A DNA stretch of 64,000 nt. Source: Octopus vulgaris. Taxonomy: Eukaryota. Numbering within the stretch: position 1 is the first letter of the stretch; every line of letters begins with the position of its first letter. Location: assembly GCA_951406725.2 (NCBI GenBank), contig OX597821.1, positions 21,018,001 to 21,082,000 on the forward strand, read 5' to 3'. Below, one piece after another: positions 1-64,000 of this stretch. Both the position numbers and the translations under genes were made by a program. Under the pieces are notes generated by a model. It saw nothing but the letters and a program-made list of their open reading frames with translations. It searched no databases and was not told where the DNA came from.

Positions 1-467
1 GGCGAAACAAATAGAGCAATAAGCTTGTCAGACGATTAACGAATCTAGCAAACCATTAAGTTTTATTGCAAAGCGATCTTTGTATTGTTTTCCCAGCCAA
101 ACAGAAGCCAATAATATAATATCACCATAAAGTTAAAGCGATTTACCAATCACAAATCACAATACATTTAGAAGCGAAACATTAAATACGAAAGAAGCTC
201 AAAAGACGAAATGATAATGCGCTCCATATTGCATATAACGGGTATTAGTTCAGATTAGACGGCTTTATGTGTGTGTCTGTGCGTGTGTGTATATGTGTGT
301 TTGTGTGTCTGTGTGCGTGTATGTGTGTGTGTACATATAAATAATTGAAAAGTGGTTAAGTGACCATACATATGAAAAATTATGGCTAAAATGTAAATAA
401 AATTGGAAAAGGCACAGAGATATATTTTAGAGAATGTTTAATCTTTTCGTTACAGTGAGTGATTTAA

Positions 468-506
468 AATATAACCGGTTTCGACGTATCCATCTTATCA
501 AACATT
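468..506 (-). ncRNA. Minimal type I hammerhead ribozyme, U3:A8 core variant
   Basis: Minus strand reads AAUGU-UUGAUAA-GAUG gaua CGUC-GAAA-CCGG-UU-AUAUU: 5-bp stem I, 4-bp stem II, palindromic stem III, GUU cleavage triplet. Confidence 0.8.
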
Positions 507-689
507 AAAAGGGATTTTTAGGGAAGTCAAAGAGAAAACAAATCAGGAGATAACAGAGTGAACCCATGTTTTAGCTGATATATATATATATATATATGTA
601 TACATACAAACTTATATATACGTGTCGGTATATATATATATATATATATAATATATAATCAAAATAAGCAACAAGGATATACAAGGTAG

Positions 690-777
690 TGTAGTACAAT
701 CGTTTCCTGCTACTTTTTTTTATTAAACACTTTAAGTATTACATCAGTTTTAAAATGTCGAGCAATCTTCTGCCACA
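690..777 (-). ncRNA. Degenerate type I hammerhead with long stem II
   Basis: Minus: UGUGG-CAGAAGA-uUGCU...AGCAg-GAAA-CGAUU-GUA-CUACA. Stem I pairs, but the core has U4->A. Same flanking AAGCAACAAG motif as the 41012-41100 copy. Confidence 0.55.
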
Positions 778-1175
778 TATAGAATTTTTTAATTAAATAG
801 ACAATGTAATTGCCCCACGTCCAGAACTACTTACCTCCCTTATACAATATTTCTACTCAGGGACTAGTTAGAGCTAACAACGTTTGATAATCGGTGCGGA
901 TTCAAAGCCAGTGAACAGCAAAGACGACATGGAATCTCTTGAACAATTCAAAATAAGGAATTTAATTACACTTAATTCTACCTCAGTTCATATAATTGTA
1001 TTTTTATCGTTACTTTTTATTAAAAAAAGCCTTTATATATATTATTTTGATATTCAATGTGCATTTTCGCTGTTTTTCTTCTCACTTTCTCGCATTTCCG
1101 TTCCACGTGTTTCTATTTACTTTTTGAAACATATTCCTATCATATATATATAACCAAGAAAAAAGAATGGATCGG

Positions 1176-2282
<1,107 letters not shown>

Positions 2283-2304
2283 CTCAATTTGTAACTATAT
2301 ATAT

Positions 2305-2773
2305 ACTCTTTTACTCTTTTACTAGTTGCAGTCATTTGACTGCGGCCATGCTGGAGCACCGCCTTTAGTCGAGCAAATCGACCCCGGGACTTATTCTTTG
2401 TAAGCCCAGTACTTATTCTATCGATCTATTTTGCCGAACCGCTAAGTGACGGGGACGTAAACACTACAGCATCGTTTGTAGGGGGACAAACACAGACACA
2501 CAAACATATACATGCAACACATACATATATATATATATATACATATATACGACAGGCTTCTTTCAGTTTCCGTCTACCGAACAACTCACAAGGCATTGGT
2601 CGGCCCGGGGCTATAGCAGAAGACACTTGCCCAAGATGCTACGCCGTGGGACTGAACCCGCAACCATGTAGTTGGTAAACAAGCTACTTACCACACAGCT
2701 ACTCCTAGTGGGACTGAACCCGGAACCATGTGGTTGGTAAACAAGCTACTTACCACACAGCCACTCCTGCGCC
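2305..2773 (-). mobile_element. SINE family A (tRNA-like head, CORE-like segment, internal TA/TG microsatellite), with duplicated head
   Basis: Reverse complement of the copies at 11456 and 61548; head repeated at about 2645-2706 and 2707-2773. Confidence 0.9.
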
Positions 2774-3279
2774 TTTATGCATGTACATATGTATGTTGTT
2801 GAGTGTATACATATATATTCATATATCTTGTGCGCGCGCTAGTGATTAAGAGTGTATTGGATGAATGTTTATAGAAGCAAGTGTCTGTGTTGCGCGTTTT
2901 ACTCTTTCTTCTATAAACAGAGACGGATTGCATATAGATTGTTGACAATCGACTGAAAAAAAAGAAAACTTAGATTATTTTCCGATTCACTACACTTTTA
3001 CCCAGGGAGTGTTATGTCGTTTACTTATTAGCCTTAGTATGTCGTTTTCACTGTTGTATTACTCTCTCACGAAAATATATACGCACGCTCAAGCCTGCAG
3101 ACGCACATGTGTATATATGTATGTACGTGTGTGTGTGTATGTATTCTTGAATTATACTGGCACTCATCTCGACAAGTACACTCTCATTATATCTATTGAA
3201 ATACATATCACCGTCTTTCTCACATATCTACATGTAAACTTCCACCCATACATACACACATACATACATATAGATAGAT

Positions 3280-3363
<84 letters not shown>

Positions 3364-3383
3364 GGATAGATAGATAGATAGAT

Positions 3384-4368
3384 AAGTTTCTTTATTGGCC
3401 ACACAGGGCTGCACACAGATGGGACAAGTTACAAGGTAGAGCTTTTCTTTTGGGGGATGAAAAAAACAAAAAGCAAAAGAAACAAAAAAGGTGGCGTAGG
3501 TTTTCGATCAAAAGGGATCGTAAAAGGGTAAAAGAACAAAACAAAAGAAAAAAATTTTTAAATAAATAAATAAATGAATAAAAAAAAGAAGAAAAGGAAA
3601 AGGAACAAAGGAAAAGAGAAATGAAAAAAGAAGAAAAAAGGCGGAAAAAAGGGGAAGAGGAGAAAAAAAACGATCAATAGGGATCATGTATCACAGTGTT
3701 ATGATATATGGTGTAAGGGGAAAAGCAAGTAATGTTTTTCCGTGGGAAGAAAAGCCTACGAAAAAGTACTTGAAGAAGTTGATGAGAGATTGACCAGAGA
3801 GGAAAGTGTTTGTCTCCAGTCCTCTCAGACGCGTCCACCAGATACATTCTTTCGCCATAGCCACAAGGATTATGAAAATAGCTCTTCCTTCCGGTTTGAA
3901 GGAAGGAGGCGTGACAATATTGACGATAGGCTCAGCTGATAAACCGACTCGTCCCACACGTGACAGCAGTTGTTCGACATAAGCCCACAGGTCGGAAATT
4001 GTTGGACACTGCACGAGTGCGTGCAGAATGGTTTCGTCGCTCTGACCGCATCTCGGGCAGGTCGCCCCGTGTTTCTCGAGTCGTGTCTGTAGAGCTTATC
4101 CCGAACGGCTAGCGCTTCTCGGTAGCACTGCAAGGCCAGGGATCTCTGGAAGTTGCCCATGGGCCCTGACCCGAAAGTCGTCCCTAACGGGCGGGTCAGA
4201 TACTCCTCGTCGACGTCCAGGTTCGCCCCGAGCTCGTCGTCGTACCTCCCCTCCACTAATCCCCTATAGAATGCTTTGGTTGTGATGAAGTCACTCAAGG
4301 TCGACCCAGGACGGCAGAGTTGCTTGAGAGCAACGCAACACTCGCGGTGCCATTCGCCCTTCCTCAGC

Positions 4369-4369
<1 letters not shown>
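3384..4369 (-). mobile_element. 5'-truncated Tx1/L1-like LINE 3' end (disrupted ORF2 C-terminus), in (GATA)n
   Basis: CPRCGQSDETILHALVQCP zinc-knuckle and IWWTR motif; AATAAA immediately before (TATC)n; internal deletion of about 0.2 kb relative to the next copy. Confidence 0.8.
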
Positions 4370-4410
<41 letters not shown>

Positions 4411-4412
<2 letters not shown>

Positions 4413-5160
4413 TGTTTCTTTATTAGCCACACAGGGCTGCACACAGATAGAACAAATTACAAGGTAGAGCTTTTCTTTTGAAGGTTTAAAAAGAAAAAAA
4501 GGAAGGGGGAGTTTCGATCAAAAGGGATCGTAAAAGGAGAGAAAGAGGACAAACAAAAAGGGGGGTTAAAAAAAAAGGGGGAGAGGAAAAAAAAATTGAT
4601 CAATAGGGATCGTTATCACAGAAATGTCAATATGAAGTGTAAGGGGGAGGACAGGTGAGGTTTACCCGTGGAAAGAAAAGCCTACGGAAAAGGCCACGGT
4701 AACCTCGGTCAATGGAGTCACATGTTATATTCCTTTTTTTTTTTTTTTTGCGAATAAGCAACTCTCTGTTTTCAATTTCTGGGTTCATAAGATCATGCTC
4801 AAGGTGGCTTCGTCATTCATACGTGCCATTCTTGCTACATTCACCCATCTTTTTTTAAAACATTCGCTAGACAAAACTTGCCTCTCTACTCTCACTTTCC
4901 TTTTCAAGTGGTACTTGAAGAAGTTGATGAGAGATTGACCAGAGAGGAAAGTGTTTGTCTCCAATCCTTTCAGACGCGTCCACCAGATACATTCTTTCGC
5001 CATAGCCGCAAGGATGATGAAAATAGCTCTTCCTTCCGGTTTGAAGGAAGGAGGCGTGACAATATTGACGATAGACTCGGCTGATAAACCGACACGTCCC
5101 ACACGTGACAGCAGTTGTTCGACATAAGCCCACAGGTCGGAAATTGTTGGACACTGCACG
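4411..5160 (-). mobile_element. Second 5'-truncated copy of the same Tx1/L1-like LINE, in (GATA)n
   Basis: ORF 4785-5159 is nearly identical to 3691-4014; same 3' end GTGTGCAGCCCTGTGTGG.TAATAAAGAAAC; GATA repeats on both sides. Confidence 0.8.
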
Positions 5161-5177
5161 AAGATAGATAGATAAAT

Positions 5178-5208
<31 letters not shown>

Positions 5209-5557
5209 CAAACAGACAGACAAACAAACAGATTGATAGATACATAGAGAGAGACAGACAGACAGACAGATAGATAGATATAGTATATTCATCAATCGTC
5301 AAATATTCATATGTCACGATATATTTGGTTTATTAGCCTATTTTGAGAGCCTGAGTTGGGTTTAAATATTTGCTCTCTAGAAACTGAATGCTTTGACATT
5401 ACAATAGATGATTTCATTGTTCAACTTTCATCTCATGTGTACATATTTGAACGATTGTGCAGACTATAGCACTTAATGAACCTCTATATCTTGCAGCTTC
5501 ATTAGCAGTGAACTGCATCAGTATCAGTGATAATTCACTGCTTCCTGTATACGTCTG

Positions 5558-5590
<33 letters not shown>

Positions 5591-6814
5591 GTATATATGT
5601 ATGCTAGTATACATGTGTATGTATGCGTATATATATGCATGTATAAACTCACCACATATATATACACGTACACACACACACACACGTACATACACACACA
5701 CATATATATATATATGTATATATATGTCTGTATATGAATTTATTGCTTGGATAGTCCTGTAATTATGGATTATACAAAATCAAGTACACGCCTTGTAACC
5801 GAGACGGTATCTTCCTACTTACTATTAGTTATTACAATAAAAGTAGTCGATTTTTGCATATCGTGAGCATGGGTCAATGCAAGTCAGAATGACATTGAAT
5901 CTCACATTGTGGCCTGCTGTTTGAAACAAGAATATTATTTGCAAAACTGAAGGCTTGCGTTTAGATTCTTTCGAGCAACAGCAACAAACGTGCACAGCTG
6001 CAATCTCTTAGGCACTGCAAAGGAAATTAGATGGAACATACATAACACTTCTAAGAGACTTTTTTGCATTAAACTGCAGTGCCATACAACAATGATCTTT
6101 CTAGTAATCTCTCCAAGCGTTAACTCTACCTCATAGAAAAGGAGATTAATATTCCTTACATTATTTCACCCTTTAACTGTCGCTACTCCATCGCTTTGTC
6201 GGACGAGTGTACATAGCCCATGAATGAAACCCTAGCCTGGCGCAGGGTTTACCAATTTACAGTTGAATCGACGGGAACAAGGTGAAATGAAGTGATTTAC
6301 TCAAGAAAACAAAGCAATGACGTTCTGTGGTTCGAAACTACGAACTTGGAGATTACATATAAGGATTTGGTTTCGAATCCTGCTCCCACGTATCTAAATT
6401 CTCTTACTTTCTAAATAAGGTTAGCAATTTTTATTTACACACAATTTCAAATTATCACATAAACGACGTGTCACGTTCATATTGAACAGAATACAAACAT
6501 TGTTGAAAGGATCGCAGAGAAGTTTGTGGTTATACATTCAACGATACGAAACTGAATTTAGAGATCGCTGAATGACATTCCGTCTGATACGCCTATCATA
6601 TTATTGATTGATTTCAATATAGCACGATATTAACGACGGGCTTTAATGAAATCTAAGTCTTTTGCCTTGAATGACTAGAGCACTTGCCATCTTTATTAGA
6701 AATATATATGTGATGTGTCCTCCAAAGTAACCAATAAGAGAAGCGGACAGGATATGACACAACAAAACTCTCATTGTCCCTGCACATTACATAAGTGTAC
6801 CTGTGTGTGCATGC

Positions 6815-6866
<52 letters not shown>

Positions 6867-7201
6867 GTGTGTGTGTGCTTTTGTGTATATATATATATAC
6901 ACAAGTTTATCTCACAAGGCAATTGAAAGTGACATAATACAGACTCTTAAATTATTGTTACGCAATGCATCTGGCCGTCATCTGCATATTTTCCATCAAC
7001 CCAACTATTACCAACAAACACTGAATCAAATTGTGCCCATGGCATAAACATTGCTAACGTTACGAACGTAATATATTGGATCTTAGGATCTCATGATTTC
7101 AAGGTGAATTCATTTATACACAGCTATGACCGCATTCACTCATGCATATCTCCATTCAGTCGCAGGGACAGGCATGTATGCATATGTATATATACATTTG
7201 C

Positions 7202-7233
<32 letters not shown>

Positions 7234-7614
7234 GCGTGTGTGTATGTGTGTGCGTGTATAAGATCCAAATATTGGGGTAGAGGAAGCAATCCGTGGTAAA
7301 TACAAAAAACAGCTTTCCGGGACAATAGTAGTTCGTTGAGACAGAAGGGCGGTTTTTCTTCTCGTAGTGCGATACTGTGCTCTCTACATTTTCTGACTGA
7401 ATCTTCCACGTGTTAACATGCACCTCATTGCGACAATGTAAACTTTCATTTAATCAAGTTATCCTTGGTCTGAAGTGTACCAGAGATATTTACCACTTCT
7501 GAGCTTCCACTGGCTATGAGATATAGGTAACCCGGATCTTATCTGAACCATTCATTAACTACTGTATTCTTATATGTCTGGTGTGTGTGTGTGTGATTGT
7601 GCGCGTGTGTGTAT

Positions 7615-7672
<58 letters not shown>

Positions 7673-7714
7673 ATATATATATATATATATATAATATATG
7701 CATATATATGTATA

Positions 7715-7808
<94 letters not shown>

Positions 7809-7835
7809 ATAAGGGTGTCCACTTAGTGGTTTCCC

Positions 7836-7875
<40 letters not shown>

Positions 7876-8670
7876 ATGCGATAATATAATCCAAAATATC
7901 TAAGTACGAAGATTAATATATGGCAATTGAGAATTGCTTCAGATATACAAATGCTGCTATAATCATTGCATTTTCTCTGTATTGAAATAGTTACTCTATA
8001 ACCAATGCAGAGACAATCCTCCACAAGTCTGCCATAGATTGAATTGCTACCGGCGCAGATGAGGTGTACATATTCAAGTGTCAACTGACAAATAAAGTTA
8101 ATAACGTTAATATTTTCAGATATCTTTTGTGATTCTCCAGAATAATTTGATATCATGATTAGCCTAATAAGGCGGGTTTATTACATTATCTGTTTATAGC
8201 CCTTATGTACACAGCAACACACAAGCTCATATGTATACACAAATATATGTGCAAATGTATATTTCTCTGCGCATGAATAATTATATATATATATATATAG
8301 ATGTATATGTATAGATACTGTTATTGTTAATTATTCATAAATTCTTACTCTCCCCCTTTCGTACACATGCACACAGGTGTACGTATATTTATATATATAT
8401 ATATATATACAAATACGCATACACATATATATGCATGGAAACAGTCATACATACATTAGAACACGTACATACCATGTAGTAAACGGGGTTTAAAAACTGC
8501 GAGTGCAGGGAATATGTACACGTATACATGTATACATGCATACATATACTCTTATATATGTATGTATATATATATATATTTATATACAAATACATATATA
8601 TATGTATATATATATATATACATATATATATATGTGTGTGTGTGCGTGTGTGTATGTGTGTAGGTGTATG

Positions 8671-8730
<60 letters not shown>

Positions 8731-8734
8731 TATA

Positions 8735-8839
<105 letters not shown>

Positions 8840-9331
8840 CGTTTTATATGGCGATAGTTGAGTAGATAATTAGATAGACTGGTATAGAGATAGATAGATA
8901 AATACATAAATAAATAAATAAATATATAGAAAGATAGATAGATAGATAGATAGATAAGGAAAGATATATAGGGAAGGGCAGTCATCGAAGCAAAGATAGA
9001 AATATAGAACTATACGATAGTAGTAGCTATAGTATATTGTCCCTTTAGCAAAGTTGCCATAATTGGAATCAATGAATTGTGAATTGTGAGATTATTTCAA
9101 CAACAAAAGCTAGAAATTCCATCGCTGAACAGAGAACAATGTATTTTAATATTCCATAGAAACGTTCACCTTTGAACTAAACAATTGTATTTTTCGTCGC
9201 TAAAATAGCATCTATTCTACAATGGGAACGTTTAGAAACTAACTTAACATCCATTATAAACATATAATGTTTATATATGGTATGAATGATATATATATAT
9301 ATATATACATACATGCATACATACATACATA

Positions 9332-9369
<38 letters not shown>

Positions 9370-9477
9370 TGTGTATGTATATGTATATATACGTATATAT
9401 ATATATATATATATGCACATGTGTATATATATGTATATATACGTATATATATACATATATATATATGTATATATACG

Positions 9478-9512
<35 letters not shown>

Positions 9513-9541
9513 GCACATGTGTATATATATGTATATATACG

Positions 9542-9574
<33 letters not shown>

Positions 9575-9721
9575 TTATATGTATGTAAATGCACATACAT
9601 ATTTACAAACACACAGATCTATATATATATGAACATGTGTGTATATATATACATATATATATATATGCACACGTATGCACACACAGGGAGACAGAGACAC
9701 ACGCGCGCGTGCACCCACGTG

Positions 9722-9755
<34 letters not shown>

Positions 9756-10158
9756 AATTAGTATTAATGGGTGGGAAATTATACACTCACTATGTCATTA
9801 GTTATTCACTAACATTCTCTCACTTATTTCTCTCCATCTCTGTCTCTCTCTACCTTTCCTTCTCTCTTGTATTTATTCCCTTCTTTTTCTATCTTCTCTT
9901 CTCTCTCTCTCTCTCTGCTCTCAGCCTATGTATAGTTGAATAGGTAATGGACTGTGAAACCAGGACTGAGCATTTCGATTCATGTACTTCGCACTCATGA
10001 TCTCGATATTCAGTCTAAATTCTGCTCCGAACAAGTCTAGGTGTAATCCAGCCACGGAACTCCAGGGTCTCGAATGCTACTTATGCCCTCGAAGCCGATT
10101 AATAAATGAAAAATAGAAATACTTTCAGTTTCAACTCTAAATAGCAAGTAATAAATTT

Positions 10159-10897
10159 CTCGCTGTCTATATGTAACTGTAAATATATACAATTTACCCC
10201 TCGCTTTCTATATGTAACTGTAAATATATACAGTTTACCCCTCGCTTTCTATATGTAACTGTAAATATATACAATTTACCCCTCGCTTTCTATATGTAAC
10301 TGTAAATTTATACAGTTTACCCTCGCTTTCTATATGTAACTGTAAATATATACAGTTTACCCCTCGCTTTCTATATGTAACTGTAAATATATACAGTTTA
10401 CCCCTCGCTTTCTATATGTAACTGTAAATATATACAGTTTACCCCTCGCTTTCTATATGTAACTGTAAATATATACAGTTTACCCCTCGCTTTCTATATG
10501 TAACTGTAAATATATACAGTTTACCCCTCGCTGTCTATATGTAACTGTAAATATATACAGTTTACCCCTCGCTTTCTATATGTAACTGTAAATATATACA
10601 GTTTACCCCTCGCTTTCTATATGTAACTGTAAATATATACAGTTTACCCCTCGCTTTCTATATGTAACTGTAAATATATACAGTTTACTGCTCGCTTTCT
10701 ATATGTAACTGTAAATATATACAATTTACCCCTCGCTTTCTATATGTAACTGTAAATATATACAGTTTACCCCTCGCTGTCTATATGTAACTGTAAATAT
10801 ATACAGTTTACCCCTCGCTGTCTATATGTAACTGTAAATATATACAGTTTACCCCTCGCTGTCTATATGTAACTGTAAATATATACAATTTATCCCG
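10159..10897. repeat. 41-bp minisatellite, about 18 copies
   Basis: Unit CTCGCTTTCTATATGTAACTGTAAATATATACAGTTTACCC starts at 10159, 10200, 10241 and onward; no spacers. Confidence 0.97.
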
Positions 10898-11455
10898 TAT
10901 CCTTTTACAACGTTTACAACGGAACACCTGCCTCCATTACTACATTTCACTACCCCTTTGGTCTGTGCACCTCATTTTGCGAAACAGCAGGAAGGCTGCA
11001 TCACCATTTCATTCTCTTTTCTAACCTTCTATTTTGAAAAGGGTTACGCTGCTACTTCCAAAGCTGGAATGCCCGCATCGGAAGTATATTCTGAATGGTT
11101 TCAGAAAAAAGTGTCTTTGCCAAAGTAGACTTTGCTGGAATTTTGAAATTTCATATTAAACTAGCAGCACCTCAAAGAGCTAAAATGAAAATTCTTTCTG
11201 ATCGCTTTAACTAAAATGAAACTTCTTTCTAATCGATAGGTCCACTACAAAAACCATTCAAATGTCTCTAATATAACATATAAATCAATGATAATATAGT
11301 CATAAACATCTATATATCTATATATTCAGGCGGTGGTAACATTCAATCAGTTGTTACATTTCTCTACACCCTATCCTATATATTCACTCTACATCCACCC
11401 GTTCAGTACAAACTAATCACCCACACTTTAGGAATTTTCATATGCTAATCTCCAT

Positions 11456-11864
11456 AGGCGCAGGTGTGGCTGTGTGGTAAGTAACTTGCTTACCAATCAC
11501 ATGGTACCGGGTTCAGTCCCACAGTGGCACCTTGGGCAAGTGTCTTCTACTATAGCCTCGGGTCGACCAAAGCCTTCTGAGTGGATTTGGTAGACGGAAA
11601 CTGAAAGAAGCCCGTCGTATGTATGTATATATGTATGCGTGTGTGTGTGTGTGTGTTTGCGTGTCTATGTTTGTCCCCTCACCATCGCTTGACAACCGAT
11701 GCTAGTGTGTTTACGTCCCTGTTATTAGCGGTTCGGTAAAGAGACCTATAGAATAAGTACTAGGCTTACAAAGAATAAGTTCTGGGGCCGATTTGTTCGA
11801 CTAAAGGCGGTGCTCCAACATGGCCACAGTCAAATGACTGAAACAAGTAAAAGAATAAAAGAAT
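11456..11864 (+). mobile_element. SINE family A, full length
   Basis: GGCGCAGG..TGGCTGTGTGG (A-box-like), GGTTCAGTCCC (B-box-like), CCTTGGGCAAGT, internal TG tract, tail GAAACAAGTAAAAGA. Confidence 0.9.
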
Positions 11865-13169
11865 ACCAGAGTTTAGAATTAATTATATCTTTACATATAT
11901 ATGTAAACTGTTGAAATTCAGCATTTATTAGCCAGTTTTGCATCATTCTTCATAAAGCATATGCCACTCGTAATGCAAGACTTAACAGCCAAACGTATAT
12001 ATTTATCATTCACCGTTCATCATTCAATTACTGTCAACTGTCACCGTGAAATTTCATTCATCGAAAAGCATACGACTACAATGACTGAAGATTCATCAGC
12101 CACTAATCACCAAGCTACCAATCTACTACTTAGAATTAATTATTCACCAAAATGTAACCACATGCATTATTTCTAAACTACAGAAAATATACATCAGAAA
12201 TGAGCATGTGTCTGGGCCTCTAGGATGTATTTTGGTCAAACTAAATTTGTGTCACATATTTCTGAGAGTAATTCTTGTGGTTCAGTTTCCTATCGCTGCA
12301 ATTGCAAATTAGACGATACTGAACACATATATGATTACATACATATGTCTATTGTGAGTTGTAGTATGTGGAGTGTGAGTTTGTCTGTATGCGCGTATAT
12401 GTCTGTATAAGCTTGCGGTTGTACAACAGTCTTTGTGTCGGACCTCAGCTAACGTCCAATGCAAAAACTAAAACATTCAAACGGTGCTTCACAAGATCTG
12501 GAACAAATAAACGATTAACAGAATATATATTCGTGAAGTATATTTGCCACTTAAATGGGGTAATATTTGTCATCAAAGACTGAAGTCGTTTTGTTCCTTC
12601 AACTGCATTATGCGTATTGGTGGGAGTGTCATCATTTACATGGTATTCATTATGGGAAGATATTTTGCGATGCAATGACTTCAAGGCATTTGTAACTAAT
12701 TTTTATGTTATTCTTGTTGAAAAGTCATTGAGAATTATTACAAAGAATGAAATGTTATTTCATTTTACCAGTGACGCAAAATTCCTTGCTAAATTAGATG
12801 CTCCATTCATGAGATTAACTACAGCAGATGATATTCATTTTCCTAGTTGTATTGCCACTATTTACATAATGTTTGATTCTGTATATAGGGATATTCGATG
12901 GGGAAATTATGTGTATGTACTTCGGGAGAATATATTCATATATTCTTCAACTTGTGTATCTTAATACGGTTTTATTTTTCATGAGCGACGGGTGGCTACA
13001 TTGTTTCCTTGTGTATAGTCCAGCATCATTTCTTTGTCTATTGAGATAGTTTTACAATTCATGGTTATAGTTTTATGCGGGTTCCAAGAGAAATAGAAGT
13101 AGGCTTACATACATATATACATTTATGTATGTATAACTATGCATGAACATATATGTATGTATATGTGTA

Positions 13170-13620
<451 letters not shown>

Positions 13621-14302
13621 GTCTATATATATAGATCTATATTTCTCCGTTTGTTTCTGTGTTTATGTTAGTATGGCTATGTGGTTTTGTGTATCTGAAA
13701 TTGATGGGACATATATTTCATTGCATATTTAACCATCCTTAAATACCATATTTCACTTCATAGTAAATTCTCCATGCCTCACACGAATGACAAATAACTT
13801 AACAATATATTTAGCCAGCTGGTTATCCTACAGAAATGTCCGCCTTATAATATCATCATATTTCTAGTTTTATATCTCGCTATGCGAATTTGAAAATATG
13901 AAACTTGAAAACGGATAGATTAAATGCAATAATGGCTTTCTGCAAGGTATGTTTGAATTTTTAATATTGGCTATGTCGTTTGGAGTGTCAGACAATCATG
14001 AACGGAATATATTGTTAGATTTCTCCTTTAGGGAATACGAAATATTGCTATATATTACATACGAGATGGAGAATTACTGCAACAAAATCTCTGTAATGCA
14101 TACCCCGAAATGGTGCATATTTCAGCTGTCAAACTCACTCAAATTTGTTCGCGTGCACGCACATGCACACTCACACTCATACACAAGCATACACACAAAT
14201 ACATGTACAAATAAATGGGTGCACTCATACATGCTTGTATACCTGCATATGTATATGTGTGTGTTCGTGCGTATAGATATAGATAAGCAGATAGCAAAAT
14301 CA

Positions 14303-14357
<55 letters not shown>

Positions 14358-14810
14358 TATAGATAGATAGATAGATATTACATACGTGTGTATGTGTATA
14401 TATGCACATGCAGATTTTATGTGTATACAAATTTAGATGGATACAGGTACGTATAAATACATACATTTATACATATACATATATCTTTAAGCATGTATCT
14501 ATCTGTATATATATATATATTTATATATGGCAGAGAGTGCAAGCTGAAAAGAGGCCCGAAGTGAGAGAGAGAAATATATATTTTTCTTTGATATTTTCCA
14601 TTCGTTTCTTAGGAAATTACACTCTCAGAGATCTAATAGCTTTCTGGAAATGTTCCAATGAAATAGTGACATTTTACTCACAGCCACTCATAGAATATCT
14701 GACGTATCCAATACGAAAACAGGAAATTGACTGAAATTGTTGATATTTTGTTGATATAATCAACATAGGATAAACCGCCACTAAATCACTACCTATACCT
14801 CTACCACTAC

Positions 14811-14859
<49 letters not shown>

Positions 14860-15094
14860 GCAGTAATCACCATTATATCGCACACGCAACCACTGATATT
14901 GACTAAGGGAATATATTTACGATAAAGTATTTACAGAAATACATGTTTAATAATTTGGCAAAATGTAACATGAAAGTCTTCGGGTAAAATATTATTTGAC
15001 CGTTGCTTAAAATGGTGCTGATATCTTGTAATTCGAGATATTGTCGTTGGTATTTTTGTCACTATTATTGTCGTCGTCATCATCATCATCATCA

Positions 15095-15224
<130 letters not shown>

Positions 15225-15243
15225 GATTATTATTATTATTATT

Positions 15244-15703
15244 CTGTTTGATTTTTGCTTTACATTTGTACAAGTTGGCTCCAAGTCTCACCCAGAGACC
15301 TCAAGAGACAACAGGTTGGTAGTTCATGTTGTTGTTGCCTAGTGTGCCATATATTTAGTTTTGTATTTAGTGTTGTACTAGTGAATGTCTAAAAAGAATA
15401 CAAAAATTATGTTTGTTTTAAAACTTGAGATTACATAGAAAGTATTTAGCGTAGGATATGAACAGTTCCCATGAGCCCTATCTTTTGAATTTCTGCCATT
15501 TTGGGGTTTCCTGGTATCTGAGTTAGGTAGCAATCAGGTTCCACATTTTGCTGATTTCTATTTCAAGATCTTTATATTTGCTCAGTTTCTGGTAGGTCTT
15601 GACAGATACATTTATATAGATTGGGACAGTCATATCAATGAGGCATGTTTTTTTTGTCTGAAGTCTTTCAATATGACGTCTGGCCTATTCGCATCTATGT
15701 TTC
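15244..15703 (-). mobile_element. 5'-truncated R4/Dong-like RLE non-LTR retrotransposon end, in (TAA)n
   Basis: Minus translation ANRPDVILKD...CLIDMTVP...KLSKYKDLEIEISKMWNL...EIQKIGLMGTVHILR (restriction-like endonuclease motifs); ATT repeats on both sides. Confidence 0.85.
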
Positions 15704-15708
15704 TTTTA

Positions 15709-15767
<59 letters not shown>

Positions 15768-15847
15768 GTTGTTGTTGTTGTTTTTGTTGTTGTTGTTGTT
15801 GTTTTTTTTTATTATTATTATTATTATTAGTATTACTCTTATTATCA

Positions 15848-15925
<78 letters not shown>

Positions 15926-15926
<1 letters not shown>

Positions 15927-16750
15927 CACCTCCGCCTTAGCGAAGGTGAGGGTATTGTTTTCGTATTTGTCTCTTTTTTCTTTGTCCGTGGACAAGATAA
16001 CTCAAGAACCGCTAGATGGATTCGGATAAAACTTTCAAGGATGCTTGGCTCCGTAACTGATTAGGTTTTGGGATCGATCAGGTACCGGACAAGGATTCTG
16101 GATCATTTCTTATATTTACTTATTCAGTTATCTCTCTTTAATCTGTTTCCAAAGTTTTGTTTTCGTTTCTCTATTATTAATTTTGATCGCGTCTCTGTAT
16201 TTATCTCTATGGAAAAAAAAATCAAACTACATAAACCAATAGTAGCAAATCAGTTCAGAAATTAAATAACACCGACATATATTTTATAATACACATTTTT
16301 TTTATTATACATTATTAACAGTTAACAGTATACTTACATATATACATATATCCATACATCGACCTAAAACAATACGAATACTAAAGAAAGGCCGTGAACT
16401 TCTTATTATCACCTCCGCTATTGAAACCACGTGGAATGGTGAATTTGTTAACCTTGGCTTGTATTAGATAAGGATAAACTATTTATTACAGTTACTAAAT
16501 TTTCTACAAGTGATATCGATCATGTAGCAGACTAGGATTCTGGATTATTTTTTTGACTTTTTACCTAATTTTTGACAACGGTCGGGTTCATTTTTAGTAT
16601 GCTTGTTTGTGAGTGCAGTCAAGTTTATTTCGGATATTCTCATTTTAGAAATCATCTCTGGCTAATCGTTGAGAGGATGTTAGAATTGTAGTCGAGTTCT
16701 TCGATTTTCTGTTGCATTTGATGTGTGTTCGCTCCATGTGAGCCTTGTTA
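15926..16750 (+). mobile_element. DINE-1/HINE-like non-autonomous element (Helentron-associated type)
   Basis: Starts CACCTCCGCC-TTAGCGAAGGTGAGG hairpin, then TGTCCGTGGACAAGATAACTCAAGAACCGCT.GATGGATTC..ATAAAACTT; resemblance to known HINE layout, from memory. Confidence 0.55.
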
Positions 16751-16849
16751 TTGTTATATTGCTGAAGGTCTACCGCACCTAATTGTTATATTACTAAATT
16801 ATTAAATTTGTTACCTGTGAATTTTTATTTTTCTCCCCATTTATGGGTG

Positions 16850-18410
16850 AAGTTGTAAATAACGATATTATAGAAGGTCAATCAGTTCCAGCAGGCAGTT
16901 ACGCTGCAGTAACTGGGACAAGTCTAACGGCAGATGTCCTGCAAGTGAGAGAAATTCGACTGAACGATATGAATTTCAAGAAGTACAATGAAAGGACGGA
17001 GACAGCCGGAGGTTGACGCCGCCTAAGGAAATTACGGAAAAAAACTGAAAAAGGGCTGTAATATACAGAACGCCGCCCCCTGCTACAAAAAGAGTGGAAA
17101 TAGCTGCAGTAGAGGAAGTCGAAGATTGCTTGATTGAGATCAAAAGTTTAACGACGTACTGCACCAGGGAAGGAGATAAGACACAGTGGAGGTAAGCTTC
17201 GCGAGTGAACAAGAAGCGATAAAACACACCACTGTGACTATGAGAACAATTGAGTGGGTACTACTGCCAACCTACTGTGGCAGACGTGTGGCAGAGTTAG
17301 GATTGGTAGAGTACTCCCAGAAATTGACGAGGCCTGTCTAGTGACAGCCATTTTCTATAATAAAGAAGAGGAAGTCAAAATACTGAAAATCACAAGAACC
17401 ACGGAGGTAAACTGTTCACATCAGTTTACCAGACCTCCATAAAATTGCTGAGGAATTGGTATTGGCGGATAAGACGTAGCTGAGAGTTTTGGTGGAGGGA
17501 AGAGCTCTTATTTGCTTTCAATGTGGAGTACAGGGACACATGTAAGTTAAGTGTGCCCAGAAACACGAAGAGGAGGAGATAGAGAAAGAAGAAGAAGAAG
17601 AAGAAGAAGAAGAAGAAGAAGAAGAAGAAGAAGAAGAAGAAGAAGAAGAAGAAGAAGGAGTTTCAACCGTAGAGGTGCAAAGTATCGAAGAAGAGTATAC
17701 AGTGGAAAAAGAGTAACACAGACTCTCCAGCAAAAGTCCTGGGAAGAAAAGCAAAAGAAGTGGAGAGGAGACAGAGAGTGTGAAACAAGGGAAAGCGAAC
17801 GAACAGAGCCAAAAATGAAAGGCCAAAAGTGTAAGTGACAAAGTCGAAGAGCGTAAGCAGGAACCGTTACTAATAACCAGCAAGAAGGAGAAAGTACAGA
17901 AGAAAAAGGAAGATGAATAAGAAACGATAACAACAAAGAATGAGAGACATACTAGCAACAGTAGAAGAGATTGGTGAAAAAAAAACAGAGAGTGATACCA
18001 AAAGGAAAACACTTATGAAATATGATACAAAACACAAAAAGTGTAGAGATAGAGAAAAAGATAGCGAAAATGAAGAACGTAATCACAGTTAAATTGTCAC
18101 CCAGAGAACAATGTAGGTTTGAAAGCTGTTCTGCTGGAAAAAGAGAGAGAGAGAGAGAGGAGAACCAATAAAGGGATTGTTTGGTGAAAAGTTAGAAGTG
18201 ACACCATTACAGTTTCGCCTTGATGTATTGCCACCGGTAGTGGCATCCGAAGATATAAGGAGGTATTTGGCGTAAATGAGGGTAAGTGAAGAAATTAAGA
18301 ACTGAATAATTAATGACTTCGTGTAATTTTTTTTCAAAGGGAAAACCTACACATACAAGACAGGTATTGAAGGTGTTAGTAAAATTTCATATAAAAGCAG
18401 TAACATGAAA
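16850..18410 (+). pseudogene. Decayed Tx1/L1-like ORF1 relic with (GAA)n expansion
   Basis: Broken frames give VEVSFASEQEAIKH...LPTYCGRRVARVRIGRVLPEIDE, homologous to ORF 19350-19619. Confidence 0.5.
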
Positions 18411-18511
18411 CTACCTACTTATGAGGAAGAGGGGCAGGTAATTCCTTCCATCCTTATTTTTCATTGTATCCATAATTTCATACGATATGTGTTTTTTTAT
18501 ATACCCCATTG

Positions 18512-18624
18512 TGTGGAGGCGCAATGGCCTAGTGGTTAGGCCAGCGGACTTGCGGTTGTAGGATCGCGGTTTCGATTCCCAGACCGGGCGTTGTCTGTGT
18601 TTATTGAGCGTAAACACCCAAAAA
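18512..18624 (+). mobile_element. SINE family B 5' part (tRNA-derived head)
   Basis: GGAGGCGCAATGGCCTAGTGGTTAGG...GGTTTCGATTCCC; matches 40720-40832 on the minus strand. Confidence 0.85.
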
Positions 18625-19129
18625 GTGTCTATTATATGTTGTTGTTTAATTCGTTTTGCACGCCATCTGTCCCTCCGTAGCGGAGATAGGAGAATGTTGT
18701 TATTCAAAGCCCCATTTTATTGGCGATACAAACCTTTGTGTCTTCAAATGTCTTCCAAAATTTGCTTCGAAGAAAGTAAACATTCAAGATGGCGATGAAA
18801 ATCGGGAGTGTAAATATATAAAGAAGGTGGTACGGCAATTTGCACGAGGACTTTCCCGTCCTCCGCACCATGATCGGCAGTAGAAAGCATGAAGGAAGAA
18901 GAAGGGGAAGGGGAAGAAGAAGAAGGAGAAGAAGAAGAAGGAGAAGGGGAAGAAGAAGAAGCAGAACAAGAAGAAGAAGAAGGCGAGAGGAAAGCAGGAG
19001 TAAAGTATTCCTCATTATATGAACATTATAGTAGCACGAAGAACAACATTCAAAGCAACTGCTGCAAAGAGTCTAACAAAATGGAGTTAGCGGCGGGAAA
19101 GAGACTTTTGTAACTATCACGGCTGGTAA

Positions 19130-19640
19130 GGAATTGGTTAACATCTCGCTGGATAACAAAATAGAAAAACTAAACAAGGTAGCAGAATATATGAAAATGA
19201 ATGGAAGGAGGCCAGCATTAACGCCTCCACGTGACTTGCCTGAATCGGACTTGCTTCAAACGAACTGTTGCTTACGGGTGCGTGAACACGAAAACAAGGA
19301 GACTCGAAAATGCTAAACGCGACAAGGTGGAAAAAACTTTGAAAGATATATGGCAAATATCCTCCACATTGCAAGAGCGAGGCAGTACAGTGGAGTAGAG
19401 GTCGTTTTTAAGAACGAGGAGCAGGCGATACAGAGCACGGTGACTACACCTCGCACCGAGGAAATCGCCTTCTTCCTAATGTACGTGGGAAAAAGGGCGG
19501 TACGTATTTCAGTATCTGGTGTCCCACCAGGCCCGGATTTATGGTGGGTTCTTGCCTGTTTTGGTTACGGTGGGGTACAGAATATCCTGGATATTAAAAG
19601 ATCGAGGAGGGAGAATTAGGTTGAGACTATCTTGAAGGTA
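19130..19640 (+). pseudogene. Second decayed Tx1/L1-like ORF1 relic
   Basis: ARARQYSGVEVVFKNEEQAI...MYVGKRAVRISVSGVPP; similar to the 17.2-kb relic; follows a GAA-rich tract. Confidence 0.5.
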
Positions 19641-20634
19641 TAAACATTTGTACTTCCGTTTATGTGTTACTCAGAAGTAGAAATTCAGAGCCGATCATCT
19701 ATCAGGAAGGTCTTTGACAATATAGGATGTGAAGAAATGAGAAACCTAGGACTTATATTTACTATATTACACCACAGAATAGTGAGGCAGCTTCGCAAAT
19801 TAACTTCAGTCCAGAGACATGCTCCAAATACTCGCCACAGAGCGAATGGTCCCCAAAAGGCGCAGTACGGTTATTTGCTTCTCATAGTTTCCTCGTTGTC
19901 AATTTCAAATGTGGCTTTGCTATTGAGTTGAAGCTGCTGTAGTATGTTGGTATTCAACATGGAAGTGACCCTTTCACGAGATGATCAACACCATTAGAAC
20001 GTGAGATAGAGTGCTTCGAAGTATTTGTTATGAATCTCAACGCACCGAGTTCAAATCCTGCTGAGATCAGCTTGGCATTTCATCCTTTCGGTGGTCGAGG
20101 GTAGGGGATAAAATAATGTTTCAATTTAGGGACGTGGATTGATAGAACTATAAAAATAGCTGACCAAATATCTAGCTGTATTTGTTTCGGCTTTTTTGCG
20201 TTCTGAGTTCAAATCCCACCATGAGCTATTCCACATATTCACACTTTCTTTAAATGCATGCACACACACAGACACAAACAGATCGAAACACATGAACAGA
20301 CGCACCACAAATGAGCAAATTTATTGATACATGCATACACAAACAGATGGACTTTAGATTAACGACCGAAGACGATGCCATTATGTAGGACTGAGAGAGG
20401 TTTTTTGATCCTGCTTAAAATTTAGCGTATGACAATTTCAGTGTCGTGAGACTCGAAAAGTAATCATATCTGAATATACATATATCGCTTAATATCAATA
20501 ACTCTGTTTCTATGTAAGTAACTGTGTGTGTGTGTGTGTGTGAGTGTGTAATTGTGTAATTGTGTGTCTATGTGCTTGTCTGTGTGTATGTGTCTGTGCG
20601 TGCGTGCGTGTTGTACCTAAGCTGAATTACTTTC

Positions 20635-20673
20635 TCCCGACTCGAGTTTCTTGAAGCGCCGATCGTCAGGGAA
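20635..20673 (-). ncRNA. Minimal type I hammerhead ribozyme
   Basis: Minus: UUCC-CUGACGA-UCGG cgcu UCAA-GAAA-CUCGAG-UC-GGGA; palindromic stem III CUCGAG, GUC site, one mismatch in stem II. Confidence 0.7.
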
Positions 20674-21794
20674 TAAGTGATGTACAATCTCATTTTACCT
20701 AGAATTTTATATCCATACATTTGAGCTCATCATTTGCTTTCCCTCTTTCGATTAAAATTTTTGTTGTCTTTTTCTTTTACTTTTATTTAATTGTTTTTAC
20801 TATTTGCTCTGTTTAGCAAGTATTTGGATGATAATTTACATTGTTTTTTATTTGTCTTTTTTGTGCTCATGAGACATTTCAGAAAATTTATATGTTTGGT
20901 TGCATGTTTTATTATTTCCATCTTTGATATTTGGTTTTTTGTTTTCCGTTTTTATTTTATCTTCACATCATCCCGATGTACTAAAACAGAAACATAATAG
21001 TTATTGTATAAATTCGAGAATAACTTTGAGTTTTGCGTATATTTCTATCTTGAAGATCCCCAAGATGCGTTGGTATTGGCTTTCCAAACACTTCTCTATT
21101 TTTACTCTGTTATTTATTCAGTATTACACTTTTCAAAATTTACTCCTACATGTCTATGATTTGGTGTGACGTATACTTGCTTGCGTTTTGACTATACTTT
21201 GTGTCTCTTGATACGTCGCTGTTTAGTGTTCGTATGACATGCAATAGATGTATTTTTGTGTAACTGTAGCTAAATAACAATGAACATAATCTCCCACAGT
21301 TTTTTAAATACATAAAACATGTCATGCAAACACTGAAAAGCAACATCTCAAGAGGTCGTGTCGAGCTGCTGACATCAAAATAAATTCAATCTTAAAAAAT
21401 CTGCCAGTAGTACAAACAGCATAGTCAAATACATATCAGCAACAGCTTTGTTTGTCAAAGCACAAATAGGCCAGACCCATCAGAAAAGTAACCCGCAAAA
21501 GAACACCTGAAATAAAGATAAAAACAAGCATTAACCCTTTAAAATATGTACAGAAATCAAATGATAAATAAATGATCCAATCACACACACATAGATACAC
21601 AAACACGCGCATATAAATAGAAACATGTAGAAATATCTTCCAGAATTCACAAAAATAAGGTAAGAAAACGATGTCCCTGTTGCACAAAACTGTCCATCAA
21701 AAAGGCGATGACTAACAAATAGTAATCTACACTTGTAATTTGAAACATTGGTTGTTAGCATTTAAACAATTATATCAAATGACAAAAGCAGTAT

Positions 21795-22385
<591 letters not shown>

Positions 22386-22790
22386 AGTAACACCTGAATA
22401 AAACCCTAATTGTTTTGGCAAACAGGATAGAACCTCTGTAGAATATCATCAAAATATGTTTGATATACAGAAAATAATCCCGTAAACTCCTAATATTAGC
22501 AACTCTTGGAACGGCAGAAAGCTAAACGTAAACGAAAGTAACTTGAATGATGCAGTAAAATATTACATAATCAATCAAGCACAAAGGACACAAACAGAAA
22601 GAAAATTTCAATCCATTCAACTTTTAATTAAAGATAAAATCTCCTGGCTAATAGCTCTGGTTATACAGAACTAGATATATCTAATCTTCGCAGTTTCCTT
22701 CTGAACACACGACTGAAGCACAATACAAACAGTGTGTGTGTGCGCGCGCAGGTGTCCGTATTAGTACGTTATGTACGTGTGTGATTTTGT

Positions 22791-22839
<49 letters not shown>

Positions 22840-23668
22840 AGTGGGCTTGTTAGTGTGAAAGAAGCAAATAGATGCGATCAAAAAAGTATGCAACTTTACT
22901 TCCTCGCGCCATAACTAGTGTGCGCTCGTCGGAATTTCGATTTCACTAGATTGTGCCAAAATGTTAGAAATAATGAAGCACAAACAATCCAGAAGATATC
23001 ATCAGGCCTTTAGAGGCACTACTGCTTGAAACATGCCCACGGCTCAAATGATAGCGAGACATAATCAAGCAAGCCATCCACAAACCGAAACGAGGTGCTG
23101 ATTCATGCTCGGCCAATTATCATAGTCCACGTTTAACAGTCCACGAAATTGCTCACGGAGTGGAAATAAGCACATGATCAGTACAAACACAAACAAACAC
23201 ACGCACGCAGACACGTCCTCATATTTACTGAGACAAACATGCATGCATACACCAACACACTCAACATTTATATACGTGAGCGTACAAGAGCACACAAGCT
23301 CGTAAACTCACAGGTACCACTGAAAGTCTTACCAAGAAGCACTGTCGACACCAATTTGCCGCCACCAATTTCCTAGCCCGCCACTCGGTCAAAAAAGCTA
23401 TTTTCACCCATCTACCTGCAGTCGCTTATTTAGCAATTCCACGAACCGTTACATCACGTGACCTTCTTTGCAGCCCATCTACCGACAGCCATCTTGGACT
23501 TCCTGCACCTCTCCAGATATTCGGATTATTACCTACCTGACAGGAAAGATTCCGTTATAGACTTTGAAACTTCAAGTAGCATCGAACCCGAATGAAACTA
23601 TCAAAATAATACATGTAACTACCAAGAAATGTGTTGAGTGCTATTTCTTTCGTTTGTCCATTCACTCT

Positions 23669-23747
<79 letters not shown>

Positions 23748-23939
23748 ATGTACGTATACTTACATGCAAATAAAAAGTGTACGAATATAGTGCTCTTATA
23801 TTTTCTTGGGTCCGTCTAGGTTGGAGCAGTCTCGAGTGTAACCGGCCGAAACCGCAGGGATGATCTGGAACTCGACTGACGACAGAAGGCTCCGAATGAC
23901 CCTACACACAGCCACCACCCCCCACACACACACATACGC

Positions 23940-23988
<49 letters not shown>

Positions 23989-24155
23989 TAGTTATCGCCA
24001 TACTAATATGGTAGTCTATAATTATAAGACTAAAGCTGTCGCTGATTAGCTCCAAGAGGCCATCGCCTCTAGCTAGTTATTTGACACACGAACCTGCGTT
24101 CATTACAAACCTTCGAACAGAGGAGGTCAGCCGCTTCACCTTGCTAGTCAGACAT

Positions 24156-24196
24156 CTGCAGACATGTTCTAGGGTTGTTGCCCTTTATCAATGCAG
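24156..24196 (-). ncRNA. Minimal hammerhead, U3:A8 variant (GAAA altered to AGAA)
   Basis: Minus: CUGCA-UUGAUAA-AGGG caacaa CCCU-AGAA-CAUG-UC-UGCAG. Confidence 0.65.
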
Positions 24197-24246
24197 TGTA
24201 GTCAGACCCGCAGGTGTCGCTACTGACCGTCTGTTCGAAGACTACG

Positions 24247-24287
24247 CTGCATTGATAAAGGACAACAACCATGAAACATGTCTGCAG
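24247..24287 (+). ncRNA. Minimal hammerhead, U3:A8 variant (stem II partly mismatched)
   Basis: CUGCA-UUGAUAA-AGGAcaacaaCCAU-GAAA-CAUG-UC-UGCAG. Confidence 0.7.
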
Positions 24288-24514
24288 ATGTCTGACTAGC
24301 AAGGTGAAGCGGCTGACCTCCCCTGTTTGAAGGTTTGTAATGGACGCAGGTTCGTGTGTCAAATTGCTAGCTTGAGGCCATGGCCTCTTGGAGCTAATCA
24401 GCGACAGCTTTAGTCTTATATTTATAGACTACCATATTAGTATGGTGATAACTATTAATATCCAGTAACGCTGCCGTAATCTCCTTTAAAGAGACTTAGT
24501 AATTTTAATATTTC

Positions 24515-24560
<46 letters not shown>

Positions 24561-24567
24561 ATATATA

Positions 24568-24706
24568 CGATGGTCGTCTATCAGTTTCCATCTACCAAAA
24601 CCACTCACAAGACTTTGACCGGCCCCGAAGCTACAGTGGAACACACTTTCCCAAGTTCCACGTTGTCAAGAAGGAAGCTTCTCAATACACAGCCACGCCT
24701 GCGCCT
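24568..24706 (-). mobile_element. SINE family A, degenerate 5' fragment
   Basis: Similarity to 58797-58960. Confidence 0.7.
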
Positions 24707-25767
24707 TTGTCTTAAATTGTATAACAAAAGAGTCATGGATCACTCGCGGCATACAGTCTGGAGAGCTTCGATTTCGAACAGAGTTGAAGATTTTCGAGTT
24801 TTACAGTTTAATATCAATAGCGTTGCGTGTGTTGCTCATCTTTCCTTAAATAGTCTTTATGCACAAAATTATTCATTTCTCACGTTGGTATAGGATTACA
24901 CCAGCGCGCCTATGTGAGTATTAGTATTTTATGCCGGAAGACCTGTTTCAATATCATGTATATATATAAAAATAATAAACTGCAAACCTTGTGGAACAGA
25001 GGAGAGGAAGTTCAACATTCATAAGAGATAAACGAAAAATGGATCCAATACTGCAAAGACAAAATATTTGTGAATAGCTCCTTAAATACATTTCGAGGTT
25101 CAAAAGTTATTTAAAATTTCTGGCTGAGAAAGAAATCCCAGGTGGAAGGAATGTGAAGCTCTCGAAAGAGCAAACATCTATTTGTATTTCTATGCGTGTT
25201 CATTGAAAATATATGTAGCGAATGTGCACAATAACAGGTCATGCTTCGTCTGCTTTCCATTTCTTAAATTTTGTAGACGCAAATTTTATTACATGCATCA
25301 TAGAGGATCGTTTACATCTAATTATTTATTATCATTCGATGTCCATGCTGTCACGCAAGCGGGCATTTTGTGAACCTTTTTGAGGTTCTGCGTGTAGAAA
25401 ATGGTGTGAGTGCTGTATGTATGTGAGTGTATGGTTTTGTTTGAGTTCGCCTGTATGTAGGATGTTGAATTATTAATGAGTAATATGTGTAGTGTCACCG
25501 TGACGTTTTTCAAATTAATGGCTCTGTGTGTTTGTGTGTGAGGCAAATTAGTGTAAGACTTGTTTATTTTAAATATATTTATTTTTTACATCTGATTATC
25601 CTACATATAACTAAGAGAATTCCTTTAAAATAAGCAATTAGCTTGCTCTGTGATCCTGATTAACACTAAATAACTTTTACACACAGATGTGGACACATAT
25701 TTACATGGTCATACTTTGAATACGTACATAAACACCACACACCAATATACCTGTGAAGACAGGTAGC

Positions 25768-25800
<33 letters not shown>

Positions 25801-25806
<6 letters not shown>

Positions 25807-26213
25807 AGAGTAAATAATTTCTTTAATGGTTTTAAAAAAAAAACAACAATTATTTATTGTTAGATTTCGGCATGTACATATAACCATTAACGGTAGGAAT
25901 TTCTGTAAAGTTCAGTATATATATATTGTATATAATTAAAAGGGGCAGGCAACAGGTTGCTTGGCCGCATACCGAAAAAAATTAGAAATAGCAGTCATAG
26001 ACTGTTTATTGCTATTTTCTATAAATGGGACTCCACATACGACATATCCCTATAATTCACATATGCAAAATTCACATATAGTTTTGCATATGTGAATTAC
26101 AGGGATATGTCGTATGTGGAGTCCCATTTGTAGAAAATAGAAATAAACAGTCTATGACTGCTATTTCTAAATTTTTCGGTATGCGGCCAAGCAACCTGTT
26201 TCCTGCCCTTTTA

Positions 26214-26216
<3 letters not shown>
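25801..26216. mobile_element. Foldback element with ~130-bp near-perfect arms between (TA)n; same family as 53840-54432
   Basis: About 25938-26070 is the reverse complement of about 26082-26213; shares GCAACAGGTTGC and AGAAATAGCAGTC with the 54-kb copy. Confidence 0.85.
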
Positions 26217-26283
<67 letters not shown>

Positions 26284-26301
26284 TGTCTCAAAGAAGGTCA
26301 C

Positions 26302-26351
<50 letters not shown>

Positions 26352-28320
26352 CGGGTATGCGTACGCGCATGTGTGTATATATATTTACAAACATTTAGAA
26401 ATACAATACATCCGTAGATACAGACACACTCAGAATTATGTAATATTCTTTTTTGTGGCCAGTCTTTTCCATCTATGGTACCTGAGAGAAACCGTGAAAT
26501 AGTTTCACTATTTCTTTGTATATTTGTGTTCGAGAGATAAAATACATTATTCTAATCTCTTCTCTAACACCATCTCCATGTTTCATCTCCTGTTATTTTG
26601 AAGCACTACTTACTTCTTACGTATTTTTATTCTTTCTCTTGGTTGAGTTTTCTTCTTCTTTATATAATTGTATCATTTTTTTGTTTGTTTTCTAAGTATT
26701 CTAAGTTTCCTTTCAATAATATCAGATGACAAGAGAAACATTCTGATAGCAATAATGTGTCTATACAATAACATCACTAAACAAATGATGCTAGGAAGTT
26801 CTGATTGAATGTCAGACTTTTGCAGCTATTCTTCTTGATGTATATACAGTGCGTATGCTTCACATACTCACTTTCCATCCTTCGCTATAGAGTGGATTAG
26901 CTAGCATGACACATAACATACCATTGTTTGCGATACACTTTGAGTATCTTTTTAGAGCCGTTTCACTTGCCTCACTTCTTGTACGATCTCAGACCACGGG
27001 TTGACAAATTTCTTTTGTCATTGACCCCTTTCGTAAGATCGCCGAACCTTATTGACCACCATAGAGTCAATATCTGAAATAAAATTAAAAAGTATAACTT
27101 ATAGAAAAATGTATTGATTTGAAAACAATAATTCAATTCGTTCTTTTGTGCTTTTACCGGATTTCGATAAGAAATATTTAAAGATGTTTAATGGAAATAC
27201 TAAAGGAAATTGATAAGGAACAATAAAACTTCAATCATAGTTGGAGTATTCAACGTAAAACATGTGCTACGTTAGAAGTTATTGTATCGATATTTTTCTG
27301 GAAATTCGTGCAATGCTCCACGGTCTGTTCGGTAATACTTCTACAAATCTCCGCAAAAGGTCTGCAGTTTTACTAGGAAGAATATAGTCAATTGCATCGA
27401 CACCAACACTTTACAAGTACTATATTCATTCGTCTCCGAAATTGGCAAGTTGAACTTAGAACGTTAAAATCCAGAAGTTTCACCAAGTATCGTTTTCGAC
27501 GCAATAACGATTTTGCCAGCTCCTCGACTTCATTTCGCTAATACTTCAGTACCCTAATGCTCAAATCCATTTAAAATATTTTGATATTCTCGGATAGCTA
27601 TATTGACCACATGTTGTCAATACTAATCCTCCTATCACCAAGATAACCATTCAAATCTGAGCAGTGAGCCTGTTGTTCTATTTGATGTGAACTGATCGCT
27701 TTTCAATTGTGAAAGGCAGTGCGATACGTAGAACCCCAAGAACACAACGCTAGCATCTTTGCGGCATTTGCTTCCGTCCCTTTAACTTCTAAATATAAAT
27801 CCACCGAGGACCATCTTTATCTTTCACGTTTTCTAGGTCGATAGTCAAAGTACCAGACACAAAGTAAAATCTGTAAAACTGAATTTTACATTTCTCTAAA
27901 ACCCACCTCATTATATCTATAACAGAAGACAACATATACAAATGTGTATACAAGCACTATAATTTTTGATTTCAAAACCGAATTTCTTTTTCCAAAACAC
28001 ATTTTTAGAGCACAGCAGTTAAAAGTAATCAAATAGAATCTCAGACACATTTTTATAACTAATTTAACGTTCTATCTTTTACAAAGAGCATATTTTTCCC
28101 ATTTTCTCTTTTTTTTAATGAAGATTTTAAAAAAACTATAACTATAAAATTTAGCAAGGCAATCCTACCCCTGAAAATTGTATCAATTTTATTGCATCAT
28201 TTAAATTTATAAAACGAAATTTTCTTGTTAGTAAAATAGGTATTTTAAAGTATCGTCACATTTTGCTGAAGTAGTGTAGCTGCTGCTATCCTGAATTATA
28301 ATTGTTTATTTTCTTCCCGA

Positions 28321-28730
28321 AGGCGGCGATCTGGCAGAGATGTTAGCACGCCGGGTGAAATGCTTACCGGTATTTCGTCTGCCGCTACGTTCTGAGTTCA
28401 AATTCCGCCGAGGTCGACTTTGCCTTTCATCCTTTCGGGGTCGATTAAATTAGTACCATTTACGCACTGGGGTCGATGTGATCGACTTAATCCCTTTGTC
28501 TTTCCTTGTTTGTCCCCTCTGTGTGATAGTAAAGAAATAGGTATTTCGTCTTTCGACTGCCGTTGCCTTCTGAGTTCAAATTGCGCCGAGGTCGACTTTG
28601 CCTTTCATCCTTTCGGGGTCGATAACTAAAGTACCAGTTACGCACTGATGTCGATATAATCGACTTAATCCCTTTGTCTGTCTTTGTTTATCTCCTCTAT
28701 GTTTAGCCCCTTGTGCGCAATAAAGAAATG
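28321..28730 (+). mobile_element. SINE family D (Meta-domain-like) with internally duplicated 3' half and 24-bp target-site duplication
   Basis: GGTCGACTTTGCCTTTCATCCTTTCGGGGTCGAT occurs twice; TATAATTGTTTATTTTCTTCCCGA at 28297-28320 and 28731-28754. Confidence 0.9.
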
Positions 28731-28813
28731 TATAATTGTTTATTTTCTTCCCGACCACTGTAAGAGTTCCCCCACAATTATTATAAAGACTACTATTACG
28801 CATTTATTTACTC

Positions 28814-28876
<63 letters not shown>

Positions 28877-29208
28877 TGATAATAATAATAATAATGATAA
28901 TAAGAATAATATTAATAATAATAATAATAATTATTATTATTGTTATTATTATTATTATGATTATTATTTCTATGGCTGAGCAATAACAAATTCATCATTA
29001 CATCTGGTAACAGAACTGAAAATAATATGCACCATCACATGGGTACCATGGTATTCTAAGTTTGATGTCATAAGATACGTAATAAAAATTTTCAACGTTA
29101 TTAGAATATTGAATGCAAAAGTGTAGGGCTCTCTTTGTGTATGTATGCATGCGTATATATATATATATATATATAAATACATGTATGTATATATATACTT
29201 ATATATAC

Positions 29209-29245
<37 letters not shown>

Positions 29246-30344
29246 TATATATATACATGTTTGTATATATTTACACTGGATAATTGTATTGTAGCTTGAA
29301 CGCCTGAAACGTTAACCTGGCATTTTTAGCGAAAAACTAAAATATATATTATGGAATGGTTTCATATATAGGCAAAACGATTAAAATGTGAGATAGACTC
29401 GACCCTAGTTCTTGCCTGAGTGTAGAAAGGTAAATTTGGCCTCCGTGGGATTTGAACTGCGAACATACTATAACATACTGTAAAAGCAGTACTTTCTACA
29501 AAAGGGAATAACGAAATCTGCTTCAGCATGAGAAACTACATCCGTATACCAAATTTGAAAATTTTCTCTTCATTTTAAAATTCCAAAATTTGTGACAGAA
29601 ACAGAAAAGCCTGTAAGTGATTTGCCTTATAAAATAATGCAGTGCAAATGGTGGAAATGGCATGTGCAAAAACTTTGCCAAAAACAGAAAAAGACCCCAC
29701 AAATTACTGCTTATATATTATGTTATGGTATGTTCACATCCCGCTGAGGCCAATTTTCTCTTTCAACCTTCAGTCAATTACTAGATTCGACTGTATGTGT
29801 TAAAATCTTCCCCTCACGTAGTGGTTGCACCCAAGTCGATTTATATAGACAGCAGCTTGGCTTGTTACTTATGGAAACAGATACTAATTTTTATGACATT
29901 TGAGTGGCTATCCTTACCCAAAATCTACAAATTCTAATAGCTATTCACTTATTATTTACGAATTTATTGCAAAACTGAATGTTATTTTCATAATTAGCAT
30001 AGAAGACTACACCAGTAAAATAAATTTGAAAACAACTGGAACAAAATTTAAGAATTGAAAACTGTAAGAACAAACAGTAAGGCTCAGTGATATATGATCC
30101 GACAGCAACGTACACAACGACACTTGTGCAAAGATGCATCAATCCAAATCAGTGGCCCTTCCTTTGAATAAACATCGGCATCATGGATGGGCAATATGTG
30201 CACCCATGAAATACCACCAGCTTGCCAAACGGGGTAGGGCACACATGAAGTGTTGGAGTTTCAATCCGGTTATCCGGCCCAAATCTGCCTCTACATGGCC
30301 AAAAAGAGATTAACCGTGAAAGATGGATGATACTTTTATGAACT

Positions 30345-30957
30345 AATATATCAAAGCAGGGAGCAGGCAGAATTGTTAGCACGTCGGAGGAAATTCGTAG
30401 CGGCATTTCGTCCGTCTTTACATTCTGGGTTCAAATTCCACCGATGTTTGCTTATCTTTTCATCATTTCTCAGTTGATGAAGTACATAGCAATGGACACT
30501 GGAGTCGACATAACAGAGTCCTCGTACCTATTGTAGAAAGCACTATTAAATAGCATATTAAGGTGACAAACTAGCATAATCGTTAGCACGCCGTGTCGAC
30601 TTTATCTTTTACCCATTCGGGGTGAAACACTGGGGTCGATGTAATCGACTAGTCCCCTCCACCAATATTTCAGTCCTTATGCTTTTAACAAAAACGTCAA
30701 CTAAATAACACATCAAGGCGGTAAAGAGGCAGAATTGTTAGAGCATCAAAACACAAAAATTGCTTCGTGGTATTTGCCGCGACTCATTACATTCTGAGTT
30801 CGAACTTCGCCAAGGCCGAATGTCCTTCCTGTTTCCGAGGTCGATAAAATACCTACTTACTTCGCAAGTCCTGAGATCGATAAAATTGAGTTGCCCCCTT
30901 ACATCAAAATTTCTCGCATTGTGCTAAAATTGGAAAGAGTTATTAAATAACATATCG
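30345..30957 (+). mobile_element. Three tandem degenerate family D SINEs
   Basis: GCAGAATTGTTAG-like heads near 30368, 30574 and 30730, each followed by Meta-like sequence. Confidence 0.7.
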
Positions 30958-31328
30958 TTGTTCCGAATTATATATTATATCAACAAATCTTATACTGCTA
31001 AAGGGCAAATTAAATTTCCTGTATATTTTCTCCGAAGACACATATGGAAACTAGAATAATACGCAGTTAATTTGAATACATCAGTTACTGAATTTAAGTT
31101 AAAATTCCAAACACTTTGCAACATTCTGTTTTTCCATTATGCAATTTTCCTTCAACGCCCCCAAACAATCTTCACTTTCACGAGATGTTTTAATGTCTGC
31201 ACTTCGTTTCACATCCCCATTTTGCTCTTATGAATTTTCATAATTCTGTATATCACAATGCTGCAGAGGCCTTTCTTAGACACTGTAATACTATTTCAGT
31301 TTCCGCAATCCATCGTAAACAAGCATTA

Positions 31329-31580
<252 letters not shown>

Positions 31581-32947
31581 TATATACACATAAATGTACG
31601 CGTGCATTTGTGTGTAAGTATGTATATACATGTATCAAAATATATGTGTGCGCATGCATGTATGTGTATGTACATACCTATGGTTATCCATGCAGAAACA
31701 AATTATGTAAAAATTGTGCGTATAAGGTAATTAGATTACTATATAAAATATTCATACACTGGTATTTCTGAATGGTATTATGTGTGACCTGTGAACCATA
31801 TTTTATTAGGAGATCGATAAGTAGAAATCATAACACTGATTGGATTAGTTAAAGAATGATCCCTAGTTGAACGTAAGTGTGCATGTATGCAAACATGCAA
31901 GTATGCATGTATATATGTATATATGTATGTATGTATGTATTTACATGACTATGCTTTACCATGTAAGATTTAAAGACTATGCGGTTTCGAGTGGCTGAAC
32001 GTGTGTGTGTGTGTTTATGTATCTGCGTGCATGTGGAATAATTTATAAGATCATGGAGATTACAAAATCTTGGACAAGCAGCATAGAACCATGTGTAATA
32101 TTTATATGCGTGCGTGTGCTTAAGATCATGCGGGAAAAGCATAGAGAACCTACATAAATGTCTAAGCAAAATATAAAGATGATTCTTGGCCTAGCTTCTT
32201 TCAACTTCTTTATTTAAATACACCTCTTACTCTCTCTTGCTCTCTCACTCTCACTCTCTCACTCTCGTTCTCATTCTCTCTAACTCACTCTCGCTTTCTC
32301 TCTCACTCTCTAACTCTAAGAAATGTAGAGTCTAACAGTGAGAGCAATTACTATTGCAATATGTCATATTTCTCAACAAACCAAAGAGAAATATTTATTT
32401 CACGACTGACTTTATTCTCGAAACGAATTTATGTATTAATGACATTTGATATTCTCTAGGTTTTCATCTTCACGTGTTTCTTCTGTTTTTATAGAATGCA
32501 GAGAGATGACGTAATGGAGATGATTTATTAAATCACTTAGCTAACTTATTTAATGTTTCTGCTAGATTAGTATTATACCAAAGTATGTGTTACTTTTCTG
32601 AGTTAGAGATAACAATTGGTGTCATTATACAGATACTCCGAGGGTATTTTATCTTATAAACCGAAATGGAAAACAGAGCAAATACATGAGTGGTGGTATG
32701 TATGTGTGAATAGTATATTTTTATATACATTTAGGTCTCTTCAGTACTGGATAAAAATCAGATATGATTTAGCATTTGCTCCACTGCTGCTGCGCACATT
32801 TCATCTGCTACTATCAATAAAAAGAAAGTCTCTCAAGACGATCACTGCAATTTAGTGGATTTCCATGTTAAGTAAGAATGTTATATTTATCTACGCATAT
32901 GCATATATACATCCATGCACATATATATATATATCTTTATATATATG

Positions 32948-32988
<41 letters not shown>

Positions 32989-33016
32989 GCATATGCATAT
33001 ATACATACATTTATAA

Positions 33017-33080
<64 letters not shown>

Positions 33081-33085
<5 letters not shown>

Positions 33086-33781
33086 TAAATAATAAGGGTA
33101 GAAATTGATGTTAATCAATTAAAACCAGTGGCTTAGCATATTCAAAAGTACGAATATTAAAAATTGTGTTACATGCAAAATTAAGAGGAATGACCACTAA
33201 AGTGGACACCCTATATGCTAAACATAGACGTCAAATCGCCATTACCACGAAGAATGTGTTCTCAAGAAAAAATTCAGCATAATGTTTAAATATGCTAAGC
33301 CACTGGTTTTAATGGATTAACATCGATTTCTACCCGTATTATTTAATTTTAAATTAAAAAAATGTTCTCTAAGAGGTAAATAGGCTGCTGAAATTTATTA
33401 ACTGCAGAGTAATTTCCGGTCTCAGCGCGCAAAATGAAGGCATTTGAAAAAATAGACCCGAATATAAATTGTAGAACTTGATACATGCTCGATTTCGGTT
33501 AAGCGTTCTGTACCTAGTTCTGGAAATTGTGTTTTGTAAGCGACTACGCTGACGATCTTGGAGATATCTATGTGTTTATATATGTAGATATTAACTAGTG
33601 AAACCAATTGTTACGTAGGTAATCGTTTTATTTCGTATGTTTTGATTTCTCTAGCTCATTTCCACATTTTGGCGTCCTGCTGAGATTTTTTTCTTGAGAA
33701 CACATTCTTCGTTGGAATGGCGATTTGACATTTATGTTTAGCATATAGGGCGCCACTTTAGTGGTCATTCCTCTTAATTTC
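33081..33781 (+). mobile_element. Hammerhead-bearing element with two interlocked inverted-repeat pairs (Penelope pLTR/retrozyme-like)
   Basis: 33081-33142 inverts 33289-33351; about 33178-33278 inverts about 33678-33781; hammerhead at 33544-33618. Confidence 0.8.
33544..33618 (+). ncRNA. Type I hammerhead with extended stem II
   Basis: CUACG-CUGACGA-...AUAUCUA/UAGAUAU...-GAAA-C-CAAUUG-UUA-CGUAG; perfect 5-bp stem I; base of stems II and III partly mismatched. Confidence 0.75.
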
Positions 33782-33790
33782 GTATATATG

Positions 33791-33829
<39 letters not shown>

Positions 33830-34135
33830 TTAAACTTAAAATAATAACGGTGAAAAGTTGAATATTAATTTGATTAATATCAATTTAAAACCACTGGTCT
33901 AGCATATAGAAAACTCTTAAGATTCAGAAAAATTATATTACATACATATAAGAGGGATGACCATTAAATGGACATCGATTATGCTAGAAGTCGACACCCT
34001 ATGGTCTTACCACTAAGAAAGGAATGTTCTCAAGAAAGTTTAGCAAACGCCAGAACTTAAGCGAGCAAGACAAATGAAAAGATACAAAATATACAGATTA
34101 ATCCCAAATCCGGTTTCGTTGTTATCACTTATGTA
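33830..34135 (-). mobile_element. Diverged relative of the 33081-33781 family, truncated at the 3' half of its hammerhead
   Basis: Shares CAATTTAAAACCACTGG.TAGCATA, AAGAGG.ATGACCA.TAAA.TGGACA and ATGTTCTCAAGAAA; minus-strand CGAAACCGG near 34109-34118. Confidence 0.6.
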
Positions 34136-34139
34136 ATTA

Positions 34140-34689
34140 CTTACATAGATATCCGAAACTCATGCTAGAACTGTTGCAAAGTGATCCTTTTAACGCCTGC
34201 ATAGTCTTTTTCTTCACCTCTTCAACATATGCAAATTCCGGAGCACCGGCTTTCTTCACTAGTAATGACCTTCGGAAAAAAATCTGGATCAACTTCCAAC
34301 TGTTTTTTTCAGTTCGCGACACGCATTCAGCTGTGCCTTTTTGATCTTCCTTAAGCAAGCAAGGCACACATTTTTATGCAAATCTTTCGATTCGCAATTC
34401 CTCGATCAAAATTCATTGTCAGGAGCTCCAGGAAACACTAGTTATATGCACAAGATTGTAAGTTGTTTGGTGACGGTCTTCCAAGATCCTAAAGCGTAAA
34501 AACCGCTGGTAAACTTGTGCTTTGCTCATAGCATTAGCTTTGTAAACTCTCACAAGCATTGCAACTGTTTCGGTTGCAGATTTCCCCGAAAAAATTAAAA
34601 GAACAACAGAATTTCTTCTTTTTCATCCATCGCAAAAACTGACGAGCAGGGGAGAAATACTGCAAAATAAAGAGGCTCCACGTGATTAA

Positions 34690-34690
<1 letters not shown>
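34140..34690 (-). mobile_element. Internally deleted mariner/Tc1 transposon relic
   Basis: Minus frames give FAYVEEVKKKTMQALK (mariner C-terminus-like) and a decayed KF/WVP-LL..DQK region. Confidence 0.55.
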
Positions 34691-34720
<30 letters not shown>

Positions 34721-34764
34721 TGTATGTATGTATGTATGTATGTATGTATGTATGTATAAATATA

Positions 34765-35885
34765 GTAGAAGAAAACACCCAGTGTTCCATTTCCCGTCAG
34801 CTGAGTACCGTGCTTCGACAAGATTTCGACCCGTTAAACTCAGCATCTCTCCACACAGTAGGCCCACAACAGCTAGACGTAGTACATTGAAACCGGACTC
34901 ATGACAGTCAGTTTTGAGGCCTTATACGCATTCACAATAATACGCATTATTGATCTTACGTAAACTTGTTTCAATCCTTGCTAGAGAAACTTCATATAGA
35001 GTTATGGGCCAAAGTAGTGTTAGGAGCAACCACACCTTGAACTTCCTTGGTAAACTTGCTTGATCAATGCTTTTTTAGACATGTCTCTGACTGCTTCTGC
35101 AGTTCAACACCACGATGTCTGTCTGTAAGTGGAAAACTGTACCATCTTCCTAGGCTTTTGACACTTTGCTCACGAACAGTTGGTATTTGCTCTCCACCGA
35201 TACTGAAAACCAAATTTACGAGCGATCAACCCTTCAGTGAACGACATCTGACTCCAGTTGATCAGTTCAGACAATCTATTCAAAACTTCTCTGGCAACCG
35301 TGATATTATCCTACAAAATAGTGAGATCATCCATGAACGCACTCAATTCTACTCCTCCTTGGTTTAACCTGTTCTCAGGCTTTAAGCTCCTCAGTATGAC
35401 CTCCATAACCATCACAAAAAGGACTGGGGAGATGGAACAACCCATTGCAATCCCCTTTTGTAGATCAATGTATTCAGTGGTGTACTTTGCAGTAGAGAAC
35501 CGAATCATGAACTAGTCAAAGTATAAGGATAGAACACCTCGGAGTTTGTGGCGCACATAAATCTCCAGGACTACTTGTATCATGTTATGAGACACAGGAC
35601 CATACGCATTTGCTAAGTCCAGCCATACAACATGCAGATCTTTACGCAATGCTTTCTTCTCTTTGATCTAAGGCCAAGTCATTGAGACATGCTCAAGTTA
35701 TCCTGGGAACCCTGGGACACCTGCTTTCTGTATACTAGTGTCCACAAAGCCATTGGCAAACAAGTAGTGAGCCGCTTTGCAAAAAGAGTGCAGAAGAGTT
35801 TTCCGTCAACATTCAGCGAAACTGAGGAAGTGTCATTGAGTTTTCGTCTTTGGGTATATAAATCCCATCAACGTATTAGGGCCAC
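34765..35885 (-). mobile_element. HERO/NeSL-like RLE non-LTR retrotransposon RT relic
   Basis: DLHVVWLDLANAYGPVSH, LQKGIAMGCSISPVLF, AFMDDLTIL and VKSLGRWY motifs, with stops. Confidence 0.85.
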
Positions 35886-38764
35886 CAGAGCCAGCACGTA
35901 TGTATATATATGTCTAAGTGATCATCTGTTTAGACTAGGTTTTTCAGAAAAAAGACATTGACCCCAATTAACTCGCTCATTACAAATCAATCTGTAAGTG
36001 AAACAGTAAAAATATGCATGCCTTTTCTAAGTTTAAAAGCTGAGATACTTCTTTTTATCTAAATTCGAACGATGAATCTCTGCATCTTTGTTAGAAACTA
36101 ACGTCTGAGAAGGAATTCAAATAATTAAAACAAAGGAGAATATACATGTATACATACAGACACACACACACGTACGTACGTACGTACATACATACATACA
36201 TACATACATATATACATACATACATACATACATACATACATACATGAATACATACATACATACATGCATACATACATAAACACGGTTATCGACTTTACAC
36301 GATAGTGTAATGATTTTTGGCAGCTTAGAGTTTGACCGAAAATGAAAAATTTATCGAAGTTATACAAACTGTAATAATATCATTATATCTTTTGACAGGT
36401 GGGGTATGAGGTTTAAATCACTAAATCTATAGGAAAGTTTGAGAAAACAAAAGAGCAACCGCGTTTCTTGATTTCCCCTGAGGTATACTTCTGGTAATTA
36501 ACAAAGCGTGTTTTAGTTGTCCGGACTACGGACTCTATGTAAATAATTACATGTATGACATGAAGCTATATATCATATGTACGTGACAAAATGCTTTCTC
36601 ATCACGCTTATTCTATTGAGGAGATCAGCGATAGCTGGCAACTACGTCTTGCTGATTATATCTACCCCAAAATTACTGAAACAGTGTCTGATGCCATAAA
36701 AATAGTTTACTTTGACATACAAGATCAATAACCAGTGCTATCGGAACTGTAATATTTGTCAAGGAATGTACAGGAAATTTGTAGATATAAATTGTGTACT
36801 TATACAATACAAAATATAAAGGGCTGACTGTATTTCAAAAACATTCATTTAGCCAGCAGATGCATGCAGGTGCTCTCCCAACTGTGGACGATCGTACAGG
36901 CCTAGCAATGCCTTTGAGTAGGAGTGGGGCGATAGAGAATGTGCAGATACCCTCTGTATATATTTATGTATATATACGAGAAATAATTTCGTATAGTCAT
37001 TAGGTGCTATAAAATGCACAGATTTTGTCAGCACCGGCGACGCGACTGCTGCAGCATGTGATTCAACGTAAGATGGACTTCGTCAGAAACAGACACATGA
37101 TCTCCGAATGCTAGATCAAAATCAATCACTGCCAATAAAGTTTAACGCTGGCTAAATAGTTAGTGATGTGTTACTTCATATTCATTTCAAAGGCTACTTC
37201 TGCCTCAAATAGCTCATTTCTACACTGACCGCCACATATTTTGATTCACTTTGTTAATTCTCTACTGCTGAGGAATATTCTAGAAAAAGATATTCTAGAA
37301 AAGGTACAAGCTTGGAAGAGTAAAGTCCTCTCCATATAAACTCGTTCTTAATTCATTAATCTATTGAAATATTATTTTCAAACTTAAATCATAAATGTAT
37401 GTTGTATACTCTTATCATTTGCTAAAGCGAAAGTGCGTAACCTAATGTTTGGAGTCTGGGATTCTTAATCGTTGGATCCAGGATACGTTTCGTGGACCAA
37501 ACAGTGTATTGTGTATTTTGAGCAAGACATCTTCTGTCTGGTTATTCTCATATACTTGGCTGAGAACATGTACTGGTGGCACTTGGGACAGTTAACACTG
37601 AAACATATTGGTTTCTGGCTCAAAAGGGGATAATTTACTAGTTTACAGCCTAAAACTTTTACAATTCAGATATTTTCCTTCCTCATGTAACAATGGCGTC
37701 GAGGCACCTACGCATCGTTTGTTTGGAGTCTTGTAATCTGGTAACGGATAAAATTAAGCAAATGAACTAGATAAATTCTCCTCGTCAATACAGACCTTTG
37801 TTCAGAACGAAAGTGGACCTCGTGACTCATTATCTCGAGATGATTTGGTATCTTCAGTGACGAATACACCGAGATGATTTGATCTATTCACGAACAATGA
37901 GACAAACTAATAGAACTGGAGCCGTTTCACGTTTGTGTACATGGTATAAAAACTATGAGCACCATTTTTTTTTTTCTTATAACTAAGAGAGTTTAAAATG
38001 TGTATTTCAATTCAAACACTCGCCAGTTTCACAATGCTGCTACATACATTAATCCTTCATACTGTTACCTTGGATTTACAACATACTTATGTCAAAGAAG
38101 GTGGGTTGTGAAATGTTATTCTCCACCTTAATCACGGGCCTTTTATAACAGAGCTGAAAGATACTGTACCCCGCAATCTAAGTTTGATGCATTATATACT
38201 TTTATTGTTTGTGGATATATTACTTAGAATAACAACATTAACCTGTTCAATGATTCGAACCAACAACCACGCAGTTGATATGTTGGGTTCCCAAGTACAC
38301 TGTCACATCATACCTCACAAAATATATATCACTCCCAGTTCAGGAAACGTACAATAGGAATTGACTGAATAAAGATGTGTCCGTTCATCTCACCGTCCAT
38401 CAATATTGACATTAAGTTGACAGTAACATACAGAGACGAGAGAAAAAGCTAGAAATAAATACGCCATGAAAGAACAGAAAGATGGAACGAACAAAGAAAG
38501 AATAGACGAAAGAAAAGAAATAAATGAAAGAGAAGAAGAAAAGAAGATAGTCAGATGGTAAAATTTATTGATTACTGATTCACAGTTTTTAACCTAGAAA
38601 AGTTCATAACTGTCTTTAGCCAGTGATGTTTTCTCAGAGAAATTTCTAGAATAAATGGCCAAATGATCGTTCTTGTTTTCTCTTCTTTCCAAGGAAAAGT
38701 AGAAGATACACCATAACACAATAGTAATATATACACACATACATTCATACATACATACATACAT

Positions 38765-38811
<47 letters not shown>

Positions 38812-38855
38812 CGGATGCATATATATACATATATATACGTGTATATACATATATG

Positions 38856-38896
<41 letters not shown>

Positions 38897-39927
38897 TTAT
38901 ATATATATATATGTATATATATTTATATACAATTACAGATATATGTTAGGCAATGCCATTAGTGGTTCATTGTGACTTGCAGAATGGAATAAAAGACAGA
39001 GAAAAGATACCGGGTGTAAAATAGAAGAGTAGGGTTGTGGAGAATGTGAGATATTAGATACATATGGCTCAACGATAAATTTCGAACAGGATAACAATAT
39101 GAAGCTTTAACATCAAAGATGAAAGGTCAATGGCCATACGAATATTTCTTGTAGTATGAAATATATTCTGTAACTATTACGTACAACTGAATATATAAAG
39201 ATGCACACTTACATAAACATATATTAAAATAACAATATATTCAAACACACTCAGATACGCGCGCACACACACACACACGCACACGCACACGCACACACAT
39301 AAGCGGCTAGTGTTTCCATATTAAAAATTGTTTTATTATTTCGTAGGTTAAATGTTATACAACAGTGTAAATATAACAGCATGAATGTATAAAAATATGT
39401 GGAATAGGACATATTTATATGTTTGTGTTTATATATATAAACATATATATATATATAAATCTGTGCGTGTGTGAGTGTGTGCGTGTGTGTACCCATATAT
39501 ACATACATTCGTGTTACTTGATCTTAGAGAGCGTGTGCTCGCAAAAACACTTAAATCTTTTTTTATATCAGATTTTGTTTATTCCTCTCTAGTATCGGAT
39601 AAAATAAAGTCTGAAAAATCTCTTCTTCACAGGTTGTTCACTTTTTCCGATGAACTGCAATGGCGACATGTAAAGATGCCAGTAAACACCGCCATTAAAA
39701 TAACGAGTAGTCATACCTACACACACAAACACAGACGTGTGCACACACATACATATGTGTATGTATGTATGTTCCTATATATTTATTTATGTATCTATAT
39801 ATGTATGTACGTATAAGACCCAAAATAGCAGGTAAGGCTATGTAAATGCTACAGATGGACTGTAGTCAGACTCCCGCTTCGATAATATTATGAGTGAGGA
39901 GTGTCATGTGGGTCGTGTGTGACCATG

Positions 39928-40358
39928 TATATGTTAAATAAAAGGAGACAACAAAAGCAAAGCAATGCGAAACTTTTAGGACATTTATATAGTGGAAGGT
40001 CGTCTTGTAGCTGTTTCATGGATGTGAAAGATAGCGCATCACCAGAGATGATATGAGAGAGTTAAATAGAAGGAAATAGTATAGTGCAATATAAGAAGTT
40101 ATTTTAGAAATGGAGAGATATAGGATGAATAAAGGGAAATATGAAAAAAATATATATATATGTTGGGTGTTACAGTTGCAGTTCCATTATCCAAAGAAAG
40201 TGCTCTACCTATTTCTTTCTATTTAGCTCTCTCATGTCGTCTCTGGTGGGGTAATATCCCATATATCACTGAAACATCTGTAACGCTACCTTCTCTTTAT
40301 AAATGTCCTAGTAATTTCACACTGCCTTGTCTTTGTTGTCTCATTTTATTTAAAATAT
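39928..40358. mobile_element. Old foldback element with a degenerate hammerhead in each arm
   Basis: About 39928-40083 inverts about 40208-40358; hammerhead relics at 40002-40049 (-) and 40239-40286 (+). Confidence 0.65.
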
Positions 40359-40371
40359 ATATGTACATATA

Positions 40372-40567
40372 TCGCCATGATTCACTGCTAGCCACTAAAG
40401 GTTTTTTTTATTCTCTCTCTGTTTATTTTCTCTTGTTCCCTTTTGATGAAGAGTGAAGGCTCGAAACGTAAAATACTTTCTCACTTTCCCGAGCGTTAAA
40501 CTAATATGCCTGCTTGATGTTTACACACCTGTCTTCGTCATTTGTTTTTATTTTGTAAATTCCAACT
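40372..40567 (+). mobile_element. Penelope-like terminal fragment with minimal hammerhead-like motif at about 40441-40473
   Basis: UUGAUGAA-GAG ugaagg CUC-GAAA-CG-UA; weak stem I; ends at (TA)n. Confidence 0.5.
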
Positions 40568-40584
40568 ATATATATATATATATA

Positions 40585-40832
40585 TCACGTAATCACGTGA
40601 CCGACCAGTCTATCAGATGTAGTTACACATCGCTGGTCACAATGCGTTCGCATTGTTTTAGCCTTCGAATGACGCCACCCGCTGGCTAAGCGAGCAGGTC
40701 AACAGTGGAGCCTCGTGGAGCTTTTAGGTGTTTTCGCTCAATAAACACTCACAACGCCCGGTCTGGGAATCGAAACCGCGATCCTACGACCGCGAGTCCG
40801 CTGCCCTAACCACTGGGCCATTGCGCCTCCAC
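40585..40832 (-). mobile_element. SINE family B (tRNA-derived)
   Basis: Minus GTGGAGGCGCAATGGCCCAGTGGTTAGG...GGTTTCGATTCCC. Confidence 0.85.
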
Positions 40833-40833
40833 A

Positions 40834-40909
<76 letters not shown>

Positions 40910-40942
40910 TTTGTTAGAAACTAACGTCTGAGAAGGAATTCA

Positions 40943-40982
<40 letters not shown>

Positions 40983-41011
40983 GAGAAAGAAGCAACAAGA
41001 ATGGATTAGTG

Positions 41012-41100
41012 TTTAGTACAATTGTTTCATACAAAGACAGGCTTTATTACAAGTTGCAAACATTGCAGCAGATAAAAGTGTCCCGTACTCATCAGCTAAA
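41012..41100 (-). ncRNA. Type I hammerhead with long multi-helix stem II
   Basis: Minus: UUUAG-CUGAUGA-GUACGG GACA..UGCAA ugu UUGCA..UGUC UUUGUAU-GAAA-CAAUU-GUA-CUAAA. Confidence 0.8.
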
Positions 41101-41283
41101 ATACATATGAGTTCTCTAGACATCTTAGTGGGTGAGGTTATACTCATGAAATATTGGAGATAATTCCATTAGAGGCAGATATAGGTTGTAAACAGTTTTC
41201 AAAGTTCATTAATGATGATGCACAGTCTTATCACAGATTTTTAAAAACTTATTAGTTTCGAAGAGAAGATGAATCAATCCATA

Positions 41284-41716
<433 letters not shown>

Positions 41717-41794
41717 AGGTCGGAACAATGCGAAATAAATCCAAGACAAATCACATGAAAACAGACATATGAATTAATGGTAACTTACCCTGAC

Positions 41795-41831
41795 ATTCAA
41801 TATTTCAGGGTTATGACCCCTCTTCAGGAAT
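41795..41831 (-). ncRNA. Minimal type I hammerhead (intact core)
   Basis: Minus: AUUC-CUGAAGA-GGGGU caua ACCCU-GAAA-UA-UU-GAAU. Confidence 0.75.
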
Positions 41832-42080
41832 TGGGGAATGTTGCAAATGTAACCCTCCTAAGTAATCATCGAATGTTGCAAAAGAGCATTTGTATGAGTA
41901 TATGGAGAGTAGACATGTGCAGAAGGTTGTTGCTATAGCAACCAGCTAGTTTCTTGCAACTCTCTTATGTTGTTGATAGTCGGGTTCCGTTGGTGTATTC
42001 GTATGGCTTCGGACATTCTAAGGCTGCATCGGTTGCGCTGTGTTGCCCTGATGTGCTCAGTGAACTCTCGGGTCTGGATT

Positions 42081-42118
42081 ATTCTCGAAGAGGCGGTTAT
42101 AATCCTGAAATATTGAAT
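42081..42118 (+). ncRNA. Degenerate partner hammerhead (core UCGAAGA)
   Basis: AUUC-UCGAAGA-GGCGGUUAUAAUCCU-GAAA-UA-UU-GAAU. Confidence 0.55.
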
Positions 42119-42265
42119 GCAGCGTAAGGTACCATTAGTTCATATGTCTATTTTCTTGTAATTTGCATTGAATTTACTTTACCCTACCCACAAATTCTAT
42201 AGAATATATTCCACACAAGGCTTTATACTAACTAGTCCATGATATATGTATATATATATATATAT

Positions 42266-42487
42266 ACAATTGCAGCGTGGAAGGTGTTTATAAGCCATTT
42301 AAGAAACACACGCGGATTTTAGCGACGAAAATATTTTGACAAATTAAACTTAAATGTTGAAGTGAATCGAACGGCTTTTGTGTATTTCTTAAATGGCTTA
42401 TAAACACCTTCCACGCTGCAATTGTTTTCGTTTCAGCACACGATCTCAGATCAAATTACTTACTATGCGAGTACATCTCCGTAATAA
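42266..42487. mobile_element. Small repeat with ~45-bp inverted arms between (TA)n; another partial copy at 45693-45802
   Basis: ACAATTGCAGCGTGGAAGGTGTTTATAAGCCATTTAAGAAA at 42266 is inverted at 42379-42425; 42324-42427 matches 45699-45802. Confidence 0.8.
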
Positions 42488-42568
<81 letters not shown>

Positions 42569-42832
42569 GCATATATATATTCATGTACGTATATGTATGC
42601 GAATCTATATATACTAGTGAATACATATGAATATATCCCTATTTAATTGCACACATATATGAATATGTAAACACATTCACACACGTATATATATATATAT
42701 ATACATCTAAGTTAATGTGAGTGTATTTCTGTTTAGGCTTACACACTTACACACGCACATATATGTACACACAGATGTATAAAAACACACACACATATAT
42801 ATATATATTGAATATATATATATATATGTTTG

Positions 42833-42866
<34 letters not shown>

Positions 42867-43817
42867 TGTATGTATGTATGTATGTATGTATGTATGTATG
42901 TATGTATATATTGTATTTATCTATATATTGTATTTATATGTATTATATATTACGAATATGGTTCCCTCTTGTGGAAGCAGTTAACGAAAAGGACATAATT
43001 ATCTCCTCACAACACGAGTCAGAATTAGAATTTTCAATGTGCAATTAAAGAATTACGAGGAAAATGTCGCATGACAAATTCCATTTATTCTACTATTGCT
43101 GTTTTGATTTATAACCAAGTTCCTAAAATATCTAGTCTGTGGTACTCATTATAACACCATTTCATTCTTTCTACAAATTATCCGCATATGACGTATTAAG
43201 TAGACATCTTACGTTGTGAGATGTTTCATTAAAAATAAAATTGCCATCTGATGGATATTTCCATTATGCGCATTATTTTTAATTTGTTGCATTACAGAAC
43301 GTTAGTTCTTTAAGATCTAGAGAAAAGAGAGTGCTTTCGTTTGGAATAATTGTCTTTCCCAGGGTAATTCTACCATGTGAAAATATCTTATAGTATCAAT
43401 AATTTCTGTTTGAGCTACGTTCCCCAACGCGATACATTCTTCGAGGTGTAGACATTTGTTTCAAGCTGCTATATTTTTACTGTTACTTCTTCGCGTATAT
43501 ACGCGAACGAACATACATTTACAAGTACAATCAAGTTTAACATAGTGAGAATTTTAGTGTTGGTCCTGTTGAAGTCACGGTTAGATTTTTTCAAATATAC
43601 GTGGTTTTTTGTCCTGGAGGTAATTGACACAAAGGTGATGATTATCGGTCCCACCATTACCACCACTACCAACACAACATTAAGCGAAATTAGAAGTCTG
43701 AATTTGAATTTAGGAATGAAGCGACGAAAATTTTCTACGTATTACGAACTTCTTACTCTGTCTTTTTTCTGCCTTAAAAGATAGACAGATAAAATGATAA
43801 ATTGGTAGAATGATAAT

Positions 43818-43905
43818 AGATAGAAGATAGATAGATAGATAGATAGATGGATGGATGGATGGATGGATGGATGGATAGATAGATAGATAGATAGATAGAT
43901 GGATG

Positions 43906-43972
<67 letters not shown>

Positions 43973-44033
43973 GGATGGATGGATGGATGGATAGATATAT
44001 AGATAGATAGATAGATGGATGGATGGATGGATG

Positions 44034-44067
<34 letters not shown>

Positions 44068-44169
44068 AGATAGATAGATAGATAGATAGTTACATAGATA
44101 GATAGATAAATAGATAGATGGATGGATGGATGGATAGATATATAGATAGATAGAGAGAGAGTGTGATAT

Positions 44170-44228
<59 letters not shown>

Positions 44229-44230
44229 TT

Positions 44231-44303
<73 letters not shown>

Positions 44304-44368
44304 ACAGAGAGACAGACAGACAGAAGATAGGGAGATAGATAAATAGATAGACAACTTGACAGGCAGAC

Positions 44369-44439
<71 letters not shown>

Positions 44440-44442
44440 AAA
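43818..44442. repeat. Compound (GATA)n/(GGAT)n/(GA)n/(GAAA)n microsatellite
   Basis: Direct reading; explains the 258-aa ORF. Confidence 0.97.
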
Positions 44443-45012
44443 ATAGATTCGGTGGTTTTGAAGGAAAGGGGGTTGCTGTGTTCCAAGTTGGAGTCTATTT
44501 CACCAGTGATGCCAAAATAATTGAGTGAGGTGTCTAAAGTACATTGCCTGAGAATGTTGATGAGAATGTTGAAACGAACTGTGAAACAGCTAAAAGTGTT
44601 GGGTAGTTCTCTGGAGAAGCCTAATACGTAAACCCAATGATTTTTAAGTGAGCTTAGGTCCCTGGTTTAGAAGGTGTGAACGGGAGAGAAGATTTGGAAA
44701 ATAATTAACACAGAATAGTCGTGACTTATTTTAGCGTCTATGACGAAGTTTCGTAAATCTGTCCTGATAATGAAGCGTGAACGTGAGTATGTTTGCCAGT
44801 TGAAGGAAAGTGGAGGTACTCGACACTTGTATATATGCTTGCATATGAGAAAATTTATCTTTGCTCAACATAAATATGTTATAAATATCTAAACATCGAA
44901 ATTTTTTTTGAAATTGCTGACGATACTTGGAATTGAAGATAGTTCGCGTCTGAATTAACGTACAACTCCACTCAACTAAAATCGACATAAAAGTTTAATT
45001 AGTTAAACTTTT

Positions 45013-45173
45013 AGGTGCAGGAATGGCTGTGTGATAAGGAGCTTGCTTACCAACCACATGGTCCCGGGTTCAGTCCCACTGCGTGGCACCTTGGGCAAGT
45101 GTCTACTACTAAAGCTTCGACCAAAGCCTTGTGAATAGATTTGATAGAAGCCCGTCGTATATATGTATATATA

Positions 45174-45233
<60 letters not shown>

Positions 45234-45495
45234 TGTATGTATGTATGTATGTATGTATGTATGTATGTGTGTGTGTGTAAATGTTTGTGTGCCTGTGTTT
45301 GTCCCCCAACATCGCTTGACAACCGATGCTGGTGGGTTTACGACCACTTCACTCAGTGGTTCGGCAAAAACACCGATAGAATAAGTATTAGGCTTACAAA
45401 GAATAAGTCCTGGGGTAGATTTTTTTGACTAAAGGCGGAGCTCCAACATGGCCGCAGTGAACTGACTGAAACAAGTAAAAGAGTAAAAGAGAGAG
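45013..45495 (+). mobile_element. SINE family A
   Basis: Colinear with 11456-11864. Confidence 0.9.
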
Positions 45496-45800
45496 TAAAA
45501 CGTAGTTAAATCTGAAAGGATATTAGTGAAGACCATAGTATAGTTATCATAGTAAAGTTGCAATTGCAACGGTTACTAACCGATATAGTCGGAACATATG
45601 AGGACCTACTTCATGCTGTATGTGAATTAAATGTAATACTAATGCTACTTTGTCATAATCATTATAATAATAATAATAATAATAATAATAATTTTTGTCG
45701 ACGAAAATATTTTGACAAATTAAACTTAAATGTTGAAGTGAATCGAACGGATTTTGTGTGTTTCTTAAATGGCTTACAAACACCTTCCACGCTGCAATTG

Positions 45801-46309
<509 letters not shown>

Positions 46310-46646
46310 GAGTGAGAGAGCAGTGTATGCCATCAAAGTGAAACTGGGGTAAAATATACGAAGCCCAGTATACCCATCATGACAGCCCGTCTGACAAGAA
46401 TACGCTAGGCACATGCATCACCACCGTATGTGCGCGACATGGTGATCTTATATCAAGATAAACAGCACATGACCTTGCAATTGGGGTCCAGTTTGAATTT
46501 TCTTCTGGTCGTGTAACCCATCCCGCTCAAAAAGTCCCTGAATAAGGTTTGTTTAAGGATGTTGAACGAAACACACATGTTTCCAGAGGGGAATTATTGA
46601 AACTCCAAAGAATCCCTCTCAACACATGGCTATGATTCTCCCCCAT
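46310..46646 (-). mobile_element. Unclassified non-coding insert in (TAA)n, probably a retroelement 3' end
   Basis: Complex sequence flanked by ATT repeats on both sides; no ORF recognised; strand guessed from the neighbouring elements. Confidence 0.45.
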
Positions 46647-46648
46647 TA

Positions 46649-46710
<62 letters not shown>

Positions 46711-46713
<3 letters not shown>

Positions 46714-47141
46714 TAGTTTTATTTTTATAGCGTGCTTTCACTTCACTACCGAGCGCAGCTCTGTGTGCCTTGGGTATGTGCTGTGATTTGTTGTGATGCT
46801 CTGATGGTTATTGTATGGAAAGTGTTCTGCGTAGGATGTGTGCAGTGCCTAGTAGTGCAATTTTCTGTATGTTATATGTGTTTGTAAGTCCTGGTGTTTT
46901 TGTTATGTATTTGTCTGAATATTTTTTTATCATGCCTAATGCACCTACTATGATAGGAATTGTTTCTGTTTTCAGATTCCACATTCTAGTTACCTCTATT
47001 TCCAGGTCTTTGTATTTTGAGAGTTTCTCCATTTCTTTTAGAGACACGTTGTCATCAGCCGGTATTGATACATCAATTAGAAAGCATTTTTTTCTTCATG
47101 GTCTCTGACAACTATATCTGGTCTGTTGGCCTTAATTTCTC
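46711..47141 (-). mobile_element. R4/Dong-like LINE 3' end, second subfamily, in (TAA)n
   Basis: EIKANRPDIVVRD...KLSKYKDLEIEVTRMWNLKTETIPIIVGALG...IQKIALLGTAHILRRTL. Confidence 0.9.
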
Positions 47142-47445
<304 letters not shown>

Positions 47446-47656
47446 TATGAAAACTCACAGCTTATTTTTCTGGGCGTGGTGGAAAGTGTCAGGTGTCCAC
47501 AGCTAGTAGACTCTGGTGACGCTTGTTTGCTACTCATGCTTCATGAACCCTGCGAAGAATTCTTGCAGTTCCAAGCAATGCTGATTTTTATGCCTGTATG
47601 TGTGCGTGTATGTATGTATAGATGTATATATACATACTTATGTAAATATATTTGTA

Positions 47657-47822
47657 CAGGTGCAGGCGTGACTTTGTGGTAAGAAACTTTATTCCCAAAT
47701 ACATGATTTCTTGTCCAGTTCTACTGCTTGGAAACTTGGGCAAGTGTCTTTTATTATCGCCCCGGATCGAACAAGGCCTTTTGAGAGGATTTGGTAGACG
47801 GAAACTGAGAGAAGCCCGTTAT
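47657..47822 (+). mobile_element. SINE family A, degenerate 5' half
   Basis: CTTGGGCAAGTGTCTT...GGATTTGGTAGACGGAAACTGA. Confidence 0.75.
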
Positions 47823-48250
47823 CTTTGTGGACAAGAACGTGACAAACTATATAGTTACTTCATATCAGGTCCCTAGCAATATTTAAACAAACAATTGAAT
47901 TCCAGATTTTACTTTTACAAAAATTAGAAACAAAGATTCTTGACCAAACCTCAAGCATGTGCAAAGATGGTTGAGAACAGCATTTGGTTAAAGAAAATTC
48001 TCACAAGTTTTGTACTTAGAAAGAACATGTGTAGCAATAAGAATTGAGAAATTTCTTTAATTTCGCAAAGCAAACAAGAGAGATGGTTTACATTACGAAC
48101 TATGGGTATTCCGGTGGGGAATGAAATTTAACGTTAACTACTTCAATCAAATCCTACTAATTAACGTTAATTTAAATTTAGTTGTACCTCTCTTTCTAAC
48201 GAAATAACGAATGTAGACGGAAAATGCATTTTCTTGAGTCAAATAACTCG

Positions 48251-48295
<45 letters not shown>

Positions 48296-48418
48296 ATCGT
48301 ACCAAAGTGATTCAACCAAAATCTAAATAGTGACTTCTGCAGACATATATTAAGAATTACACAATACGAAACCGAAGAAAAGGACAAATGTATATCAATC
48401 TATAAAGATTTATATGTA

Positions 48419-48582
48419 TAGGCACAGGAGTGGCTATGTGGTAAGTAGCTTGCTTACGAAACACATGGTTCTAGGTTCAGTCCCAGTGCGTGGTACCTTG
48501 GGCAAGTGTCTTCGACTATAGCATCGGCCCGACCAAAGCTTTTTAAGCGGATTTGGTGAACGGAAACTGAAAGAAACCCGTC

Positions 48583-48639
<57 letters not shown>

Positions 48640-48860
48640 CGTGTGTGTGTGTATGTGTGTATGTTTCTGTGTCTGTGTTTGTACCCCCACCAACGCTTGA
48701 TAACCGATACTGGTGTGTTCACATCCCCGTAATCTAGCGGTTCGGTAAAAGCGATTAATAGAATAAGTACTTGGCTTATTCGACTAAAGGTGGTGCTCCA
48801 ACGTGGCTGCAGTCCAGTCAAATGACTGAAACAAATGAAAGAATAAAAGAATGAAAGAAT
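48419..48860 (+). mobile_element. SINE family A
   Basis: Colinear with other copies; short deletion in the 3' part. Confidence 0.9.
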
Positions 48861-49248
48861 ATCACGTCGATTCATTTAATTCGTTAACGAGGAAAATAGA
48901 ATAGATTCACAGCAAGATACTTCTCTCCCTTTGCAATGCAGAAAACAACCAATAAGGAAACAGCTATGCATGCACAGACATTTTTATAAGCGCCTGTGTG
49001 TATGTGTATGTTTGTGAGTGTGTGTGTGTGTGCGTGTGTGTGTGTGTGTATGTTTGTGAGTTTCTGTATGTGTGTGTGTGTGTATTACTTTCAATGCACG
49101 AGATCACGAACGCCTAGTTATTCACTTGCATAGAAATGCACTGAAACTCTGATTGACGCTTCTTTATGTTATCAAATAACCAATGCGTCTATTGTGATGA
49201 TAGGTATAAGCTGAACTTGCATAAAAATATAAATATATATATACATAC

Positions 49249-49281
<33 letters not shown>

Positions 49282-49520
49282 AATAAATATGTATGTATGT
49301 ATATATATATATGTATATATATATTTATATATATATGTGTATGTATATATATAAATAAATATGTATGTATATATATATATATATGTGTATGTATATATAT
49401 AAATAAATATGTATGTATATATATATGTATATATATATATGTATATATATGTGTGTGTATATATATAAATAAATATGTATGTATATATATATATGTATAT
49501 ATATATACATATACATACAC

Positions 49521-49651
<131 letters not shown>

Positions 49652-49926
49652 TTTATACGGATGACGTATGTAAGTATGTACGCAAGTATGTATGTATATA
49701 TACTAACATAAAGATGTGTAGGAACCATTGGAGATCAATTATCGAATTTTCTGCCTTCTGGTTTCTATTCTATTGATTATTGTTTACTGAGATCAAAATC
49801 AATACGTCGTTAACATGTAGAATGTTTCAGAAAGTACAAAAGCACAACAACAAACAACAAGCAACAGGAACAAAGAAACAACATCGGCAATAACGACAGT
49901 AGCAACAACAAATACTACTACTACTG

Positions 49927-49957
<31 letters not shown>

Positions 49958-50257
49958 TACTACCATCTCGTCTTCAGCTTCGGCAACAAAACTAAAAAGC
50001 ACGCTCTGTACATTATCTAACCTAGTTTTCATTAAATATTTCATTAAACCCACCCCGGGGCTGTAATAGACATATCGCTGATCATGAAGCCGGGTTGAGT
50101 TGCATCATAGTTGACTGAATGATTAGAGTTGGTATATATGCGTGTACATATATATGAATAGAAAATGTGTGTAATTGTATACTTACACATACATATACAT
50201 ACATTTATTTATATTTCTCTGTCTATCTATCTATATATGCGTCTGTGTGTATATTCA

Positions 50258-50336
<79 letters not shown>

Positions 50337-50411
50337 GTATTCATTTATATATAGCCATAAATTTATATGGCTATATATAAATGTATATATGTGTATATAT
50401 ATATTTTTTTG

Positions 50412-50442
<31 letters not shown>

Positions 50443-50601
50443 ATATGTATGTATATACATATGCATACATAACTCTAGCACCATGTATGCATACATATGG
50501 ATTAAGAAGTAGATAAATAAGAATTTTAGAAATGCACATAATTTGGTAACTGTACATAAGAACGTATGTGATTGTGTATGTTTGTATAATTATATTTGGT
50601 T

Positions 50602-50682
<81 letters not shown>

Positions 50683-52249
50683 ATGTCTGTATGTCTGTAT
50701 GTATGTATGTATGTATGTATATATGTGTGTGAGATAGTTGGTATGTGAAAGCACGTGGTCGGATGTATAAAAAACAAAACAGAAGTTGAACACAGCTTCC
50801 CCGAAAATATTTCCATACATATCCTCTTACAACCTCAGAAGCAAAGAAGCCTTCACCATCATCAGCCAAAACCTACCAATGCTACATAAAGGAAATTAAA
50901 GGAAATTTTACACTCACTTGAGATCATTAAAAGCCATAATCAACTGAAGTTATTTAAAAAATCCTCACATAGGCGAAATTATTTTCTAAAATAACGGACG
51001 CAAAAGTGAATAAACGTGGTCGACCAAATTTCGCAATATGCCCCAACCTTCTAGAAGTATCAGAATTCCTTTTTAAAGATCGACAAATTTCTGATTTCAC
51101 TTGTACTACGGAAAACCTGATACATGTTATAAGATGCTCGGGCTGTCGCTAAAACTAAATAGGCTCCACGGGATAAACGCTCAGACGCCGATGCAGTCTG
51201 CACTGGCAGCAGATTGCATTCCCAGAGTACAGAACGATGTCCTTTAGTGAACACAGTGACAGATCGCAAAACAACTGCTACTAGAATTTGTAATCTTTCA
51301 ATTTCATCAATGTGCTATTAGAGCGCCAACACAAGTTAGATTAACCAAGGAAACCTACTTTCTTGAAAGATGTAAGCCGAAACTTGATTATTTTTTAGCA
51401 TTTTTAAATAAGTACGCTTACCTCATTGAAAAATATAAACCAAAACTTAACCAGTTCTAATGTTTTATTCTATCAAAACCAAATAATGTTAAATTAACAA
51501 AACCTAATCATTCCTAACATTTTTATTATCTCCCTTATACCGAAAAAAATCCTGGTTATCTCCGCCTGTTTCAAACTCTTCTTAATCACACCATAACGAA
51601 TACATAAAAACATCGGTTAACAAATGTAAGACATTTGAAATGAAAATGCGAAACCGGCTATTTCTCCAAAACCAACGTCACTATACACAACATTTTATAC
51701 CATTTTCCTAACATGACGATTTTAATATATTTTCAACCATATAATACAAATCTTCTGTAGTTTTTTCATTCTGTTTTGTTTTATATATATAAGTGTGTGT
51801 GTGTGTGTGTCAGAATCTCTGTGTGTGCGTGCGCGCATGCGTGTGTGTGTTGGAGGCGTGATCTTTTTTATGTATGATATATGTTTGACGTTCATGATAT
51901 ATATGGCATTTAACCGGCATATTCATTGATAGAATACTCTCCGATATTTGTACTCGCTCCCAAATCCTGACTTCAAACCCTATTACCTTACTGTATGTTT
52001 ATATTCTTTGGATCGATGTGTAAATGATAAGTAATGCTTTAATTACTAGTGAGAATGTCAGGGTGTAAAACGATATTCTTTGCAACACATATTGAGACTT
52101 AGTGCTCAATATGTGTTGAACCAATTTCAACAGGAAAAATAAACAAAATGACGTTCTCTGCGATCCCTCGCTGTGCTCAACGCGAAACTGTGGTACATTC
52201 GTAGTTAAGTTACCAATATTTGACTTCCATACTCCCAGATATTTATTTT

Positions 52250-53035
52250 TCTTCTTTTCTTTTTGTTACAGTGCCCAAAGAGGTGCATAGATGATTGTTG
52301 CGATTTCTCTGTATCGCAGGTGTGTCAAGTGCTGAAATTTATCGCAAGCACAGCTATCTAACGCTTAGAAGTGTGTGGATCGAGAATATTAAAAATGACC
52401 GGACAAGCACAGGCTTACCAAAATGTATAATGGCAAGCATGTGAAAATATGTCAATGCTTACTCGACGATGCAAGTGACGCATTTTAGATAGAGTTTTCA
52501 CAGAAGATGGGACCTGTATGTATCTCTTGGAGACACATTGCAAAAGGAAAAGAATAGAGTGGGAAAATCAGGAATCTACAGTTTAAAATAAATTCTAGAC
52601 GCACTCTTCCGCAGTAAATGTGACACTACCCGTTTTGGAACATTAACTGGAAAGGAAGTTTAGTCAAGAGTGTAGGTTTACAACGAAATTGTGACCAACA
52701 AATTGAAACCAGAAATGCACACCAAACGCTCAGGTATATGGTCAAAGCAAGTGCTATTGCTGCATGAGAATGCAATGCATGTCCACACCGTTGAAAGCAT
52801 TGACAATTTGGGTTTCGATTTGTTCCAACAACCTGCATATAGTTCAGATTTCGACTCTTCATTCAATCACATCTTTGGGCCTTGAAACATCCTTTATGAA
52901 GTCATCGGTTTATATCGGACGAAGAATTCCAGGAAGCAGTTTACAACGAGCCGATTACTTTCTTCTCCGATAGAATAATCAAGCATGTAGACTGTCGAAA
53001 AATGATGTTCAACCATTTTTGTACTATACCCTCGT
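52250..53035 (+). mobile_element. Decayed mariner transposase relic
   Basis: RFL...GVSSAEIYR (HTH start), LLLHENA, QPAYSSDFDSSFNHIFGP (decayed YSPDLAPSD.HLFG.L). Confidence 0.8.
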
Positions 53036-53210
53036 GTAAATACATCATTAGTGATGGTAGCAATATTAGCACCACAATAAAATCTTTATAACGAAATTAA
53101 AAGGGATATAAAAGAATATTATTTTAATTTAACATGGTGGACACGTCAGTTTTAGCTTCCCTACTATTATAATGTAAACCTTTTTTAACTCATCATATTC
53201 TTTGCGTGTA

Positions 53211-53600
53211 TACCAATATTCCACTGAACTTTTTGATAATTCCTTCTGGAAATTATCTTGAGAATGTATAATATATTTGTTGTAATCTTTTGTGCCCAAT
53301 ATTTCAATGAACTTGTTAAACTTTTTATGTTCTTACATGCTCTTGTCACCACAGAATGTATATATATGTATTGGAGTACTCTGTGTCAACCAATATTCTG
53401 TGCGTGTTTCAATATACAGGTACAATACCAATATCCCACTGAAGCTTTTAATGATTCCTTCTGGAAACTATCTTTAACATGTCCTTGAGAATGATTATTT
53501 ATGTTGTAATCTTTTGTGCCCAACATTTTAAGGAACTTGTTAAACTTTTTTATGTCCTTAACATGTCCTTGTTACCAAAGACTGTATATATGTAATGTAG
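53211..53600. repeat. Diverged local tandem duplication, about 215-bp unit x 2
   Basis: TACCAATAT.CCACTGAA, TTCCTTCTGGAAA, TTGTAATCTTTTGTGCCCAA and GAACTTGTTAAACTTTTT recur about 215-225 bp apart. Confidence 0.85.
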
Positions 53601-53778
53601 CATTTTGTAACAACCAATAATTAACGCAACCAAACTTCTACATGTTACTTTTGACAATCTTTTTCCCAAAAGTGAATCCGGTAAAGTAAATAAACATCTT
53701 TTAAAATTGCATTTTCAAACCTTCTTTCGTATATAATTTATAATTCCACTCGTGCGGTGCCCTACAACTCCACTTTGT

Positions 53779-53839
<61 letters not shown>

Positions 53840-53842
<3 letters not shown>

Positions 53843-53932
53843 ATATAAGGGCAAACAATTATTAATTTAAAAAAACAACAATTATTCACGGGTAGAATTC
53901 GGTATGTAAATATAACCATTATCGGTAGGAAC

Positions 53933-53982
<50 letters not shown>

Positions 53983-54432
53983 AACAAATAAAAATAAAAA
54001 GGGGCGAGCAACAGGTTGCTTAGCCACATACCGAAAAATCAGAAATAGCAGTCAAAGACTGTTTATTTCTATTTTCCGCAAATATGACTCCACATACAAC
54101 ATATCCATGTAATTGACATATGTAAAACAGAACGAAAAAATAACGAACACATAGTCTAGGGTTAGTTACGAACGCATTTCTGGATTAGAATTATAAATCA
54201 ATTCATTTCCTTTATCAACGCAACATTCCACTCAAATAGATTTCACAAATGCCATATATACCCTCCGCTTCCCGAGCCAGCGTCATCAGAGATAGTAAAA
54301 GATAGCTGGCATAGGACAAATCCATATAGACGAATGGATTCGTACTTTCCCTCCAAAATTTTACCATGTGCGGTCATATTTGTGGAAAATAGAAATAAAC
54401 AGTCTTTGACTGCTATTTCTGATTTTTAGGTA
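53840..54432 (-). mobile_element. Hammerhead-bearing element with ~60-bp inverted arm; same family as 25801-26216
   Basis: 54027-54089 inverts 54373-54432; hammerhead at 54165-54224. Confidence 0.8.
54165..54224 (-). ncRNA. Type I hammerhead, U3:A8 variant
   Basis: Minus: GUUGCG-UUGAUAA-aGGA..GAAUUG/UAAUUC..UCCa-GAAA-UGCG-UU-CGUAAC; 6-bp stem I. Confidence 0.75.
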
Positions 54433-54570
54433 CTTATTTAATCGACTCCGAAAGGATGAAAGGCAAAGTCGACCTCGGCCCAATTTGAACTCAGAACGTA
54501 GTGGCAGACGAAATACCTATTTCTATACTACCCACAAGGGGCTAAACACAGAGAAGACAAACAAGGACAA
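54433..54570 (-). mobile_element. SINE family D fragment
   Basis: Reverse complement of the Meta-like segment at 28520-28630. Confidence 0.8.
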
Positions 54571-54944
54571 GTGTCTGTCTCCTACGATCTAGATTCCTAA
54601 CTACTCCCACATTTTGTGGTGCAGTTTAACCAAAAGCGGGTATCTTATAGTCGTGATTCATATCGAGCCCTTCTGGGTATTAGCGCGCGTCTATGATGAG
54701 TCTACGATTTAAAAAAAAATTACCATCATTTTTTTCCATTTCAATACATTTTTTTCGCTATTATATAAGGGAAGTAACTCTCTAAAAATGTCTAAGATGA
54801 GTCAACGATTTTTAATAAAATTTACCATCATTTTTTTTTCCATTTTTAATGCATTTTTGTGCTATTTTTTGGCTATAACTCTCTAAAAATGCTTATATAG
54901 TTATTTCCGTTACAAACCCGAGCAACGCCGGGCGATACTGCTAG
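54571..54944 (+). mobile_element. Non-autonomous Helitron, 3' part
   Basis: Hairpin CCCGAGCAACGCCGGG followed by CGATACTG-CTAG|T. Confidence 0.8.
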
Positions 54945-55414
54945 TATATATATATATAATTTTGTTAGGTTTATACATTTGTTTAAAAAGATTCCTAATG
55001 TGAAATCATGTGCTGATACAGATGTTATATTTTGTGAAAGTTATGTTTTGTTTCGTTGCCTAATGGTGAGGCAAAGAGAACGGACGTTTTTGAAAAGTTT
55101 ACAAAACCATTACTTTTAGCTGCAAATAAATTCTATTGACATTAATGTGTTGGTATTAAATTAGCATTTGTCAAATTACGTGTGCTAAACAACATCTATC
55201 ATGTGGTGTCCGTTCTCATTGATGCACTTCTGAAGACATTCTTGGAAGTTGGATTCCACTCTGTCCTGCATTGCTCTGTGCGTGGTCCCTGGTCCCATGG
55301 CTTCACCCGAGAAGAAAAACACAATGCTAAGTCACCAAGGCGCCGGCGTTCTTAGGTCCCTCTTTCTCTGGCTAAGTAACAGCCATTTCAAAATACATAC
55401 ATACATACATACAA

Positions 55415-55445
<31 letters not shown>

Positions 55446-55496
55446 TGTATGTATGTATGTATGTATGTATGTATGTATGTATATATGTATATTTAT

Positions 55497-55617
55497 GACG
55501 GGTTTCTTTCAGTTTCCGTCTACCAAATCCATTCACAAGGCCTTGGTCGGATGTTCAAAGTCACCTGGAACCATGTGGCTGGTAAACAAGCTACTTATCA
55601 CACAACCACCCTGCGCC
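55497..55617 (-). mobile_element. SINE family A 5' fragment
   Basis: TTTCAGTTTCCGTCTACCAAATCC...CTACTTA.CACAC. Confidence 0.75.
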
Positions 55618-55685
55618 CATATAATATATATATATGTATATATATATATATAAAATATATATTTATATATATAATACATAAAATG

Positions 55686-55718
<33 letters not shown>

Positions 55719-55746
55719 TATTTATATATATATAATACATAAAATG

Positions 55747-55781
<35 letters not shown>

Positions 55782-55788
55782 ATATGTA

Positions 55789-55866
<78 letters not shown>

Positions 55867-55868
<2 letters not shown>

Positions 55869-56178
55869 GAAAAATTGAGGTAATCAGATCAGATGGTTCA
55901 TATTTGTAGATATTTATTTATATATTACATTTTTTACATATATATCATATCATTCGGATTAGCGCTTGCTCCCATTCTAGTGGGTTTTCAAATCAAATCA
56001 GTTGTGGGTAGTTTGAACCTTTTTATAGTTTCGTAGTAGTGGGTGAGGAGGAAGTGAGACAGAGAGGAAATATGAAAAAGCGCTAATCCGAATGATATGA
56101 TATATATGTAAAAAATGTAATATATAAATAAATATCTACAAATATGAACCATCTGATCTGATTACCTCAATTTTTCTA
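55867..56178. mobile_element. Foldback element with perfect ~100-bp inverted arms between (TA)n; hammerhead relic at 55957-55994 (-)
   Basis: 55867-55967 is the exact reverse complement of 56078-56178; minus GAU-UUGAAAA-CCCA cuagaa UGGG-a-GCAA-GCGC-UA-AUC. Confidence 0.85.
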
Positions 56179-56209
56179 ATATATAATACCTGTACATCAT
56201 CTCCAAACC

Positions 56210-56279
<70 letters not shown>

Positions 56280-56299
56280 ATAAATTAATAAATAAGACA

Positions 56300-56757
56300 T
56301 ATGCATATATACATACATATATGTATGTACCTACCTCTACATGTATATATATATATGCATATATGGGTACAGGACACCAAAAAAAACGTCGAACACAATG
56401 AGAAACAAAATCATAAGCATAAAACCAAGGAACTGGACATTTTTCTTAAACGACGAAAAAATAGAGTACAGGACAAATAACACAAGGAAAATTGCCCTTC
56501 TTCAGTCGCCATAGTTTCATCTACTCTGCGTTTCAAAGGTGAAGGTGATACGCATCTTCGAAAGAAACTTTCCTTCCCGCGAAAAGCAAATTAAATAAAA
56601 TTTGAGATCTTTTTGCGGAGGGGTAAAAATGGTAGCAAAAACAGGACAGTAACGACAGTACAAAATATAAACAGTAAAAGACAGGACAAGGAGAATAACA
56701 AGACAAGAAGGGCTGCTAAGCCGAACGAGATAAAGTATTACGAACGCTATTTTTGAG

Positions 56758-56760
<3 letters not shown>
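56300..56760 (-). mobile_element. Unclassified non-coding insert between (TA)n tracts
   Basis: Complex A-rich sequence bounded by TA repeats; contains permuted hammerhead core words. Confidence 0.4.
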
Positions 56761-56802
<42 letters not shown>

Positions 56803-56998
56803 CAACCCAAATACACATAGAGAAAATCACATCTTTAATTGCAGAATTTAATATATAAAGCTGACTATCGTTTCTGGTCCATCAATATATTTAGATACAG
56901 GAAATATTGAAGTTTATATATCCGAAAATAGATGTTAACCAGATTGTTTTAAACGAGACTATTGAGATCTGCCTGTTCTTTTTTATTTTGGAGTGTGA

Positions 56999-57041
<43 letters not shown>

Positions 57042-58542
57042 CATGCATACATACATATATACATACATACATATATAGAAAGGCACAGGGACAGAGAAAC
57101 CAATACACTGCCGTCAAAGTACACTACTATGAATTCTTTCGTTAATCGATCTAGCATAGCTTGATACAGGTTCAAATAAGCATGTACACACTGTACTTAA
57201 ATTATCCTTGAGCTCTGAGTATCGTAGAAAATATTATTGTTACGGTATATATGGCGACTGCCATAGTGCAGTACGTAATATTCCAAAAATTTCGATGCCT
57301 GCTATCAAGATTTTCAATTCTTGTAGTAACATTATATATTTTAATTCATGTTTCTAATGGTATGCAGCTAATGGATGCCTGCTGCAACCTACCAAGTGTT
57401 TCTTGTACTTTAATTAAGAATCCATAATAATTATGACATTGATTTTAACTTAGAATCTTAATTGTTATGTTGCCTATTTTATTATTATTTTGGATTGGAA
57501 TTTAAGCATATATTCGAATATTCTATCGTGTAAGAGAAAGGCATGAGTATCACAAAAACTCATCCGTTCTAAGATATCTGTATTAAGTCTTGGGTGTTGT
57601 GTCTGGCCGAGAAATCAATACGTGTATATTGGATGCTATTAGATTGGAAAATTCCAGAGATATTTCCGAATCAATAATTGAAAACACTTTAAATAATTAA
57701 TTAATAATGCTGACAAAAACAAAAAAAAATCGCAAAAATTCAAACAAAAACAAAAGAGAAATGAAATAAAAATACGAAAACAAACAAAAATATATTAATT
57801 TTTAACGGGATGAGGAATGCTGGGAAATCTTTGGATTAGGAACTCGAAAACTTGGTTTTATAATTGCCAAATCGAAACTATATTCTGAAGAGGTAAAAAA
57901 AAGAAGAGAAGACTATTGATTTCTATTGATTAAACAAATGCAAGACTCCGTCTTTTGATGTAGGGACTGGATATAGTTGAGGATATACGAATCATTATCT
58001 GTTGAGTGCATAACGTTTATTGACCAGCGCCAGCGCGCAATGCTTAAATGGGCAAAATCTTCCCTGTTTTGATTCGAACTCAAGAGACGCGGTGGGCGGA
58101 AACTATGCAATCTAGAAAACTCTGCATGTGTTACTGTTGCCGCTACTACCATTTTAGCACAGCACCAAGAATACAGATAAAAACACACAAAAATATTGAT
58201 TTATTTGGTTTGAGTAGTTCGTTGTTTTGTTTTTTGTTTCAGTTTTCTGATTTCTTTGGCTATCAATAGACAATTCTTTTGACCCTGGTGTACTACAAGT
58301 ACTCACCTATCATAACTTATGCGAGCATTTTAACATAAGAGTGTCAGAATAACATAATGTCAGAAAGTGAATTGCCAAATCATAAACGAAATACTAGAAA
58401 CGTAATAAGTTAAAGACATTTTGCAGCAATGTACTTACATCGACACATTACACGCTGATCAGTTAGATACATCATTTCAATTAGGTGACTTAGTTTTCGA
58501 CACGTGTTTAGTATCACATTAGATTCAAACTAGAAACCATAC

Positions 58543-58960
58543 TTACTCTTTACTCTTTTACATGTTTCAGTCATTTGACTGCGGCCATGCTGGAGCACCG
58601 CGTTTAGTCGAGCAAATCGACTCCGGGACGTATTCTTTGTAATCCCAGTACTTATTCTATCGGTCTCTTTTGCCGAACCGTTAAGTGGCGGGGACGTAAA
58701 CACACCAGCATCTGTTGTCAAGCAATGCTAGGGGTACAAACACAGACACACAAACACATACACAAACACACACACATATATATATATACATATATAGGAA
58801 AGGCTTCTTTCAGTTTCCGTCTACCAAATCCACTCACAAGGCTTTGGTCGGCCCGGGGCTATAGCAGAAGACACTTGCCCAAGATGCCACACAGTGGGAC
58901 TGAACCCGGGACCATGTGGTTGGTTAGCAAGCTACTTACCACACAGCCACTCCTGCGCCT
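58543..58960 (-). mobile_element. SINE family A, full length
   Basis: Reverse complement of 61548-61968. Confidence 0.92.
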
Positions 58961-59069
58961 AAATTTTATAACATCGATGACCCCCTAGGCCACAGACGTA
59001 GTTCCCCAAACATCCTAATTTCATTGGGTAATTCGATATTTATTTCACTTATTTATCGTATTTCACTTA

Positions 59070-59445
59070 TCTCTATATAAAGCTGAATTTGTTGTGTATG
59101 GCAGGTTTGGTAGGCTTCAACTAACACTATCTACTCCGAAACCCAGCGGTGCAAGTTGACCAAAGTTGAGAATATGATAGAAGAAGGCTTGCTTATCCTC
59201 CCTTAGAAGAAAAGATTTAAATCGGACCATGTTGACACCAAAACTTTTTACATCAAAAGGGTGCTTTTCTTCAGTGAAAATCCCTACCTTTTACGATTTT
59301 TTGACTGTTGTGTCGCCATTTTTCAAGCAGAAAAATGTTCACTCAAAGAGAATAACAAGCTACATAATGCAAGATTTTTACTTTTCAAAAATTCCAATTC
59401 TAAAGGATCGAAACAAACCCGAGCAACGCCGGACGATACTGCTAG
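59070..59445 (+). mobile_element. Complete non-autonomous Helitron (~376 bp)
   Basis: A|TC 5' end, subterminal hairpin CCCGAGCAACGCCGG, CTAG|T 3' end; same 3' terminus as 54912-54944. Confidence 0.85.
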
Positions 59446-60761
59446 TTTATGGTATTTATGATATTTCTGTGATGAACGACAGATTCATTTATATTTATGG
59501 AGTATATTTCAGTAGTATGTCATGAAAATATGGCCAGTATTACCGAGCAAATGTGCGAAATGGATAAATATCTCAGGACGGATAAGTTAATAAATCCAGA
59601 AGGATTTAAACATAACTCCACGTTAGTTATGCCACAAGAAAAGATTAGAATTTCGTCTGAAACTTGAGCATGTGCTACCAGAATACTGAAAGAACAGTAA
59701 ATGCTTCATTAGCAGAGATAAATGCCAGCTCAATAAGGAGACCAACATATGTTATTCTTGGAGCAAATACGTACGTGTTTTTATAATATTTTTGTTTTTA
59801 CGTTAATCATTACAAAGGCCTTCGGATTGTGTTAGCTGGGCCGTATTTTGGATGGTTTAATGGTGTTTTAGGTGTGACTGAATACTTGGCGTGATTCTAC
59901 GTATAGTGTTGGGACTACCGTGATAATTATAAAGAACGGTTATAAATGCTGCACTTCCCATCATTAGGTGATGCTTCAGTTTGTGCCTACCGCTCGATTC
60001 ATTATCAAATCTCGCTGAATGTAGCAGGAACATCTCTCGGTATTTATTTCATTTGATACTAAAATGGATTTCCAATGAACTATTTATCACATTGAATTAG
60101 CGTATATGTTGCTGAATATTACACACACACACACACATACACACACACACACGTACAGCGACACACACACATACTTTTAATAATGTACTTCTCACACAGT
60201 ATAAGCGTAACATTGTGTTTCAAGATGGGTATTGAAATTAAAAGTACAAACCACTCGATGGGTTTCAATACAATCCCGTCAATCAAGTTTTACTCACAAT
60301 CTATAGGCCGATGTGAGGCATTAGAAAATGTTACCCAGGAAGACACGCAGCGGAATAGAAAGCATAATAATGAATGAGTTTGTGAGGCATACGGCTAAAT
60401 CTGGATGCACGTTCATATCACTAGCAGATATTTTATCACCATTTTAATGAGCGAATGCGGAAATATATAGCTTTCTAAGCGTAAGTATTGGCCTTCATAG
60501 ATTAACTGATGAGACATGCTGCTTCTCCGAAATGAGATGAACTTTATAATGAACTTCGGCTGAACTGGAATTTTGTAATCTCGATCTTAAAGGAAAAAAA
60601 GTATTCGGCGAGAATTGACCTCATAATGTAGAGTGCCGAAACAAATGCGATAAAATATTTTATTCGCTATCGCTATTTTAACAACTCTGCCAAACCTAAT
60701 GCGATATTTACAATAAATAATCCAATGACGAATAGCAGCAGCAAAAAGGCAGAACAAAAAC

Positions 60762-60945
<184 letters not shown>

Positions 60946-61503
60946 TAGACGGTATGTGTGTTAAAAATGGGGTATTGATTTTAATATTTCTATTTAAATA
61001 TAGGTTTCAGATGTGTTAGGGGTGGGGGAGATGAAATAATATTCAATAGGCAAAATACGAACAGCAATATATATAAATATATTTAAAACAATATGGCAAG
61101 AATGTATATAGGAGCAATAGGTGATTGATGGAGAGCCACAGTCATAATGAATGAAATGGTTAATCGATGATAGAGCAAACCTATTCAATATTGGATAGGA
61201 ATTCTTCATTACAGGTAGGACCATGATGTCGACATTGTCAGATATGTTTTTTGTTATGGACGCAAATTAACTTTCTACAGTATTTTCTGTTAATAAATTT
61301 ATGTTAGAAGTTTGTAGTTCAATAAACGAGAAAACACACCTTTGTGTATGCGTGTGTGTGTGTGTGTGTGCATGTATGTGTGTGCGTGCGTACGTGCGTC
61401 CATGTGTGTACTTATGTATACAGTATTTTTAACATTAAAAAAGTGTAAATGAAATATATACCCAAATATATATATATATATGTGTGTGTGTATGCTTGTA
61501 TGT

Positions 61504-61538
<35 letters not shown>

Positions 61539-61547
61539 TATATATAT

Positions 61548-61968
61548 AGGCGCAGGAGTGGCTGTGTGGTAAGTAGCTTGCTAACCAACCACATGGTTCT
61601 GGGTTCAGTCCCACTGCGTGGCATCTTGGGCAAATGTCTTCTGCTATAGCCTCGGGCCGACCAATGCCTTGTGAGTGGATTTGGTAGACGGAAACTGAAA
61701 GAAGCCTGTCGTATATATGTATATATATGTATATGTGTGTGTATATTTGTTTGTGTGTGTGTGTTTGTCCCCCTAGCATTGCTTGACAACCGATGCTGGT
61801 GTGTTTACGTCCCCGTCACTTAGCGGTTCGGCAAACGAGACCGATAGAATAAGTACTGGGATTATAAAGAATAAGTCCCGGGGTCGATTTGCTCGACTAA
61901 AGGTGGTGCTCCAGCATGGCCGCAGTCAAATGACTGAAACAAGTAAAAGAGAAAAGAGAAAAAGAGAA
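61548..61968 (+). mobile_element. SINE family A, full length
   Basis: All family A segments present. Confidence 0.92.
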
Positions 61969-61984
61969 TATATATATATATATA

Positions 61985-62300
61985 GGGTGAAGGCGCGTGG
62001 CTTAGTTGTCAGGGCATTCGGCTCACGAACGTAAGGTCACGAGTTCATAAGTTCAATTCAGCAAAACACTTTATTTCACGTTGTTCCAGTTTATTCGGGT
62101 AGCAAAAGTGCGTAGTACCTGTATTTCAAAGGGCCAGCATTCTCACACTCTGCGTCGCGCTGAATCTCTCTGAGAACTACGTTAAGGGTAAACGTGTTTC
62201 TGGAGTGCTCAGCCACTTGCAAATTAATTTCACGAACAAGCTGTTCCGTTGATCGTATCAGCTGGAACCCTCGTCGTCCGAACCGGCGGAATGCTCGCAC
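61985..62300 (+). mobile_element. SINE family C
   Basis: GGCGCGTGGCTTAGT.G head, GAGTTCAA B-box-like; body matches 41440-41716. Confidence 0.85.
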
Positions 62301-62317
62301 TATATATATATATATAT

Positions 62318-62393
<76 letters not shown>

Positions 62394-62839
62394 GTATGTG
62401 CCATAAACCTCCAACCTGCAACAAAGTTTTATCTTTAATTAATATAGAAAATTTGTGAGAATTTCAGTGTCTTTAAATTTGGCAGTTTCACTTTTTTTCT
62501 CTTTTTTCCAATTCAGAAACTGAATTTTTGGCTCATTCGTGTAATTATCCTCACAACTGTGTAGGTCGAACTTGAAAGTGTGTTCTAACACTAAACTCAA
62601 AAAAAACCTAAGAAGTATCCCCAAAATCGCTAAAGCGTACTGTAACCACAGACCGTATTTTACCTTTCATTGGGGTAATCTACTTTTGTATACCCAATGC
62701 AGCAGAAATTATTTGAAAAAAAATTCAGTAGATGAATTCCCACTGGTTGGAAATTCATCTGTTAGAACCGCTTTTCTAAAACTGTAAATTTTTTTTTTTT
62801 TTCTATTTTTCTGAATCGTAAATAAGACTTTTCAATAAC

Positions 62840-63125
62840 TGGCACTCCATCGGTTACGGCGACGTGGTGTCTAGTTTATCCGATCAATGTGCAAGTGGCT
62901 GAGCACTCTACAGACACGCATAAACTTAACGTAGTTTTCAGTGAGATCCGGCGTGATACAGAATGTGACGAGTCTTGACCTTTGAAAATCTAGGTACTAC
63001 TCAGTTTTGTCAATGAACTAGGACAACGTGAAGTAAAGTGTCTTGGCCAACGAGCCTCCAGGAATCGAACTCCCGACCTTACAATCGTAAGTCGAATAAC
63101 TTAACTACTAATCCAGGAACCTTCA
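62840..63125 (-). mobile_element. SINE family C, degenerate
   Basis: GCAAGTGGCTGAGCACTC, CTTAACGTAGTT.TCAG, GGAATCGAACTC. Confidence 0.8.
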
Positions 63126-63154
63126 TGATGTTCTTTTAATATATACTGTTTAGT

Positions 63155-63399
63155 GCAGGCAGCGAGCTGGCAGAAGCGTTAGCACGCCGGGAGAAATGCT
63201 TAGCGCTATTTTGTATGTCTTTCTGTTCTGAGTTCAAATTCCGCCGAGGTCGACTTTGTCTTTCATCCTTTCAGAGTCGATAGATTAAATACCATTTGCC
63301 TACTGGGGTTGATCTAATTGACTGGCCTCTTCCCCCAAAATTTCGGGCGTTGTGCCTAGAGTAGAGTAGAGTAGAGTAGGGTAGAGTAGAAAAGAAAAG
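63155..63399 (+). mobile_element. SINE family D variant with (GTAGA)n tail and 17-bp target-site duplication
   Basis: GGCAGCGAGCTGGCAGAA head, Meta-like segment; AATATATACTGTTTAGT at 63138-63154 and 63400-63416. Confidence 0.88.
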
Positions 63400-64000
63400 A
63401 ATATATACTGTTTAGTAGACATATATTAAATCTATATCGTGTAATATATGTATAAAGCTGTCGAGGATAACACGTCGTTTCGTAACTACATTGTTTCTCG
63501 ACATCCTCGCTATAAGCTTTTAGTTAACAAAAGCTAGTAAATACATTCCCGGAAGCTGGTATGCAAATATTAATGACCTGTACGGATGCAGTATATCGTT
63601 ATGCACACCTAATATAATACAAATTTTAGTAAACATTTTTATAAGTCAATACAGTGTTCTTCTGTGTTAGCAATGTTATTGTTAAGGTTAAACGTTTAAA
63701 ACGTTGAATATACTTAACAGTCAGTATATTATGGTTGCAGAAAGAAATACTGTGTCCCTACATGTCATTAATATTTAAAATAAGATGTCAGCGTTTCTTC
63801 GTTTCCAGGCGAAAAGCTGAAAGTGTTTTCCTACCGAATGGAATTATTAATGAGCGAAAAATAAAACAGTTGCCTGTAGAGTGTCAGCGTATTTCTATAA
63901 AATATGTAGTATGATGCTGTCATTTTTGAAGTTCGTTCGCCCAAGTATTTTAATTGATTTCCTAATTAGCACTAAGACAGGGAAGCTAAAACAAAAAAGG

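What the first reader, a model, noticed from the sequence alone, without database searches (positions are those of the whole stretch)
33081..34135. Interlocked A-B-A'-ribozyme-B' element revealing a circularly permuted ~530-nt unit
Seen: the inverted left segment reads B then A in ribozyme sense, while the main segment reads A...hammerhead...B. The template therefore had A both before and after B. A diverged relative follows immediately across a TA tract. Inference: a tandem or circular RNA template, as for 1317-2047 but with unrelated sequence.
Basis: partly seen in the sequence, partly recalled or inferred. Interest (0 to 1): 0.7.

Follow-up and report, generated by a model that had tools for sequence, protein, structure and literature searches.

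The report
Penelope-mobilised hammerhead repeat, two-armed insertion
This is an aged copy of an abundant 527-base non-coding repeat with a predicted self-cutting RNA motif, likely pasted into TA repeats by a Penelope-type retrotransposon enzyme as two back-to-back arms, possibly copied from an RNA circle; its class is already known.

Summary
The anatomy is real. 33081-33785 is one insertion of a 527-nt non-coding repeat (F1; at least 2,422 first-look candidates in this 2.8-Gb animal genome) with a type I hammerhead motif. It consists of an inverted short arm and a long arm joined head to head. 33826-34161 is a separate insertion of a sister family (F2, 541 nt, 80% alike, own hammerhead) on the far side of the same TA tract. 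Arms end at two fixed sites about 95 nt apart, land in (TA)n, and in two-armed insertions nearly always use one site each (27 of 29 classifiable). This is the Penelope-like (PLE) footprint: a non-autonomous PLE / animal non-LTR retrozyme. A circular template fits: both passes share subfamily variants, and copying does not stop at the cleavage site. It is not shown: no arm exceeded 1.83 units, the two longest stop at one spot, and no RNA was examined. No partner PLE sharing sequence was found. The scan reported this pattern before in other families of this genome.

The parts
33028..33080 (.). (TG)n tract, preceded by TA-rich repeats; flank at the 3' end of the inverted arm
   Evidence: sequence
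33081..33279 (-). F1 short inverted arm, 5'-truncated: unit positions about 334-527 (B, linker, A); 3' end at the distal 'A-end' site
33280..33284 (.). head-to-head junction between the two 5' ends (few filler bases)
   Evidence: exact extent inferred
33285..33785 (+). F1 long arm: unit 462-527 (A'), then 1-432/438 of the next unit; 3' end at the proximal 'B-end' site
   Evidence: 92% to the family majority
33544..33618 (+). type I hammerhead motif, predicted cleavage after 33613; this copy has lost one helix III pair and one helix II pair relative to its family
33783..33825 (.). (TA)n tract shared as 3' flank by the F1 long arm and the F2 arm
33826..34161 (-). sister family F2 (541-nt unit), single 5'-truncated arm from inside hammerhead helix II to its A-end; separate insertion, tail to tail with F1

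Best explanation
This is one aged insertion of a 527-nt non-coding, hammerhead-bearing repeat that likely moves by borrowing the reverse transcriptase and endonuclease of a Penelope-like element, next to a separate insertion of a sister family. Shown: dispersed high-copy family, no ORF, partial tandems, two fixed 3' ends about 95 nt apart, variable 5' ends, (TA)n flanks, head-to-head arms with one arm at each 3' site, both arms and both passes carrying the same subfamily variants. Inferred: a PLE protein, probably a dimer, cuts both strands of a TA repeat. Each cut strand primes reverse transcription at one of two fixed internal sites of one structured RNA. The two cDNAs stop at variable points and are joined 5' to 5'. 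The template is intact across the hammerhead site and is read through more than one unit. I judge a re-ligated monomer circle slightly more likely (about 0.55) than an uncut linear tandem transcript (about 0.45).
For: Family size: 2,422 candidates, 40 scored; F2 3,364. Non-coding: longest stop-free stretch 68 and 88 aa. 3' ends: 46 of 94 segments at unit 420-439 and 26 of 94 at 520-9, 5' ends spread; F2 shows the same two sites. (TA)4 at the 3' end: 53 of 77 (F1) and 43 of 61 (F2) against 13% background. Head-to-head pairs: F1 13 A+B, 1 B+B, 8 with one arm elsewhere (of 22); F2 14, 1, 7 (of 22); p about 0.0009 and 0.0005. Within-insertion divergence is 6.8% (colinear) and 7.3% (inverted) against 10.0% between insertions. 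At subfamily-variable sites 104 of 117 (passes) and 93 of 112 (arms) agree, where about 53 and 50 discordant were expected. Only 1 of 72 F1 passes stops at the cleavage site, 2.1 expected. Hammerhead stem I has compensatory changes at 3 of 5 pairs between F1 and F2. Family majorities fold far better than 30 shuffles, z -6.7 and -7.7, with 108 of 176 pairs shared. Near-identical intact 781-aa RT+GIY-YIG ORFs exist in the genome, and the copies read end in (TA)n. PLE pattern in print: PMC8557442, PMC11167929.
Against: No autonomous PLE sharing sequence with F1/F2 was found among 33 PLE loci (blastn, nhmmer, tblastn), so the partner is unidentified; the intact family is much younger than F1. The distance between the two 3' sites (about 95 nt) exceeds the 30-40-nt tail in print. 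Against the circle: no arm reached two units (longest 962 and 886 nt), and both of these stop at unit 80-83, a recurrent 5' stop (7 of 78 in F1, 4 of 28 in F2) that could be the start of a linear transcript. Rfam does not recognise the ribozyme. The test of whether changed pairs still pair was marginal (23 of 43, p=0.054). All counts come from the top-scoring hits of a few queries, which favour long copies.
Confidence: 0.8

Rival explanations
1. Same PLE machinery, but the template is always an uncut linear transcript of a source copy about 1.85 units long that starts near unit 80; no circle is involved.
For: The two longest arms (L214 962 nt, L005 886 nt) both begin at unit 80-83, and 5' ends are enriched there in both families. 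No array of two or more units appeared in three long-query searches (40 scored each). In PMC11167929 the uncut RNA was the dominant substrate in vitro.
Against: A lineage of linear masters should let the two passes diverge and pass on pass-specific variants. None were significant after end columns were removed (p=0.13; the raw p=0.0006 was driven by end columns). Passes agree at 104 of 117 variable sites. Stronger soft stops occur elsewhere (unit 334-344, 459-469), and unit 80 lies beside a GC palindrome that could stall the enzyme.
Confidence: 0.4
2. The pieces are solo pseudo-LTR remnants of an autonomous PLE whose ORF-bearing copies have not been found, not an independent non-autonomous unit.
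For: PLE pLTRs carry type I hammerheads and give the same tandem and inverted pattern; retrozymes derive from pLTRs.
Against: Wherever copies continue 5' they continue into the previous unit, an inverted arm or unrelated flank; no shared ORF-bearing extension was seen in F1 loci or F2 loci. The unit closes on itself at 527 nt.
Confidence: 0.07
3. A satellite or foldback DNA element rearranged at DNA level (replication snap-back, unequal exchange), with a chance hammerhead-like motif.
For: Inverted repeats are present; the genome is rich in microsatellites; Rfam gives no ribozyme hit.
Against: Fixed 3' and variable 5' ends, TA targeting and the one-arm-per-site rule, stem I covariation between families, and a sense strand that folds better than antisense (-143.5 vs -109.7 kcal/mol in F1).
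Confidence: 0.03

Closest known systems
Animal non-LTR retrozymes (PMC7229834: passages and section 14 read; bioRxiv 10.64898/2026.07.22.740005: parts 1-3 of 5 read, supplements not seen)
   Same: Non-coding, low-GC (33-34%), highly self-paired unit with one type I hammerhead; tandem organisation; coexists with PLEs; unit length inside the 51-972 bp range of the preprint.
   Different: Longer than the 170-400-nt circles of coral, mussel and axolotl. Found here as dispersed 0.1-1.8-unit arms rather than multimer arrays; only 4 of 41 loci (plus L214) hold two hammerheads in line. Circular RNA not examined. No pLTR relative identified.
Penelope-like element insertions (PMC8557442 passages; PMC11167929 parts 1-2 of 4)
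   Same: [quoted passage not shown]
   Different: No ORF; tail about 95 nt rather than 30-40; the one-arm-per-site rule is near-strict here, whereas the anole enzyme showed no strand difference in start site in vitro.
Non-autonomous Chlamys elements such as MRC1 (PMC8557442 passage)
   Same: Non-autonomous PLEs forming pLTRs and head-to-tail copies.
   Different: Those resemble their autonomous partners at the 3' end, and most Chlamys elements lack hammerheads; F1/F2 have one and no matching partner was found.

Membership tests
Animal non-LTR retrozyme | Type I hammerhead in each unit | tested here: met
   Core and stems in F1 and F2; 40 of 64 F1 spans keep core and helix III; stem I covariation. 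Motif-level only; Rfam negative; the window copy is damaged.
Animal non-LTR retrozyme | Non-coding, low-GC, self-paired unit without LTR | tested here: met
Animal non-LTR retrozyme | Tandem copies with at least two hammerheads | tested here: met
   4 of 41 loci and L214; not met by the window copy; no long arrays seen
Animal non-LTR retrozyme | Self-cleavage and accumulation as circular RNA | not testable with these tools
   needs RNA; only indirect genomic signs
Animal non-LTR retrozyme | Sequence relation to a PLE pLTR | tested here: inconclusive
   no match in 33 PLE loci, mostly one young family; most PLE families of the genome not sampled
PLE-mobilised element | Partial tandem plus inverted 5'-truncated arm | tested here: met
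PLE-mobilised element | Two alternative 3' ends (optional tail) | tested here: met
   72 of 94 F1 segments at two sites; spacing about 95 nt, longer than in print
PLE-mobilised element | AT-rich or microsatellite target | tested here: met
Autonomous PLE | RT + GIY-YIG ORF | tested here: not met

The most novel reading that the evidence does not exclude
Each insertion was written from a single re-ligated 527-nt RNA circle by a dimeric Penelope-type enzyme that primes both cut DNA strands at two fixed sites 95 nt apart, the two polymerases chasing each other round the ring; the genome thus records rolling-circle retrotransposition of a retrozyme, a step proposed in print but not shown in the papers read.
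Probability: 0.45. Interest if true: 0.62.

Novelty: new member of a known kind. Interest (0 to 1): 0.36.

Why it matters
The class is known, and its PLE link has been argued from co-occurrence and pLTR trees. Here insertion anatomy in two sister families gives countable mechanistic rules (two fixed start sites, one per arm; same template variant in both arms and both passes; no stop at the ribozyme site) that make 'how PLEs build tandem and inverted insertions' and 'is the retrozyme template a circle' testable. This locus is an old, damaged copy, so younger families are better bench material. Five paper searches showed no description of these families; repeat libraries such as Repbase or Dfam could not be searched.

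Tried and rejected
RNA evidence: no RNA holder was listed; this is no evidence either way, and no reads were laid. Rfam: nothing at gathering score; only microsatellite-driven chance hits at E<=10. Partner search: 30 GIY-YIG loci plus 3 longer stretches gave no real match to F1/F2; one 30-nt hit at E 2.7e-4 upstream of a GIY-YIG was set aside as chance. A query for the part of the unit upstream of the hammerhead found no ORF-bearing extension. Long arrays: none among 40 scored hits each; a direct two-hammerhead pattern search of the genome could not be run, so rare arrays are not excluded. Pass-specific variants: apparent signal (p=0.0006) vanished when end columns were dropped (p=0.13). Nicked linear monomer with template jumping: disfavoured in F1 (1 of 72 stops at the cut site); F2 4 of 54, p=0.13. 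snRNA-type promoter upstream of the unit-80 stop, a lead from earlier notes: 25 of 30 U1/U2 loci share a motif that neither family has on its sense strand; rejected for these families. Sigma-70 scan is irrelevant to an animal genome. Rows dropped before counts: duplicate loci, segments under 50 nt or under 76% (F1) / 78% (F2) identity, CpG-like columns (42) in variant tests, and arm pairs with one end outside the two sites (8 and 7) in the binomial test. A few loci lost an arm to de-duplication (e.g. L006, L021), so pair counts are slight undercounts.

Full report
Observation. The window lies in a 2.8-Gb animal genome rich in microsatellites. Earlier scan notes call it an octopus; I did not test that. 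A type I hammerhead motif sits at 33544-33618. Rfam does not score it. The family alignment shows the full core and helices; the window copy has lost one helix III pair and one helix II pair.

Family. The long arm finds 2,422 first-look candidates (40 scored). Thirty copies are on average 93.8% identical to their majority, the window copy 92.3%. The unit is 527 nt and non-coding (longest stop-free stretch 68 aa). Of 41 distinct loci, 33 hold more than one unit in line, 4 hold two complete hammerheads in line and 16 have an inverted piece within 60 nt of the 5' end. 27 of 94 distinct segments run from B through A into the next unit. The samples are top hits of a few queries and favour long copies.

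The neighbour. 33826-34161 on the minus strand belongs to a second family, F2 (3,364 candidates; 541-nt unit, 405 of 509 columns identical to F1). It has its own hammerhead. It is a separate insertion, tail to tail with F1 across the TA tract; which came first cannot be told. Comparing the families supports the RNA structure: 3 of 5 stem I pairs change on both sides (14 sequences, essentially two lineages). The majorities fold at z -6.7 and -7.7 against 30 shuffles, the window unit at -2.6. 108 of 176 F1 pairs recur in the F2 fold; 9 are compensatory, 14 one-sided and 20 broken, and the 'still pairs' test is marginal at p=0.054.

Insertion footprint. 3' ends fall at two sites: 46 of 94 at unit 420-439 and 26 of 94 at 520-9; 5' ends are spread. 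F2 uses the homologous sites. 53 of 77 and 43 of 61 such ends abut (TA)4, against 13% background. In head-to-head pairs one arm ends at each site: F1 13 against 1 (8 unclassified of 22), F2 14 against 1 (7 unclassified of 22). I took this test from earlier notes e1-8807022 and e1-8807173. The window copy follows the rule. [quoted passage not shown] Two internal reverse-transcription start sites, cutting of both strands in AT-rich DNA and a predicted dimer are reported for an anole PLE (PMC11167929, parts 1-2 of 4).

Template. Repeats within one insertion differ by 6.8% (27 colinear pairs) and 7.3% (26 inverted pairs) against 10.0% between insertions. At subfamily-variable sites 104 of 117 and 93 of 112 comparisons agree, so both passes and both arms come from one source variant. 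Copying is not stopped at the predicted cleavage site (1 of 72 in F1, 2.1 expected; 4 of 54 in F2, p=0.13), so the template was uncut or re-ligated there. No pass-specific variants remain once end columns are removed (p=0.13). These results are what a monomer circle predicts. Against it, no arm reaches two units, and the longest (962 nt, L214; 886 nt, L005) both stop at unit 80-83, a soft 5' stop seen in 7 of 78 F1 and 4 of 28 F2 passes (I chose the window after seeing the data). That may be a transcription start or a stall at a GC palindrome. It is not preceded by the U1/U2 upstream motif of this genome. Other soft stops at unit 334-344 and 459-469 are stronger, and the window's two 5' ends lie in them.

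Partner. The genome holds many GIY-YIG matches, several in 781-aa open frames. One was confirmed as RT plus GIY-YIG, three copies are over 99% identical, and the copies read end in (TA)n. Its CxxxxCxxC linker suggests the Neptune clade (recalled criterion, consistent with a passage; no tree built). It shares no detectable sequence with F1/F2 and is much younger, so the actual partner is unknown.

Comparison and verdict. It works like a non-autonomous PLE and meets the genomic criteria of animal non-LTR retrozymes (PMC7229834, passages and section 14; bioRxiv 10.64898/2026.07.22.740005, parts 1-3 of 5; its supplements were not seen and might list related families). Cleavage and circular RNA are untested. 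New member of a known kind; interest 0.36. The scan has reported the same pattern for other families in this genome (unchecked notes) but none for this sequence.

Noticed in passing
window 1317-2047: Another hammerhead-bearing insertion (core at 1789) between TA tracts, with an inverted arm and partial tandem; unrelated in sequence to F1/F2.
   Followed up: partly
window about 40980-41290, minus strand: Third hammerhead motif (core at 41095) in a roughly 300-nt piece between TA tracts.
   Followed up: no
window about 34162-35520, minus strand: Broken non-LTR reverse-transcriptase fragment abutting the 5' end of the F2 arm; family not determined.
   Followed up: partly
window 50804-51278: Fragment of a PLE ORF (linker and GIY-YIG region, about 44% to the 781-aa protein).
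   Followed up: no
L067, L072, L091-L093: Young PLE family with many intact 781-aa frames; its 3' end carries a hammerhead-like motif with a variant core (UUGAUAA in place of CUGANGA) in at least 13 loci, and a long upstream region that looks coding.
   Followed up: partly
L208 632-1946: Two F2 two-armed insertions arranged as a mirror image, suggesting a later inverted duplication.
   Followed up: no
L217-L246, about -90 and -58: U1 and U2 genes of this genome share an upstream AATTAA-N25-29-TCAGT arrangement (25 of 30), a candidate snRNA promoter element.
   Followed up: partly
window 33420-33436 and its F2 homologue: A GC palindrome beside the recurrent 5' stop at unit 80 in both families.
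   Followed up: partly
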